Positions 1-64,000 are shown, counted from the first letter of the stretch. The stretch: 64,000 nucleotides of DNA from Candidatus Nanopelagicales bacterium (GCA_037046735.1 JBAOHC010000027.1:12307-76306); one strand, 5' to 3'. The notes: generated by a model from the letters alone, not told the origin. A program made the numbers and translations.

Positions 1-1
1 G

Positions 2-391
2 GAGTTCGCGGACCTCTTCGGGCCGACCTTCGACCTCCACCTCACATCGACGGTTGCGCAGCCGCCGGTGGCGATCGGGGAACTCGCGCCGAAACCCGCG
101 GAGAAGGCAGCCCTGTCGGTTCTCCAGCGGGTCGGCCCGCCGCCCGTGCTGCGCCGCCTCCTCGATCAACTGGCGACGGACTCCCTGGAGGCGACCCCAC
201 AGACTCAGATCTACAACATGACCGGCCAGCCCGCCATGAGTGTGCCCATGCATGTCACTCGGGCCGGCCTGCCGATGGGTGTGCAGATCGCTGCGGCATT
301 CGGCGACGACGCGAGACTGCTGCAAGTTGCCAGCCAGATCGAACAGGCGAAGCCGTGGGTAGACGGGCTGCCGACGACCAAGCAGTTATGA
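2..391 (+). CDS. amidase-family protein, C-terminal fragment (5' end lies left of the window)
   Basis: The frame is open from the window edge to TGA 389-391. The tail GQPAMSVPMHVTRAGLPMGVQIAAAFGDDARLLQVASQIE resembles C-termini of amidase-signature enzymes. The stop overlaps the next start (ATGA). Confidence 0.6.
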   Translation, partial: EFADLFGPTFDLHLTSTVAQPPVAIGELAPKPAEKAALSVLQRVGPPPVLRRLLDQLATDSLEATPQTQIYNMTGQPAMSVPMHVTRAGLPMGVQIAAAFGDDARLLQVASQIEQAKPWVDGLPTTKQL

Positions 392-1209
392 CCCATCCCT
401 ATCTGGACTCCCCCACGCCCGTGGCCCTGGCCCACCGTGGTGGTGCCGCGGAGGCGCCGGAAAACTCCCTGAGCGCCTTTCAGAAGGTCGTTGACCTGGG
501 ATATGTGTACATCGAGACCGATGTGCGCGCCACCTCCGACGGGGTGCCGGTCGTCTTTCACGACGAACGCCTGGACCGAGTGACCGACCGGATAGGTCGG
601 GTGCGAGAGCTGCCCTTCGCCCACGTGGCCAAGGCCCGCGTGGGTGGTGTTGATGCCGTCCAGTCGCTGGCCGACACTCTGGCTGCTTTCCCGAACACCC
701 GCTTCAACATCGACATCAAGGAAGACCACGCCCTCACCCCGATGCTGGAACTGCTCGCTGGCGGTGACTACTTCGATCGGGTATGTATCGCGTCATTCTC
801 ATGGTCGCGTTTGCGGGCTGTCCGGGCGGCGTTCGGTGATCGGGTCTGCACTGCCCTGGCCCCCCAAGAGGTGGCGGCACTGGTGTCCCTCTCCCGGCTC
901 GGACGCCTGCGGGCAGGTGACCGATTTGTCTTCCCGAGTGGGCCCATCGCGGTCCAGGTCCCCCGTCGTACGGCGAGGATGCCGATCATCACGCCAGCGT
1001 TCCTGCGCGCCGCCCATCGCCGGGGGTGGCCCGTGCACGCCTGGACGATCGATGAGCCCCAGGAGATGCAGGCACTGCTCCAGATGGGTGTTCAAGGGAT
1101 TATTACCGACCGGCCGACCGTTCTGAAGGACGTACTGTCACGGTGGCCACAAGACAATGTAAGGGATGTGTCAGGCACGAGTGGCGGACTGGCGCCGGAC
1201 ATGCCGTAG
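388..1209 (+). CDS. glycerophosphodiester phosphodiesterase (GDPD/UgpQ family)
   Basis: ORF 355-1209, with the start placed at ATG 388 (ATGA overlap with the upstream stop). Motifs HRGGAAEAPENS and VVFHDERLDRVTD are typical of GDPD enzymes. Confidence 0.8.
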   Translation: MTHPYLDSPTPVALAHRGGAAEAPENSLSAFQKVVDLGYVYIETDVRATSDGVPVVFHDERLDRVTDRIGRVRELPFAHVAKARVGGVDAVQSLADTLAAFPNTRFNIDIKEDHALTPMLELLAGGDYFDRVCIASFSWSRLRAVRAAFGDRVCTALAPQEVAALVSLSRLGRLRAGDRFVFPSGPIAVQVPRRTARMPIITPAFLRAAHRRGWPVHAWTIDEPQEMQALLQMGVQGIITDRPTVLKDVLSRWPQDNVRDVSGTSGGLAPDMP

Positions 1210-1286
1210 CCGACACTGTGGAGCATGTACCACTTGCGGGGCTGATGTTTAGAAGGCCCGAAAGTGGGGAATAGAAGTAGTCAGCG

Positions 1287-1299
1287 TGACGTTACGTCA
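1287..1299. promoter_or_regulatory. perfect 13-nt palindrome TGACGTTACGTCA in the rbpA leader
   Basis: Read directly from the sequence, 43 nt upstream of the rbpA ATG. Function unknown; it could be an operator or a 5' UTR hairpin. Confidence 0.2.
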
Positions 1300-1341
1300 G
1301 GCAGCACCGCATTCCGGTGCACGAGGATGGAAGAAGGCAGC

Positions 1342-1686
1342 ATGAGTGAGGCCCTGCGCGGCACCCGTCTTGGAGCGACGAGTCTGGAGAACGACCGCGA
1401 CGTCGAATTCGCTCCGCGCATGACCGTGACCTACGACTGCCCGGCTGGACATGTGATCAACATGCCGTTCGCGGCTGAGGCAGAGGTTCCGGTCGAATGG
1501 GAGTGCGCCTGTGGGGAGATGGCACTTCTCACCGACGCCACCAAGCCCGAGCCCAAGCCGACCAAGCACGTTCGGACACATTGGGACATGCTTCTCGAGC
1601 GGCGCTCCATCGCCGAACTCGAGGAGTTGCTACAGGAGCGACTGGCCCTGCTGGACGACACGACGTCCAAATTGCGCAGCGCCTGA
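1342..1686 (+). CDS. rbpA: RNA polymerase-binding protein RbpA
   Basis: ATG 1342 is preceded by GGAAGAAGG and gives 114 aa. TYDCPAGHVINMPF...WECACGE...RTHWDMLLERRS matches RbpA core and sigma-interaction regions known from Mycobacterium and Streptomyces. Confidence 0.9.
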   Translation: MSEALRGTRLGATSLENDRDVEFAPRMTVTYDCPAGHVINMPFAAEAEVPVEWECACGEMALLTDATKPEPKPTKHVRTHWDMLLERRSIAELEELLQERLALLDDTTSKLRSA

Positions 1687-1696
1687 TCGCGTAGAC

Positions 1697-1738
1697 CACA
1701 GAACCGGGTCGAGGGAAACCTCGGCCCGGTTCTCTGTG
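1697..1738 (+). terminator. hairpin downstream of rbpA
   Basis: aaccgggtcgagg-gaaa-cctcggcccggtt (13-bp stem with one G-U) begins 16 nt after the rbpA stop. There is no clear U-tract, which is common in high-GC actinobacteria. Confidence 0.5.
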
Positions 1739-1802
1739 TGCGCGGAACCCGTGGCCGTGCTCCCGCTCGACGACAGTCATCACCCGCGCTAGATTCCCCC
1801 TC

Positions 1803-2165
1803 ATGAGCGCCGCCGACCAACCCATCAAAGAGGCCATCCCCTGCACCACCGCCTTTGAACTGCCCGGCTACACCATCACCGCGCATTTGGGGCTGACCTG
1901 GGGTGTCCTGGTGCGCTCGGTGGGCTTCGCGAAGGGATTCACCGGCGGGTTCCGGGCCTTGAAGGCCGGCGAGGTACCGCAGTACACCGATGTGGTGGAT
2001 CAAGCCCGCCGCGACGCCCTGGATCGACTCATCCAGCACGCGCAGTCTCTGGGCGCCAACGCCATCGTGGGCGTGCGGTTCGACTCCTCCGACGTGGGCG
2101 GTGGCGATCAGGGTCTCACCGAGATCCTGGCCTACGGCTCAGCAGTCGTCGTGCAACCCACGTGA
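1803..2165 (+). CDS. YbjQ/UPF0145 family protein
   Basis: 120 aa. TTAFELPGY...GANAIVGVRFDSS...AYGSAVVV is typical of the YbjQ family. Confidence 0.8.
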   Translation: MSAADQPIKEAIPCTTAFELPGYTITAHLGLTWGVLVRSVGFAKGFTGGFRALKAGEVPQYTDVVDQARRDALDRLIQHAQSLGANAIVGVRFDSSDVGGGDQGLTEILAYGSAVVVQPT

Positions 2166-2184
2166 GGTCCTAGGCGGGGTCGGT

Positions 2185-2958
2185 TCAGCTCTTCTGGGCC
2201 GAACGCCGTTTGGAGGCTACTGACTTGACCTGAGCCACGCGCTCCCGCGCGCCCCACACCGTGACCCGCCACAACGCCTCAGACACGATCTTGCGGTTCA
2301 TCTTGCTGTCGCCGATCTGGCGCTCCACGAATTCGATGGGCACCTCGCGCACCCGCAGACCTCGGTCCAGGGTCCGGTACGCCAGATCGACCTGGAAGAT
2401 GTACCCAGCGCTACCCACACCGTCGAGGTCGAGTGCCCGCAGCGTAGAGGCCCGGAAGGCCCGGTATCCCCCGGTCGCGTCCATCAGCGGCAGCCGCAGG
2501 GCCCGCCGGGTGTACCAGTTCCCGCCCCGGGACAGGATCTCGCGGGACCGCGGCCAGTTCACCACGGATCCGCCATCCACCCATCGGGAGCCGAGGACCA
2601 GGTCCGCATCCCGCAGAGCATCGAGGAGCAAGGGGAGCTGCTCGGGCTGGTGACTGCCGTCAGCGTCCATCTCGACCACGACGTCGAAGCCCTGCTCCAA
2701 CGCCCATGCGAAGCCGGCCAAATAGGCAGCCCCGAGGCCTTCCTTGCCCAGGCGGTGCATCACATGGAGATGATCGTCCGACGCCGCGAGTTCGTCAGCC
2801 ACCTTGGCGGTACCGTCCGGGCTGTTGTCGTCGGCGACGAGGATGTACGCCTCAGGGACACTGTTGCGCACTCGGGCCACAATCAGCGGCAGGTTCTCCG
2901 CCTCGTTGTACGTGGGGATCACCACCACGATGCGACCCAGATCCTCAAACTCCACCAT
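2185..2958 (-). CDS. ppm1: polyprenol-monophosphomannose synthase (GT2)
   Basis: VVIPTYNEAENL and EMDADGSH motifs. It sits directly downstream of lnt, as in actinobacteria where Ppm1 and Lnt are separate or fused. Confidence 0.85.
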   Translation of the reverse strand: MVEFEDLGRIVVVIPTYNEAENLPLIVARVRNSVPEAYILVADDNSPDGTAKVADELAASDDHLHVMHRLGKEGLGAAYLAGFAWALEQGFDVVVEMDADGSHQPEQLPLLLDALRDADLVLGSRWVDGGSVVNWPRSREILSRGGNWYTRRALRLPLMDATGGYRAFRASTLRALDLDGVGSAGYIFQVDLAYRTLDRGLRVREVPIEFVERQIGDSKMNRKIVSEALWRVTVWGARERVAQVKSVASKRRSAQKS

Positions 2959-4447
2959 TTGACGTTACCCGTCGATCCGGTGCGCGATGCCGTCGGCCCC
3001 ATAGCCCCAAACCGAGTGCTAACGCCCCCGTGATGCTCAGGAGGCCGTCCACCGGTCCCCCGAAGCGAACTGCCGGCGTCCAGCTGTCGGTGAGTGCCAC
3101 CTCTGCGTTCAACCAGCCGGGCTGCAGTTGCGGCAGGCTCTGGAAACTCCCGTCCGGCGTGACGACTCCCGTGACACCCGTGGTCGCGGCGACCAGCATC
3201 GTCCGGCCGGTCTCCCGGGCACGCAACCGTGTGATGTCGAACTGTTGTTCGGGTTGGGCGGTGAGTGCGTACGTGGCGTTGTTCGTCTGCACCACAACTG
3301 CCCGCCCACCCTCACGTACCCCGGTCCGCACGATCTCATCGTTGGACACCTCGAAGCAGATCACGTTGGCGATCCGGGCCGGGCCCAACTGGAGGACGCC
3401 GGGACTCTCCCCCGCGATGAAGTCGCGTGGGACGCGGTCGAATCGGGTGATCACCTTGCTCAACAGCGGGCGAAAGGGCAGGAACTCCCCGAAGGGAACC
3501 GGGTGCTGCTTGACGTACGCATCCGTCGGGCCGTCCTGCGGATCCCAGACCAGCCCCACGTTCGCCACCCGATCGGGCTGGCCTGGGACCTGCTGCACGG
3601 TCCCGACCAGAATCGGCACGTCGATCGCGGAGCCCGCCGCTGAGACCAACGCGCCAGCCTCAGGGTCGACCACAGGGTCAAGGTCGGCGGCATTCTCCGG
3701 CCAGATGACGGCGTCCGGCGCAGGCTCCGCGCCACTGGCCACTGCTTGGGCCAGGTCCAGGGTGGTCGTCGTGTGATTGGTGAGCACCGCGAGTGGGCGA
3801 CCCAGGAAGTCAATGCCTGGCCGCGGCACATTGCCCTGGATGACAGCGAGGCGAGCTGTCGCGGGGGCTTCGGTGGACACCGCGCGGGGCATGACCAGGG
3901 CACCCACCAACACCAGCGCCACCGTGATGGCCGCGGCCACGGCAGCGGGGCGGCGCCCGCTGACCGCCACGACCAGCAGGCAACCCAGGGTGGCCACCAC
4001 AAAACTGAGCAGCGGGGCGCCGCCCATGGTGACCCACCCCGTCAGCGGTGAGTCGGGCTGGCTGAAGGCGAGCCGGCCCCATCCCAGGCCGCCCCACGGG
4101 AAGCGACCACGCAACCACTCCTGTCCTACCCAGACGGCGGGCACTGCGAGCCACCACCAGCGCAGAACCAGTACCCGGGAGACCGCCCACCCGAGGGCCA
4201 TGAACCACAGGCTCATGGCCAGGGACAGGGCCAGCCACGCATCGGGGCCCAGGACGCTGATCCAGTGCAACAGGGGAACGAAGAACGCCACTCCGGCAGC
4301 TGCCCCCAGCCATGCCGGATGCTCGGCATCACGGACCGCGACGATGAACGCCGCCACCCCCAGTGGAGCCGTCCACCACCACCCGACGGGCGGGAAACTG
4401 AGGACCTGCAGAACCCCCGCGGCGAGCGCCAGCAGCAGGTTCCTCAC
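2945..4447 (-). CDS. lnt: apolipoprotein N-acyltransferase
   Basis: Multi-TM N-terminus plus a CN-hydrolase domain (NVICFEV). I place the start at GTG 4447, which overlaps the upstream stop (GTGA), rather than the Arg/Pro-rich extension to 4600. Confidence 0.85.
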   Translation of the reverse strand: MRNLLLALAAGVLQVLSFPPVGWWWTAPLGVAAFIVAVRDAEHPAWLGAAAGVAFFVPLLHWISVLGPDAWLALSLAMSLWFMALGWAVSRVLVLRWWWLAVPAVWVGQEWLRGRFPWGGLGWGRLAFSQPDSPLTGWVTMGGAPLLSFVVATLGCLLVVAVSGRRPAAVAAAITVALVLVGALVMPRAVSTEAPATARLAVIQGNVPRPGIDFLGRPLAVLTNHTTTTLDLAQAVASGAEPAPDAVIWPENAADLDPVVDPEAGALVSAAGSAIDVPILVGTVQQVPGQPDRVANVGLVWDPQDGPTDAYVKQHPVPFGEFLPFRPLLSKVITRFDRVPRDFIAGESPGVLQLGPARIANVICFEVSNDEIVRTGVREGGRAVVVQTNNATYALTAQPEQQFDITRLRARETGRTMLVAATTGVTGVVTPDGSFQSLPQLQPGWLNAEVALTDSWTPAVRFGGPVDGLLSITGALALGLGLWGRRHRAPDRRVTSNGGV

Positions 4448-5148
4448 TGCGGGATCCCCTGTTTCCACACGCGCGTCACGTCCGGCAGTGGATGTCCGGG
4501 CTGCAGCCGGGGCAGGCCGGGCGTAGCTGAGCGAGGGTCGGTCGACCAGTTGCTGATGCGCTCGTCCGGGCTCTCGACCACCAGGTCCTTGGCCCGCCAC
4601 TGGACGAACGTGGCCATTGCGCCCACCGCCAGGACTCCCTGGTCAGGTTGGCCGATGAGCCGCCACGCGCCCCGGGTCAGGGCGGAGAAGGCGCCACGTG
4701 CGGTCAGTCGTTCCTGCGCCGACACCAGATGCACGGCGGCACGTACGGTTTCCCAGCCGCTGGTCTGCGGGTGCTCAGGCGCCAGCGCCGTGGCAACGCC
4801 CATGGCGATCCGGCTGCGCAGACGACAGTCACTGGTAGGCACGACCGCCACGGGTCGCTGCGCGTGGTCCTGCCACTGCTGCTCATCCCAGCCGTTGGCG
4901 ATCGGGATGTCGGCCGTCTGCGCATGCACGAACCCGGCGTCCGGGTACACCACGTCGCAGCCCAGATTGACGAATCCCGGAGTGACCAGATCCTGTTCGA
5001 GATCGACGACCGTGTCCACGTCGCCGCGGTGCACCTCCGCGCCGCCCGCTGACCCGATCCAGGCGATGATCCCGTCCTCGACCAGGATGGCCGTCGCAAA
5101 GTTCTCGACCAGGGAGTAGATCTGTCCGTTGACCAGCAGCGTCCGCAC
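4444..5148 (-). CDS. amidohydrolase-like protein lacking the metal-binding barrel (hypothetical)
   Basis: 234 aa. The N- and C-terminal segments resemble the composite beta-sandwich of amidohydrolases. PGFVNLGCDVVY replaces the usual PGFID-H-x-H. Confidence 0.5.
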   Translation of the reverse strand: MRTLLVNGQIYSLVENFATAILVEDGIIAWIGSAGGAEVHRGDVDTVVDLEQDLVTPGFVNLGCDVVYPDAGFVHAQTADIPIANGWDEQQWQDHAQRPVAVVPTSDCRLRSRIAMGVATALAPEHPQTSGWETVRAAVHLVSAQERLTARGAFSALTRGAWRLIGQPDQGVLAVGAMATFVQWRAKDLVVESPDERISNWSTDPRSATPGLPRLQPGHPLPDVTRVWKQGIPQ

Positions 5149-5158
5149 TCTTGCGAGT

Positions 5159-6277
5159 CTAGATATCCACCACGATCAGGTCGTGCGGGCGGTTGTTGCA
5201 GCTCACGTACCCGGTTTCGGTGCAGACCACGATGTCCTCGATGCGCGCCCCGTGCGATCCGGCGCGGTAGACACCCGGCTCGATGCTGAAGGCCATCCCG
5301 GGTTCCAGGGGTCGGTGATTGCCGACGATGATGTACGGCTCCTCATGCGTTTCCAGCCCGATCCCATGGCCGGTGCGGTGGATGAAGTACTCCCCGAGCC
5401 CTGCCGTCGTGAGGTAGTCCCGGGCCACGGCGTCGATGGCCTCGCAGCTGATTCCAGGCCGCACCGCCGCCACGGCAGCGGCCTGCGCCAAGCGCAGCAC
5501 CTCGAACTCCTCGCGCACCGCGGTCGACGGCTCGCCCAGAGAGTACATGCGGGTGGAGTCGCTGCAGTACCCGTCGGGCATCGTGCCCCCAATGTCGACC
5601 ACTACCGAATCCCCGACCGCCAGCACCCGATCGGAGAGCTCATGGTGGGGACTGGCCCCGTTCGGCCCTGACGCCACGATCACGAAGTCCACAGTGGCGT
5701 GGCCCGCCGCGATGATCGCATCGGCGATGTCGGCGCCCACTTCCCGTTCGGTCCTGCCGGGTCGTAGCCACTGCGCGACCTGGGCGTGCACGGAGTCGAT
5801 GGCAGCCCCTGCGGCCACCAGCGCAGCGATCTCGGACGGGGATTTCCGCATCCGGAGCTCCTGGACGACCGGACCCGCCGCCACCTGGTGGGCCGAGGGC
5901 ATCGCGTCGCGCAGCGCCAGTACCTTGGATGCCCACATATGGTCATCGACGGCGACCCGCCGGGCCACGGGCAGTAAGGACGCCGTCAGCGCGAAGGGGT
6001 CCTCGGTCTCCTCCCAGGCCACAACTTCCACGTCCAGAGCCGCGAGCGGACTGGCCAGTGCCGCCGGGACCTCCAAGCCGGGCACGACAATGCGCGGATG
6101 AGCACTGGTGGACAGCACCAGGCACGTCAACCGCTCCAGGGGGATGGCGTCATACCCGGTCAGGTACCTCAGATCGGGCCCCGGCGACACGAGAACGGCA
6201 TCCAGCCCGGCAACGGCAGCGGCCTGCACGCAGCGGCTGAGTCGGTCCTTGAGATCAGCGACGTCAACGATGTCCAT
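5159..6277 (-). CDS. M24 family Xaa-Pro dipeptidase/aminopeptidase
   Basis: HRTGHGIGLETHEEPY motif. The start is placed at internal ATG 6277 (MDIVDVADLKDRL), which avoids an implausible 62-aa extension. Confidence 0.85.
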   Translation of the reverse strand: MDIVDVADLKDRLSRCVQAAAVAGLDAVLVSPGPDLRYLTGYDAIPLERLTCLVLSTSAHPRIVVPGLEVPAALASPLAALDVEVVAWEETEDPFALTASLLPVARRVAVDDHMWASKVLALRDAMPSAHQVAAGPVVQELRMRKSPSEIAALVAAGAAIDSVHAQVAQWLRPGRTEREVGADIADAIIAAGHATVDFVIVASGPNGASPHHELSDRVLAVGDSVVVDIGGTMPDGYCSDSTRMYSLGEPSTAVREEFEVLRLAQAAAVAAVRPGISCEAIDAVARDYLTTAGLGEYFIHRTGHGIGLETHEEPYIIVGNHRPLEPGMAFSIEPGVYRAGSHGARIEDIVVCTETGYVSCNNRPHDLIVVDI

Positions 6278-6338
6278 TGTCGAAGGGTAGTCCCTGCTTC
6301 GCGCGTGGCAGGGGTCTAGCTGATGACAGACTGGACCG

Positions 6339-7247
6339 ATGAGCCGACCCGTGATGCTGCTGGACACCGCGTCGCTGTACTTCCGTGCGTTCTTCGGCGT
6401 CCCCGACACCCGTCGCAGTGCGGATGCCCCACCGACCAACGCAGCCAGCGGGCTCCTCGACATGATCGCTCGCCTGATGCGGGATCATTCTCCGTCGTCG
6501 GTGGTGGCGTGTTGGGACAACGACTGGCGCCCGGCGTTCCGGGTCGACGCCCTGCCGTCCTACAAGCAACACCGCGTAGCCACTGGCGCCGAGGAAGAGG
6601 TACCGGATCTGTTGCAGGAACAGATCCCGTTGATCGAGGCGATGCTGGTCGCGGCGGGTATCCCACCCATCGGCGCCGATGGTCACGAAGCCGATGACGT
6701 GATCGGGACGTATGCCACCAACGCCGCCCGTCCGGTGGACGTCGTCACCGGTGACCGTGACCTCTTTCAGATCGTCGATGACCAGCGCGACGTCCGCGTT
6801 CTCTACACCGCGCGGGGCATCTCCAAGCTGCAGGTGGTCGACGGCGTCTACGTCGCGCAGAAGTACGGCGTCACCCCGGCCCAATACGCTGATATGGCGA
6901 CTCTGCGCGGCGATCCCAGCGACGGTCTGCCCGGAGTGGCGGGCATCGGGGAGAAGACGGCCGCCTCCCTGCTGCGCTCTTTCGGTGACCTTGCGGGGGT
7001 GCGGACGGCCGCCGCGGACCCGACCAGTTCCATGACCCCGCGCCTGCGCGGTTCGATAACGGCTGCGACCGACTACCTCGACCGTGCACCCTCGGTGGTG
7101 CAGGTGGTCACTGATCTGGACCTGCCACCACTGCCGGCCGGGCCGCCACAGCCCGACGATGCCTTGCTGGACCTGATCGGAGAGGAGTTCGGTATCGGAT
7201 CGTCGATCTCCCGATACCGCGTTGCCCTGGCTTCCTCACACCTCTGA
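6339..7247 (+). CDS. 5'-3' exonuclease (FEN-like, Rv2090-type)
   Basis: MLLDTASLYFRAFFG N-terminus and an H3TH segment GVAGIGEKTAASLL. Confidence 0.85.
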   Translation: MSRPVMLLDTASLYFRAFFGVPDTRRSADAPPTNAASGLLDMIARLMRDHSPSSVVACWDNDWRPAFRVDALPSYKQHRVATGAEEEVPDLLQEQIPLIEAMLVAAGIPPIGADGHEADDVIGTYATNAARPVDVVTGDRDLFQIVDDQRDVRVLYTARGISKLQVVDGVYVAQKYGVTPAQYADMATLRGDPSDGLPGVAGIGEKTAASLLRSFGDLAGVRTAAADPTSSMTPRLRGSITAATDYLDRAPSVVQVVTDLDLPPLPAGPPQPDDALLDLIGEEFGIGSSISRYRVALASSHL

Positions 7248-9953
7248 GGAGTAGTCGACGACCCCTCGTTTGAGCAGATCAGCGGCCTTGTGCGCGGTTG
7301 CCCGGACGGGATCGTCGGGCGCGGCTGCTCCGGCGATCTGGCCCAGGCAATCGATCACTTGCTTACACCAGCGCACAAAATCGCCGGCCGGCAGATCACT
7401 GCCAGACAGCACCGAGGTGAGGCTCTGATTACTGGCCCACTGGTACACCGCCCAGCAGAAGCCGAGATCCGGCTCAGAGGTCGGCTTGACCTTGAACTCG
7501 CTTTCCAACGCTTCGATGCTCGCCCAGATGTGCACCTGCTCGGCCAGAACTGCGCGCACCGGGCCCTTGGGCAGGCGGGGCGCCAGATCCTCATCCGTGC
7601 GGGACTCGAAGACGAGAGCGGACACACATGCCGCCAACTCCGGTGGTGTCATCTGCGACCACAGACCCCGGCGCAGGCACTCGGCAATGACCAGCGACCG
7701 ATCGGTGTACAACCTGCCCAGCATCTGTCCGTCCGGGGGCACCAGCAGATCCTCGCCGTCGGCCTGTAGGTAACCCAGTTCCACCAGCACCGCACAGATC
7801 TGGTCGAACTGCCGGGCGATGGTGTTCGTGCGTCCGTCCACCCGACGGGTCAGGTTGTCATTCTCCCGCTGGAGCTTGGCAGCACGCTCCGCCCACCGGG
7901 CATGCAACTCCCGATCGTCGCAGCCGTGACAGGGGTGCTTGCGAAGTCGTGCTCGCAGTCGGGCGATCTCGACGTCGTTGCCGCTGTCGCGCACGCGCGG
8001 TGGGCGCACATTGGTGTGCCGGCCGGACAGTTCGCGCAGCGTGGCGGACAGGACTTTGCGGGCATTCGCGCTGCGCGGATGGAAGTCGCGCGGAATCCGG
8101 ATCCGGTCGACGACCACCGCGGGCGCTGGGAAGTCGGCGGCAGTGACCCTGCGCACCTGCCGGTCGACGGTGAGCACCTGCGGACGCGGCTCCCCCGACT
8201 CGTCGACTCCCACCTCCACGACGACGGCCAAACCGGTGCGCCGACCGGCCGGGATGGCGATGACGTCACCGGGGACGAGCCGCTCCAGTGACTGCGCGGC
8301 GTGGGCCCGCGACAGCCGGGCGGACTCCCGCGAGGTGCTCTTCTCGAGAGCATTGAGCTCCGAGCGGATCGCCCCGTACTCACCGAAGTCCCCGAGATGG
8401 CATTGCATGGCTTCCCGGTAGCCGGCGATGACGTTCTCGTTGCGTTTGATCTGGGCGGCGAGGCCGACCACCGATTGGTCGCTCTGATACTGCGCGAAAG
8501 ACGTCTCCAGGATCTCGCGTGAGATCCGCCGTCCCACTCGGCGAACGAGGTTCACGGCCATGTTGTACGTCGGCCGGAAGGAGGACCGCAGCGGGTAGGT
8601 GCGGGTGGATGCCAGTCCGGCCAGATGGTTCGGCGCAACATTCGGCCCGAACAGGACGACAGCATGCCCCTCGACATCGATGCCCCGGCGTCCGGCCCGC
8701 CCGGTGAGCTGGGTGTACTCCCCCGGCGTGATGTCCGCGTGGGTCTGCCCGTTCCACTTCACCAGCCGTTCCAGGACCACTGTGCGCGCGGGCATGTTGA
8801 TGCCCAGCGCCAGCGTCTCGGTGGCGAAAACCACCTTGAGCAGTGCCTGCTGGAACAGTTCCTCGACGACCTCCTTGAAGATCGGCAGCATCCCGGCGTG
8901 GTGAGCGGCCACCCCGCGCTGCAGCGAGTCGCTGAACTCCCCGAAGCCCACCGCGAGCAGGTCGGCTTCCGGGATCACCGCGCACCGTGCCTGCACGACC
9001 GCGGCGATGCGCTCGCGCTCCTCCGGGGAGGTTAACCGCACCCCGGCCGCGGCCAGTTGTCGCGTCGCATCCTGGGTGGCCGCCCGCGAGAAGATGAAGT
9101 AGATCGCGGGCAGCAGGTCGGAGGCCTCGAGCCGCTCGACCACGTCGAATCGCGACGGTGGTCGTGGGGAGCGTGGGCGGCGGCCGTGCCGATCCGGACG
9201 GTGCGACTGTCCGTCGCGTGGGCGCCGGAAGTCCCCGCTGAGGCGCTGCAACTCGGGGTTGACGGTGCGCTGGTCGTCATCAGTGAACAGGTCGTAGAGG
9301 CGGTTGCCGGCCATCACGTGTTGCCACAGGGGAACCGGGCGGTGCTCCTCGACGACGATCTCGGTGTCACCGCGGACCGTGGCCATCCACGCTCCGAACT
9401 CTTCAACGTTGCTCACCGTCGCCGACAGGGCGGCGATGTTCACGCTCTCGGGCAACTGGATGATCAGTTCTTCCCAGACCGCCCCCCGCTCCCGATCTGC
9501 CAGGTAGTGCACTTCATCCAGGACGACGTAGCCGAGTCCCACGAGGTCCGCCGACGACTCGTACACCATGTTGCGCAGTACCTCGGTGGTCATCACCACA
9601 GTGCTGGCGTGGCCGTTGATGGCCACGTCACCGGTCAGCAGCCCGACCTCCGACTCCCCGTAGATCTGCACGAGGTCGCGGTACTTCTGATTGCTCAGCG
9701 CCTTGATCGGGGTTGTGTAGAAGGCCTTGCGGCCCGTGGCCATGGCGAGGTGAACCGCGAACTCCCCCACGACGGTCTTCCCGCTGCCCGTCGGGGCTGC
9801 CACCAACACGTCCCGGCCAGCGTCCAGCGCCTCACAGGCACGCACCTGGAAGTCGTCGAGACCGAAGTCGTACCGCTGGCGGAAGCTGGCCAGGTGGGGG
9901 CTGGAGCGGGTTCGGCGCCGGGCTGCTGAATAGCGCTCCGCAGGGGTGGCCAT
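7236..9953 (-). CDS. helY: Ski2-like DEVH-box ATP-dependent RNA helicase HelY
   Basis: AAPTGSGKT Walker A and VLDEVHYL box, about 905 aa. The start is at ATG 9953. The position next to tatC matches mycobacterial synteny. Confidence 0.9.
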   Translation of the reverse strand: MATPAERYSAARRRTRSSPHLASFRQRYDFGLDDFQVRACEALDAGRDVLVAAPTGSGKTVVGEFAVHLAMATGRKAFYTTPIKALSNQKYRDLVQIYGESEVGLLTGDVAINGHASTVVMTTEVLRNMVYESSADLVGLGYVVLDEVHYLADRERGAVWEELIIQLPESVNIAALSATVSNVEEFGAWMATVRGDTEIVVEEHRPVPLWQHVMAGNRLYDLFTDDDQRTVNPELQRLSGDFRRPRDGQSHRPDRHGRRPRSPRPPSRFDVVERLEASDLLPAIYFIFSRAATQDATRQLAAAGVRLTSPEERERIAAVVQARCAVIPEADLLAVGFGEFSDSLQRGVAAHHAGMLPIFKEVVEELFQQALLKVVFATETLALGINMPARTVVLERLVKWNGQTHADITPGEYTQLTGRAGRRGIDVEGHAVVLFGPNVAPNHLAGLASTRTYPLRSSFRPTYNMAVNLVRRVGRRISREILETSFAQYQSDQSVVGLAAQIKRNENVIAGYREAMQCHLGDFGEYGAIRSELNALEKSTSRESARLSRAHAAQSLERLVPGDVIAIPAGRRTGLAVVVEVGVDESGEPRPQVLTVDRQVRRVTAADFPAPAVVVDRIRIPRDFHPRSANARKVLSATLRELSGRHTNVRPPRVRDSGNDVEIARLRARLRKHPCHGCDDRELHARWAERAAKLQRENDNLTRRVDGRTNTIARQFDQICAVLVELGYLQADGEDLLVPPDGQMLGRLYTDRSLVIAECLRRGLWSQMTPPELAACVSALVFESRTDEDLAPRLPKGPVRAVLAEQVHIWASIEALESEFKVKPTSEPDLGFCWAVYQWASNQSLTSVLSGSDLPAGDFVRWCKQVIDCLGQIAGAAAPDDPVRATAHKAADLLKRGVVDYSSEV

Positions 9954-9969
9954 ACCGCCCACCCTACGT

Positions 9970-10863
9970 CTAACTGACGCTGGCGAAGACCCGCAAGCCG
10001 CGTGGCACGACATCGACATCGACCGGCAGCGGGCCCACCCGCTCCCCGTCGGCGTAGGCGGTCTGGCCGGGGGCCTCGATGTGCAGGGATGCGCCGCGCA
10101 GCGTCCGCACCGAGGGGTGATGGATGTGGCTGCCCTTGAAGACGCGCGGGAAGATGCGCAGGAAGGTCAGCTTGCTGGTTCGCGTGAGGAACGTCAGATC
10201 CAGCAGGCCGTCATCCGGGATGGCGGTGGGGCAGACATACATGCCGCCGCCGTAGCTGGAGCCGTTGCCGATGGCCAGCATCATGCCCTCGCTGCGAAAG
10301 GTCTGCCCATCGACCGTGATCTGGAACGGGGCTGGCTGGAAGACCCGAAGCTCGGCCAAGGTGGCGATCAGATAGCGGCTGGTCCCGGTCGGCCAGGTCA
10401 TGGTGTTGGCCCGTTCGGTGACCTCGGAGTCGAAACCGGCGCTCATCACGGCCAGGAAAGCCTTGTCCACGCCGTCGCTGCTGCGGACCATCCCGTAGTC
10501 GACCTGGCGCGTGCGGCCATCGGCGATGACGTCCGCGGCCGCCTGCACGTCGTTGCGCGGCAGGCCCAGCGTGCGGGCGATGTCGTCTCCGGTGCCCAAG
10601 GGGATGATGCCCAACGTGACGTCGGTCCCGGCCACGGCCTGCAGCGCGCAATGGACCGTACCGTCGCCTCCGCAGGCGATGAGGGCGTCGATGCCGTCCG
10701 CCACCGCCTGCTGTGCCAGCGCCAGACTGCCCTGCGCACTGTCGCCGGTCAACTCCGTGACCTGCACCCCGCGACTGCGCAGTCGTTGCACCGCTAGCGG
10801 CGCGTTCTTCGCGCTGCGGCCCTTGCCAGACGTCGGGTTGATCAGGATCGCCGCGTTGAGCAC
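9970..10863 (-). CDS. diacylglycerol/lipid kinase family protein
   Basis: LINPTSGKG N-terminus and ACGGDGTV motif. Confidence 0.85.
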   Translation of the reverse strand: MLNAAILINPTSGKGRSAKNAPLAVQRLRSRGVQVTELTGDSAQGSLALAQQAVADGIDALIACGGDGTVHCALQAVAGTDVTLGIIPLGTGDDIARTLGLPRNDVQAAADVIADGRTRQVDYGMVRSSDGVDKAFLAVMSAGFDSEVTERANTMTWPTGTSRYLIATLAELRVFQPAPFQITVDGQTFRSEGMMLAIGNGSSYGGGMYVCPTAIPDDGLLDLTFLTRTSKLTFLRIFPRVFKGSHIHHPSVRTLRGASLHIEAPGQTAYADGERVGPLPVDVDVVPRGLRVFASVS

Positions 10864-10872
10864 CCCTGCACG

Positions 10873-11722
10873 CTACATGCGGCTGGCATCGTCATCATCG
10901 ACCGACTCAGGGATCGGCGAGATGTCGTCATCGTCCCAGTCGTCGTAGTCCGGTTCACCGTGGCGAGCGCGGCGGCGATCATTGAACAAGCAGAAGACGA
11001 CCGCGGCGCCCACGAGTACCAGGATCGGCGTGGCCAGCAGCAGCATGTTGATGGGATCGCCGGTGGGCGTGGCAACGGCGGCGAAGACGAAGACGCCGAA
11101 GATGATGTAGCGCCACGCGGCGGCCAGGCGTTTGCCGCTGAGGATGCCCATGACGTTGAGCCCCACGATGAACAGCGGGGTGAGGAATCCGACGCCGAAG
11201 ACGAGCACCATGCGCAGGAAGAACGACAGGTAACGGTCCACCGGCAGGTAGTTGCCGACGTCCTGCGGGGTGAACCCGAGCAGGACCTCCAGGCCCTTGG
11301 GCATCACCAGGTAGGCAAGGACCACACCACCGAGGAACAGGGGCACGCTGATGCCGGCGAAGACGAACACCCAGCGGCGTTCCTTGGAGTGCAGACCGGG
11401 GGTGACGAACGCCCAGAGCTGATAGATCCACACCGGCGAGGAGAGCACCAGGCCGGTCATCACGGCGATCTTCACCTGCAACATGAAGGCATCGGCGACG
11501 CCGGTCATGACCAACTTGACGTCGCGGCCCTCGGCAGCGGCTTCGGTGACCACTTGCTCGATCGGTCGGCTCACCACGTCGAAGATCTGTACGTAGTAGA
11601 TCCAGCCGACCACAGAGCCCAAGGCCGATAGCGATCAGGCTGACGACCAGACGGCGCCGCAACTCGCGCAGATGCTCGGCCAGCGGCATCTGCGCTCGCG
11701 CGTGCTGCACGGTCGCGGTCAT
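10873..11722 (-). pseudogene. tatC: twin-arginine translocase subunit TatC, interrupted by a 1-nt frameshift (or assembly indel)
   Basis: The N-terminus MTATVQHARAQMPLAEHLRELRRRLVVSLIAIGLG is in the frame of ATG 11722. The remaining ~245 codons (SVVGWIYYVQIFDVV...) are in the frame of ORF 10873-11622. Removing one C from the CCC run at 11618-11620 (+ strand) joins them. Confidence 0.8.
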
Positions 11723-11767
11723 GGGACTCAGGTCTGGGAGGGTTTGTTGGCCTCTGTCACCGGGCTC

Positions 11768-11977
11768 TCAGCGACGGCCGGAGGCGGGCGGTGTGGTGGC
11801 GGCGTCGACAGGGGCCGGCGCTGGGGTGTCCGGCTCCGTGAGCCCCTTGGTCTCGGCTTTGAAGATGCGCAGCGACCGGCCGATCCCGCGGGCCGCATCG
11901 GGTAGCCGGCGGGCACCGAACAACAGCACCACCAGCAGGATGAGGATCAGCCACTCTGACCCACGAAGGTTAGGCAT
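11768..11977 (-). CDS. tatA: twin-arginine translocase subunit TatA/E
   Basis: 69 aa. LILILLVVLLFGARRLPDAARGIGRSLRIFKAETKG is a canonical TatA TM helix plus amphipathic helix. Confidence 0.9.
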   Translation of the reverse strand: MPNLRGSEWLILILLVVLLFGARRLPDAARGIGRSLRIFKAETKGLTEPDTPAPAPVDAATTPPASGRR

Positions 11978-12130
11978 GGGTCAAGAGTACGCCGTAAACG
12001 CCCCGGGGTGGACATTGCGATCTCGTACGAAAGGTCGGGCCGGTTGACATCGCGCGTTGGCGTTCCTTCCCAGGACGCGGTGAGGCCGCTGTGGCGCCCC
12101 GAGGAAGCGCGTGGACCCAGCTGTCCACCG

Positions 12131-12189
12131 CAGCAATTGGGCATTAGGTGCGATTCCACGCGGCGTGTCACAGCAACAACTGCCCAATC
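12131..12189 (-). repeat. 59-nt structured intergenic repeat, copy A
   Basis: The reverse complement gattgggcagttgttgctgtgacacgccgcgtggaatcgcacctaatgcccaattgctg aligns ungapped with 55356-55414 (50/59 by hand). It contains nested inverted repeats and is followed by a GC hairpin (gtggac/gtccac). Confidence 0.6.
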
Positions 12190-12230
12190 GCTGCAGAAAA
12201 AGCCCCCATCACCACGGGCCATCGGGACGC

Positions 12231-12548
12231 TCAGTGCGAGATCAAGTGCGGCACGATCACGTCGTGGATGTCCAGCCACAGCGCGAAGTCGAGGACGTCG
12301 TCGTAGCAGATGGGCAGTCCGTAGTGAGTCTCGAAAGCCTCACCGGGAACGTGATCGATAACCACTCCGGCACTGGACAGCAGCGCAACCACCTCGTCGT
12401 CGGCGGACTTCTCGATCAGGTCCTGGCATGATGCGCATTTGAACGTGTAGGTGGCCCACCCGGCGGCCTGGGCCACGGTGAGGCGGACCTCGGCGGGGGT
12501 CAGATCGACATCACCACAGATAGGGCATGTCGCCTTGATCGTCGTCAT
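12231..12548 (-). CDS. small hypothetical protein with two CxxC pairs (zinc-ribbon-like)
   Basis: Start at internal ATG 12548 (MTTIKATCPICGDV...FKCASCQD), 105 aa. I recognise no family. Confidence 0.45.
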   Translation of the reverse strand: MTTIKATCPICGDVDLTPAEVRLTVAQAAGWATYTFKCASCQDLIEKSADDEVVALLSSAGVVIDHVPGEAFETHYGLPICYDDVLDFALWLDIHDVIVPHLISH

Positions 12549-12661
12549 TGTGTTCGCCTCCCTTGGCGTGCGCTCTGATAGTGCCTTCGGGAGGAGAATG
12601 CTGGAACTTGAGCCGTGTGTCCTGTTGAAAGGGTCAATCACCCTAAGTAGTCAAGTACCGG

Positions 12662-12682
12662 GCCCGGCGTGTCGGGCTTTTT
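12662..12682. terminator. short GC hairpin with adjacent T5/A5 run
   Basis: gcccg-gcgtgt-cgggc followed by ttttt on the + strand, immediately 3' of the FKBP gene stop (- strand). The strand of action is ambiguous. Confidence 0.3.
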
Positions 12683-12686
12683 GTGC

Positions 12687-13046
12687 TCAGCGGGCGTCGA
12701 GCAGATCGATGACGAAGATCAGCGTCTTGCCGGACAGCCGGTGCCCACCGGACTCACCGTAGGCCAAAGCGGGCGGGATGATGAGCTGGCGGCGTCCGCC
12801 GACCCGCATGCCGGGGATGCCGTCCTGCCAGCCCTGGATCAGACCACGCAGCGGGAACTCGATGGGTTCCCCACGATCCCAGGAGGCGTCGAACTGCTCG
12901 CCGGTGTCGTATTCGACGCCGACGTAATGCACCGTCACCTGGCCGCCGGCGCGGGCCTCGGTGCCGTCGCCGACGACGATGTCCTCGATGACCAACTCAC
13001 CCGGTGCCGGGCCATCCTGAAAGTCGATCTCCGGTTTCGTACTCAT
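12687..13046 (-). CDS. FKBP-type peptidyl-prolyl cis-trans isomerase
   Basis: 119 aa. VHYVGVEYDTGEQFDASWDRGEPIEFPLRGLIQGWQDGIPGMRVGGRRQLIIPPALAYG is a canonical FKBP domain. Confidence 0.9.
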   Translation of the reverse strand: MSTKPEIDFQDGPAPGELVIEDIVVGDGTEARAGGQVTVHYVGVEYDTGEQFDASWDRGEPIEFPLRGLIQGWQDGIPGMRVGGRRQLIIPPALAYGESGGHRLSGKTLIFVIDLLDAR

Positions 13047-13594
13047 GACGCCACCTTCTCCACATCCACAACGAAAACGAGGGTCTCATTGGGCCCGATG
13101 ACCGGAGGCGAACCCTGCTCCCCGTAGCCCTTGTCCGGTGGGATGACCAGCAGCACCCGGGAGCCTTCGGTGGCACCCACCAGGCCCTCCTGCCAGCCGG
13201 AGATAACACCCTGCAGCGGGAACTCGATGGGCTGGCCTGCATTGTTGGCCCAGGAACTGTCGAACTCCTGGCCGTTGGACCAGGCCACTCCCGCGTACTG
13301 CACCGAAACGACGGAGTTCGCGCTGATCTCCTTGCCGTCCCCGGGACTGAGTTCCTTGACGACCAGTTGCGTCGGTGGCGTTACCGCCGAGTCGACGGTG
13401 ATAGTTGGCTGTTGCCCCGGTTCCCCGGAGACCGTGACACCCTCAACGACGGCATCCCCGCTCGGCGCGGCGACGCTGGCACTCGGCGACGGCGAGGTGC
13501 TCGCAGTCGATCCGGAGTCGGAGCCGCAGCCCGACAGGGCCAGTGCCGGCACGAGCAGCACGGCAGCGAAGAGAGAACGATGCATGGGCATCAC
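13043..13594 (-). CDS. FKBP-type peptidyl-prolyl isomerase, putative lipoprotein
   Basis: Signal peptide with lipobox LALSGC, then an FKBP domain (VQYAGVAWSNGQEFDSSW...GVISGWQEGLVG). There is a 4-nt overlap with the next gene. Confidence 0.85.
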   Translation of the reverse strand: MMPMHRSLFAAVLLVPALALSGCGSDSGSTASTSPSPSASVAAPSGDAVVEGVTVSGEPGQQPTITVDSAVTPPTQLVVKELSPGDGKEISANSVVSVQYAGVAWSNGQEFDSSWANNAGQPIEFPLQGVISGWQEGLVGATEGSRVLLVIPPDKGYGEQGSPPVIGPNETLVFVVDVEKVAS

Positions 13595-13628
13595 CCTACG
13601 TGGCTGGCAGGGATGCTCAGAAGCGGGG

Positions 13629-15005
13629 TCACATGGACGCGATCAGCCGTTCCACCCGCTCATCAACGCTCTTGAACGGGTCCTTGCACAACACTGTGCG
13701 TTGCGCCTGATCGTTGAGTTTCAGATGCACCCAGTCGACGGTGAAGTCGCGGCGTTTCTCCTGCGCGCGCTTGATGAAGTCTCCGCGCAGTTTGGCTCGG
13801 GTCGTCTGTGGCGGCACTGACTTCGCTTCGAAGACCGCCACGTCGTGCGTGACCCGTTCCACCAGACCCCTGCGCTCCAGCAAGTAGTACAGGCCGCGGC
13901 TGCGGCTGATGTCGTGGTAGGCCAGGTCCAGCTGGCTGATCCTGGCGTCGGTGAGGTCCAAGCCGTGCTTGGCCATGTACCGATCCAGGAGTTCTCGTTT
14001 GATGACCCAGTCGATCTCTGTGGCGATGTCCTGCAGCCGGTCGCTCTCGATGGCATCCAGGGTGCGCGACCAGAGGTCCACGACCCGCGAAGGCACACTG
14101 TTCGGATCCGTGAGCAGGCCGTGTCCGCGGGCGAAGGTGTGCACGCGGTCGAGGTACTCGCGCTGCATGTCCAACCCGGAGATGCTGCGGCCGTTGGACA
14201 GCCGGACGAGTTTGCGCCCGGTCGGGTCCTGACTGATGTCGCGGATGCTGCGGATGGGGTTCTCCAGGCTGAGGTCGCGCATCGGGATGCCGGCCTCGAG
14301 CATGCGCAGCACGAGATCGGTGGACCCCACCTTCAGCAAGGTGGTCGTCTCGCTCATGTTGCTGTCCCCGACGATCACGTGCAGGCGCCGGAAGCGCTCA
14401 GCGTCGGCGTGTGGCTCGTCACGGGTGTTGATGATGGGCCGGCTGCGGGTGGTGGCGCTGCTCACCGACTCCCACACGTGTTCAGCGCGTTGACTCACGG
14501 TGTAGGTGGCTCCCCGCGGTGTCTGCAGCACTTTGCCCGCACCGCAGATCAACTGCCGCGACACCAGGAACGGGATGAGCACCTCGGCCAGCCGGAAGAA
14601 CTCGCCCTGTCGGCCCACCAGGTAGTTCTCGTGACAGCCGTAGGAGTTGCCCGCCGAATCGGTGTTGTTCTTGAACAAGTAGATGTCGCCGAGGATCCCC
14701 TCCCCCGCCAGGCGCTGCTCGGCGTCGATCTGCAGACCCTCCAGAATCCGTTCGCCGGCCTTGTCATGGGTGACAAGTTGCACCAGTTCGTCGCACTCCG
14801 CGGTGGCGTATTCGGGATGGGACCCGACATCGAGGTACAGCCGGGACCCGTTGCGCAAGAAGACATTCGAGCTGCGGCCCCAGCTGACCACGCGCCGGAA
14901 CAGGTAGCGGGCGACCTCGTCCGGGGAGAGCCGGCGCTGACCCTGGAACGTGCATGTCACGCCGTACTCGGTTTCGATGCCGAAGATCCGCCGCGACATG
15001 GCCAC
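13629..15005 (-). CDS. pafA: Pup-protein ligase PafA
   Basis: [15 protein letters not shown]-terminus, about 455 aa. It is shorter than the Dop paralogue in the same window. Confidence 0.9.
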
Positions 15006-15012
15006 CTCCCCT

Positions 15013-15708
15013 CTATTCGCTGTTCAGCAGACGTTTGAGTTCTTCCCCGGTGATGCGTTTGAATGCCCGCCGCGGCCGGGTGCGATCCAGGACCGCCACC
15101 TCCAGCTGCTTCTCGTCGAGGGTGCGGGGCCCCTGGCCGCCATGTTCGGCCAGCGCCGCCACCGCCATCTGCAGAGCCTGGCGCAGGGACAGATCCGGCT
15201 GCCACTGCTCCTGCAACTGCCCGGCGATGGCCTCCGCGGCACCGCCCATGGCCAGGAAGCCGTGCTCATCGCCGACCGACCCGTCGAAGGTGAGCCGGTA
15301 CAGCTGGTCATGCGCCTCGTCCTCGCCGACCTCGGCGACGATGATCTCGACCTCATAAGGCTTCTGCGCCTCGGTGAACACGGTGCCCAGGGTCTGGGCG
15401 TAGGCGTTGGCCAGGCCCCGGCTGGTGACGTCCGCCCGATCGTAGGAGTAGCCGCGCAGGTCGGCGTAGCGTACGCCGGCAACGCGCAGATTCTCGAACT
15501 CGTTGTACTTGCCGACGGCGGCGAAGGCGATCCGGTCATAGATCTCACTGATCTTGTGCAGGGCCCGGGACGGGTTCTCGGCCACGAAGACGATCCCGCC
15601 GTCGTACTGCGCGACCACGACCGATCGCCCACGGCCGATCCCCTTGCGGGCGTAGTCGGCCTTGTCCTTGATGATCTGCTCGGGCGAGACGTAGAAGGGC
15701 ATCGTCAT
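15013..15708 (-). CDS. prcA: 20S proteasome alpha subunit
   Basis: [25 protein letters not shown]-terminus. ATGA overlap with the prcB stop. Confidence 0.9.
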
Positions 15709-16535
15709 GAGGACTCCCCCGTCGCGTTCGCCTGCGGGCCGTCGGGCCGCTGGAACCGCTGCTGGACCACCGAGTCGACCAGCACGCTGAGTTCACGCTC
15801 GGACAGCCGCTGCGCGCCCCCGGTGCCGACCGTGTAGACCACCGGATAGATGCCCCGCGTCAGATCCGGGCCACCGGTGGCCGAGTCATCGTCAGCCGCA
15901 TCGTAGAGGGCCTGCAGACATACCCGCACCGCGTCCTGATCGCTGTGATTGGGCTTGTAGAGCTTCTTCATCGAGCCCCGGGCGAAGGGACTGCCTGAGC
16001 CGACGCTGTGGTAGTCATGCTCCTCGTACCGGCCGCCGGTCACGTCATAGGAGAAGATTCGCCCCTGTCCACGCGCGGCGTCGAAACCGGCGAACAGCGG
16101 GACCACGGCCAGGCCCTGGAAGGCCATGCCCAAGTTTGCCCGGATGAACGAGGCAAGCCGGTTCGCCTTGCCCTCCAGGGACAGCTGGGCGCCTTCGATC
16201 TTCTCGAAGTGCTCGAGTTCGGTCTGGAACAGGCGCACCATCTCCACTGCCAAACCAGCAGTACCGGCGATCCCCACCACGGAGAAATCATCGGCGGGGA
16301 ACACCTTTTCGATGTCGCGTTGCGCGATCACGTTGCCCATCGTGGCCCGCCGGTCACCGGCCATCACCACACCACCGTCGTAGAGGCAGGCGACGATGGT
16401 CGTGCCGTGCGGTGCGTCCACCGGTGCGTTGCCGGGCACCGTCATGGACCACGACGGGTCGTGCTCAGCAAGGAAATCGACGAAAGAAGATCCTGGGCGC
16501 AAGAAGTGCGCGGGCAGGCCTGCGGAGTGTGTCAC
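15705..16535 (-). CDS. prcB: 20S proteasome beta subunit (with propeptide)
   Basis: A propeptide is followed by HG/TTIVA (catalytic Thr). 4-nt overlaps with both pup and prcA. Confidence 0.9.
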
Positions 16536-16735
16536 TGGCCACCCTTCTGAACGAAACTGGCCACGAACTCCTCGGCGTTCTCCTCCAGGACGTCATCGAT
16601 CTCGTCGAGGATGGAGTCGACGTCGGCGTCGAGTTCGGCCTTGCGCGCAGCGGCAGCCTCGATCTCCTCGCCCACGATGTCTTCGGACTCCCGGGTCGTC
16701 TGGGGCCGTTGCTTGTGCTGTTGTCCGTCTGCCAT
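16532..16735 (-). CDS. pup: prokaryotic ubiquitin-like protein Pup (C-terminal GGQ)
   Basis: 67 aa, acidic, ending in FVQKGGQ. A GGAGG RBS lies upstream. Confidence 0.95.
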
Positions 16736-16821
16736 GAGACACCTCCGAACTCAAACCCTAGTCGCTTCCGGTGTTGCGGGCACCTACGCCGAACCTTCGA
16801 TTTCACCGATAGCCTGATGAA

Positions 16822-18345
16822 GTGAGCGTCGTGCGGATCATGGGGATCGAAACCGAGTATGGGGTCTCGTCGCCCGGCCATCCACACGCCAACGCCATGC
16901 TCATGTCCAGTCAGGTGGTGACGGCCTACGACCGGGCGGCGAACGTGAGCCGCAAGGCGCGCACGCGCTGGGACTTCGACGTGGAGACCCCCTTGCGCGA
17001 TGCCCGCGGCTTCGATATGAGCCGCGCCGAGGCCGACCCCACGCAACTCACCGACGAGGACATCGGGATGGCCAACGTCATCCTCACCAACGGCGCTCGG
17101 CTCTATGTCGACCACGCCCACCCGGAGTACTCCACGCCGGAGGTGCTCACCCCCTTCGAGGCGATGCTCTACGACCGTGCCGGCCAGGAGATCATGGCCA
17201 CCGCGGGAGATCTCGCCTCCGCTGAGCCCGGCGCCCAGCACATCCGGCTGTACAAGAACAACACCGACAACAAGGGCGCGTCCTACGGCTGTCATGAGAA
17301 TTATCTGATGCCGCGCACCGTGGCGTTCCCGCGGATCGTCGCGGCGATGATCCCGTTCTTCGTCAGCCGGCAGGTGATCGCCGGGGCCGGTCGGCTCGGG
17401 GTCGGCCAGGACGGCAAGATCAAGGGCTATCAACTGACGCAGCGGGCGGACTTCTTCGAGGTTGAGGTAGGGCTGGAGACGACGCTCAAACGTCCGCTGA
17501 TCAACACTCGGGACGAACCCCATGCCGACCCTGAGCAGTACCGGCGCCTGCACGTCATCATCGGGGACGCGAATCTCAGCGAGTATCAGACATACCTCAA
17601 GATGGGCATCACCTCGCTGGTGCTCAGCATGATCGAGAGCCAGTGGGACTTCAGCAGTTTCATCGTCAACCGGCCGGTCAAGCAGTTGCATGCGGTATCT
17701 CACGACCCCGGGCTGGCCTACGAGGTCGACCTTGCCGACGGCCGGCGACTGACGGCGGTGCAGTTGCAGGCCGAGTTCGTGGAGCAGGCCCGCAAGTACG
17801 TCGATGACCGCTATGGAAGCGACGCCGACTCGGCAACCCTCGAGGTGCTTGCCGAGTGGGAACGCACCGTCGATGCGCTGACTCGTGACCCGATGGAACT
17901 GGTGAATGATCTGGACTGGGTGGCGAAGAAGGCCCTGCTGGACGGGTACCGGCGCCGCGATGGCATTGACTACGACGACCCGCGGCTTGCCCTGGTGGAC
18001 CTGCAGTACTCCGACGTCAACACGGCTCGCGGGCTGGCCGCGCGGCTGGAGGCGCGGGGCCGACTGCGCCGGATGACGACCCCCGAGCAAGTGGAATTCG
18101 CCGTTCAGCACCCCCCGGAGGGAACCCGCGCGTACTTCCGTGGCGAGTGCCTGCGTCGCTACCCCATGCACGTGACCGCGGCGAGCTGGGACTCAGTGAT
18201 CTTCGATCTGCCGGGGCGTTCAGCGCTGCAACGGGTACCCACGCTGGACCCTCTGCGGGGCACTAAGGCGCACGTTCAGGACCTGTTGGACGCCAGTCCC
18301 ACGGCTCTGGACCTGATCACCTCGCTGCAGCGCGTGGGCGGCTGA
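16822..18345 (+). CDS. dop: Pup deamidase/depupylase Dop
   Basis: [14 protein letters not shown]-terminus, 507 aa, longer than PafA as expected for Dop. Start options are GTG 16822 or ATG 16840. It is on the opposite strand to the rest of the locus. Confidence 0.9.
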   Translation: MSVVRIMGIETEYGVSSPGHPHANAMLMSSQVVTAYDRAANVSRKARTRWDFDVETPLRDARGFDMSRAEADPTQLTDEDIGMANVILTNGARLYVDHAHPEYSTPEVLTPFEAMLYDRAGQEIMATAGDLASAEPGAQHIRLYKNNTDNKGASYGCHENYLMPRTVAFPRIVAAMIPFFVSRQVIAGAGRLGVGQDGKIKGYQLTQRADFFEVEVGLETTLKRPLINTRDEPHADPEQYRRLHVIIGDANLSEYQTYLKMGITSLVLSMIESQWDFSSFIVNRPVKQLHAVSHDPGLAYEVDLADGRRLTAVQLQAEFVEQARKYVDDRYGSDADSATLEVLAEWERTVDALTRDPMELVNDLDWVAKKALLDGYRRRDGIDYDDPRLALVDLQYSDVNTARGLAARLEARGRLRRMTTPEQVEFAVQHPPEGTRAYFRGECLRRYPMHVTAASWDSVIFDLPGRSALQRVPTLDPLRGTKAHVQDLLDASPTALDLITSLQRVGG

Positions 18346-18346
18346 A

Positions 18347-19981
18347 CTAGAGGTACTGCCCGGTGTTGGCGACGTTGTCGATCGTGCGACCGGGCTCGTC
18401 GCCCTGTTTGCCCTGCACCAAGGTCCGGATGAAGATGATCCGCTCGCCCTTCTTCCCGGAGATCCGCGCCCAGTCATCGGGGTTGGTGGTGTTGGGAAGA
18501 TCCTCGTTCTCCCGGAACTCGTCAACGCAGGCCGACATCAGGTGCTGCAACCGGATGCCCTTCTGACCGGTCTCCAGGAACGCCTTGATCGCACTCTTCT
18601 TCGCCCTCGACACGATGTTCTCCAGCATGGCGCCGGAGTTGAAGTCCTTGAAGTACAGGACCTCCTTGTCCCCGTTGGCGTACGTGACCTCCAGGAACCG
18701 GTTCTCCGGGGCCTCGGAGTACATACGCTCCACGGTGCGCTGGATCATGGCGGCCACCGTGGCGTCGGCGTTCCCGCCATGTTCATCAAGGTCGTCGACG
18801 TTCAAGGGCAGGTTCGCGGTCAGGTACTTGGCCATGATGTCCGCGGCGGCTTGGGCGTCTGGGCGCTCGATCTTGATCTTTACGTCGAGCCGGCCGGGGC
18901 GCAGGATCGCCGGGTCGATCATGTCCTCGCGGTTGCTGGCCCCGATCACGATCACGTTCTCGAGACCCTCGACACCGTCGATCTCCGAGAGCAACTGCGG
19001 CACGATCGTGTTCTCCACGTCGCTGGACACCCCGGAGCCGCGGGTGCGGAACAGGGAGTCCATCTCGTCGAAGAAGACGATCACCGGCATCCCCTCGCTG
19101 GCCTTCTCGCGGGCGCGCTGGAAGACCAGCCGGATGTGCCGTTCGGTCTCCCCCACGTACTTGTTCAGCAGTTCGGGGCCCTTGATGTTGAGGAAGAACG
19201 ATCGTCCCGCATCGACGCCTTCGCGCGCGGCGACCTTCTTGGCCAGGCTGTTGGCCACGGCCTTCGCGATCAGTGTCTTGCCGCAGCCGGGCGGGCCGTA
19301 CAGCAGGATGCCCTTGGGTGGCCGGAGTTCGTGCTCGCGGAACAGGTCGGCGTGCATGAAAGGCAGCTCGACCGCATCGCGGATCATCTCGATCTGGTTA
19401 CTCAGACCGCCGATGTCCTCGTAGTGGATGTCTGGCACCTCCTCCAGAACCAACTCCTCCACCTCGGCCTTGGGGATCCGCTCCAGTGCGAAGCCGGAGC
19501 GGATGTCGACCAGCAAGGAGTCGCCCGCCCGCAGCCGTTGCGTGCGCAGCGGCTCGGCCAAGTGGACGACCTGCTCCTCATCGGTGTGGCCGATGACCAG
19601 GGCCCGCTCGCCCCCTTCGAGGATCTCCTTGAGCATGACGATGTCGCCGCGCTGCTCGAAGCCGGCAACGTCGACGATGTTCATGGCCTCGTTGAGCATG
19701 ACCTCCTGGCCGGGGACGAGCAACTCACGGTCAATGTTGGGCGTGGCGACCACGCGCATCTTGCGCCCGCTGGTCAAGATGTTGATGGTGCCGTCGTCGA
19801 GGGTCTGCAGGTAGACGCCATAAGCGCTCGGCGGCTCGGCCAAGCGGTCGACTTCCGCCTTCAGCGTCAGGATCTGCGAGCGCGCCTCACGCAAGGTGAC
19901 GGTCAGTCGCTCGTTGTTGATCCGCTGCTTGGCCAATTCGGCGCGGACGTGCTCGAGTTCATAGCGCGCGTCGTCGGTCAT
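18347..19981 (-). CDS. mpa: proteasome-associated AAA ATPase Mpa/ARC
   Basis: N-terminal coiled coil, GPPGCGKT Walker A and a C-terminal GQYL docking motif. A GGAGGTG RBS lies upstream. Confidence 0.95.
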
Positions 19982-20024
19982 CGGGTCTCACCTCCGAGAC
20001 GGGTGGTCGGACTTGATTTCGACC

Positions 20025-20948
20025 CTATACGTCCTGCGCGGGATTGCCACCCCCCGTTTCAACCGGCATGGCGCGTGGCCCGGCATAGTCCGGGCCGTAG
20101 GCGCCCTTGGCCGGACGCGTGCGCTTGGTCGGCGCCGTCACCCCGGGAGCCAATCGCCTGCTGTAGATGAGGAAGCCGGTGTGGCCGACCATGCGGTGGT
20201 CCGGGCGCACCGCCAGCCCCTCCACGTGCCAGCCGCGGTGCATCGTCTCGGAGGCCTTGGGCTCGGTCCAGCCGCCGCCCGCCCGCAGGCCCTCCACGAC
20301 CCGCGACAGCTGCGTCGTGGTGGCCACATAGACGCACAGGACTCCGCCGGGCACCAGGCAGGCCTCGACGGTCTCGAGCATGTCCCAGGGGTTGAGCATG
20401 TCGAGCACCACACGGTCGAAGGGTCCGTCTGGGGCCACCTCTTCCAGGGCGCCGGTCAGCAGCGTCCAGTTCGCCGGCCGACCACCGAAGAGTTTGCTGA
20501 CGTTGCGCTCGGCGATCTCGGCGAAGTCGGCCCGCTTCTCCACGCTGGTCAGGTGTCCGGTGTCGGTGATGGCGCGCAGCAGCCAGCAGGACAGCGCGCC
20601 CGAACCCGCACCCGCTTCCAGGACCCGGGCCCCCGGGCGGATGTCGGTGAACGCCACGATCAGGGCCGCGTCCTTGGGATAGATGATGGTGGCGCCACGC
20701 GGCATGGACATCACGAAGTCGTGCAGCAACGGGCGCAGGGCCAAGTACTGGGTGCCCTTGCTGGACGTCACGACAATGCCTTCGCTGGCGCCGATGAGGC
20801 TGTCGTGGTCGATGCCGCCCTTCTCCGTGTGGAACCGTTGCCCGGCCATCAGCGTGATGGTGTGCATCCGGCCCTTCGCATCGGTCAACTGGACTTGGTC
20901 ACCGGGTGCGAACGCCGGACCTGCGGGAGTGGTCACAGGGCAGCACAC
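20025..20948 (-). CDS. trmI: tRNA (adenine58-N1)-methyltransferase TrmI
   Basis: N-terminal beta domain (GDQVQLTDAKGRMHTITL) and SAM motif EAGAGSGALS. Synteny with mpa, as for Rv2118c. Confidence 0.85.
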   Translation of the reverse strand: MCCPVTTPAGPAFAPGDQVQLTDAKGRMHTITLMAGQRFHTEKGGIDHDSLIGASEGIVVTSSKGTQYLALRPLLHDFVMSMPRGATIIYPKDAALIVAFTDIRPGARVLEAGAGSGALSCWLLRAITDTGHLTSVEKRADFAEIAERNVSKLFGGRPANWTLLTGALEEVAPDGPFDRVVLDMLNPWDMLETVEACLVPGGVLCVYVATTTQLSRVVEGLRAGGGWTEPKASETMHRGWHVEGLAVRPDHRMVGHTGFLIYSRRLAPGVTAPTKRTRPAKGAYGPDYAGPRAMPVETGGGNPAQDV

Positions 20949-21008
20949 TAGCCCAGCACCGTGATCGGCTCAGCGGGCCAACCCGCGCTCACGGGTTAGT
21001 CTCGACCT

Positions 21009-22085
21009 ATGGGTGAGGGCGGTCTGCAGTTCCGGGTGGCGGGATTCCCGGTGAGTCTGCCTGTGGGCGGCATCCTCGGGGTTCTGCTCATCGCCTATTT
21101 GTGGACACCCAACTTCGAGGGCCCGGGGCGCAGCGGCCTGCTGCTGGCCGTCGTGTTCGCCGTCTTGTTGTATCTGGGCGTTCTCTTCCACGAACTGGCG
21201 CATGCCTGGACCGCACGGGCCTACGGGTACCCCGTGCACGGCATCACACTGTGGCTGCTCGGCGGGTACACCGTGTACGAACGCCGTGACACGCGGCCGG
21301 GGCCCGAACTCGTCATCTCCCTGAGTGGGCCGTTCGCCACACTGCTGCTGGCGGGGGCGTGTGCGGCGGCGTCCGCGGCCACCACCGGGACGGTCGATCT
21401 GCTGTTCGCCGCGCTGGCCTGGACAAACCTGCTGCTCGGCGCGCTGAACCTGCTGCCAGGCGCACCGCTCGATGGGGGTGGCATGGTGAAAGCGGTGGTG
21501 TGGAAGGCCACCGGATCAGAATCCACCGGTTCGAAGGCAGCCGGTTATGCGGGCATTCTCATCGCCGCTCTCTTGGGCGTCTTCACCATCTGGGCGTGGC
21601 TCAACGGCGGCTCGTTCGGGCTGCTCACACTGATCCTGGCCGGCTTCATCGGCTTCGGTGCCTACCAGTCCATCCGCTCGTCCGACTCCCGCGCGGCCTG
21701 GGACGAGGTCTCGAGCCGCATTCCGGGGCTCATCCGTCCCGTCCTGGCCGTCAGCGACCGGGAGAGCCTGCAGGCAACGTTGGACAGGTGGGACCGCACC
21801 CACCAGGTCAGCGTCGTGACGGTCGACGAGCAGGGCCGGCTGCTGGCCGCCCTGGCGATGGCGGCGGTGGATGCCGTCCCGGCCGACCGGCGCCCGCATG
21901 TCCAGGTCGGCCCGTTCACCATGGTCATCCCGGTGCAGCAGCGCGCGGTGCTGGGCAGCGATCCCCTTGACCTGGTGCAGGCACTCGCGGCCACTGAAGG
22001 CCCGGTCTTGTTCGTCACCACCGAGGATCAGCGGCCGCTCGGGGTGCTGCTGGCCGCCGACGTCAACACCGCCTTGAAGTCGTGA
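21009..22085 (+). CDS. M50 family site-2 metalloprotease with C-terminal CBS-like region
   Basis: HELAHAW HExxH motif within TM helices and a later LLPGAPLDGG motif. Confidence 0.8.
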   Translation: MGEGGLQFRVAGFPVSLPVGGILGVLLIAYLWTPNFEGPGRSGLLLAVVFAVLLYLGVLFHELAHAWTARAYGYPVHGITLWLLGGYTVYERRDTRPGPELVISLSGPFATLLLAGACAAASAATTGTVDLLFAALAWTNLLLGALNLLPGAPLDGGGMVKAVVWKATGSESTGSKAAGYAGILIAALLGVFTIWAWLNGGSFGLLTLILAGFIGFGAYQSIRSSDSRAAWDEVSSRIPGLIRPVLAVSDRESLQATLDRWDRTHQVSVVTVDEQGRLLAALAMAAVDAVPADRRPHVQVGPFTMVIPVQQRAVLGSDPLDLVQALAATEGPVLFVTTEDQRPLGVLLAADVNTALKS

Positions 22086-22092
22086 CACGGTT

Positions 22093-23049
22093 TTGTCAGG
22101 ACCCCTGCTTACGGTGAGTCTTGTGAATCCCGCAGTCGTCGTAGAACCCGCCACCGGTGTCCGGGTGCGTGAACGCTCAGGGGTGCAGGGCCATCCGGTC
22201 GTGGGCGCCCTGTCGCCGAGCCGCGCGTCGGACTTCCTGCAATGCCCGCTGCTCTACCGGTTCCGCACCATCGACCGGCTGCCTGAGCGACCCGCCCGGG
22301 CTGCGTTTCGGGGCACCCTCGTTCACGAGATTCTGGACCGCCTCTTCGATGTGCCCGCCGACCAGCGCGATTTGCCCACCGCAGTCGCCCTCGCACCGGA
22401 TGCCCTGAGTGACCTGCTGGCGTGCACGCCAGATGTGGCGTTCGCGCTGGTGGAGGATGTCGACTGGCCGGGTGAGGCGCCGCCGATCCCCGACGCCGCG
22501 CTGCAGCGCTTGCTCGGCGAGGCCGAGTCGCTGCTTAGCACGTACTTCGGCATGGAGGATCCGCGCCGCGTGGAGGCGGTGCAGCGGGAGTCGCTGATCG
22601 AGACCCAACTCGAACCGGGCTTCATTCTGCGCGGGTACGTCGACCGCCTTGATGAGGCTGACGGTGATCTACGAGTGGTCGACTACAAGACCGGCCGTTC
22701 GCCGGGGCCGCAGTGGGAGCAGTCCGCCCTGTTCCAGATGCGGTTCTACGCTCTCATCGTGCATCTGGCCACCGGTCGCCTGCCGGATCGCCTGCAGTTG
22801 ATCTACCTGGGGAACGGTGAGGTCTTGACCTACCGGCCCGATGCCGAGGACGTACGTCGATTCGAGCGTAAACTCCGGGCGCTGTGGCTCGCGATCACCA
22901 GGGCTGCCGACAGTGGGGACTGGCGGCCGAACCGCTCGGCGAAATGCCGCTGGTGCTCCCATCATGCGTTGTGCCCGGCGTTCGGCGGCACGCCACCGCC
23001 ACTCCCCGATCAGCCAGCCCGATCATCCTCAATTACGGTGGGGCAGTGA
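22093..23049 (+). CDS. RecB-family PD-(D/E)XK nuclease (Rv2119-like)
   Basis: SPSRASDFLQCPLLYRF, DRLD...VVDYKTG and the C-terminal Cys cluster CRWCSHHALC. The exact start is uncertain. Confidence 0.75.
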   Translation: MSGPLLTVSLVNPAVVVEPATGVRVRERSGVQGHPVVGALSPSRASDFLQCPLLYRFRTIDRLPERPARAAFRGTLVHEILDRLFDVPADQRDLPTAVALAPDALSDLLACTPDVAFALVEDVDWPGEAPPIPDAALQRLLGEAESLLSTYFGMEDPRRVEAVQRESLIETQLEPGFILRGYVDRLDEADGDLRVVDYKTGRSPGPQWEQSALFQMRFYALIVHLATGRLPDRLQLIYLGNGEVLTYRPDAEDVRRFERKLRALWLAITRAADSGDWRPNRSAKCRWCSHHALCPAFGGTPPPLPDQPARSSSITVGQ

Positions 23050-23813
23050 CCACGACAGCCGCCTCCGCGCGCAGCCTCACCAAGATCTACGGCGAAGGAG
23101 AGGCGCAGGTCGTCGCGCTGGACGCGGTCGACATCGACATCGAACAGGGCCGGTTCACCGCCATCATGGGTCCCTCCGGCTCGGGCAAGTCCACCCTCAT
23201 GCACTGCTTGGCCGGTCTGGACTCCGTCACCAGCGGGCAGGCGATGATCGGAGACACCGACCTCACCACGCTGAAGGACAAGGCGCTGACCCAGTTGCGC
23301 CGCGACAAGATCGGCTTCGTTTTTCAGAGTTTCAACCTGATCCCCACCCTGACGGCGCTGGAGAACATCACATTGCCGATGGACATCGCCGGCAGCAAAC
23401 CGGACCAGCAGTGGGTCGATCTGATCATCGACACCATTGGTCTGCGCTCACGGTTGCGGCACAAGCCCAGCGAGTTGTCAGGTGGCCAGCAGCAGCGCGT
23501 GGCCTGCGCCCGGGCCTTAGCCAGCCGACCGGCCATCATCTTCGCCGACGAACCCACCGGAAACCTCGACTCTCGCAGCGGGGCTGAGGTGCTGGGTTTC
23601 CTGCGGCGCAGCGTGGACGAGTTCGGCCAGACGATCGTCATGGTCACCCATGACCCGAACGCGGCCTCCTACGCCCAGCGGGTGGTGTTTCTCGGCGACG
23701 GCCGGGTCGTGGACGAGATGGCCGACCCCACCGCGGATCGGGTGCTCGACCGGATGAAGCGCTTCGACGTGGAGGGCAACGCGATCGTGAGTACGACTGG
23801 CGTAGATGCTTAA
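23046..23813 (+). CDS. ABC transporter ATP-binding protein (MacB/LolD-type)
   Basis: Start at GTG 23046, overlapping the nuclease stop (GTGA). Motifs GPSGSGKST, LSGGQQQRVA and FADEPTGNLD. Confidence 0.9.
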   Translation: MTTTAASARSLTKIYGEGEAQVVALDAVDIDIEQGRFTAIMGPSGSGKSTLMHCLAGLDSVTSGQAMIGDTDLTTLKDKALTQLRRDKIGFVFQSFNLIPTLTALENITLPMDIAGSKPDQQWVDLIIDTIGLRSRLRHKPSELSGGQQQRVACARALASRPAIIFADEPTGNLDSRSGAEVLGFLRRSVDEFGQTIVMVTHDPNAASYAQRVVFLGDGRVVDEMADPTADRVLDRMKRFDVEGNAIVSTTGVDA

Positions 23814-26355
23814 GGCGTCGCTGCGCAACCTGCTGGCGCACCGCCTGCGCCTTCTGCTCACCGGCCTGGCGATCGTGCTGGCCGTGGCCTTCGTGGCAGG
23901 CACCTACATCTTCACCGACTCCCTGCGGGCCTCCCTGGACACTCTGGTCCGGCAGGACACCCCCGATGTGCTCGTGCAGCCGGCGAGCGCCGACTTCTCC
24001 CCCGAGTTCCAAGGTCAGGGTGAGACGCTCACAGTGCCCACATCCCTGTTGCCGGAGTTCGAGAATCTGCCCGCAGCCGAGGTGGTGGTGCCCCAGATCC
24101 AGGTGCCCAACGTGGTGATCCTCGACGCCGCCGGCAAACCCCTGGGTGCCGAACGCGGCGGTTTCGGGGCCGGGACGGCGATCGGACAAGCGTGGGTTAC
24201 TGACGGCCGTTTGAACCCGGCGGACGTGGTGGCCGGCACCGCCCCCGCCAGCCGCACTGAGGTGGCTTTGGACACGGGCAGTGCCGAGGAACTCGGCATC
24301 GGCGTCGGTGACTCCGTGACGGTGCTGTTGCCGGACGGCGGTCGCAGGGACTTCACCCTGGCGGCCACCACCGCGCTGACGGGTTCGGCGGGATTCGGGG
24401 TGGGCTTTGTCTCCTGGGATTTCGCCACGGCCCAGCGCCTGCTGCTCAACCCTGGGCAGGCCACCAGCATTGCTCTGCTGGCTCAGACGAGCAGTACCCA
24501 GCAGACACTGCGCGAGGAAGTCACTGCCCTGCTGCCGGCTGGCATCACCGCGGTCACCGGTGACGAACAGGCCAGTCAGATCTCCCAGCAACTGAACTCG
24601 GGGCTGGGTTTCCTGAACACGTTCCTGCTGGTGTTCGCCATCATTTCCGTCTTTGTCGCCGCCTTCTTGATCTACAACACGTTCTCGATGCTGGTCGCCC
24701 AACGCTCTCGTGAACTGGCCCTGCTGCGTGCCATCGGTGCCTCCCGCGGTCAGGTCCTGCGCTCCATCCTGGCTGAGGCGATCGTGGTCGCCCTGCTGGC
24801 CAGTGCCCTCGGGATCGTGGTCGGGGCAGGCTTTGCGAAAGGCCTGCAGTTGCTCTTCCAGGCGGCGGGCGCGCCCTTCCCAGCGTCGGCGCTGGTCTTC
24901 CAGCCACGCACTATCGCTGTGTCGTTGGCTGTCGGAGTGGTGATCACGATGGTGAGCGCACTGCTCCCCGCCCGCCGCGCCGGTTCAGTCGCACCGGTGG
25001 CCGCCCTGCGCGAGGAAGTTGTGCCCGCACGCAGTCTGCAACGGCGCACGGTCCTCGGCGGGTTCGTGCTCGGAGCCGGACTAGGACTGGCCGTGGTGTC
25101 ACCGCGGTTGGCCGAGTTCAGCACGCAGCGCGGCGCAACCATGGCCGGCGTGGGGGCGGCCCTGATCCTGCTCGGGGTGCTGGCGCTGTCACCGGAACTC
25201 GCCCGTCCCGCCAGCGCCCTGCTGGGCGTGGCGTTTCGCGGTGTGACCGGCAGGCTGGCACGGGGCAACACACATCGCAACCCCCGACGCACGGCTGCCA
25301 CCGCAGGTGCCCTGACCATCGGGGTCTGTTTGATGGCCGCGATCTCCGTGCTCGCGGCCAGCACCCAGAAGTCCGTGGCGGGCATCGTCGACCAAGTCAT
25401 CGGTGCCGACTTCGTGGTCACCGGTTACGGATTCCAACCCTTTCCCGCTGGTGTGGCGCGCGCCATCGATGAGGTGCCTGGCGTGGCGCAGACGGCCGTG
25501 GTCCGGCAGGCGCCGCTGCGCGCCCCCGGCACCGGGGACACGCTGGTCACCGGGGTCGATCCGCAAGCGATCCAGCAGGCCCTGAGCCTGGAGGTGACGG
25601 CAGGGTCCCTGGATGACCTCACCCTCGGCACCGTGGCGCTGGACGCCGACAACGCCGCCGAGATCGGCGCGGGGCTCGGTACCACCATCCAGGTGTTGTC
25701 CGTAGTGGGCCCGGTGGATCTGAAGGTCGTGGCGCTGTATGAGCCGGCCGGCGGATTCACGGGCTACGTGGTTGACCTGCCCCAGGCCGCCGAGCTGGGC
25801 TCCGGGGACCAGGACAACGTCGTGTATGTCGTGGCTGATCCCCAGGTATCCGCGGCTGCCGTCCAGGACGGGCTCGATGCCGCGTTGAAGGACTTCCCCA
25901 ACGTGCAGGTCCTCGATCAGTCGGCGTTCAAACGCAGCATCAGCGACCAGATCGGTCAGCTGCTGACCTTCCTCTTCGCGTTGCTCGTTCTGGCCGTGCT
26001 GATCGCCCTGCTGGGGATCGTCAACACGTTGGCTCTGAGCGTGTTCGAACGGACCCGCGAGATCGGACTCCTGCGTGCCGTGGGGATGTCGCGCGCTGGC
26101 ATCCGCCGCACCATCGTGATCGAGGCGCTGCTGATCGCGGTATTCGGCGCGGTGCTGGGCATGGTCACCGGGGTCGCATTCGGGGCGCTATTGCAGCGCA
26201 TCCTGGCCGCTGAGGGGATCGAGGAGTTCGCGGTGAATGTGCCGCAGTTGCTGCTGTTCCTGGTGCTCGCCGCGGTGGGCGGCGTGCTGGCGGCCCTGTG
26301 GCCAGCGTGGCGCGCCTCCCGGCTACGCATCCTGGATGCCATCGCGGCCGAGTAG
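23806..26355 (+). CDS. ABC transporter permease with two FtsX domains
   Basis: 849 aa. MLKASLRNLLAHRLR N-terminus and repeated FtsX-type TM bundles separated by large extracytoplasmic regions. 8-nt overlap with the ATPase gene. Confidence 0.85.
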   Translation: MLKASLRNLLAHRLRLLLTGLAIVLAVAFVAGTYIFTDSLRASLDTLVRQDTPDVLVQPASADFSPEFQGQGETLTVPTSLLPEFENLPAAEVVVPQIQVPNVVILDAAGKPLGAERGGFGAGTAIGQAWVTDGRLNPADVVAGTAPASRTEVALDTGSAEELGIGVGDSVTVLLPDGGRRDFTLAATTALTGSAGFGVGFVSWDFATAQRLLLNPGQATSIALLAQTSSTQQTLREEVTALLPAGITAVTGDEQASQISQQLNSGLGFLNTFLLVFAIISVFVAAFLIYNTFSMLVAQRSRELALLRAIGASRGQVLRSILAEAIVVALLASALGIVVGAGFAKGLQLLFQAAGAPFPASALVFQPRTIAVSLAVGVVITMVSALLPARRAGSVAPVAALREEVVPARSLQRRTVLGGFVLGAGLGLAVVSPRLAEFSTQRGATMAGVGAALILLGVLALSPELARPASALLGVAFRGVTGRLARGNTHRNPRRTAATAGALTIGVCLMAAISVLAASTQKSVAGIVDQVIGADFVVTGYGFQPFPAGVARAIDEVPGVAQTAVVRQAPLRAPGTGDTLVTGVDPQAIQQALSLEVTAGSLDDLTLGTVALDADNAAEIGAGLGTTIQVLSVVGPVDLKVVALYEPAGGFTGYVVDLPQAAELGSGDQDNVVYVVADPQVSAAAVQDGLDAALKDFPNVQVLDQSAFKRSISDQIGQLLTFLFALLVLAVLIALLGIVNTLALSVFERTREIGLLRAVGMSRAGIRRTIVIEALLIAVFGAVLGMVTGVAFGALLQRILAAEGIEEFAVNVPQLLLFLVLAAVGGVLAALWPAWRASRLRILDAIAAE

Positions 26356-26955
26356 CGAGAGGCTGACCGCGTCGAGTGTCGGTACGTGTCGCAGTCGTGG
26401 ATGCGACAGTGCCGAAACTGCCGGTCCGACCGCCAGAACGTGGCATCCTGCTGCCAGGCCCGCCTTCGCACCTGTCGAGCTGTCCTCGATGACCCAGCTT
26501 CCCTTCGGATCAGCGCCCAGTTGCTCACAGGCCAGGAGGTACGGCTCGGGATGGGGTTTGGGGTCCTCGACCTCGGTGGAACTGACAGTGATGTCCGGTT
26601 GGATGTCCATGTTCTGCACCAGCAGATCGAGCAGTACTCGCCAAGAGTTGCTCACGATCGCCGTCGGGATGCCGGCCCGCTTGGCCTCGACGAGCAGTTC
26701 GCGGGCGCCGGGCAGCCAGTGGGCCGCTTGTGTGGCGCAACGGTGCTCAATCTCGGAGACCAGGATGCGTGCCACGTGACCGGGCTCCCCGCCCGTGCGC
26801 GTGGCGATGTGGGAAACGACCCGCTCGAGCGGCCCACCGATGGCATGCGCCTGGTCGTCGCTGGTCCAGGTCTGCCCGAAGTACGCCATGGTGTCCTGCT
26901 GGGCGGCTTCCCACAGCCGTTCGCTGTCCAGCAGGGTGCCGTCGAGGTCGAACAA
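26323..26955 (-). CDS. HAD-superfamily hydrolase
   Basis: LFDLDGTLLDS motif I lies right at the N-terminus. The only plausible starts are TTG 26955 or CTG 26958, just after the metH stop. The 3' end overlaps the ABC permease 3' end convergently by 33 nt. Confidence 0.6.
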   Translation of the reverse strand: MFDLDGTLLDSERLWEAAQQDTMAYFGQTWTSDDQAHAIGGPLERVVSHIATRTGGEPGHVARILVSEIEHRCATQAAHWLPGARELLVEAKRAGIPTAIVSNSWRVLLDLLVQNMDIQPDITVSSTEVEDPKPHPEPYLLACEQLGADPKGSWVIEDSSTGAKAGLAAGCHVLAVGPAVSALSHPRLRHVPTLDAVSLSLLGRDGIQDA

Positions 26956-26962
26956 CAGGGCG

Positions 26963-29900
26963 TCAGGTGGCGTTGAAATACGCGGCCTCCGGGTGGTGGA
27001 AGATGATCGCCGAGGTCGACTGCTCGGGGTCGAGCTGGAACTCCTCAGACAGGTGCACACCGATGCGCTCGGCCCCCAGCAGGTCACACAGCGGCACTTG
27101 CTGGCTGAGGTCGGGACAGGCCGGGTAGCCGAAGGAGAACCGTTCACCGCGGTACTTCTGCTTCAGAATGCCCGCCACGTCCGGGGCATCGATCGCGCCG
27201 ATACCCAACTCCTCGCGCACCCGCGAGTGCCAGTACTCGGCCAGGGCCTCCGTGAGCTGCACCGAAAGGCCGTGCAGTTCCATGTACTCCCGATAGGCGT
27301 TGGCCGCGAACAGTTCCGCAGCAGCATCGTCGATGCGCCGGCCCATCGTCACGATCTGCAGGCCGATCACGTCGGCGTCCGGTCGAACGTAGTCGGCCAG
27401 ACACAGGTGGCGGCCCCGCTTCTGGCGCGGGAACTGGAACCTGGCGATCTCGCGGTCAGGCTGCTGGGGATCGCCCACGATGATCTCGTTGCCAGATCCA
27501 CGGGCCGGCCAATAGCCGTAGATGACCGCAGCCTCGAGCAGACCCTCGCTGGCCACCCGCGACAGCCACGACCGCAGCCGGGGCAGACCCTCTGTCTGAA
27601 CCAGCTCCTCGTAGTCCGGCCCCGTCTTGCCCGGGCTCAGACCCCACTGGCCGCGGAACAGTGCCCGCTCGTCGAGGTAGGCGACGTAGTCCTTGAGCTG
27701 CACACCCTTGACGATCCGCTCACCCCAGAACGGCGGCGTCGGTGCCGGCGTGTCGCGCGCGACCGTGGACACCGCGTCCGGATCCTCCGGCGCCATCGGG
27801 CGCGCTGCTGCCCGCACCTTCCGGGTGCGCCGTTCGGGCAGGGCGGCTCCCGGCTCGCCGCGCTTGACCGCCATGACGGCATCCATCAGGGAGAGCCCCT
27901 CAAAGGCGTCCTTGGCGTAACGGACCTCGCCGTCGAACACGGCCGCCAGATCTTGCTCGACGAACGCGCGGGTCAGGGCGGCCCCACCGAGCAGGACGGG
28001 GAACTTCTCGGAGATGCCGCGGGCGTTCATCTCCTGCAGGTTCTCCTTCATGATCACGGTTGATTTCACTAGCAGCCCGGACATCCCGATGGCGTCCGCG
28101 TTCGCCTCCTCGGCGGCCTGCAGAATCGCGTTCACCGGTTGCTTGATGCCGATGTTGACCACGGAGTAGCCGTTGTTGCTCAAGATGATGTCGACGAGGT
28201 TCTTGCCGATGTCGTGCACGTCGCCCTTGACCGTGGCCAGCACGATAGTGCCTTTGCCGGCCTCATCGGTCTTCTCCATGTGGGGCTCGAGGTACGCGAC
28301 AGCCGCCTTCATGACCTCGGCACTCTGCAGCACGAACGGCAATTGCATCTCGCCGGAGCCGAACAGATCACCGACGATCCGCATCCCCGGCAGCAGGACA
28401 TCGTTGACGATCTCCAGGGGCGGCTTCTCGGCCATGGCCTCGTCGAGATCTGCCTGCAGCCCCTTGGCCTCACCGTCGATGATGCGCCGTTGCAGCCGCT
28501 CGAACAACGGCAGCCCGGCGAGTTCATCGGCACGGTTACTCGTGATGCTCTGGGCGTCGGCGAACACCTCCAGGAACCGGGTCAGCGGATCGTGGGTGAG
28601 GTTGCCCTCCCCGTCATATTGACGCCGATCGAAGATCAGGTCGAGGGCGGCGTCGCGCTGCTCGTCGGAGATCCGGTTCATGGGCAGGATCTTCGACGCG
28701 TGCACGATGGCCGCGTCCAGGCCGGCCGCCACACACTCATGCAGGAAGACGGAATTCAGGACCTGCCGAGCGGCCGGGTTCAGGCCGAAGGACACATTGG
28801 ACAACCCCAGGACCGTGTTGACCTCCGGGTACGTGGCCTTGAGCTCGCGGATCGCCTCGATCGTCTCGATGCCGTCGCGCCGGGTCTCTTCCTGGCCGGT
28901 GGCAATGGGGAAGGTCAGGGTGTCCACGAGGATGTCTGCGATCGCTACGCCCCAGTTGCTGGTGAGGTCCTGGATGAGGCGGCTGGCCACCCGCACCTTC
29001 CAGTCCCGGGTGCGGGCCTGACCTTCCTCGTCGATGGTCAGTGCCACCACGGCTGCTCCGTGTTCCCTGACCAGCGGCATGATCCGCTGGAACCGGGAGC
29101 CGGGGCCGTCGCCGTCCTCGTAGTTGACGCTGTTGACGATGGCCCGGCCGCCGAGGCGCTCCAGACCTGCGCGCAGTACCTCAGGCTCGGTGGAATCGAG
29201 CATGATTGGCAGCGTCGTGGCGGTGGCCAGCCGTGCGGCGAACTCGGACATGTCGTCTGCGCCGTCACGGCCGACGTAGTCGATGCACACGTCGAGCACA
29301 TGGGCGCCGTCGCGCTCCTGGTCGCGGGCGATCTGCACACACTCATCCCAGTTCTGCGCCAGCATCGCCTCGCGGAACGCCTTCGAGCCGTTGGCATTTG
29401 TGCGCTCCCCCACAGTGAGGAACGTCAGGTCCTGGCGCAGAGGCACCGAGTGGTACAGCGATGCGACCGAGGCCGGAGCGCTGGGCTGCCGGTTGACGCG
29501 ACCCTTGCCGTGCAGCCGCTCCACGACCTGCCGCAGGTGCTCCGGGGTCGTGCCGCAGCATCCTCCGATGAGATTGAGACCGTAGTCGGCGACGAACGTC
29601 TCGTGAGCATCTGCCAGCTGCGTCGGTGTGAGCGGGTAACTGGCGCCGTCGGCGGTCAGTTGCGGCAGGCCGGCGTTGGGCATGCAGGTCAGCAGGATGC
29701 CCGCGTTACGGCTCAGGTGCCGCAGATGCTCGCTCATCTCCGCAGGACCCGTCGCGCAGTTCAGCCCGATGGCGTCGATCCCCAGCGGTTCCAGTGCTGT
29801 CAGCGCCGCCCCGATCTCCGAACCGAGCAGCATGGTGCCGGTGGTTTCCACCGTGACGCTGACCAGGATGGGCACCGACCGGCCTTGCGCCGACATGGCG

Positions 29901-30424
29901 CGGTGGCTGGCCAGGACCGCCGCCTTGGCCTGGAGGAGATCCTGGCTGGTCTCGATGAGGACCGCGTCGATCCCGCCATCCAGCATCCCGATGACCTGCT
30001 CGGTATAGGCGTCGCGCAAAGCCGCGAACGTGGCATGACCCAAGGTCGGCAGCTTCGTCCCCGGGCCGATCGACCCCAGGACGTAGCGCTGGTGATCCGG
30101 TGTCGACCAGTCACGGGCCGATTCCACGGCGATGCTCGCCCCGGCCTGCGCCAGCTCCCGGATGCGGTGCTCGATGCCGTACTCCCCCAGGTTGGCCAAG
30201 TTGGCACCGAAGGTGTTCGTTTCCACCGCGTCGACCCCGACCTCGAAGAAGGCGTCGTGCAGGGAGCGCACAACCTCGGGCCGCGTCACATTGAGGACCT
30301 CATTGCACCCCTCATGGCCCTGGAAGTCGTCCAGGGTCAGATCGTGGGCTTGCAGCATCGTCCCCGTGGCCCCGTCTGCGATCACTACACGCCGCGACAG
30401 GGCAGTCAAAAGATCCTCAGTCAT
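26963..30424 (-). CDS. metH: cobalamin-dependent methionine synthase
   Basis: 1153 aa with Hcy-binding, pterin-binding, B12-binding (GDVHDIGKN) and AdoMet-activation regions all recognisable. Confidence 0.95.
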   Translation of the reverse strand: MTEDLLTALSRRVVIADGATGTMLQAHDLTLDDFQGHEGCNEVLNVTRPEVVRSLHDAFFEVGVDAVETNTFGANLANLGEYGIEHRIRELAQAGASIAVESARDWSTPDHQRYVLGSIGPGTKLPTLGHATFAALRDAYTEQVIGMLDGGIDAVLIETSQDLLQAKAAVLASHRAMSAQGRSVPILVSVTVETTGTMLLGSEIGAALTALEPLGIDAIGLNCATGPAEMSEHLRHLSRNAGILLTCMPNAGLPQLTADGASYPLTPTQLADAHETFVADYGLNLIGGCCGTTPEHLRQVVERLHGKGRVNRQPSAPASVASLYHSVPLRQDLTFLTVGERTNANGSKAFREAMLAQNWDECVQIARDQERDGAHVLDVCIDYVGRDGADDMSEFAARLATATTLPIMLDSTEPEVLRAGLERLGGRAIVNSVNYEDGDGPGSRFQRIMPLVREHGAAVVALTIDEEGQARTRDWKVRVASRLIQDLTSNWGVAIADILVDTLTFPIATGQEETRRDGIETIEAIRELKATYPEVNTVLGLSNVSFGLNPAARQVLNSVFLHECVAAGLDAAIVHASKILPMNRISDEQRDAALDLIFDRRQYDGEGNLTHDPLTRFLEVFADAQSITSNRADELAGLPLFERLQRRIIDGEAKGLQADLDEAMAEKPPLEIVNDVLLPGMRIVGDLFGSGEMQLPFVLQSAEVMKAAVAYLEPHMEKTDEAGKGTIVLATVKGDVHDIGKNLVDIILSNNGYSVVNIGIKQPVNAILQAAEEANADAIGMSGLLVKSTVIMKENLQEMNARGISEKFPVLLGGAALTRAFVEQDLAAVFDGEVRYAKDAFEGLSLMDAVMAVKRGEPGAALPERRTRKVRAAARPMAPEDPDAVSTVARDTPAPTPPFWGERIVKGVQLKDYVAYLDERALFRGQWGLSPGKTGPDYEELVQTEGLPRLRSWLSRVASEGLLEAAVIYGYWPARGSGNEIIVGDPQQPDREIARFQFPRQKRGRHLCLADYVRPDADVIGLQIVTMGRRIDDAAAELFAANAYREYMELHGLSVQLTEALAEYWHSRVREELGIGAIDAPDVAGILKQKYRGERFSFGYPACPDLSQQVPLCDLLGAERIGVHLSEEFQLDPEQSTSAIIFHHPEAAYFNAT

Positions 30425-30488
30425 GATGTGTCAAGCCTACGGTGCCCCCGGTGAGGTCCGGTCGGCGCGCGCCGGGCGTTACGGGGCT

Positions 30489-32108
30489 TCAGGCCTTGTG
30501 CTCCCGGTAGCGCCTGGCCAGGGCCACCGTAGATGAGTCCAGATCGCCGACCTCAGAGTCCCCCAGCAGCAAGGGCGTGATCTTCTTGGCCATCACTTTC
30601 CCGAGTTCCACACCCCACTGATCGAAGGGATTGATCCCCCATACGACCCCTTGTGTGAACACGCTGTGCTCGTAAAGGGCCACGAGACGACCGAGGGTGC
30701 GGGGGTCGAGTCGTTCGGCCACGATCATCGATGACGGCCGATTCCCCGGCATCACCTTGTGTGGTACCAGATCTGTCGGCACCCCCTCGGCAGCGACCTC
30801 GTCGGCATCGCGACCGAAGGCCATCACGGCCGCCTGGGCCAGTACGTTGGCGATCAGCAGGTCGTGATGGTCGGGCGCATCCACGGCGGCCAGGGGCGTC
30901 ACCGGCTCCAGGAAGAACACGAAGTCGCAGGCCACGGTCGCGGTGCCCTGGTGGATCAACTGGTAGAAGGAGTGCTGGCCATTGGTCCCTGGCTCGCCCC
31001 AGAAGATCGCGCCGGTGTCGACCCCCACCGGGGAGCCGTCGATCCGCACGCTCTTCCCGTTGGACTCCATCGTGAGCTGCTGCAGGTAGGCCGGAAAGCG
31101 CTTGAGGTACTGCTCGTACGGGAGCACGGCGCAGGTGGGCAGGTCGAGGAAGTTGCGGTTCCACACCGACAGCAGACCCATGAGCGCGGGCAGGTTGTCG
31201 TGCAGTGGGGCATGCCGGAAGTGCTCGTCCATCTCGTGGAAGCCGGCCAGCATGTCTGCGAAGTTGTCCGGGCCGATCGCAAGCATGGTGGACAGGCCGA
31301 TCGCCGAATCCATCGAGTAGCGTCCACCCACCCAGTCCCAGAAGCCGAACATCTGCGCGGTGTCGATGCCGAAGGCGCTGACGGCCTGCGCATTGGTGGA
31401 CACGGCAACGAAGTGTTTGGCGACAGCCGCTTCGTCGCCCAGCGCGTCGAGCAGCCACGTTCGCGCCGAATGCGCGTTGGTCATCGTCTCCTGGGTTGTG
31501 AACGTCTTGCTGGACACCACGAACAGCGTCTGCTGCGGATCCAGGTCCATCACAGCCTCGACGAAGTCCGTTCCATCGACGTTGGACACGAAGCGGAAGG
31601 TGAGGTCGCGTCGGCTGTAATGCTTCAACGCCTCGTAGGCCATCACGGGCCCGAGGTCGGAGCCCCCGATCCCGATGTTGACGATGTTGGTGATCGGCAG
31701 GCCGGTGTGCCCGGTCCATTCCCCGGATCGGACCCGCTGGCTGAACGCCGCCATCCGGTCCAGCACGGCATGCACCTCGGCCACCACGTCCACGCCGTCG
31801 ACCACCAGCGACGAATCCCGCGGCAGGCGCAGGGCCGTATGCAGCACTGCTCGGTCCTCTGTGGTGTTGATGTGCTCGCCCAGGAACATGGCCTCCCGGC
31901 GCCCGGCCAGATCGACGCCTTCAGCAAGAGCGACCAACAGGTCGACGGTCTGCGCAGTCACGCGCTGCTTGGAGTAGTCCAAGGTGATGCCCGCCCCCTC
32001 GACCACCAGGTCGCTGCCCCGGTCGGGTGCAGTGGCGAACAGTTCGCGCAGGGAGGGCGTGGTGTGAGCGGCGAGGGCCTGCCAGGCGGGATTCTGGGTA
32101 ACGGACAT
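30489..32108 (-). CDS. pgi: glucose-6-phosphate isomerase
   Basis: 539 aa. Canonical PGI sequence throughout ([28 protein letters not shown]). Confidence 0.95.
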
Positions 32109-32217
32109 GCGTGGTGACTCCTTGTGGTCCAGCGTGCGAGGGAAAGTCTCGGTGGCCTACGTTCGACATTAGTGTTTGCGACGGATGTCCCGGCGCATGA
32201 AGGTCCTAGGAGGATGG

Positions 32218-33252
32218 ATGGCCACGGATTCGCCGATGGAACTCGGGATGGTCGGTTTGGGACGGATGGGCGCCAACATCGTGCGCCGCATCATGCAGGA
32301 TGGCCATTCCGCGGTGGTGAACGATGTGTCCGCGGATGCTGTCGCGGCGCTCGTCGCCGACGGTGCCACGGGGTCCCCCGACCTGGCCGAATTCGTCGGC
32401 ATGATGCAGCGTCCGCGCAACGTGTGGATCATGGTTCCGGCTGGGAAGATCACTGAGGCCGTCGTCAATCAACTGGCCGACCTGCTCGAGCCCGGCGACG
32501 CGATCATCGACGGCGGCAACTCCTACTACCACGACGACATCCGGCATGCCGGGAACCTGCAGGAGAAGGGCATCCACTTCGTGGACTGCGGCACGTCCGG
32601 CGGTGTGTGGGGCCTTGAGCGCGGTTACTGCCTGATGATCGGCGGCCCCGACGAGGCGGTGGACCGGTTGCGGCCCATTTGGCGTTCCGTGGCCCCGGGC
32701 GTGGGCGACATCGATCGCACACCGGGCCGGTCTGGCGCCTACACCCCCGAGGAAGAGGGCTGGCTGCACTGCGGTCCGAACGGCGCCGGGCACTTCGTCA
32801 AGATGGTGCACAACGGGATCGAATACGGCTTGATGGCCGCGTATGCCGAGGGCTTGAACATCCTCAAGAACGCCGACGAGGGCACCTCGACACGTACCGC
32901 CGATGCCGAGACCGCGCCGATGGAGAACCCGCAGTACTACCAGTACGACATCGACACAGCCGCCGTGTCCGAGCTATGGCGCCGGGGCTCCGTTGTGGCG
33001 TCCTGGTTGCTCGACCTCACCGCGATCGCGTTGAACGAGAGCCCAGATCTCGAGGAATTCTCAGGGCGGGTGTCGGACTCCGGCGAGGGACGGTGGACGT
33101 CCATCGCCGCCATCGATGAGGGCGTTCCGGCCCCGGTGCTGACCGCCGCGCTCTTCTCGCGATTCGCCTCCCAGGGCAACGACGAGTTCGCCAACAAGGT
33201 GCAGTCGGCGATGCGTAAACAGTTCGGCGGCCACGATGAGAAGAAGAGCTAG
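32218..33252 (+). CDS. gnd: 6-phosphogluconate dehydrogenase, decarboxylating (short Gnd-like form)
   Basis: MVGLGRMGANIV Rossmann motif and GAGHFVKMVHNGIEYG. Start chosen at ATG 32218, after AGGAGG. Confidence 0.85.
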   Translation: MATDSPMELGMVGLGRMGANIVRRIMQDGHSAVVNDVSADAVAALVADGATGSPDLAEFVGMMQRPRNVWIMVPAGKITEAVVNQLADLLEPGDAIIDGGNSYYHDDIRHAGNLQEKGIHFVDCGTSGGVWGLERGYCLMIGGPDEAVDRLRPIWRSVAPGVGDIDRTPGRSGAYTPEEEGWLHCGPNGAGHFVKMVHNGIEYGLMAAYAEGLNILKNADEGTSTRTADAETAPMENPQYYQYDIDTAAVSELWRRGSVVASWLLDLTAIALNESPDLEEFSGRVSDSGEGRWTSIAAIDEGVPAPVLTAALFSRFASQGNDEFANKVQSAMRKQFGGHDEKKS

Positions 33253-33381
33253 CCCGTGGCGCGGGGCTACCGCGTGAAGTAAGCGCTCCTGAACGTTCGC
33301 CAACGGTGGCGGGCGGGTTATCCACCGCATAATCCCTGGTCAGGAAACGCAAACGAGTTTGTCAGACCCTCCTCGTACGGT

Positions 33382-34497
33382 GTGGTCATGAACAGTTCGG
33401 TGGTGGATGCGTGGGACGTGATGCTGTCGCGGGGGGATCCGTTGGAGGTCGCGAAAGCGGCTGAGGCGGTGATCGGGTTCTGTCACGCCCAGCAGTTGCG
33501 GGCCTTGCACCAGGTGTATGTGGAGGCCGAGCTGGGCTCGGATCCGGATGGGGTGGTGGTCGACCCGACGCCGCCGGAGGTGGCGTGCGCGATGGTGTGG
33601 ACCCCGGGGGCGGCGGCCTCGATGGTCGATGTCGCGGTGGACGTGGTGGAGGACCTGCCGGTGGTGCTGGCGGCGTTGGCCGAGGGCCGGATCGATTTGG
33701 GCAAGGTCCGCGAGATCACCCGCGCCACTTTGGGCCTGTCCCGGGCTGACCGGCAGGCGTTGGCCGAGCGGGCCATCGACTACGCCGCGACCCGGACCCG
33801 GTCGCAGTTGCGTCCGTGGTTGACCCGGCAGGTGGATCGGATCGACGCTGACGCCGCGCAGCGGCGCCGCAAGCATGCCCGGAAACGCCGCCGTGTGAGC
33901 CTGACCCCGGAACCGGACGGGATGGCGACCCTGTCCGCCTACCTCACCGCCGAAGAGGCCACCGCCTGCATGGAGTCGATCCGGGCCCGGTCGACCCGTA
34001 TCGACGGGTCCCGCGACGCCAGCCAGGCCGACACGTTCATCGAGTTGTTGACCGGGGTGAGCGCGGCCGAGCAGATCCCGATCGCGGTGATCATGACCGA
34101 TGACGGGGCGCAGATCGAGGGGTACGGGCCGATCGCTGATGCCCACGCCGAGGATCTGCTGCGCCGCCTGGAACTGCCCTCGGCGGTCATCCGGCTGACC
34201 CCACCGCAGTTCCGGATCGGCTACGCCCCGACCGTGAAGATGCGCCGGTACGTGCAGGTCCGGGACCGGCACTGCCGGTTCCCGGGCTGTCGCCGGCCGG
34301 CCCGTTCCTGCGACCTCGACCACATCGTCGCCTACCCGGCCGGCCCCACCGATGTCGACAATCTGCAGCCGTTGTGCCGGACCCACCACCGGGTGAAAAC
34401 CCACGGCGGCTGGCACGTCGAGCGCGGACCCAACAACACCATGATCTGGACCAGCCCCCGCGGCAAGCGATACACCAGCCACCCCGACGACCCCTAA
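33382..34497 (+). CDS. DUF222/HNH endonuclease (REP13E12-type family)
   Basis: C-terminal CRFPGCRRPARSCDLDHIVAY...NLQPLCRTHHRVKTHGGW HNH motif. The N-terminal DUF222-like region is typical of multi-copy actinobacterial HNH genes. Confidence 0.8.
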   Translation: MVMNSSVVDAWDVMLSRGDPLEVAKAAEAVIGFCHAQQLRALHQVYVEAELGSDPDGVVVDPTPPEVACAMVWTPGAAASMVDVAVDVVEDLPVVLAALAEGRIDLGKVREITRATLGLSRADRQALAERAIDYAATRTRSQLRPWLTRQVDRIDADAAQRRRKHARKRRRVSLTPEPDGMATLSAYLTAEEATACMESIRARSTRIDGSRDASQADTFIELLTGVSAAEQIPIAVIMTDDGAQIEGYGPIADAHAEDLLRRLELPSAVIRLTPPQFRIGYAPTVKMRRYVQVRDRHCRFPGCRRPARSCDLDHIVAYPAGPTDVDNLQPLCRTHHRVKTHGGWHVERGPNNTMIWTSPRGKRYTSHPDDP

Positions 34498-34607
34498 ACA
34501 CAGGTCCCCCCGCCCACGCGGGCAACACCACCGAGGTAGCGAATGCCCACGGTGTGAACGGCAGTGCGCCCGTGATGACACACGTGCGGCCCTTTGTGGG
34601 CAGCTCT

Positions 34608-35057
34608 CTACCCAAAGCTGTTCGTGCTGGCGCGGCGCACGCACCCGTACCCGCACTTGTCCTTCGCCGCCCAGTAGGCGTACCGCTTCGTGCTGCCCAC
34701 CGCCCATCCGTAGCGCTCGATGTTGTTGCCGTCCCAGCGCACAGCCAGGGCGAGCCACCCGTTGCGCACCCATGCGATCTTGCGGCACGTCCACGGGTAG
34801 TCCGACGTCGACTTGCACTCGTTCTGCGCACGCCGCAAGGCCTGCCACTTGGTGGAGTAGCCGTTGGACCAACCCACGGCACCGCCGGACATGGCCAGCG
34901 AGAGGGCGCCGTAGGTGTTGCCGTAACGAGCGGCTGTCGGTACCGACGGGTCAGGCACCCTGGCGGCCCCGGCCGGCGCTCCCGTCATCACCGTGGCCGT
35001 GAACAGTGCCAGTGACGCCACCAGGACACCGAGAATGAGACTGATCCGCCTAGACAT
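34608..35057 (-). CDS. secreted DUF4189-like protein
   Basis: Start at ATG 35057 (MSRRISLILGVLVASLALF signal peptide). YGALSLAMSGGAVGWSNGY...NECK...CRKIAWVRNGWLALA resembles DUF4189. Confidence 0.55.
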   Translation of the reverse strand: MSRRISLILGVLVASLALFTATVMTGAPAGAARVPDPSVPTAARYGNTYGALSLAMSGGAVGWSNGYSTKWQALRRAQNECKSTSDYPWTCRKIAWVRNGWLALAVRWDGNNIERYGWAVGSTKRYAYWAAKDKCGYGCVRRASTNSFG

Positions 35058-35193
35058 GTGCAGACCCCCTACCTTGCGCGTGGCCGAAGTTCCGCCGAGT
35101 CGAGATGTGCCCATCCGGGCTCGCACTGCGCAGAACCCAGCATCAGGATACGCCCGTACGGCCATGAGAGAGCAAGTAGCGGACAGCCCCGAT

Positions 35194-36414
35194 TTACACC
35201 ACGCCAAGGAACCCATCGACAGCCCGGGACATCAGACCCGGACCCGCGGGATCGTCACCCCCGCGCAGATCCTGCTCCCGAGCCCACTGGTCCACAACTG
35301 CCAGTGCGGCGGGGGTGTTGATGTCATCGGCAACGGCCTCCACCAAGGCGGACACGGCATCCGTACTCGTCGGCCCGGTCGGCCGAGACAGCGCCGCGCG
35401 CCACGCGGTCAGGCGTGCCGTCCCCTCGGCGAGGAGGTCATCACTCCACGACCAGTCCTCACGGTAGGACTGCGACAGCAGCGCAAGTCTGATCGCCATA
35501 GGATCGACCCCGGCCTCGCGCAGCGCAGAGACGAAGACCAGATTGCCGACGGACTTGCTCATCTTCTGTCCGTCCAGGCCGACCATGGGGCCGTGCACGT
35601 AAGAGCGCGCGAAGGGCCAGCCCTGCAGTGCCTCGCCCTGCGCAGCGCTCATCTCATGATGGGGGAAGATCAAGTCGCTACCACCGCCCTGGAGGTCGAA
35701 GCCGGGCCCTAGCAGATCGAGTGCGATCGAAGCACATTCGATGTGCCAGCCGGGTCGACCGCTGCCGACGGTGCTGTCCCACGACGGTTCACCGGGCCGA
35801 GGGGCCTGCCACAACAGCGGATCGATGGGGTTGCGCTTGCCCGGACGGCCCGGGTCCCCGCCACGCTCCGCGGAGATTCCCACCATGTCCGGATCTGACA
35901 GGTGACTGACGCTCCCGAACCGAACAGCTGCAGTGACGTCGAAGTAGACGTCGTCATCGACGGGGTAAGCAGCACCGGCATTCTGCAGGTCAGCGACGCG
36001 CCTGGCGGCCAAGTCGATGGATTCCACGGCTCCGACGAGATGCGTGGGTGGCAACACCCGTAGCGCCACCATGTCGTCGCGGAAGCGCTGGATCTCGAAA
36101 TCGGCAAGGCCGCGCCAGTCCACACCGTCGCGGGCGGCGCGTTCCAGCAGGGGGTCATCAATGTCCGTGACGTTCTGCACATAGGTGACGTCGTTGCCGG
36201 TGAGCCGCCAGAAGCGGTGCACCGTGTCGAAAAGAACGTAGGTGGCGGCGTGGCCGATGTGCGTGGCGTCGTACGGGGTGATGCCGCATACGTACATTCG
36301 GGCAGGACTGCCGGGATTCAGCGGGCGCACCTGACCCGTTGCCGTATCGAACGCTGTGAGATCTGCGGAGATTCTCGGCAGAGGGGGAAGGGTTTCGCTG
36401 GGCCAGGAACGCAC
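35194..36414 (-). CDS. mshC: L-cysteine:1D-myo-inositol 2-amino-2-deoxy-alpha-D-glucopyranoside ligase
   Basis: CysRS-like, with [14 protein letters not shown] (HIGH) and [10 protein letters not shown] (KMSKS). 406 aa without an anticodon domain, as in MshC. Confidence 0.9.
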
Positions 36415-36469
36415 ACTTTCAGACTAGTTGAACGATCCATATCCTGTTTCTGGCGGGCTGCAGGACAGA

Positions 36470-37222
36470 TCAGATCAGAGGCCAGGGCAGTGCCGGCCAC
36501 GTCCCCTCCGGTGCGGGGAAGACGGCGGCATTCAGCAATGCCTGCGCCCGTTCGCGCGTTGCGCGGACCTCGGTCACGGTCAACCACTGCTCGAGCCGAT
36601 CCAGGTGCGGCACCGCCGCTGACACAGCCTGCAGCAACTCCGGAGGTATGGTCGCGCCCATCAGCCCCCACAGCACAGTGCGCAGTTTTGGTTCGTCGTG
36701 GAACGTCACCCCGTGGTCGATGCCGAAGAGGCCAGTCTCGTTGCGCAGCAGGTGCCCGCCCTTGCGGTCGGCGTTGTTGGCAATGGCGTCGAACACGATC
36801 ATCCGAGCCGTCGGCAGGTCAGTGCGGTGCGCCACCACGACGGGCCCGTCCTGCGTCTCGGCGTCCACGACCCCGACCCAGCCATCGGGCACCGCGTCGG
36901 GGGCGAACGCGGCCAGGTCCACGTTTCCCTCTACCCACAGTTGGACGGTTCCGGCGCCGGCCGGGCCATGCTCCCGCCAGGCGGTCACGGGCACCTGGTC
37001 GAATCCCAGCAGCTCATCAAGGACCGCCGCGGCCTTCTCCCGCCGGCTCAGCGTCCGCGGCTCGAAGTCCCACAGCGGCTGCTCCCCGGCCTCCGGCTTG
37101 TAGACCACCCGGACCGGACCAGCATCCCCGGGCACGCTGCAAAGCAGGGCGTTGTTGGACGAGTCCGGGAGGCGGCCCAGAACCTGCAGTGGCGCGCTGG
37201 CGAGGGTGGCCTCGTCGATCAT
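36470..37222 (-). CDS. SCO1664-family protein (PI3/4-kinase-like, Rv2133c-type)
   Basis: Start at ATG 37222, overlapping the DUF3090 stop (ATGA). FGIDHGVTFH motif. Conserved neighbour of DUF3090 and the phosphomutase gene. Confidence 0.7.
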   Translation of the reverse strand: MIDEATLASAPLQVLGRLPDSSNNALLCSVPGDAGPVRVVYKPEAGEQPLWDFEPRTLSRREKAAAVLDELLGFDQVPVTAWREHGPAGAGTVQLWVEGNVDLAAFAPDAVPDGWVGVVDAETQDGPVVVAHRTDLPTARMIVFDAIANNADRKGGHLLRNETGLFGIDHGVTFHDEPKLRTVLWGLMGATIPPELLQAVSAAVPHLDRLEQWLTVTEVRATRERAQALLNAAVFPAPEGTWPALPWPLI

Positions 37223-37776
37223 GCGATGTTGCGGCGATACCCGTTGGCACGTGGACAGATGTGTCCGTCGGGGTCGATAGGCAGATGACAGAAGGGGCAT
37301 TGCGGCCGGCCGGCGGCCACCACGCGGCTGGCCCGCACCGAGAATGCCAACGCCGCCATCGCCGTCAGCCGCACGCGCACGGTGTCCGGGCCGATCTCCT
37401 CATCGTCGCCGATATCAGGCACCTCATCGGTCTCAGACTCCCCGTGCGCCTCGATGATGACGCAGTCGTCGCCGGGATCCCATCCAATCCCCATGGAAAT
37501 CACCTGGAACTCCGGCTCGATGGGCTGCGTCAGCGGCTCCGTGTCGATGAGGTCCTCGTCCGGGTCGGTCGGCAGGTCAACACCGGATCGCCGTACCTGA
37601 TCAAGCAGCTCGATGATCTTCTCCGACAACACCGCCGCCTGCTCCTTCTCGCACAGCAAGCTCAACGCGGCGCCACCGTCAGTGATCTGCAGAAAGAAGG
37701 TGCGGTCCCCCGGCTGGCCGACGGTGCCGACCACGAACCGCGCAGGGTGCGAGAAGGACAGAATGCGGCGCGTCAC
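37219..37776 (-). CDS. DUF3090 protein (Rv2134c-type)
   Basis: RFVVGTVGQPGDRTFFLQ N-terminus and C-terminal CPFCHLPIDPDGHICPRANGYRR. Start at GTG 37776 or 37782. Confidence 0.75.
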   Translation of the reverse strand: MTRRILSFSHPARFVVGTVGQPGDRTFFLQITDGGAALSLLCEKEQAAVLSEKIIELLDQVRRSGVDLPTDPDEDLIDTEPLTQPIEPEFQVISMGIGWDPGDDCVIIEAHGESETDEVPDIGDDEEIGPDTVRVRLTAMAALAFSVRASRVVAAGRPQCPFCHLPIDPDGHICPRANGYRRNIA

Positions 37777-37786
37777 GGGCACGACC

Positions 37787-38443
37787 CTACTGTGTGGCGC
37801 GGCCACCGACGACCGCCTCACCGGACGTTTCGGGCTGTTTACGCGCTAGGCGAATTGTGCCCGTGTCGTTGATCCGTTCGACGAATGGACGCTTGGGCGT
37901 GTAGTGGATCACGCTGACCGATGCCGTGTCGATCACGATCCGCTGGAAGTGGTCGAGATGGACGCCAAGGGCGTCGGCGACGACGGCTTTGATGATATCG
38001 CCGTGCGTGACGATCCAGATGATGTCGTCGGGGTGCTTCTTGACCAGCTGCTGAACCCGGTGGGTGGCGCGGTGCGACATTTGGGCCATCGTCTCCCCTG
38101 CCGGGAACTGTGCCGCCGACGGCAACCACTGCACGATCTCCCAGCTGGGCTCGGTCGCCAGTTCACTGAGACTGGCACCGCTCCAGTCGCCGTAGTCACA
38201 CTCGGCGAAGTGCTCATCGATCGTCACCGCAGCACGGTCGCCCACGACCAACGCAGCGGTTTGCTGAGCCCGGGGCTGGGGGCTGCTGATCACAAGGTCC
38301 AACGGCACATCGGCCAGGCGCTGACCCAAGGCCGCGGCCTGATCACGTCCCGTGTCGTCCAACGGCGTGTCTGAGCGCCCCGCCAGGACTCCCTCGGCGT
38401 TGGCGACGGAGCGAGCATGACGAATCAGTACGACGGTGGTCAC
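37787..38443 (-). CDS. histidine-phosphatase superfamily protein (MSMEG_4193-type putative phosphomutase)
   Basis: VVLIRHARSVANAEGVLAGRSD (RHG-type motif). Start placed at GTG 38443. Confidence 0.8.
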   Translation of the reverse strand: MTTVVLIRHARSVANAEGVLAGRSDTPLDDTGRDQAAALGQRLADVPLDLVISSPQPRAQQTAALVVGDRAAVTIDEHFAECDYGDWSGASLSELATEPSWEIVQWLPSAAQFPAGETMAQMSHRATHRVQQLVKKHPDDIIWIVTHGDIIKAVVADALGVHLDHFQRIVIDTASVSVIHYTPKRPFVERINDTGTIRLARKQPETSGEAVVGGRATQ

Positions 38444-38477
38444 GCACACCACAATAGGGTTGCGGCACACTCGGATC

Positions 38478-39500
38478 ATGATTCGAGGTTTGGGGCTCTA
38501 TCTCGACGGGCACCTGCAGGACAACGAGCACAGTGTGTTCTCCGGGGAGATACCTGGTGACAGCATTCAGCTGCACGAGCAGATCTCCAAGTTGTATGCA
38601 TCGGCCCGCAGTGCACACGACCAATTCGTCTGGATCGGCCTGTTCGAACCCGCCCGGGCCGAACTGCAACTCGTCGAGGACGTCTTCGACTTGCCGGAAC
38701 TACAGGTCGAGGATGCCCTGAACCCCCGGCAGCGGCCCAAGGTCGAGTTCGAGGATCAGTCTGCTTTGGTAATCGTCAAAATCCTCTCCTACTACGACCA
38801 GACGTCTGACGTGGAGACGGGGCAACTGTCGATCTTCATCGGCCGCCATTTCATCGTGACGGTGCGCTACGGCCCGCTCGGCGATATCTCCCAGATCCGC
38901 CGGCGACTCGAGGCGGACCCGGAATTCCTGCGGCACGGACCCACTGCCGTGGCCCACTCCATCCTGGACGCCACGGTGGACGGCTACATCGCGGTGTCCG
39001 AGGAGATCACCAAGGACATCGAGCAACTCGAAGAATCCGTGTTCTCCCCCGAACGCACCAATGATGCCGAGATGATCTATCGGGTCAAGCGCGAGAACCT
39101 TGAGATGCGCCGTGCGGTCCAGCCGCTGGTTGGCATCGCCCACGAACTGGTGCGCGAGACCGTGCCAGGGATTCCCGAGGAGATGCAGCCGTTCTTCCGC
39201 GATCTTGGCGACCACGTCCTGCGGGTGGCAGATGCCGCGGACAACAACGACCAGTTGCTCATGACGCTGCTCATGGCGGCCACCTCGCGGCAGGACCTGC
39301 AGCAGAACAACGATATGCGCCGCATCAGCGCCTACGTCGCGATCGCGGCGGTCCCGACCATGATCGCCGGTATCTACGGGATGAACTTCGACTCGATGCC
39401 GGAACTGCACTGGCGCTACGGCTACCTGCTGATCCTCGGGCTGATGATCAGCGTATGTCTGATCATGTATCGGGCCTTCAAGAAATCCGGCTGGCTCTGA
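38478..39500 (+). CDS. corA: magnesium/cobalt transporter CorA
   Basis: C-terminal YGMNF motif between two TM helices. Start placed at ATG 38478. Confidence 0.85.
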   Translation: MIRGLGLYLDGHLQDNEHSVFSGEIPGDSIQLHEQISKLYASARSAHDQFVWIGLFEPARAELQLVEDVFDLPELQVEDALNPRQRPKVEFEDQSALVIVKILSYYDQTSDVETGQLSIFIGRHFIVTVRYGPLGDISQIRRRLEADPEFLRHGPTAVAHSILDATVDGYIAVSEEITKDIEQLEESVFSPERTNDAEMIYRVKRENLEMRRAVQPLVGIAHELVRETVPGIPEEMQPFFRDLGDHVLRVADAADNNDQLLMTLLMAATSRQDLQQNNDMRRISAYVAIAAVPTMIAGIYGMNFDSMPELHWRYGYLLILGLMISVCLIMYRAFKKSGWL

Positions 39501-39506
39501 CCGCGG

Positions 39507-40337
39507 TCAGGTGGTGATCACACCGGTGGTCAGCAGGATCAGCACCAGACTGCCCAGCCCGATGCGGTAGACCACGAACGGCAGGAACGAGCCGTGGGAG
39601 ACGTACCGGATCAGCCAGGAGATCACGGCGTAGCCGATGAAGAAGGCCACCACTGTCGCAAGAATCGTGGGGCCCCAGGACACGTTGGGCTGATCTCCGA
39701 TCTTCAGCGCCTCGTAGGCGCCACTGATCAGGACCGCGGGAATCGCGAGCAGGAACGCGTAGCGGGTGGCCGACGGGCGGTCGAAGCCCATCGCGCGGCC
39801 GGTGGTGATCGTCGCACCTGACCGGGACACCCCGGGGATCAGCGCCAGGGCCTGTCCGAAGCCGAAGACCAGACCGGTCTTCGCGGTGAGATCGTCCAGC
39901 GTCTTGTCCTGCTTGCTGAACCGGTCCACCACCCCCAGCAGAATGCCGAAGACGATCAGCACGACCGAGACGAGGTACAGATTGCGCGCCGCGGTCTCGA
40001 TCTGATCGCTGAAGGCCAGGCCGAACACCCCGATCGGGATGGTGCCGATGATCACGTACCAGCCCATGCGCGCATCGATGTTCGATCGCAACTCGGGGGT
40101 GTACAGCGATCGCGTCCAGGTGGTGATGATCCGCCAGATGTCCTTGCGGAAATAGACGAGCACTGCGGTCTCGGTGCCCAGTTGCGTCACGGCCGTGAAG
40201 GCAGCGCCCGGGTCGCCCCAGCCGGCCAGCGTGCTGACAATCAGGATGTGCGCACTGGATGAGATCGGCAGGAATTCCGTGAGGCCCTGCACGATGCCCA
40301 GAATGAGGGCCTCGAAGTAGGAGATCGGGTCGGTCAT
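39507..40337 (-). CDS. uppP: undecaprenyl-diphosphate phosphatase
   Basis: 276 aa, polytopic. LGIVQGLTEFLPISSSAHL-type motif and PGVSRSGATI. Confidence 0.9.
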   Translation of the reverse strand: MTDPISYFEALILGIVQGLTEFLPISSSAHILIVSTLAGWGDPGAAFTAVTQLGTETAVLVYFRKDIWRIITTWTRSLYTPELRSNIDARMGWYVIIGTIPIGVFGLAFSDQIETAARNLYLVSVVLIVFGILLGVVDRFSKQDKTLDDLTAKTGLVFGFGQALALIPGVSRSGATITTGRAMGFDRPSATRYAFLLAIPAVLISGAYEALKIGDQPNVSWGPTILATVVAFFIGYAVISWLIRYVSHGSFLPFVVYRIGLGSLVLILLTTGVITT

Positions 40338-41382
40338 TCCGCCAAGCCCGCTTGCTCCACGACCTCAACCATCGTGCGCAGCGTGGCGATCCGCTCCTCG
40401 AGACTGCCGGCGTAAGTGGCCACTGTCAGCGTCGTCACGCCGGAGTCGGCGTAGGCCTGCAGCCGGTCGCGCACCCGATCGCGCGGCCCGATCAGAGCGG
40501 TCTTGTCGATGAAGTCGAGCGGCACCGCGGCCATGGCTCCCAGCTGGTCCTTCGCGAGGTACTTGTCCTGGATCTCGATAGCCGCCTGCTCGTATCCCAT
40601 GCGGGTCGCGAGCTGATTGTAGAAGTTCTTGTCCCGGCTGCCCATGCCGCCGATGTACAGCGCGGAGTACGCCCGGACGGGCATGGCGCACTGTTCCACG
40701 TCGTCTCCGAAGACCACTGGAACGGTGGGCACCACGTCAAAGCCCGCCAGCGTCTTGTCGACCTTCGCCCGCCCGGCCTCGATGTTGCCCAACAGCTCTG
40801 GGGCGAACTCGGGGTTGTAGAAGATCGCCAGCCAGCCGTCGAACAACTCCCCCGCCAGTTCCAGGTTCTTCGGCCCGATGGCCGCGAGATACATGGGGAT
40901 CGACTCCCGCACCGGATGTACGGTCAAGGTCAGCGCCTTGCCGGGACCATCCGGCAGCGGCAGGGTGAAGAACTGGCCGTCGTAGGTCAAGCGTTCGCGG
41001 CGCAGCGCCTTGCGCACGATCTCGGTGTACTCCCGGGTGCGCGTCAACGGCTTGTCGAAGCGCACCCCGTGCCAGCCCTCGGACACCTGCGGCCCCGACA
41101 CTCCAAGACCGAGCCGGAACCTCCCGGCCGACAAGGTGTCGAGCGTCGCCGCCGTCATGGCGCAGTTGGCGGGGGTCCGCCCTGGGATCTGGAACACGGC
41201 ACTGCCGATGTCGATCTGCTCGGTCTGCGCCGCGATCCAGCTCAGCACCGTCGCCGCATCGGAGCCGTACGCCTCGGCGGTCCAGCAGACCGCGTATCCC
41301 AGGCGATCGGCCTCCCGGGCCAGCGCCAGATTCTCCGCGTCGTTGCCGGCGCCCCAATATCCAGATTCACACCAAGTCGCAT
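40334..41382 (-). pseudogene. LLM-class (F420-dependent-type) oxidoreductase with an N-terminal 1-nt frameshift (or assembly indel)
   Basis: MRLGVNL (ATG 41382) is in one frame. GYWGAGNDAENLALAREADRLGYAVCWTAEAYG and the rest of the barrel are in the frame of ORF 40334-41485. Adding one C to the CC at 41361-41362 (+ strand) restores MRLGVNLGYWGAG. Confidence 0.75.
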
Positions 41383-41502
41383 GGTGGCCAAGCGTAGTCG
41401 CGTACCTCCCTGAGCAGATCGACTGCCCGCATCCTGACCGTGCTGACATGCCAGCGCCATTACGTGAACGCGAAACCCGTCCCACTCGGTTACGGTTTGG
41501 AC

Positions 41503-42483
41503 GTGGATATCCGAAGCGTCGGGGCCAGCGGACTGCGGGTCAGCCGGATCGGGCTGGGCACCATGACCTGGGGCCGGGACACCGACGAGCATGAGGCATC
41601 TGAACTGCTGGACACGTTCTTGTCCGCGGGGGGCACCCTCGTCGACACCGCCGACGTGTACGCCGACGGCGAGTCGGAGAAGATCCTCGGACGGTTGCTC
41701 ACTGATGCCGATCGTCGCGCGCAGGTCGTCCTGGCCACGAAGGCCGTGTCCCGGCCGACCAGTGACCGCCGCTTTGACGCCTCCCGCGGACATCTGCTGA
41801 GCACGCTCAACGCATCACTGCGCCGGCTCGGCGTCGAGTACATCGACCTGTGGCAACTGCATGCCTGGGACCCCCTGACCCCGATCGACGAGACGCTGAG
41901 CGCCATCGACGCGGCGGTGTCCTCGGGCAAGGTCCATTACGTCGGCGTCAGCAACTATGCCGGCTGGCAGGTCGCCACCGTCGCTGCGATGCAGACGGCC
42001 GTCCCCGGTCACTTCGCTCCGGTCTGCGCGCAGATGGAGTACAGCCTGCTCCAGCGCGGCGTGGAACGCGAAGTGATCCCGGCTCTGCAGGGTCACGGCA
42101 TGGGGCTGATCGCCTGGTCGTCGCTGGGTCGCGGAGTGTTGTCGGGTAAGTATCGCGCCGGGATCCCAGCCGACTCCCGCGCCGGAAACCCGCTGTTCGC
42201 CAGTTTCGTGCAGCCCTACCTGACTGAGCATGCTCGCCGGATCGCCGACGCCGTGGCCACGGCCGCCGAAGGGTTGGGGGCGTCCAGTTCCGAGGTGGCA
42301 CTGGCCTGGTTGCGGGACCAGCCCGGCGTGACCAGCGCACTTGTCGGGGCCCGCACCCCCGCGCAGTTGCGCACCGCCCTGGCCAGCGAGGCCCTGGTCA
42401 TCCCGGACCAGATCAAGGCGGCCCTCAGCGACGTCTCCGCGCCACCGATGTCCTACCCCGAGTTCGGGTGGAACCAACGCTGA
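41503..42483 (+). CDS. aldo/keto reductase
   Basis: Start at GTG 41503. SGLRVSRIGLGTMTWG and later AKR motifs (DLWQLHAWD, GVSNY). Confidence 0.85.
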   Translation: MDIRSVGASGLRVSRIGLGTMTWGRDTDEHEASELLDTFLSAGGTLVDTADVYADGESEKILGRLLTDADRRAQVVLATKAVSRPTSDRRFDASRGHLLSTLNASLRRLGVEYIDLWQLHAWDPLTPIDETLSAIDAAVSSGKVHYVGVSNYAGWQVATVAAMQTAVPGHFAPVCAQMEYSLLQRGVEREVIPALQGHGMGLIAWSSLGRGVLSGKYRAGIPADSRAGNPLFASFVQPYLTEHARRIADAVATAAEGLGASSSEVALAWLRDQPGVTSALVGARTPAQLRTALASEALVIPDQIKAALSDVSAPPMSYPEFGWNQR

Positions 42484-42646
42484 GCAGACCGGCAATGGCA
42501 GCAGCGGTCATCGACCTCAGCGGAGATACAGCCGGACCCTTTTGACCCCCTTCCGGGACGCCTGGGCGGGTCTGCCCTCGTCGCGCCGATCCTGGCCCCG
42601 GTGGTCAGGGCCGGGTCTGGCTGCCCGCCGGCGACTGCTGGGCTCA

Positions 42647-42700
42647 CCGCAAGATTCGGGCACCCGAGGATGGGTCGATACGCGGCGTGGCCCTACCGTC
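42647..42700 (+). repeat. possible degenerate third copy of the 59-nt repeat
   Basis: ccgcaagattcgggcac...gatacgcggcgtgg resembles ccgcaagattgggcac...gacacgccgcg at 55351. Only the first ~17 nt match well and the rest is weak. Confidence 0.25.
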
Positions 42701-42713
42701 CTCCCCGTGTTCG

Positions 42714-44012
42714 TCAGGCGAGGATCGAGCGCAATGCTGTGAACGGGATGTCGACCCAGTCGGGCCGATTGCGCTGTTCGTAGACCGCCTCGTACGCCGC
42801 TTTGTCGATGGAGTACGCCTCGAGCAGCACGTCATTGTCCGCGGCGTCGGCGCCATATCCCTCCAGGAACGCGGCCTCAGACGCCTCCTGCCACGCCCGT
42901 GCCGCGGGACTGTTGTCCGCGCCCTGCCATGCGGCATAGGCGAACGAACGCAACATCGCGGCCACATCGCGCATCGGATGGTCGAGAACCCGCCGGGAGG
43001 CCATGTCACCACCCGGCTCCCCTTCGAAGTCGAGGACACGCCAGCCCTTGGGCGTTCGCAGCGCCTGACCGAGGTGGTAGTCGCCGTGAACGCGTTGCAC
43101 GGTGATCTTCTCGATGCCGCGCAAGCCGTCCAGCCGGTCGTGCAGCCCCGCGGCCATCGGCTGCAGCGCCGGGACCAGCCCGACCGCGACTGCCAGACGG
43201 TCATGCAGTCTGGCCACCATGTCGTCGATTCTCGGCCCGGTCAGCACCTCGGTGGGGAAGGCGGTGGCCAGGTCGTGATGCACCCGAGCTGTGGCCACTC
43301 CGAGCGCGTGCGCCTCTGCTTGGAAGTCGTGCCCCGCCGCGACCTCTTGCCGCGCGAGATCCCAGCCGTCGATGGACCCGGCGAAGAACTCCTGGATCAT
43401 CGCGAGGTGGCCGTACACAGTGCTGCCGGAACGTGGGTCCGTCCAGCCACCGTTGATCCATCCCCGCAGGCGGCCGACGTCGGCGCTGCCGACTCCGAAC
43501 AGTCCCGCATGCACCTCGATGTCGGGATTCACCCCAGGTGTCAGCATCCGGAACACCTTGACCAGGACCTCGTCGGCGTAGACGGCTGACGTGTTGCTCT
43601 GCTCGACGTTGAGCACCCGGTAGCCGGTGATCGGCGGGCCGGCATCCAGCCACTGGGTCCGGGGTTGGGCCCCTGTCGTGGCTGGCTGCAGCGCGGCGGT
43701 CGGGCTGACAGCTGCGAGCATCGCCGCCATGACCTCCGGGTGGGGCAAGCCGTCATGCAGATAGCGCCCTCCGGCCGGGCCGATCAGACTGTCCGGATCC
43801 GGTTCGCAGCGGTACAGCACCGGGACTTGGTACACCTGGAAATGGGTACCGTCCACTTCGACCCCGACGCTGAGATGCTCGACGTCCTCGGTCAAGGACG
43901 TTCGGCTCGTGATGGCGAGTCCGGTGATCCGGTGACCCTTGCCAGCGAACCACCGCCGGTCCAGCAGCCAGGGTTGCAGTACCTCGAGCAGTTCGGTGTC
44001 AGTCAGTCCCAC
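42714..44012 (-). CDS. maltokinase-like phosphotransferase (Pep2/Mak family)
   Basis: LQPWLLDRRWFAGKG cap-domain N-terminus and RVHGDYHLGQALRTPKGWRVLDFEGEP kinase motif. Confidence 0.75.
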   Translation of the reverse strand: MGLTDTELLEVLQPWLLDRRWFAGKGHRITGLAITSRTSLTEDVEHLSVGVEVDGTHFQVYQVPVLYRCEPDPDSLIGPAGGRYLHDGLPHPEVMAAMLAAVSPTAALQPATTGAQPRTQWLDAGPPITGYRVLNVEQSNTSAVYADEVLVKVFRMLTPGVNPDIEVHAGLFGVGSADVGRLRGWINGGWTDPRSGSTVYGHLAMIQEFFAGSIDGWDLARQEVAAGHDFQAEAHALGVATARVHHDLATAFPTEVLTGPRIDDMVARLHDRLAVAVGLVPALQPMAAGLHDRLDGLRGIEKITVQRVHGDYHLGQALRTPKGWRVLDFEGEPGGDMASRRVLDHPMRDVAAMLRSFAYAAWQGADNSPAARAWQEASEAAFLEGYGADAADNDVLLEAYSIDKAAYEAVYEQRNRPDWVDIPFTALRSILA

Positions 44013-44055
44013 AGGAAGTGAGTCTGCCGCATCCGAGCGGGTCTACGGTGGTCTC

Positions 44056-45675
44056 GTGAGCACCCACACCGTAACGAACCAGCCACCCCCGCTGGTTCAC
44101 AACGCCTTCCTCGATGACGACGCGTTGCGGGAGGCCCTCGCGACCTTCGGTGGGAACCCCCAGGATGGCCCGCTGACCCAGTTGGGCGCCTTGACGGGTT
44201 CCGAGACCGCCCGTGAGTGGGGGCGCCTGGCCAATGAGTACACCCCGGTACTGCGCACGTTCGACCGGTATGGCCGGCGTATCGATGAGGTCGAGTTCCA
44301 CCCCGCCTGGCATGAACTGATGACCGTGGCGGTCGAACACGGCCTCCATGCCGCGCCCTGGAGCACCGACGACAAGACGGCTCATGTGCGGCGTGCCGCG
44401 GGTTTCCTGATGTGGTCGCAGGCCGAGGCTGGTCACGGCTGCCCCATCTCCATGACCTACGCCAGTGTGCCGGCCTTGCGGGTCGATCCGTTGCGGGCCG
44501 GTCAGTGGGAACCCGGGCTGGCCAGTCGGCAGTACGACTTCGGCCTGCGTCCGACCGGTGAGAAGGCCGGCCTGATCGCCGGGATGGCGATGACTGAGAA
44601 GCAGGGCGGCAGCGACGTGCGCAGCAACACGACCGTCGCACAGCCGGTGGCCGACGGCTACCTGCTGACGGGGCACAAATGGTTCTGCTCGGCGCCCATG
44701 AGCGATGTGTTCCTGGTGCTCGGCCAGGCACCCGGCGGGTTGACGTGCTTCATCGTCCCCCGGGTGCTGCCCGATGGCTCGCGCAACGTCTTCGAGATCC
44801 AGCGCCTGAAGGACAAGCTCGGCAACCGCTCCAACGCCTCCAGCGAGGTCGAGTTCGATCGCACCTGGGCGCAGCGGCTCGGCGAGGAGGGCCGCGGAGT
44901 GCGCACGATCGTGGAGATGGTCTCGGCCACCCGTCTCGACTGCGTGATTGGCTCCACGGCGTTGATGCGCAAGGCGGTCACCGAGGCAATCTGGCACGCG
45001 CAGCACCGCGAGGCGTTCGGCGCCACCCTCATCGACCAGCCACTCATGCGGCAGGTGCTGGCTGACATGGCGCTGGAGGTCGAGGCGGCCACGTGGCTGG
45101 GCCTGCGGCTCGCCCACGCTGTCGATGCCACCGATTCCAGCGAGCAGGCAGCGCTGCGCCGGATCGCGCTGCCCATGAGCAAGTACTACGTGTGCAAGCG
45201 GGCCCCCGGCCTGACGTTCGAGGCCATGGAGTGCCTTGGCGGTGTCGGGTACGTCGAGGAGACAGGGATGCCGCGGCTCTACCGGGAGGCCCCCGTGAAT
45301 TCGATCTGGGAAGGCTCGGGCAACGTCAACGCGCTCGACCTGCTGCGGGCGTTGGCGCGCAATCCGGAGAGCCTGGACGCGTATCTGCAAGCCTTGGCGC
45401 CTGCAGCCGGATGTGATGAGGCCTTCGATACCGGGCTGCGGGATGTGTTGAACGCACTGGCCGGCACGGTCTCGCAAGCCCGTGCGCGGTGGCTGGCCGA
45501 GAAGATGGTGCTACTTCTGCAAGCGTCCCTGCTGGTGCAGCATGCGCCGGCCTTCGTCGCCGATGCCTTCGTCGCCACACGGCTGCGGCAGAACGAGGGC
45601 ACGTACGGTGTGGTGGATCTCGCTGCCCAAGACCTCACGGCCATCCTGGAGCGTGCGACGCCGACCGGTGTTTAG
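44056..45675 (+). CDS. acyl-CoA dehydrogenase family protein (AidB-like)
   Basis: Start at GTG 44056, about 539 aa. AMTEKQGGSDVRSNTT and IWEGSGNV motifs. Confidence 0.85.
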   Translation: MSTHTVTNQPPPLVHNAFLDDDALREALATFGGNPQDGPLTQLGALTGSETAREWGRLANEYTPVLRTFDRYGRRIDEVEFHPAWHELMTVAVEHGLHAAPWSTDDKTAHVRRAAGFLMWSQAEAGHGCPISMTYASVPALRVDPLRAGQWEPGLASRQYDFGLRPTGEKAGLIAGMAMTEKQGGSDVRSNTTVAQPVADGYLLTGHKWFCSAPMSDVFLVLGQAPGGLTCFIVPRVLPDGSRNVFEIQRLKDKLGNRSNASSEVEFDRTWAQRLGEEGRGVRTIVEMVSATRLDCVIGSTALMRKAVTEAIWHAQHREAFGATLIDQPLMRQVLADMALEVEAATWLGLRLAHAVDATDSSEQAALRRIALPMSKYYVCKRAPGLTFEAMECLGGVGYVEETGMPRLYREAPVNSIWEGSGNVNALDLLRALARNPESLDAYLQALAPAAGCDEAFDTGLRDVLNALAGTVSQARARWLAEKMVLLLQASLLVQHAPAFVADAFVATRLRQNEGTYGVVDLAAQDLTAILERATPTGV

Positions 45676-45730
45676 GTGACGCGCGGTACCAGACGCTGCT
45701 CGCGACGCCAGGATGCGGCAGGATCGACTC

Positions 45731-46234
45731 ATGCCCGCCCAGATAGACGAGATCCAGCGCTACGACGCGGATCCGGTCACCGTGTTCGCCATGCTCAGCG
45801 ATGAGCAGTTCATCATCTACAAGTGCGAGCAGAGCGCGAGTCTGGACGTGGTGGCCGAGGTGGCACCAGAGGGCGACAAGTTGCGCATCCACAACCGTCG
45901 GGTGCTGCCGGCCAAGGTGCCCGGTTTCGTGAAGAAATTCCTGGGCGACACTATCCCGCTCGACGAGACGCAGCACTGGACCGCTGCCGATGACACAGGG
46001 TCGCGGACGGCCACGTTCGACGTCGACTTCGACGGCCAGCCGCTGAAGTTCTCAGGCACCATCACGCTGAGCCCGGACGGCGAGGGTACCGCTGTGCGCA
46101 CCCGGGGAGCCATCAAGTGCTCCGTGCCGTTCATCGGTGGCAAGGTCGAGAACTTCGCCGCTGAGTGGATCGGCAAGTACCTGAAGAAGGAGGAGAAGGT
46201 CGGTCAGCAATGGCTGGCCGACCACGCCGCCTGA
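45731..46234 (+). CDS. DUF2505/SRPBCC-like protein
   Basis: Start at ATG 45731. About 167 aa with the DUF2505-like pattern (YDADPVTVFAMLSDEQF...). Confidence 0.65.
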   Translation: MPAQIDEIQRYDADPVTVFAMLSDEQFIIYKCEQSASLDVVAEVAPEGDKLRIHNRRVLPAKVPGFVKKFLGDTIPLDETQHWTAADDTGSRTATFDVDFDGQPLKFSGTITLSPDGEGTAVRTRGAIKCSVPFIGGKVENFAAEWIGKYLKKEEKVGQQWLADHAA

Positions 46235-46237
46235 GAC

Positions 46238-46278
46238 CTCGCGCCAAACGCGGCGCTCAGTGAGGCGTTTGGCGCGAG
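46238..46278. terminator. bidirectional terminator hairpin between convergent genes
   Basis: Perfect 14-bp inverted repeat ctcgcgccaaacgc / gcgtttggcgcgag with a 13-nt loop. It fills the 47-nt gap between the DUF2505 and zapE stops. Confidence 0.7.
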
Positions 46279-46281
46279 CTT

Positions 46282-47289
46282 TCAGGCTTTCGCCTCCGCC
46301 AAGGCTGCCAACCGCGACAACGCGCGGAAATACTTCTTGCGATAACCGCCCTTGAGCATGTCCGGGGCGAAGATGTGCCCCACCGACTCCCCCGACGCCA
46401 CCACCGGCACGTCGTTGTCGTAAAGCCGGTCAACGAGCACCACGAACCGCAGCGCCTCGCTCTGGTCGGTGAGTTGTCGAACGTCAGTCCAAGCCACCAA
46501 GGCAGTGCCCGCGATCAGCTGTGCGTACCGCGAGGGGTGCACCTGCGCGAGGTGTGACACAACATCGTCAAAGCGATCCAAGGTCGCGCCCGGCGTCTGC
46601 GCAGCGGCGAGCACCTCCTCGACCGGCCGCGGTCGCGGGGCGCGCGGAACCCCGCGGTGCCGGTAGTCCACCCCTTCGATGCGCAACACATCGAAATGGG
46701 CGCTCAGGCCCTGGATCTCGCGCAGGAAGTCCTCAGCGGCGAAGCGGCCCTCCCCCAGTGCATCGGGAAGCGTGTTGGACGTCGCGGCCAGTCGCACCCC
46801 GCGCTGAGTCAATGCCATGAGCAGCGAACTCATCAGGACGGTGTCACCGGGGTCGTCGAGTTCGAACTCGTCGATGCACACGAGGGTCCGGTCGCTGAGG
46901 GCCTCGACCGCACCCGCAAAGCCCAGGGCGCCCACAAGATGGGTGTAAGTGACGAAGGTTCCGAAAGCCTTCGGGGCTGGCGCTGCATGCCACACCGAGG
47001 CGAGCAGGTGGGTCTTGCCCACCCCGAAGCCGCCGTCGAAGTAGATCCCGGGCCGCGCTTCCGGTGGCGTGGCCTTACGGAACAGTCGCCGCTTGACGGG
47101 TGGGGCACTGGCTTCCACGAAGGCGCGAGCCGCTGCGACCGCCGCCGATTGCGACACGTAATAGGGGTCCGGCACGTAGGAGTCAAAGCTCACGTGCCCG
47201 AAGTGAGGCGGCGGCTGCAGGCCAGCCACAAGTTCCTCCGGGCGAACCCGGGGAAAGCGATCGCACAGGCTTTCGGGCACGAGATGCAA
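46282..47289 (-). CDS. zapE: cell division protein ZapE (AFG1-like ATPase)
   Basis: GGFGVGKTHLLAS Walker A and CIDEFELDD Walker B. Confidence 0.85.
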   Translation of the reverse strand: MHLVPESLCDRFPRVRPEELVAGLQPPPHFGHVSFDSYVPDPYYVSQSAAVAAARAFVEASAPPVKRRLFRKATPPEARPGIYFDGGFGVGKTHLLASVWHAAPAPKAFGTFVTYTHLVGALGFAGAVEALSDRTLVCIDEFELDDPGDTVLMSSLLMALTQRGVRLAATSNTLPDALGEGRFAAEDFLREIQGLSAHFDVLRIEGVDYRHRGVPRAPRPRPVEEVLAAAQTPGATLDRFDDVVSHLAQVHPSRYAQLIAGTALVAWTDVRQLTDQSEALRFVVLVDRLYDNDVPVVASGESVGHIFAPDMLKGGYRKKYFRALSRLAALAEAKA

Positions 47290-47335
47290 TCTATCCGGCG
47301 TGCTTACCGTCCTGTGGTGATGGTCTGATGGGCAG

Positions 47336-47899
47336 ATGGATGACGCCGCTCTGTGGAGCGCCTACGCGTGGCCCGACGAGTGCCTGCGGGTCAATTTTGT
47401 GATCAGCCTCGACGGACACATCGGCGCTCCCGACGGCCTCAGCGGCGGCCTGAGCAGCCCCGAGGATCGACGCGTGTTCCACATGCTGCGGGCGGGCTGT
47501 GACGCGATCCTGGTCGGCGCTGGCACCGCGCGCACCGAGGGGTACCGGGCGCCGGCTGTGAAACTGGAGTGGCAGCAGTTTCGGCAACGATCAAAAGCGC
47601 CTGTCCTGGTTATGGTCTCGGCCAGCGGGAACGTTCCCGATATTGAAGGGGCGGTGACAGTGGACGGCACAGACCTGGCAGCAGTGATCGCGCAGTACCC
47701 ACGGATCTTGTGTGAGGGCGGGCCGCACTTGTTCGCGTCCCTGCTGGAGCAGCGGCTCGTGGATGAGGTGGCCTTGAGCATCAGCGGGCAGGTCGGGGGT
47801 ACCGGCAGGCTGCTTCCCGATGAGGTCCGCGCCAGCTTCACCCCTCGCCACGCGCACACCGCAGACAACACGATCTTCACGCTGTGGCGGAGATCATGA
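47336..47899 (+). CDS. RibD C-terminal-domain/dihydrofolate-reductase-like family protein
   Basis: VNFVISLDGHIG...SSPEDRRVFHMLRAGCDAILVGAGTARTEGY. Confidence 0.7.
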   Translation: MDDAALWSAYAWPDECLRVNFVISLDGHIGAPDGLSGGLSSPEDRRVFHMLRAGCDAILVGAGTARTEGYRAPAVKLEWQQFRQRSKAPVLVMVSASGNVPDIEGAVTVDGTDLAAVIAQYPRILCEGGPHLFASLLEQRLVDEVALSISGQVGGTGRLLPDEVRASFTPRHAHTADNTIFTLWRRS

Positions 47900-48954
47900 T
47901 CGCCCCGATGCTCGCCAAGGCGGTCGGCGACAAGGTGCCCGACGGCCCAGGCCTGCTCTACGAACCGAAGTGGGACGGCTTCCGCTGCATCGTATTCCGC
48001 GGCGAGACAGTGGTGCTGCAGAGCCGCAAGGAGGAGGACTTCTCGTATCTGTTCCCGGAGGTCGTGGCGGCCTGTGAACGCCTGCCTGCCGGCACCACCC
48101 TGGATGGCGAGCTGGTCATCGTCGGCGAGTCGGGCCTGGAGTTCGACTTGTTGAGCAACCGCATCCGGCCCCGCTCGGAGGCCGGCGGGTGGAAGATCAC
48201 CTCCCTATCCGAGGCAACCCCCGCGCAGTTCGTGGCATTCGACTGCCTCGAGTTCGGCGGGGACGACATCAGTCAGCAACCGTTCGCCGACCGTCGGCGC
48301 GTCCTGGAGGGCATCGATCTGCCCGCCGGCATGCACCTGACACCGATCACCGACGATCCGCAGGTGGCCCGGGACTGGTTCAGCCTCTTCGAAGGTGCTG
48401 GGCTCGACGGCGTGGTGTGCAAACCCGCCGATGCGCAGTACACCCCCGGAAAACGCACCATGCTGAAGGTCAAACACGTGCGCACCGCTGACGTGGTGGT
48501 GGCCGGGTGGCGACCCTACAAGAATGCCGCGCCCGACCGTTCCGCGATGGTTGGCGCACTGCTGCTCGGGCTCTATGACGAGGACGGGATGCTGCACAAC
48601 GTGGGGGCCGCGGGGTCGTTCACCCGTGAGGTGCGGATGGCCCTGGCCAAGGAGCTGGCCGCGATCGAGATCGGTCCCGACGACGACCATCCGTGGAAGT
48701 GGGGTGCGGACGGCCAGCGCGTGCCCGGGATGGTGTCGCGCTGGTCCGGCAAGAAGGACATGGGTTTTCGGCCGCTGCAACCGGTGCTCGTCGCCGAGGT
48801 CAAGTACGACCACATGCAGGGTGACCGGTTCCGGCATGTGGCGTCCTTCGTGCGGTGGCGTCCGGACCGTGAACCGAGCAGTTGCACCTACGAGCAACTC
48901 GACCGACCTGTCCGCTTCGACGTGGCAGCGGTCCTCGCCGGGGAGGTGCGCTGA
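47896..48954 (+). CDS. ligC: ATP-dependent DNA ligase (LigC-type)
   Basis: YEPKWDGFRC adenylation motif I (KxDG). Start at ATG 47896, overlapping the upstream stop (ATGA). Confidence 0.9.
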   Translation: MIAPMLAKAVGDKVPDGPGLLYEPKWDGFRCIVFRGETVVLQSRKEEDFSYLFPEVVAACERLPAGTTLDGELVIVGESGLEFDLLSNRIRPRSEAGGWKITSLSEATPAQFVAFDCLEFGGDDISQQPFADRRRVLEGIDLPAGMHLTPITDDPQVARDWFSLFEGAGLDGVVCKPADAQYTPGKRTMLKVKHVRTADVVVAGWRPYKNAAPDRSAMVGALLLGLYDEDGMLHNVGAAGSFTREVRMALAKELAAIEIGPDDDHPWKWGADGQRVPGMVSRWSGKKDMGFRPLQPVLVAEVKYDHMQGDRFRHVASFVRWRPDREPSSCTYEQLDRPVRFDVAAVLAGEVR

Positions 48955-50030
48955 TGGCGACCAAGGAGACCTTCATCGAGGTCGGTGGGCGGGAGGTGCG
49001 GGTGTCCAACCCGGACAAGGTCTACTTCCCTGAGCACGGTTACACGAAGCTGCAGGTGGTCCAGTACTACGCGCAGGTGTCGGAGCTGATGCTCACGTAC
49101 GTGGTTGACCGGCCAACGGCGCTGGAACGCTGGCCCGACGGGGTGCTGCCCGGTGTGACGATGGCCCAGCGTGGCCGGCGGGTGAACCCGGGCGAGGCGT
49201 TCTACCAGAAGCGCATTCCGAAACACGCGCCCGACTGGATCAAGAGCGCCCAGATCGCCTTCCCGTCGGGCCGTACCGCCGATGAGATCACTCCCACGGA
49301 GCCGGCGGTGATTGCTTGGTGCGCCAACCTGGGCACCATCGTGTTCCATCCGTGGGCGGTGACCGCACCTGACGTGGACCACCCAGATGAGTTGCGCCTG
49401 GATCTGGACCCGCAACCTGGCACCGACTTCCGCGACGCGGTCGAAGCAGCATGGGTGATGCGCGAGATCCTCGAGGAACTGGGGATGACCGGATGGCCGA
49501 AGACGTCCGGGGGCAGGGGTCTGCACGTGTTCATCCCCATCGAGGCGCGCTGGGACTTCATCGATGTGCGCCACGCCGCGATCGCCATCGGCAGGGAAAT
49601 GGCACGTCGCGTGCCGGACCTGGTGACCGTCGAATGGTGGAAGGAGAACCGCGGGGAACGCATCTTCCTGGACTACAACCAGAACGCCCGGGACCGCACC
49701 ATCGCGAGCGCGTTTTCGGTGCGGCCACGGCCCAACGCGCCGGTGTCCACTCCCCTGCGCTGGGACGAGCTGGAGGGCACCGAACCTGGCGATTGGACGA
49801 TCGCCACTGTTCCCGATCGGGTGGCAGATCTGGGTGACGTGCATGCCGAACGCTGGGGTCAGGCCTTCGATCTCACGCCTGCTCTCGAGCTGTACGACGG
49901 CGATGAGATGCCCTATCCGCCTGACTATCCGAAGATGCCCGGCGAACCGAAGCGGGTGCAGCCGAGCCGGAATACCGATCTGACTAGGGGAAATGCTGGA
50001 AAGGGTGGGCTGGACCGTGCGGAGGATTGA
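48954..50030 (+). CDS. LigD-type polymerase/primase (Prim-Pol) domain protein
   Basis: MATKETFIEVGGREVRVSNPDKVYFPE N-terminus, GRGLHVFIP motif, C-terminal YPKMPGEPKRVQPSR. Its ATG overlaps the ligC stop by 1 nt (TGATG). Confidence 0.9.
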   Translation: MATKETFIEVGGREVRVSNPDKVYFPEHGYTKLQVVQYYAQVSELMLTYVVDRPTALERWPDGVLPGVTMAQRGRRVNPGEAFYQKRIPKHAPDWIKSAQIAFPSGRTADEITPTEPAVIAWCANLGTIVFHPWAVTAPDVDHPDELRLDLDPQPGTDFRDAVEAAWVMREILEELGMTGWPKTSGGRGLHVFIPIEARWDFIDVRHAAIAIGREMARRVPDLVTVEWWKENRGERIFLDYNQNARDRTIASAFSVRPRPNAPVSTPLRWDELEGTEPGDWTIATVPDRVADLGDVHAERWGQAFDLTPALELYDGDEMPYPPDYPKMPGEPKRVQPSRNTDLTRGNAGKGGLDRAED

Positions 50031-50033
50031 CGC
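49929..50033 (+). repeat. direct repeat copy 1 (authentic 3' end of the LigD-pol gene)
   Basis: This 105-nt segment recurs at 51351-51455 (90/105 identical, ungapped, hand alignment). Its first 42 nt recur at 51082-51123 (40/42). Confidence 0.85.
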
Positions 50034-50240
50034 ACAGCGCAAGCTCGCCGGAATACCTTCCGTCGCTCGCGCATGATGCCCTTGGAGATCGCCGTCGGGT
50101 CGGTCTTCTCACCGCGTCAAACGTCCTCTTGACAAAATGAGAAATCCCTTTGAGACGTGGAGGCACTTGCCGCCGAAAGGGTGCTGGAGTTGGGTGATGT
50201 CATCAGCCACGTCCGGACTGGAGTACGACCGCAGCCCTGC

Positions 50241-50612
50241 CTACTCTCCGATGAAGGGCAGTACCCGCACCCGCTGTCGACCCGGCTCTAGCGTGATCAA
50301 GGCTCCTGATTCCAGCTCGCTGGCCATCTGCGCGACGGTTGAGATCAGCATCGGCGCCAACGCCTCAGGCCGCAGATCACCACCGCGAAGCTGGACGACG
50401 CTCGGGCCGGCGGCGCCCGATGAGGCCAGCATGGAACCGAAGTCCAGGTCATTGGTCAAAACGACAGCGTCGCGGTGCCTGGCAGTCTGCATGATCACCA
50501 CGTCGGCATCCGTTGCTTCACCGATTTCCGACCAATGCTCGGCATCCAACCCGGCGTCGCGCAGCCAATCAGCCCAGCGTGGAGAAAGGTTCATGTCAAC
50601 GATGAACCTCAT
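50241..50612 (-). CDS. DUF5615 PIN-like putative toxin
   Basis: MRFIVDMNLSPRWADWLRDAGLDAEHW...VVLTNDLDFGSML. ATGA overlap with the upstream DUF433 gene. Confidence 0.75.
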   Translation of the reverse strand: MRFIVDMNLSPRWADWLRDAGLDAEHWSEIGEATDADVVIMQTARHRDAVVLTNDLDFGSMLASSGAAGPSVVQLRGGDLRPEALAPMLISTVAQMASELESGALITLEPGRQRVRVLPFIGE

Positions 50613-50839
50613 GCAGTTTCGAGCTCGATCTCCCGCTCCTCGGCCAGCCAGGCGGCGTACCGGAGTGCCTGAAGAACGTCTTCACGCTCAAGGTAGGGGT
50701 AGTCGGACAGCAGACCGTCGATTGTCACTCCCGAACCGATCTGCCCCACGATCATGCCCACCGTCACCCTCATCCCGCGGATGCAGGGACGCCCGCCCAT
50801 GACCGCAGGATCACGGGTGATCCGATCCAACGTCGCCAT
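50609..50839 (-). CDS. DUF433 putative antitoxin
   Basis: Start at ATG 50839, after a GGGAGG RBS. ITRDPAVMGGRPCIRGMRVTVGMIV...DYPYLEREDVLQALRYAA. Confidence 0.8.
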   Translation of the reverse strand: MATLDRITRDPAVMGGRPCIRGMRVTVGMIVGQIGSGVTIDGLLSDYPYLEREDVLQALRYAAWLAEEREIELETA

Positions 50840-51008
50840 GTGAGCCTCCCTTTGGTGTAGCGGTGCAAGTCTACGGCCATGTGCAATTCCCCGGCTGTCC
50901 GCGAGAGCGTTCTGTGAACCTCGTGAGCATAGGCCAGGAATCGCTCCGACCACAATCCGTTAAGTCTTCAAGCAGTGTGCTCCGGCATCGAAGAAACCAA
51001 GGTCGCGG

Positions 51009-51123
51009 ATTCGCCGGAATATCTCGTCACACCTCGCACCCCACTCCCCTTCGTGACGCACACGGTTACCCCATGAACACTCCGAAGATGCCCGGCGAGC
51101 CGAAACGGGTGCAGCCGAGCCGG
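51009..51123 (+). repeat. direct repeat copy 2 (73-nt module plus truncated LigD-pol 3' end remnant)
   Basis: 51009-51081 aligns with 51278-51350 (62/73). 51082-51123 aligns with 49929-49970. The remnant stays open in the LigD frame (GFAGISRHTSHPTPLRDAHGYPMNTPKMPGEPKRVQPSRARD-stop). Confidence 0.8.
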
Positions 51124-51277
51124 GCGCGGGACTGAGTCCATGCTGATCGCCGCGCTAGGTGACGTTGTGCAGTTGGGTGGGGTTCGTCGCAGCCTGAGCG
51201 TCAACCAACTACCCGAACGCCATCCAACGCGACGACCCGCGACTACATCGGCATCGCTCGCGCGGGGTGCCACGACG

Positions 51278-51455
51278 ATTCGCCGGAATATCTTGTCGCA
51301 CAGCGCACCCCCCTCCCCCTCACGACGCACACCGTCACCCCGTGAACACTCCGAAGATGCCTGGCGAACCGAAGCGCGTGCAACCGAGCAGGAATACGGA
51401 TCTGACCAGGGGAAATGCTGAATAGGATGGGCGGGGCAAAGCGGAGGACTGACGC
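51278..51455 (+). repeat. direct repeat copy 3 (73-nt module plus full-length LigD-pol 3' end remnant)
   Basis: See copies 1 and 2. The remnant reads FAGISCRTAHPPPPHDAHRHPVNTPKMPGEPKRVQPSRNTDLTRGNAE-stop and ends 3 nt before the stop of the channel gene. Confidence 0.8.
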
Positions 51456-51458
51456 CGG

Positions 51459-52262
51459 TCAATTCTGGCCAGATTCGCCGGCCCGCTGCTGGATGGTCTG
51501 GTTGAGCCTCGAAACCGTTTCCCGCAGTTCAGCCACCTCGGTGCGTAGGGCCTGCGCATCTTCAGCGGTCAAAGCGGAGCCTTCGGCGGAGTTGCTCTTC
51601 TCGTCACCGAGAATCCAGGCGACGAGTTTGGCAGTGAACATACTCGCAGCCAGGATGCCGCAGACGCTGACGACCACACCCAGGAACTTTCCGTCCGGCG
51701 TGGTGGGCGCGAAGTCCGTCCCAGTCTCGATGTGCAGCAGACTGCCGAAAGCCCAAGCGAAGGCGTCCCCGGGTCCATGGATGCCGGAAGACTCCTGATT
51801 GTTCTCCAACTCCACCATCGTCAGCCCGGACATGACGCCCACGAACACGATCAGGACGAAGGAGAACGTGAAGCCGTCGCCCGCAGACAGTTGCCGCAAC
51901 TCCAGAATGAAGGCTACGACGATCAAGATGAACCAGACCGGATCCCAGAAGAGGATCAGGAACAGCGGCGCGATGAGCAGCATCGGTAGCGCCGGACGGC
52001 GCAGGACGAACGCGAGTCGACCGGTTTGGCCGCGCACCTGCCGGATCCACATGATCAGGAGCCAGACCCATAGGACCGCCACTATGGCGTTCAGAATCCG
52101 CACCGTCGAAGGACCCCAGTGGCCGAAGCCGGCGAGGATGATCGTCAGGCAGTAGACGGATATGAAGGCAAGGCGCGCGATCGCAGGCCAGGACTCCGAC
52201 AGCGGCGGGCGTCGAGCTGGCTCTATCTCAGCCGCCACGGGCATCTCTTCTGCCGAGGACAT
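51459..52262 (-). CDS. ion-channel family protein (K-channel-like pore with non-canonical filter) with C-terminal coiled coil
   Basis: About 5-6 TM helices. The pore region is GDAFAWAFGSLLHIETGTDFAPTTPDGKFLGVVVSVCGIL. The C-terminal LTAEDAQALRTEVAELRETVSRLNQTIQQ is coiled-coil-like. Hand-sampled GC is lower (52-60%). Confidence 0.65.
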   Translation of the reverse strand: MSSAEEMPVAAEIEPARRPPLSESWPAIARLAFISVYCLTIILAGFGHWGPSTVRILNAIVAVLWVWLLIMWIRQVRGQTGRLAFVLRRPALPMLLIAPLFLILFWDPVWFILIVVAFILELRQLSAGDGFTFSFVLIVFVGVMSGLTMVELENNQESSGIHGPGDAFAWAFGSLLHIETGTDFAPTTPDGKFLGVVVSVCGILAASMFTAKLVAWILGDEKSNSAEGSALTAEDAQALRTEVAELRETVSRLNQTIQQRAGESGQN

Positions 52263-52319
52263 GCCGGCGAGCCTATCGGGTGGGAAGGTCAGGGTCGTGC
52301 CGGTCGCTGCCGCCGAAGG

Positions 52320-53249
52320 TCAGTCCGAAATGGACCCGGGTTCCATTGCGGGCTCGAGGTCACCTGCCAGGCCGTCAGCGAACAGATCGACCACACCCGC
52401 CGGCCGGCCGGCCATGTCGTGCATACTCAGCCACAGCATGTTCGGGCTCATGCGCGACCAGAAGTAGTAGTCGAGATTGGTGAGGTCCACAGCGCTGATC
52501 CAACGCGTCGGATAGATGTCGCCCTCCGGATAGGGCGCCCCAAAGGGCTTGGCCACGGTGGAAAGGACCTGAAACACCTCAGCGACGGTCTCGCGATTGT
52601 CCGCGGGCTCGGGAAGGTAGTGGTGGAAGTACGAGGCTCGAACGAACCTGTCCAGCGACGTGATGTCCCCGGGTGGTGGCAGTTCACCGCCGAACGGGCG
52701 GTACTTCGACCGGTTGGCGAGATGTTCGTCCAGGCTGGGTGAGTTCGTCATGATCTGGTGCTGGTGGCCGTGGTGAACCACCATGCGCCCGTTGACCGGC
52801 TCCACGATCGCTGAGTCGCCGGAGGCGTCCTCCAGTGCGAGGTGGACCCCGAGGTGAAGACCCTCCAGGAGCGACGGTGTAACCCGCATACCAGCCAGAC
52901 CCTCGACCGCCTCGGCAACGGTGCCGAACAGGTCCAGCGCGAAGTTGACCCAGCGCAGCGTCGACAGCACAGGACGGTCATCCGGTGGTTCGTACACAGC
53001 CGAGGTGTACATCAGCGCGTGTGCGCCTAGGCCATGGTCGTTCATGCCGTCCACGGCAGCGTCCTGCCACTCAGCGATGGTGAGGCTCGCGTACTTCGAT
53101 GTCCACGTCCAATCGCGGTCGGGGTGGGCCTTCCGGACCTGCCCGGCGGGTAACCACCACAGGTGAGGCACGTCCAGGAAACTGGCATCAAGGGTCCTGC
53201 CCGCCACCTTGGCCGTGCTGTTCTCGCAGCAGAACACGCGGGTGCACAT
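52320..53249 (-). CDS. linear amide C-N hydrolase, choloylglycine hydrolase/penicillin V acylase family (Ntn)
   Basis: Starts MCTR (Cys2 nucleophile after Met removal) and has no signal peptide. 309 aa. Confidence 0.75.
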   Translation of the reverse strand: MCTRVFCCENSTAKVAGRTLDASFLDVPHLWWLPAGQVRKAHPDRDWTWTSKYASLTIAEWQDAAVDGMNDHGLGAHALMYTSAVYEPPDDRPVLSTLRWVNFALDLFGTVAEAVEGLAGMRVTPSLLEGLHLGVHLALEDASGDSAIVEPVNGRMVVHHGHQHQIMTNSPSLDEHLANRSKYRPFGGELPPPGDITSLDRFVRASYFHHYLPEPADNRETVAEVFQVLSTVAKPFGAPYPEGDIYPTRWISAVDLTNLDYYFWSRMSPNMLWLSMHDMAGRPAGVVDLFADGLAGDLEPAMEPGSISD

Positions 53250-53446
53250 GACCTGAGGCTAAAGCCTGCGACCAGCGTGGGGCGGGGCGAACTCGCCCCT
53301 CGCCCGCGCGAGGCACACTGTCGTCGCTGAACTCTGACAATATGCCGCCGCATTGAGCGTCTTCGACAACGCCCAGCGGGCTTACGATGGTCATGTAGCG
53401 GGTGGGGGGCCGGCGCCCGTCCGACACCTCCCCGTGGGGGTGTGTG

Positions 53447-55231
53447 ATGTTGGGGATCAGAAGGAAACTCGCCGTCGTAGCAGGGGTGTCGCTGGTCGGG
53501 TCAGTGCTGATGGCACCGGGCGTTGCGGCACCAACAACGGGTCGCCTCGCCGGTTGGGGCTACAACGCCTTCGGCCAGCTGGGCGACCGCACCACCAACG
53601 ACTCAAGCGTGCCCGTGACCGTCGACGTGGCCGGTCACCTGACTGGCAAGCGATTGGCTGCCATCTCAGCTGGTCGCAACCACTCCTGCGCCATAGCCGA
53701 CGGGGCTGCATACTGCTGGGGAGCCAACGACGAAAGCCAACTGGGCACCGGCAACACAAGCCTGTCGTCGACGCCTGTCCCGGTGGACACCTCAAGTGGG
53801 CTGCAGGGCAAGACCGTTACCGCCATCAGCGCTGGCCGGCGGCATTCCTGCGCGGTGGCTGACGGCAGCGCGTATTGCTGGGGCGACAACGGCTTCCTGC
53901 AGCTGGGCACGGAAAGCCCTGCCGCTTCCACGGTTCCCGTTGCGGTCTATCCGGGGGGCGTCCTCGCAGGCAAGACAGTTACTGCGATCAGCGGCTTGTA
54001 TTACCACTCGTGTGTCCTGGCCGATGGACAGCCGTACTGCTGGGGCGAGAACGACCGGGGCCAGTTGGGCGATGGCACCAGTGGTCCTGGATCGCGCGTC
54101 CCTGTGTCCGTGGTGCTGTCGGGCGCCTTGGCGGGGAAGACCGTGACCGCTATCGGCACTGGGCGTGACCACACCTGTGCCCTCGCGCAGGGTCGTGCGT
54201 ACTGCTGGGGAGACAACAGCGTCGGCCAGTTGGGGACTGCCGGTTCTGGATCGCCAGAGCCGGTACCAGTGGCAACCGGTGTGCTGGCAGGCAAGTCGGT
54301 CTCGGACCTGAGTGTCGGCCAGAATCACACCTGCGTTCTCGCCGACGGCAACGTCTACTGCTGGGGCGACAACAGTGAGGGGCAGTTGGGCAACCCCACC
54401 GGCGGCCCCTTCGCAGCCGCGCCATTGCCCGTCGACACCAGTGGCGTCTTGGCGGCCAAGACCGTCACAGCAGTCGATGCGGGCTATGGCCACACGTGCG
54501 CCGTGGCCGACGGTCAGGCCTACTGCTGGGGTAGTAACGCACTCGGGAAGTTGGGCAACAACACCACAGCCAACTCGGCGATCGCTGTCGCGGTGGATAC
54601 CAGTGGCGCACTGAGTCGCGGCCGGGTGCGTGCGGTCGATGCCGGCGGGAACCACTCCCTGGCGCTGTTCGCGACCCCGCCTTCAGCTCCCACCGGCGTG
54701 ACCGGGGTGGCTGCCAACGGGCACGTGTCGGTCAGTTGGCAGCAGCCCGCCGATGACGGCGGATCCCCCATTGAGGACTACACCGCCACTGCCAGCCCCG
54801 GTGGGGCCACGTGCACCACAAGCGGCTCGTCGTGCATCGTGTCCGGGCTGCTCAACGGCACGGCCTACACCTTCACCGTGGTGGCGCGAAACGAGATCGG
54901 CACGTCGCTGGGGTCGCTGGCCTCCGCTCCTGTCACGCCCACCGCGCCGCAGAGCTTCAGCAAACCCACGGGCCCCAGCAAACCCAAGGGCCTCAGAGTC
55001 TCGCTGCACAGGGGCATGGCGAAACTCACCTGGAAGCCCAGCACCGGGGCCACTGCCTATCGCGTGAGGATCTCCAAGGCCGGCGGCAAGAAGTACAAAG
55101 CCTGGAACACCACTACCAAGCGCGTGATCAAGGTACATGTGACCAAGGGACGCAAGTACCGCTTTCAGGTCGCGGCGCTGGGACCGCTTGGCCCCGGACC
55201 GGCGGCCACGATCCGCTTCCGGGGCAGGTGA
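53447..55231 (+). CDS. secreted RCC1-repeat beta-propeller protein with two C-terminal FN3-like domains
   Basis: Signal peptide MLGIRRKLAVVAGVSLVGSVLMAPGVAA. About 7 repeats of the YCWG.N..GQLG type. FN3: PPSAPTGVTGVAANGHVSVSWQQPADDGGSPIEDY. Confidence 0.8.
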   Translation: MLGIRRKLAVVAGVSLVGSVLMAPGVAAPTTGRLAGWGYNAFGQLGDRTTNDSSVPVTVDVAGHLTGKRLAAISAGRNHSCAIADGAAYCWGANDESQLGTGNTSLSSTPVPVDTSSGLQGKTVTAISAGRRHSCAVADGSAYCWGDNGFLQLGTESPAASTVPVAVYPGGVLAGKTVTAISGLYYHSCVLADGQPYCWGENDRGQLGDGTSGPGSRVPVSVVLSGALAGKTVTAIGTGRDHTCALAQGRAYCWGDNSVGQLGTAGSGSPEPVPVATGVLAGKSVSDLSVGQNHTCVLADGNVYCWGDNSEGQLGNPTGGPFAAAPLPVDTSGVLAAKTVTAVDAGYGHTCAVADGQAYCWGSNALGKLGNNTTANSAIAVAVDTSGALSRGRVRAVDAGGNHSLALFATPPSAPTGVTGVAANGHVSVSWQQPADDGGSPIEDYTATASPGGATCTTSGSSCIVSGLLNGTAYTFTVVARNEIGTSLGSLASAPVTPTAPQSFSKPTGPSKPKGLRVSLHRGMAKLTWKPSTGATAYRVRISKAGGKKYKAWNTTTKRVIKVHVTKGRKYRFQVAALGPLGPGPAATIRFRGR

Positions 55232-55355
55232 CGGCTGGTAGCCGCTCCCCAGGTCGTCGCTACGAGCCGGCTTGCCATGGGGCCAGCCCAAAGGGGCCCC
55301 GGTCCGGCTGGCATACGGTAGCTTCCGCAGGCCGTCGCGGATTGGCTGGCCGCAA

Positions 55356-55414
55356 GATTGGGCACTTGGTGCTGCGACACGCCGCGCGCAATCGCGCCTT
55401 GTGCCCATTTGCTG
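55356..55414 (+). repeat. 59-nt structured intergenic repeat, copy B
   Basis: gattgggcacttggtgctgcgacacgccgcgcgcaatcgcgccttgtgcccatttgctg. 50/59 identical to the reverse complement of 12131-12189. Followed by the GC hairpin gggcgg/ccgccc. Confidence 0.6.
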
Positions 55415-55491
55415 GCGGGCGGCCGGGCAGTTCTCGCCGCCCGAGGCTGCGGGCCGCCAGGATCGCGTCGGAGAGTCAACGAGGGCAATGC

Positions 55492-56244
55492 CTACAGCCC
55501 GAGCAGACTGTCCAGGGCCCACGCATCGCGCACGGCATTGCCGCCACCATCGTTGTTGAAATACACGTAGACGTCGGTTCCGTTGTGCCACTCCCACTCG
55601 CGGATGCGGTCGGCCCACCATCTCAAGTCGTCCTGCGAGTACGAGCCTGCGTACAGATGAGCGTGGTCGGGCCCATGCAGGCGCACATAGACGAACGGGG
55701 CCGTGGCCCGCAGCACGCAGGGCAGATTCGCCCCCGACATGACCACGTACGCCGCGCCGCGCGACGCGAGGAGTTGGAACACCTCTTCGGCCTGCCAACT
55801 GGGATGGCGCAGTTCGACCGCGACCTCGATCCACTCCGGCAACCGGTCGAGGAAGTAGGCCAGTCGGACGTCGTCACGGGTGAAGCCCGGTGGGAGTTGC
55901 ACGAGCAGTGGCCCGCGCTTGCCCCGCAGTTCGTGGAGTCCCGCCGAGATCCGGTCGATCCACAATTCCGGTTCGGATAGCCGCCGGCCGTGTGTGAGCC
56001 CTCGCGGCGCCTTCACAGCCATCCGGAACCCGTCAGGCAACCGCCGCCGCCAACTGGCGAAGCTGCGCGGCGCGGGCCAACGGTAGAAAGAGGCATTGAG
56101 CTCGACCGTCCGGAAATGCGACACGTACGTCTCCAGGCGCCGCACCGGCGGCAGACCCTCGGGGTAAAGAACGCCCGTCCAGTGGTCATAACCCCAGCCT
56201 GAAGTTCCCAGCCAGAACGTCACCGGTCGAATATAGGCACGCAC
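55492..56244 (-). CDS. DUF72 (YecE-like) protein
   Basis: WLGTSGWGYDHW...RTVELNASFYRWP is typical of DUF72. The start could be a few codons downstream of 56244. Confidence 0.8.
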   Translation of the reverse strand: MRAYIRPVTFWLGTSGWGYDHWTGVLYPEGLPPVRRLETYVSHFRTVELNASFYRWPAPRSFASWRRRLPDGFRMAVKAPRGLTHGRRLSEPELWIDRISAGLHELRGKRGPLLVQLPPGFTRDDVRLAYFLDRLPEWIEVAVELRHPSWQAEEVFQLLASRGAAYVVMSGANLPCVLRATAPFVYVRLHGPDHAHLYAGSYSQDDLRWWADRIREWEWHNGTDVYVYFNNDGGGNAVRDAWALDSLLGL

Positions 56245-56365
56245 CGCTGCGCTGCGGAGCTCACTTATGCCGTTGTGCCCGCACCTACCACCTCAGGCGA
56301 CAGGTTCGCCCGCTTCGTCCATGTGCGCCCATTCGGGAGAGGCGATTCTGAGCGGAACAGGCGCA

Positions 56366-56390
56366 TCTTGGCTGGCGACGATCGCCAAGA
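56366..56390 (-). terminator. weak hairpin 3' of the alpha/beta-hydrolase gene
   Basis: tcttggc-N11-gccaaga, 13 nt beyond the stop at 56403. Confidence 0.3.
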
Positions 56391-56402
56391 GCCACCCATC
56401 GG

Positions 56403-58106
56403 TCAGCTCGCAGTCCCGTCAGCCTCCATCTGCGCCACCAAACGGGCAGTCTCGGCCGGTGTCCAGTCCTGCGGCTGGGTCATCGCGGCCCAGGCCTCGG
56501 TGTTCGACTGTGGCGAGTACATATGCCCGTGCCCGATAGGCACCGATCCGGCGGCTGGCAGGTCCAACGCCACCTGCCACATCGTCACCAGCGGCACCCA
56601 CACCATCTCTTTCGGAATGTCCGGTCCCCGCTGCCCCTCCAGCAGCCACTCCGGCTCCTCATAGGCGAGGTTCTGGTTGAAGAACACCACGGGGTCGGAG
56701 GAGTGCTGCAAGTAGACAAGCCTCGTCGGTCCCCAGTTCTGCTCCACCACCGCGTTGATCTGCGAGCCTGACGATGTGAACTGGACGGTCCGCCCGCCCT
56801 CAAAAGCGGGTAGCCAGGCCTGACTGCCCGGGTCCCGGTCGGCCTCGATGTCGTTGTGCAGCGAGTTCACGAACGGCGGGCCCGACATGAAGGCACCATC
56901 GATCGGTTCGTTGAGCACGTTGATCGAATTCAGGATGCTTTCGACGCCGTAAGAGCCCAACGACAGGCCATAGAGGTACAAGTCGGGCCGCGAGTCCTCC
57001 GGCAGCGTCGCCCAGTAGTCGTGAACCGTGTCGAACACAGTGCGGGAGGTGTCCTTGACGGCCTGCTGATCGGCGAGCAGTGAGATCCAACTCGGCAGGA
57101 ACGAGTACTGCACCCCGGCGATCGCGGTGTCGCCGTTATACATGTACTCCAGCGGATCGATCCCCGCCGGATCCAGGAATCCCGTGCCTGTCGTGGTGGC
57201 CACGACGAGGACCTCGCGGTCGAACGCACCCGTGCGCTGCAACTCCGCCAGGAGCAGGTCGGCCCGCTTCTGCAAATCGGCCTCCGTGTCCAGCCCGACG
57301 TACACACGGATCGGCTCGATGGCCCCACCCCCGCTGAACTCATCGATCTGCTCAACAGTGGGTCCCGTCGCCACGAAGTCCCGGCCTTTGCGGCCCAGGG
57401 ATTCCCAGGTGACCGCGGACTCGGGGCCCCCCGAGCGCAGCATCGAGGTGGTCGGGACCACCCCTTCGCTGGTTGCGGTGTCCCGCGTCGAGAACATGGC
57501 GTTGGCGCCGTCAAAGAAGCCGCGGACCAGCACCCCGGTGATCAGCGACCACAGCAGGACCACGATGACCCCTACGCTGATCAGTTGCGACAGCCGAGGC
57601 GGGAAGATCCTGTTGAGCAGGCGAGTTCCGAACTTCGCGAGCTTGCGCAAGGACCTCGCGACGATCAGTATCAGGGCGGCGACCAGAACGGTCACGACCA
57701 CGATGACTGGCCAGACGCTCGGCGAGATCGGATCCTTGGCGAAGATGGTTCGAAGCTCGTTCTGCCAGCCGACGTAGCGCCAGATGGATGACGCCACAGC
57801 CAGACCCACAAGAACCCACAGGATGCCCGTGACCCACCGCGCGACCTTGACCGGCAGGGAGGGGATCTGCAGATATCGCCACAGTGTCTGCAACCCAACC
57901 CCGATGAGGTATCCGACCATGATCGTGATCCCGGAAGCGATGCCCTGTAGGTATCCGGCGCGGGGCAATAGGGACGGGAACAGCGAGAACGCGAAGAACA
58001 GAACGGCGAACCAGATCCCGACCCCACTGAAGGTCACAGAGAACACCCGGAAGCCGCGCTTGCGCTCTTCCACGGGAATGAGCGGGACCTCGGTGTCTGT
58101 AGCCAT
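56403..58106 (-). CDS. membrane-anchored alpha/beta-hydrolase family protein (Abhydrolase_9-like)
   Basis: Start at ATG 58106, after GAGGGAG. The N-terminal half has several TM helices. The C-terminal half has a hydrolase-like core (LYLYGLSLGSYG nucleophile elbow). Confidence 0.7.
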   Translation of the reverse strand: MATDTEVPLIPVEERKRGFRVFSVTFSGVGIWFAVLFFAFSLFPSLLPRAGYLQGIASGITIMVGYLIGVGLQTLWRYLQIPSLPVKVARWVTGILWVLVGLAVASSIWRYVGWQNELRTIFAKDPISPSVWPVIVVVTVLVAALILIVARSLRKLAKFGTRLLNRIFPPRLSQLISVGVIVVLLWSLITGVLVRGFFDGANAMFSTRDTATSEGVVPTTSMLRSGGPESAVTWESLGRKGRDFVATGPTVEQIDEFSGGGAIEPIRVYVGLDTEADLQKRADLLLAELQRTGAFDREVLVVATTTGTGFLDPAGIDPLEYMYNGDTAIAGVQYSFLPSWISLLADQQAVKDTSRTVFDTVHDYWATLPEDSRPDLYLYGLSLGSYGVESILNSINVLNEPIDGAFMSGPPFVNSLHNDIEADRDPGSQAWLPAFEGGRTVQFTSSGSQINAVVEQNWGPTRLVYLQHSSDPVVFFNQNLAYEEPEWLLEGQRGPDIPKEMVWVPLVTMWQVALDLPAAGSVPIGHGHMYSPQSNTEAWAAMTQPQDWTPAETARLVAQMEADGTAS

Positions 58107-58504
58107 ACGTTCTCCCTCAATGGTTTCGCAACGGTGGTTCCGTGCCATCGCCCGTGGCGCGGCTCACCGCAATCAGCCGGCTGGCGGTGCCGGACAGCAC
58201 CGGTGCCGCATGTGCGGTCCCAGCTGCCTGTGTCACTGCGTAGTCTCCCATCGCACTATGGTGCCTACGCTTGGCGCCCCCGACTGGCGCTGAACGTGGC
58301 TCGACCGATCCCATAGTGCGTGGATATCCCTGTGCCGAAGGTCTGTGTCCCCGCACTGGCCGCTCGGGGTTGTGAAGTCCTGATACGACGGCGAAGTGAT
58401 CCAGAACGTGCCTACCAACCAGTCCGTCAACCCAGCAGGGCTTGATTTTCACACACGCAGATGCGGGTGACACCCTCTCCAGGCTGCGACCCGCACCTGC
58501 CTGA

Positions 58505-60952
58505 CTACTTGCCCGGCTTGCCGATGTACTGCGTCACCTTGTCCTTGTTGGACGGTGTGACCGAGATGTTGCCCAAGAACTGGACCGTCAGCTTGACCTT
58601 GCCCTTCGGTCCGATCTTGGACCACTTCCTGGGCAGGGAGATCGTGCGAGTGCCGTCCTTGGGCAGCGTCACCGAGGTGTAGCGCAGAACCGCGTTCGTG
58701 TTGACTGCTCGCACACCGATATCGCCGGTCTTGGCCCCCTTCGTCGTGACCTTGACCGTGAGCCGGATGTGCTTGCCCGCTTTGATCGTGGCCGGGCTGA
58801 CGAGCTTCGCCCTGATCTTCGAACTGACAGAAGGCCCGAGCGGCACGAGAGTGGTGAACGCCGGCACAACCGGCGGGTACTGACCCAGTAGCGTCGCCGA
58901 CAGCATGTTTGCGTACTGCTGCTGGCCCACCTCGTTCGGATGGAATCCGACGCCGGTGCCCTTCGCGGCTGTGGTGTCGACGATGTAGTCCGTCAGGCTC
59001 GTGACCCACCGGGTTGGGGAGCACATGCCGTGCGGGTGACTTGCCCGGTACATCGAGAAGGCCGTGTTCCAGCCGTAGGTCGCCGCGTTGTTCTCGATCT
59101 GCGCGACAAGCCCGTTGACCGGTACCTCGATGCGGTTGTCCAGGCGGGTGTTCGGTGCCCCGAGGGGCGGATTGGTGGCCGGATTGAACGGACCGAACCC
59201 GGTCACGACCGGACTCAGCGCCGGGACGTTGCTCGGGAACGACGTGGTCTGCGGGACGGCGACCACATCGTGGCCGGCCTGCCCCTCATAGAGCACGTTG
59301 TACGCCCAGGCGTTGTCGATCTGGTTGAGCGGCGACATCAACGGGTTGGTGAGCATCTGCTCGATCGTCGGGAAGTTGATGTTACTCGGCTCCGGCAGGC
59401 CAGCGGGATTCTTCAGCGTCAACTGCCCTCCCCACGGCTGCGTCGGGTCCTGCTGGACGCCGCAGAACTCGGTGTTGCCCGGGGTGCCCTTCTGCGTCAG
59501 GTCGGGATACATGGCCTGGGTCAGGTTCCCGATCTTGGTGTATTTGACGGGCGTGGACGCGGTGAAGCCGGGCTGAGGCACCCCATTGACCAGTTTCTGG
59601 GTCTTGCAGTCAGGTGCACCCCCGGTCGCACCGAGGCAGGGCGCGAGTTTCGCATAGTCCTGTTGCAGCATTGTGAGGTTGTTGAAGACGGCCTCTTCGA
59701 GTTCGGGATTGTCCTGGACCGGGTCGGGAGCGTCAGGATCGGAGGTGAGGCAGCGATACCCTCCCACATCGCCGGGGGTGATCAGGTTCATGTCGCCGAT
59801 CAGGGTGAGTAGCCCGCCGAGGTCATTGAACGAGCCGCTGGGTCCATTGGGCGCACATGTGAATGTGATGTCCTGCAGGTTGGCGAGGTCCAGCTTGCCA
59901 GAGACCTGCGCCCCGTCCTGACAGTTGGGGAAGCCCTGGATCTTGGATTTGAGGATCCCGGAGATGCCGCTGTCCGGGAACCCGTTGATGACCACCGGCA
60001 GGACGTCGGTCGCGACGCAACTGAGGATGACTGGGGACAACCCGGCGTCGTTGCCGCCGATCGAGAGCAACCCGGCGTCGTAGGTCTGGTTCCCCGCGAT
60101 GGCGGCCAACTGGTCGATCTGCGGGGGCATGTAGTCGCCGGGACCGGTGTTGCTCTGTTGCGACGGCTGTTTGATCTTCTTCTGCGGCGACAACAGGCCA
60201 CCGTTCGGCGAGACGGCTGGGTTGTTCGGTTGCTCCAGAATCTCGCCCCCGGAGCACGCCACGTCCACGACCGTCACGTTCGATCGGGGATCCGACTGCT
60301 CCAGGGTGAGCGCGGCTCGCACGAACCCGCTCCACCGTGACCTGTCACAGGCCGGCTCATCCCAGTCGATCGTCCCGTCCGCATTGCGGAACGGCGGGAA
60401 GCCTTCACCCGACGCGTAGGAGTCCCCGGCAATGCTCATCAGCGTGTTGCGAACCGTGATGCTGCTCGACACGGTTTTCGTCACTGAGGTCTTGGTGTCC
60501 GTGACGGCCAGCTGCAGCGGGAAAGTCCCCTCCGGCAGCGACGCGTTCAGCGGGGTACTGCACGGCTGGCCCGCGTAGGTCGAGACGGGATTGGTCGAGA
60601 GGGTCCAGGTGCATGACAACTGGGTGGGCAATCCGCCGCCCACCGTCGAGGCCCCCGCGTTGAGGACTACTTGGAAGAGCCCGTCTGCGGGTAGGGGTCC
60701 GTAGAGCGCATTGCCCGCGGCCTGATAGCCGGGTACCGGCTGCATCGGCTGGTCGGGGATGCCCGGGTACTGGTCGGTGTCGGTCATGGATGCCGGCATC
60801 GACCAGTCCCACTGCACGTTGATGCTGCCCCAATCAGCGGCGGCCTGCGTGTTCGCGTTCTGCCCGATATCCGCCGACGCACTTCCCGGGATCAGTAGCG
60901 CCGCTGTCACGGCGACCGCGGTCACGGCCGCCGACATTCTGCCTAGTCTCAC
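58505..60952 (-). CDS. large secreted SGNH/GDSL-family hydrolase with N-terminal Ig/PKD-like and C-terminal Ig-like regions
   Basis: Signal peptide ending in ASA. Block I IAGDSYASGEG, block III SIGGND, block V-like GFHPNEVG. 815 aa. Confidence 0.65.
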   Translation of the reverse strand: MRLGRMSAAVTAVAVTAALLIPGSASADIGQNANTQAAADWGSINVQWDWSMPASMTDTDQYPGIPDQPMQPVPGYQAAGNALYGPLPADGLFQVVLNAGASTVGGGLPTQLSCTWTLSTNPVSTYAGQPCSTPLNASLPEGTFPLQLAVTDTKTSVTKTVSSSITVRNTLMSIAGDSYASGEGFPPFRNADGTIDWDEPACDRSRWSGFVRAALTLEQSDPRSNVTVVDVACSGGEILEQPNNPAVSPNGGLLSPQKKIKQPSQQSNTGPGDYMPPQIDQLAAIAGNQTYDAGLLSIGGNDAGLSPVILSCVATDVLPVVINGFPDSGISGILKSKIQGFPNCQDGAQVSGKLDLANLQDITFTCAPNGPSGSFNDLGGLLTLIGDMNLITPGDVGGYRCLTSDPDAPDPVQDNPELEEAVFNNLTMLQQDYAKLAPCLGATGGAPDCKTQKLVNGVPQPGFTASTPVKYTKIGNLTQAMYPDLTQKGTPGNTEFCGVQQDPTQPWGGQLTLKNPAGLPEPSNINFPTIEQMLTNPLMSPLNQIDNAWAYNVLYEGQAGHDVVAVPQTTSFPSNVPALSPVVTGFGPFNPATNPPLGAPNTRLDNRIEVPVNGLVAQIENNAATYGWNTAFSMYRASHPHGMCSPTRWVTSLTDYIVDTTAAKGTGVGFHPNEVGQQQYANMLSATLLGQYPPVVPAFTTLVPLGPSVSSKIRAKLVSPATIKAGKHIRLTVKVTTKGAKTGDIGVRAVNTNAVLRYTSVTLPKDGTRTISLPRKWSKIGPKGKVKLTVQFLGNISVTPSNKDKVTQYIGKPGK

Positions 60953-61154
60953 GCGAGTTCACTCTCCTGGGCCGGACATCGGGTGGTGTTGGAAATGCTA
61001 GGGGCGCGTGGGCAGCGTTTGCCCGGTCAGGAGGTGGCCGCTGCAGATGTGCTGGTCAGTTCGACAACCCTGCCGCTCGGACGCAGACACATGTACTCGC
61101 CCCAGTCCCGCACGGCAGCGTTGACGACGAGATGGAAGCGGACGGCACCGCGGG

Positions 61155-61197
61155 CCTGATCGGTGGGTCGATGTCTGCCATCAACCCACCGATCAGG
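61155..61197 (-). terminator. strong hairpin 3' of the collagen-like gene
   Basis: Perfect 14-bp inverted repeat cctgatcggtgggt / acccaccgatcagg with a 15-nt loop, about 50 nt beyond the stop at 61246. Confidence 0.6.
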
Positions 61198-61245
61198 CGT
61201 ATTAGGACACTCTGCGAGGTGCGCAGTGCCCCTGGCGCAGGCCCG

Positions 61246-62853
61246 CTACCGGTCGCTGGCCTGATCAGAGGCCAGCCGACGATCGCTGTCCTGCGCCTCG
61301 TACAGGGTTGGGCCGGCCTGCTTCGACGGTTTCGCCCCGTAGGCCTCCGGGTCGACGTACTCGCCCTGGTCCGCCGCGGGCTTGTCCGTGACGACATCCA
61401 AGGGGTTCTGTGCCGCGTAGGGATCGATGCGACTGCCCGTGATCTGCCATGAAAGGCGCACGTTGGGCTCCTCGCTGCGCACGGTGAATGAGCCGTCGGC
61501 GATCTCCTGGTCGACCATCAGTCCACTGAACGAGCCGATCGGCGTCAACTGGTAGCGCCAATTGGCGCCCAACGCCTCGATGTATCCGGGCAGCTCGATG
61601 ACAGCACGGCCGTCGGCGTTGGTGGTGACGTTGCCGGAGTAGATGACCTGCAACTCGTCGGTCTCCACCGCGGCGTGCGTGATGGTACGTCTCGTGGGAT
61701 CGCGGGGATCGTCGATCTGGAACGCCTTGGTGCCGGTCACATTGAGATTGCCGTTGACCTGCACGTTGCCGGCGAAGACACCTGCGAGCGGGTCGCCGTC
61801 GGCATAGACAGCAGCGCCGTCGCCATTGGTCACCGCTTCGAAGGCGTTCGAGGCGTTTGCATTGTTGACGTTTTCAGCCCTGATGGCCACACCCGTGCCC
61901 CCACTGATACCCGACTGGCCGATCACACCGATGGCCCCGTTGGGGTCGGTGACAAACCCGCGCACCCCGTAGCCGCCCTGTCCATCGTGGCGGCCGACGA
62001 GCGCTCCGATGCCGTTGCACTTGCCAATGTTCAATTCACACACGGCGCCGTTCTGCCGGGCTACGACCGCCTCACCGCTGGAAGAGTCTCCGATGACTGC
62101 GGCGGAGCTGATACTGGAGGTGATACCCCAGAGGGAGTTCCCCACCGTAGTCGCCAGAACTCCCGGCCCGGAACCTTGATGATCCACGGAGATCCCGCGC
62201 CCGGTGTTCGTATTGGGCATCGTGATCGTGGCTCCGTTGGTGGCCGCGCTGGGAACACCGGCAAGGACGAGCGGAGCGGTGATCCCGGTACAGGTCACGT
62301 CACCATTGGCGGCCACGGCCGTCACATACGTGTTCGCGGTCGCGCAGTCGCCCGTGACCAGCAGTTGGAAGGCCGCGGAGTCGAGGTCGTCGAGCAGGTC
62401 GGCATTGAGCCCCGAGCCGGGGCCGTCCACCGTCAACAGCTTGTCGAGAACCTGCTGCGGGGTGTCGGGTGAGCCGTCGGCCCCCGGCAGGCCTTGCGCG
62501 CCCTTGTCTCCCTGGATGCCCTGCTGTCCTTGGGCACCGGTGGCGCCCACGGCACCCGTCGCCCCGGTCGTCCCGGTCGCACCGGTCGCACCGGTCGGAC
62601 CCGCTGGACCGCGTACCCCTGGTGGACCGTAGGCGACAGTAGCGAGGCGAACCTCCGTAGCGCGACAGCTTGCGCCAGGCGGCACCAGGCGGACCTTGCC
62701 GGTGGTCTTCTTTGCGCACATGGCGTACGCAACTCTCGTTTCTCCCCCCGGTGCCGATGCTGCCGACGAGGTCGTCGCCTGTCCGGGAGCTGTCGTGATG
62801 CTTCCGCACAGCACGGCCATGCACGTAGCACCCAACCATATTTGAGCTTTCAT
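61246..62853 (-). CDS. secreted collagen-like triple-helix repeat protein with tail-fibre-like and beta-rich C-terminal regions
   Basis: Signal peptide, then a Cys-pair motif ([18 protein letters not shown]) and 18 uninterrupted GXY triplets. [27 protein letters not shown] follows, then Gly/Ser-rich repeats and a conserved-looking C-terminal domain. Confidence 0.8.
62467..62628 (-). repeat. coding tandem triplet tract (18 x GXY) of the collagen-like gene
   Basis: [54 protein letters not shown]. The DNA shows near-identical 9-nt units (ggtcgcaccggtcgcaccggtcgg...). Confidence 0.8.
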
Positions 62854-63020
62854 AAGGGGAATCCCTCTGTTACGGGCCCACCGCTTGGGCCAAGTGGCAT
62901 AACCCTAGGGGCTATCCGGCGAAGATCGTCACTCGCCGAAAAGAGGATTTGCCATCGGCCAGGACTCGTAGATCTGCGTGTCTGTCAAGACGATCTTCTG
63001 TCAGGGTCAACTGGCCCGCC

Positions 63021-63059
63021 GAACAATCGCCGCCAACAATCGCCGCCAACGATCGGCGC
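63021..63059. repeat. three tandem 13-nt units in a divergent intergenic region
   Basis: gaacaatcgccgc / caacaatcgccgc / caacgatcggcgc, between the collagen-like gene (-) and the MASE1-like gene (+). Confidence 0.5.
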
Positions 63060-63196
63060 GAGCTCCCGGCGTGCAGCGCACCTGCGCCAAGCGATCCCCG
63101 GCCGCCAGGCACAGGCGACGCCTGGTCAATGACACTCGTCCGGGGACTGTGCTGGAGCCTCGCCCGATGCAACACTGGACGGGAGGCTGGTGGCAC

Positions 63197-64000
63197 ATGT
63201 CGATCCCGCGCGATTTCCGTCCCCCACCCACGGGGGCTGAGACGCCCATCGTTCCGTGGCGCCTGAATCCGCGCGTCGTACTCGGGGTGGGACTCGGCGC
63301 CTGGATCGCCAGTTACGCCCTGGCCCAGATCACGGTGTCGGACGTGGGGATCCCCGCGCTGTTCCTGCCCACTGGCGTGGGGGTGGGGCTGCTGCTGCGC
63401 CTCCCGGGCCGAATGTGGTGGTGGGTTCTGGGTGCCATGCTGGCCACCGATGTCGGGGGCGGAACGGTGCTGGGACTGGCCACCTTCGAGGTCGCCGCCA
63501 TCTGGGGAGTCAGCAACGCCGTGCAGGTACTCGCTCTGGCGTTCCTGTTGCGCCGGGCGAAGGTCGACATGTCCCGGCCCCGCGACCCAGTGGTGCTGGC
63601 GGCGGTGGCCGCTGTGGTCACTGCCATCGTGGCGGTCGTTGGATCCCTGAGCCTGGCCTCCGTCTCCGACGTGGACGCCACGCGGTTCTGGGCGGACTGG
63701 TGGGGGTCGGACGTCCTTAGCGTGGTGTTGGTCGTGCCCCTGATCCTGCTTCTGGGACGGGCCAGCCCGCCGCGCGGACGGCGCGCCCTCGAGGCGCTCG
63801 CCTGGTTCGTCGTAGCGCTGGCAGGCCTCTTGGTGCAGTTCGCGGGCTTTGTGTATCCGGCCCTGCCGGTATGGGTGTGGCTGATCGTCGCCACCCCGCT
63901 CGTGGTCCTCTACAGCCTGCGTTTCGGGTTGTTGGCCATGTCGTTGTTCCTGCTCGGCATGGATTGGATCGCCGCATCGCTGACCGCCTGGGGGGTGGGG
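63197..64000 (+). CDS. polytopic membrane protein, MASE1-like sensor domain (N-terminal part; runs off the window)
   Basis: ATG 63197 lies 10 nt after GGGAGG. I translated 268 codons to the window edge by hand and found no stop. It is absent from the ORF track because it has no stop. Several hydrophobic helices and a WADWWGSDVLSVV motif. Confidence 0.5.
   Translation, partial: MSIPRDFRPPPTGAETPIVPWRLNPRVVLGVGLGAWIASYALAQITVSDVGIPALFLPTGVGVGLLLRLPGRMWWWVLGAMLATDVGGGTVLGLATFEVAAIWGVSNAVQVLALAFLLRRAKVDMSRPRDPVVLAAVAAVVTAIVAVVGSLSLASVSDVDATRFWADWWGSDVLSVVLVVPLILLLGRASPPRGRRALEALAWFVVALAGLLVQFAGFVYPALPVWVWLIVATPLVVLYSLRFGLLAMSLFLLGMDWIAASLTAWGVG

Follow-up and report, generated by a model that had tools for sequence, protein, structure and literature searches.

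We propose that the 3' end of a stand-alone LigD primase-polymerase gene (ligD-pol) serves as attB, the chromosomal attachment site, for one family of genomic islands that a small XerC/D-like tyrosine integrase would mobilise, and we give this reading, jointly with the division of the locus into the three units described below, a probability of about 0.8. Repeats of the gene's 3' end, integrase genes at the same site in relatives, arrays of further units, integrase stubs inside some of these units, and haplotype and inter-species breaks at att boundaries were all observed. They support tandem accretion of site-specific islands, like that of tycheposons or CIMEs, rather than an integron.

In the window, by which we mean the whole 64-kb stretch of DNA analysed, an ATP-dependent DNA ligase gene (47884-48954, plus strand; Pfam DNA_ligase_A_M E 4e-30 and DNA_ligase_A_C E 1.3e-12) is the upstream partner of ligD-pol (48954-50030, plus strand; 358 aa; Pfam LigD_Prim-Pol E 1.4e-92), and the order AFG1, RibD_C, ligase and LigD Prim-Pol is common to all related loci. 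Repeat search and realignment confirmed that the last 42-105 nt of ligD-pol have two further copies downstream, and the identities that a sequence-only reading had counted by hand were reproduced exactly: 40 of 42 positions between core copy 1 (49929-49970) and core copy 2 (51082-51123), 90 of 105 without gaps between 49929-50033 and 51351-51455 (core plus tail), and 62 of 73 between the two copies of a non-coding module; the repeat search gives matching families, D1 and D2. A 39-nt core pattern occurs three times in the window against 0.00 expected from 100 shuffles, and core copy 3 (51351-51392) was located by this pattern and by alignment; all three cores lie on the plus strand. The 73-nt module precedes both downstream cores (about 51008-51081, family D1, and about 51277-51350, both plus strand; nhmmer E 2.4e-32 and 1.1e-32, respectively, for module plus core) and, as the same reading had stated, is absent upstream of the gene's own copy. 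As in genomic islands, inserted DNA in the window has copies of the target's 3' end, in direct orientation, on both sides. No tRNA gene was found in the 64-kb window.

Core copy 1, the putative attL core, carries the codons for PKMPGEPKRVQPSR, a conserved sequence with which LigD-pol naturally ends. From this core ligD-pol runs on into tail A (49971-50058, plus strand), the putative P' arm, which provides replacement C-terminal codons up to the stop at 50028-50030, leaving the target gene intact, and continues with CGCACAGCGCA (50031-50041) and TCGCCGGAATACCT (50045-50058). LigD-pol proteins of relatives are alignable only to about residue 339-345 unless tail A is also present, and the last 20 codons of the gene (tail A) are accordingly best read as probably element-derived, a status different from that implied for the gene's own copy by the sequence-only reading. 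Three tail classes were found, all of which preserve PKMPGEPKRVQPSR. Behind core copy 2, tail B (51124-51276, plus strand) encodes ARD and a stop followed by about 140 nt of non-coding DNA, and behind core copy 3, tail A' (51393-51455, plus strand), a second type-A P' arm, is cut short by the neighbouring gene. Two smaller claims about these repeats held only in part. The short motif TTCGCCGGAATATCT said to recur at four sites is present at 51010 and 51279 without mismatches and at 50044 with two, whereas the fourth site, 51473-51481 behind tail A', is a 9-nt partial match only (ATTCGCCGG). Both downstream remnants are indeed open in the LigD frame, but this has no meaning because module copies show no codon periodicity (variability by phase 0.10/0.12/0.10 among 31 distinct copies).

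The evidence for the integrase comes from relatives. Five independent sets of their contigs show a gene for a XerD-like tyrosine integrase that begins 32-90 nt 3' of the ligD-pol stop, after tail A or tail C, the same sequences that are found behind cores. The integrase of contig L001 is a 306-aa tyrosine recombinase starting 32 nt past the stop (PF00589 E 2e-27), with R158, K182, H249, R252, W275 and Y284 as candidate catalytic residues assigned by motif rather than by alignment, and the closest solved structure to the integrase is XerD. Its island has a GC content of 0.59-0.61 versus 0.62-0.70 upstream, and a module plus core (L091, 3900-4011) closes it at a distance of about 23.6 kb. The closure of this integrase-bearing island of about 24 kb, along with the module plus core that borders every unit of the relatives' arrays, supports the sequence-only reading. 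The homologues P0002, P0005, P0008 and P0011 (57-91% identity) all lie directly 3' of ligD-pol; for P0008 and P0011 the whole AFG1, RibD_C, ligase and ligD-pol context is visible, and for P0002 and P0005 the contigs hold the end of the preceding ORF only, with the core present. In the collection, 211 blocks are indexed for P0011, and at least 18 contigs carry P0008. Tail A is homologous to the stretch between core and integrase start in L001, L096, L102 and L129, and corresponds to the stretch 5' of the integrase in the L001, P0002, P0005 and P0008 islands, as tail C does for P0011; tails of type B have no more than 13 nt in common past the core, and none was seen next to an integrase. Integrase islands at the exact site, preceded by tail A, agree with successive site-specific insertions at the 3' end of ligD-pol as earlier proposed. 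An integrase lies beside the att site in L001, L096-L105 and L127-L129 but not within the window, and the earlier statement that the window has no integrase or transposase holds for relatives of the ligD-specific integrase, none of which was found there by tblastn; for other recombinases, it extends to the part of the window's ORFs covered by the Pfam scan. Every relative compared is a MAG or a metagenome contig, and chimeric assembly could account for some of the junctions.

In several relatives the site has grown into arrays. BC1.147 carries eight full and two partial copies of module plus core within 32 kb 3' of ligD-pol, and another five MAGs, as well as 13 metagenome stretches, contain two to five, all copies within a contig being in one orientation. 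The cargo of these arrays includes surface proteins, toxin-antitoxin pairs and small operons. Just behind the core, some integrase-less units retain an integrase stub, which is 63 codons long in L106 (E 3.6e-15) and 14 codons long in L087 and L086, where its E value of about 0.05-0.07 alone is supported by position. The persistence of such stubs inside integrase-less units shows that deletion gave rise to at least some of these units, in agreement with the previous suggestion of decayed islands.

In the mechanism we propose, attP would consist of the 73-nt non-coding module as P arm, a core of 35-42 nt identical to the ligD-pol codons for PKMPGEPKRVQPSR, and the tail as P' arm, which would give the new terminal codons and stop and would be directly followed by the integrase gene. 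Integration, presumably catalysed by the XerD-like integrase with a crossover probably within the core, would produce the order ligD-pol, core, tail, island, module, core and previous tail. Later arrivals would enter at the gene-proximal core and displace older units outward, and internal deletions would take out the integrase and most genes, leaving cargo between att repeats. As judged from the tails, the C-terminal end of LigD-pol would be rewritten by each insertion.

Applied to the window, this mechanism gives three units: tail A with a toxin-antitoxin pair, the cargo-less tail B, and tail A' with a channel-like gene, all of which are probably integrase-less derivatives rather than complete islands. 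Unit 1 (49971-51123) begins with the P' arm of integrase-bearing islands, ends with module plus core, and has as its only Pfam content the pair that had been noticed between repeat copies 1 and 2, namely a DUF5615/PIN-like putative toxin (50241-50612, minus strand; DUF5615 E 4.1e-23, PIN_10 E 1.5e-6) and a DUF433 putative antitoxin (50609-50839, minus strand; E 4.3e-23), the 76-aa call for the latter being taken from the corresponding L119 locus. The two genes are adjacent and overlap by 4 nt, as is typical of the type II toxin-antitoxin pair that they are predicted to form. With att-type sites of an integrative element family at both ends and without recombination genes, unit 1 has the structure of a CIME. 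For the mobilisation of such elements by a complete one that integrates next to them, the inter-species similarity of an integrase-less unit in relatives, described below, gives indirect support. It is 85% identical to relatives versus about 80% for ligD, figures that do not separate transfer from descent. The sequence of the second unit also occurs elsewhere: window positions 51067-51369 are 86% identical to L002 6961-7285, which lies directly 3' of ligD-pol. The third unit carries a membrane protein gene of 267 aa (51459-52262, minus strand), and copy 3 ends 3 nt before its stop (51459-51461). Its position and lower GC content (62.3% versus 66.2% for the window) are as previously described, but its identity as an ion channel is weak (Ion_trans_2 E 0.0027, 18 bits, under the 22.5-bit cut-off), and we refer to it as weakly channel-like. 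The distal module of this unit would have been lost or decayed; in L082 an orthologue with 87% amino acid identity lies between two copies of module plus core (5795-5909 and 7126-7233). The array is invariant in the window's species, with the same gene spacing in the 8 contigs listed among at least 23, which come from different samples and all encode an identical LigD-pol protein. Because of this lack of polymorphism, the units in this species look like fixed fossils with no sign of current activity.

Small units may nevertheless still move in relatives. A tentative alternative, which we consider possible but clearly less probable than simple accretion and decay, is that the 3' end of ligD-pol is a cassette-capture platform where integrase-less units of 0.3-6 kb are exchanged in trans, also between species: the integrase of a resident island would excise them as circles and re-insert them, in an integron-like manner but on double-stranded att sites. 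Excision between two cores would restore a full attP (module, core and tail) for each unit, and the module, though non-coding, is conserved across species, with consensus identity of 90% or more in most of its alignment columns. Two signs of mobility in relatives also support the main reading. The BC1.147 population contains two array haplotypes whose flanks are 99.5-99.7% identical, and their breakpoints lie exactly where a core ends and where a module starts. Furthermore, the two species HK-STAS and BC1.147 share a 6-kb integrase-less FG-GAP/RCC1 unit at 92-96% identity, as against 76-80% for the flanking genes; the similarity begins at the core, and the unit stands first in the array of one genome and second in that of the other. 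The ordinal positions of RelE/Phd and DUF433/DUF5615 units likewise vary between genomes. Integrase-less units may still move by site-specific recombination, but the stubs indicate a deletion origin for at least some of them, homologous recombination on repeats of 42-115 nt could achieve the same exchange, the array is fixed in the window's species, and cargo on both strands would need its own promoters, unlike integron cassettes. The sequence-only reading had called for a comparison of empty and filled sites; occupied and alternative-site variants exist in the BC1.147 haplotypes and between HK-STAS and BC1.147, with none in the listed contigs of the window's species, whereas neither a truly empty attB nor an excised circle was seen among the MAGs and metagenome contigs compared.

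The same breakpoints bear on a further and rather unlikely explanation, in which RecA-type homologous recombination alone has shuffled the arrays after a few ancient integrations, with no present role for site-specific recombination. Repeats of this length at 80-95% identity are adequate homology anchors, and haplotype breakpoints on repeat edges are predicted by either mechanism. However, several integrase subfamilies with intact genes, such as P0011 and P0008, are present at the site in many samples, and the possession of its own tail class by each subfamily argues for continuing integration.

It seems quite improbable that the module acts as a structured RNA or host regulatory element instead of a recombination arm. 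Its conservation is high for non-coding DNA and it holds three GTGAC-type half-sites in alternating orientation, but Rfam gave nothing for it at E up to 1, it has no sigma-70-like promoter or terminator, and module plus core folds as single-stranded DNA no better than shuffles do (z -0.54 to +0.99 for five sequences: one copy on both strands and three further copies). With one truncated exception, it is found only in ligD-pol arrays and at the island end. A point against the main reading, in which the module is an arm, is the integrase itself. For a two-domain integrase of the L001 type, a 73-nt arm is not expected as a requirement. Brujita Gp33 (PDB 5vfz), a distantly similar (E 4.9e-6) small two-domain tyrosine integrase of an actinobacteriophage without an arm-binding domain, targets a tRNA gene, and a conserved arm like that at ligD-pol is not expected for arm-less integrases of its type.

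A reading without any mobile element, in which the gene's 3' end was duplicated locally in tandem and unrelated insertions followed, would be allowed by the window alone (three direct repeats, no integrase) but is very improbable in view of the missing module upstream of the gene's copy, similarity of module copies that is about as high between genomes (0.79) as within them (0.81), and relatives that carry differing cargo between the same repeats, integrase-bearing islands, arrays, haplotypes and the shared 6-kb unit, and not the same copies in the same positions with a module found nowhere else, as had been anticipated for an ancient duplication. Least probable of all is collapse or expansion of repeats in assembly, the artefact that the sequence-only reading had allowed for: repeats can break assemblies, as in L110 with a module at both contig ends, but nothing of this is specific to the window, whose spacing recurs in the listed contigs from different samples and assemblers and whose copies, being 5-15% different, would not collapse.

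Among known systems, the tycheposons of Prochlorococcus are a close analogue. According to their description (bioRxiv 10.1101/2020.12.28.424599), elements with tyrosine recombinases enter a single site again and again, older ones are displaced deeper by each new arrival, and the islands contain scattered integrase fragments and extra partial target copies; some elements carry primase- or helicase-type replication genes, a further likeness. As described there, they use tRNA targets in marine cyanobacteria, whereas here a protein-coding gene for DNA repair is targeted at its 3' end and the hosts are high-GC Actinomycetota. Moreover, the ligD-pol repeat includes a 73-nt element arm, and its integrase clade is unrelated to that of tycheposons as far as tested. 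With a protein-gene target and no tRNA in the window, the locus is an analogue of tycheposons and not a member. CIMEs and the related ICEs and IMEs of streptococci use 3' ends of protein genes as targets, form att-flanked integrase-less derivatives and accrete in tandem. In contrast to ligD-pol arrays of eight or more units, they usually have one or two, and they are mobilised by conjugation, whereas no conjugation genes were seen at the ligD-pol locus. The ssrA-specific islands of Dehalococcoides reportedly also stand in tandem in a high-plasticity region, every island being delimited by a directly repeated 3' end of its target; from what is said of them, they differ from ligD-pol units in having a tmRNA target, a repeat of about 20 nt and serine recombinases, usually one per island. 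Integration in a conserved housekeeping gene whose displaced end is supplied by the element is described for dusA-specific integrases (PMC4482086) and for SGI1 at the 3' end of trmE (PMC8409611). Target gene, integrase clade and host phylum differ from those at ligD-pol, and these systems are not known for long arrays.

Integrons resemble the locus in that small units line up in a single orientation next to a fixed insertion point, carry varied cargo, toxin-antitoxin pairs among it, and each end in a conserved site of about 115 nt. Nevertheless, there is no platform with IntI and attI, the genes upstream of the array being the ligase and LigD Prim-Pol; the integrase of relatives is XerD-like and lies inside the mobile island; the sites lack single-stranded DNA hairpins (the z scores given above); cargo occurs on both strands, with the toxin-antitoxin pair and the channel-like gene of the window on the minus strand; and the stubs point to derivation of units from larger islands.

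In the literature searched, the conserved C-terminal coding end of a stand-alone LigD primase-polymerase is a new attachment site, and a clade of small tyrosine integrases that corresponds to it occurs in uncultured Actinomycetota associated with wastewater and soil. Site-specific accretion there explains how a flexible island of surface proteins, toxin-antitoxin pairs and defence genes builds up beside a DNA-repair operon. To our knowledge integrons are rare in this phylum; if small units are moved in trans, this phylum would have an integron-like system at ligD-pol, a functional counterpart with unrelated recombinase and sites that diversifies surface proteins and toxin-antitoxin modules. 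The core was also detected by nhmmer in ligD-pol of distant Actinomycetota (Streptomyces, Actinomadura and others), and because it is recognisable in these genera the integrases could serve as actinobacterial site-specific integration tools.

Further along the window, a possible decayed fourth module lies on the plus strand at 53296-53346, in the intergenic region upstream of an RCC1/fn3 gene, with weak evidence (nhmmer score 8.1, E 0.12; about 38 of 51 module matches by eye). The arrays of relatives typically include RCC1 genes in their cargo.

The ATP-dependent DNA ligase gene and the stand-alone LigD primase-polymerase gene (ligD-pol, 48954-50030; Pfam LigD_Prim-Pol, E 1.4e-92) occupy 47.9-50.0 kb of the window, and the 3' end of ligD-pol would, in the reading preferred here, be the attachment site (attB) of a family of integrase-encoding islands. 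The last 42 nt of its conserved coding sequence, hereafter the core (49929-49970, PKMPGEPKRVQPSR), recur at 51082-51123 (40/42 identical) and at 51351-51392, and this pattern, present three times in the window, is expected 0.00 times in shuffles. Copy 1 with its tail is identical to copy 3 at 90/105 nt, and a 73-nt module, 62/73 identical between its two occurrences, precedes both downstream cores. These counts of the sequence-only reading were reproduced, and the DUF433/DUF5615 gene pair which it placed between copies 1 and 2, and which makes up the content there, was borne out by Pfam matches. What it called an ion-channel gene at copy 3 is a minus-strand membrane-protein gene whose stop does adjoin the copy, its channel-like match falling below the Pfam threshold.

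In a related DNA stretch (L001), a 306-aa tyrosine recombinase begins 32 nt past the ligD-pol stop and starts a lower-GC island, which ends ~23.6 kb on with a module and core at a contig end (L091). A motif search gave R, K, H-x-x-R, W, and Y as candidate catalytic residues; the recombinase is nearest to XerD, XerC, and XerA, and distantly like the arm-less Brujita integrase. Among species-representative genomes, a search recovered the genome of L001 itself and, beyond that, just distant homologues (35-42% identity); close homologues (57-91%) came from a large protein database. All four that were traced to contigs lie directly 3' of ligD-pol, with the syntenic upstream block visible for P0008 and P0011, and just the core-containing end of the preceding ORF for P0002 and P0005. 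Downstream of the integrases are small ORFs, a D5_N/DUF5906 primase-helicase, sometimes a family-A DNA polymerase (in L102), and type I restriction genes. Two integrase islands (L096 11888-20921 and L102 1959-11302) contain TY-Chap-domain proteins, a HIRAN/DUF2510 protein, and type I restriction HsdR, and by gene content each resembles an island or satellite that replicates and carries defence genes; in L106, a HIRAN/DUF2510 gene adjoins a module. As the sequence-only reading had supposed for elements at ligD-pol 3' ends, no paper that names ligD as an attachment site came up in the literature outside island catalogues such as TIGER/Islander.

The proposed attP consists of the module, the core, and a tail, and the sequences after the core sort into three tail classes. 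Tail A starts with GAATACCGAyCTGACCAGGGGAAATGC, followed by CGCACAGCGCA, and is the core-to-integrase stretch in the L001, P0002, P0005, and P0008 islands, and tail C, starting with AAAGGCCAGGTCAGAGG, is that of the P0011 islands. The common part of tail B is only "ARD stop" (13 nt), and no integrase was seen adjoining it. Since every tail class is found both behind the gene and behind modules, the tail A that terminates ligD-pol in the window is derived from an element; tail B follows copy 2, and tail A' follows copy 3. The predicted crossover must lie within the 35 nt common to all tail classes, and core polymorphisms, examined for finer mapping, were not cleanly linked to the neighbour on either side. 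Two short motifs, TTCGCCGGAATATCT and CGCACAGCGCA, occur in both the module and the P' arms, with their order reversed. Most of 31 module copies also conserve three GTGAC-type half-sites that alternate in orientation (GTGACG cacac CGTCAC cc(c/g) GTGAAC, e.g. window 51320-51345), which are candidate protein-binding sites; accessory-protein binding would be the obvious guess for the role of the module. The post-tail motif beside intact or stub integrases reads CTCGCCTAATATCC (e.g. L001 ~7075-7090), with a -10-like TAATAT just 5' of the integrase start, and in integrase-less units (e.g. window 50045-50058) it reads CTCGCCGGAATAyCT, resembling the module's copy.

The locus was compared with seven species-level relatives, all MAGs labelled Nanopelagicales, Micrococcales, or Actinomycetota, with LigD-pol identities of 84-92%. 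The upstream genes are common to 7/7, and downstream of the core all seven differ completely, where the sequence-only reading had considered that relatives might hold the same copies throughout. A 115-nt profile built from module and core found further copies 3' of ligD-pol in 6/7, all in the same orientation within any one contig. In BC1.147, 8 full copies and 2 partial ones lie within 32 kb, counted outside an 8-kb stretch, and there are 2-5 copies in each of the other MAGs. Thirteen additional metagenome stretches have 1-3 copies each. The cargo includes secreted repeat proteins (DUF285/Ig, FG-GAP, RCC1, and beta-propellers), DUF433/DUF5615 toxin-antitoxin pairs and, read by eye, putative RelE/Phd-like pairs, a TetR/hydrolase/dehydrogenase trio, GNAT, a beta-lactamase-family protein, ECF sigma factors, and an orthologue of the window's channel-like gene. 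In another MAG (MFD09964.bin.2.72; L004 79-7038), the ligase/ligD-pol pair is in tandem duplicate. Both copies match the window at 73-76% identity, and a core plus type C tail terminates each of them; the second reads as a single fused ligase-polymerase ORF of 698 aa. In MFD00905.bin.1.260 (L090 2849-2942), the core behind a module breaks off after its first ~16 nt (…GAAGATGCCCGGC) and gives way to unrelated DNA, ~1.1 kb from ORFs which by eye are putative der/cmk-type housekeeping genes. This may be the distal end of an array, now truncated, or else a secondary site, and its break point could be a hint to the crossover position.

Two integrase-less units keep an integrase start just after the core: a stub of 63 codons in L106, with 60% identity to integrases of the P0008 type (E 3.6e-15), and one of 14 codons in L087/L086 (E about 0.05-0.07 alone). 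Thus, at least some of the units arise by internal deletion. In a 4.7-kb contig of BC1.147, the ligD-pol end and a DUF433/DUF5615 unit are followed by a cassette which in the main contig lies 13 kb farther out; the two contigs match at 99.5-99.7% in the flanks, and the core end and the module start are the exact break points. Between BC1.147 and another related MAG, HK-STAS, the housekeeping flanks are 76-80% identical, and an integrase-less FG-GAP/RCC1 unit of 6 kb, at array position 1 in one genome and 2 in the other, is 92-96% identical, with similarity from the core on. This comparison shows a recent exchange of the whole unit between species, by the integrase or by homologous recombination on the repeats. 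It seems rather unlikely that mobilisation of the small units in trans still goes on; if it does, the locus would be integron-like in function. Local duplication, an alternative raised by the sequence-only reading, can be excluded as a recent event because module copies from one genome (0.81) resemble each other no more closely than copies from different genomes do (0.79).

The closest analogues of the ligD-pol arrays are tycheposon islands, the tandem ssrA islands of Dehalococcoides, and CIME/ICE accretion. By the defining features tested, the window locus is not an integron. Single-strand folding of module plus core is no better than that of shuffles, and attC-like hairpins were rejected on that ground; a coding role of the module was likewise rejected, codon periodicity being absent from it. 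An Rfam scan covering 49500-52000 gave no match with E of 1 or less, and a scan of 49800-51700 gave no promoter or terminator.

In the window, unit 1 (49971-51123) comprises tail A, the toxin-antitoxin pair, and a module with core; unit 2 (51124-51392) comprises tail B without cargo and a module with core, and a stretch 86% identical to it lies directly 3' of ligD-pol in L002. Unit 3 begins with tail A', followed by the channel-like gene, and lacks its distal module; the orthologue of this gene in L082 is closed by a further module, and the sole candidate in the window is a weak one at 53296-53346, ahead of an RCC1/fn3 gene. The toxin-antitoxin unit is 85% identical to those of relatives vs 80% for ligD, a difference which does not separate transfer from descent. 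The absence of an integrase noted from the sequence held up: tblastn with a limit of E 1 detected neither remnants nor any relative of the ligD-specific integrase in the window. Layout and spacing are identical, with no array polymorphism, in the 8 contigs examined of at least 23 encoding exactly this LigD-pol; these are from different samples, one labelled wastewater metagenome, which excludes the assembly collapse or expansion once considered. The window units look like fixed remnants.

Genes downstream of the window array are not syntenic in relatives. The Abhydrolase_9 gene (56403-58148), used as a marker, gave no right-hand boundary of the variable region, and in relatives it is on other contigs with no module near and non-syntenic flanks. 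The C-terminal 165 aa of an 815-aa Big_3_5 secreted protein (58505-60952, minus strand) have a truncated counterpart in BC1.147 (L003 9121-9603, 66% identical), just upstream of a module, and therefore the window's surface-protein-rich variable region may reach ~62.8 kb. A spacer part of tail B (51152-51241), which contains the short inverted repeat AGTTGGT…ACCAACT, is repeated in the BC1.147 array at 82% identity (L003 8964-9054 and 6963-7144). A choloylglycine-hydrolase-family gene (52320-53249, 309 aa) is intact in the window and L125, whereas most metagenome copies of the locus (L120-L124, L126) have it split by an IS481-type transposase (rve domain); in several metagenome copies, the RCC1 gene is split in two.
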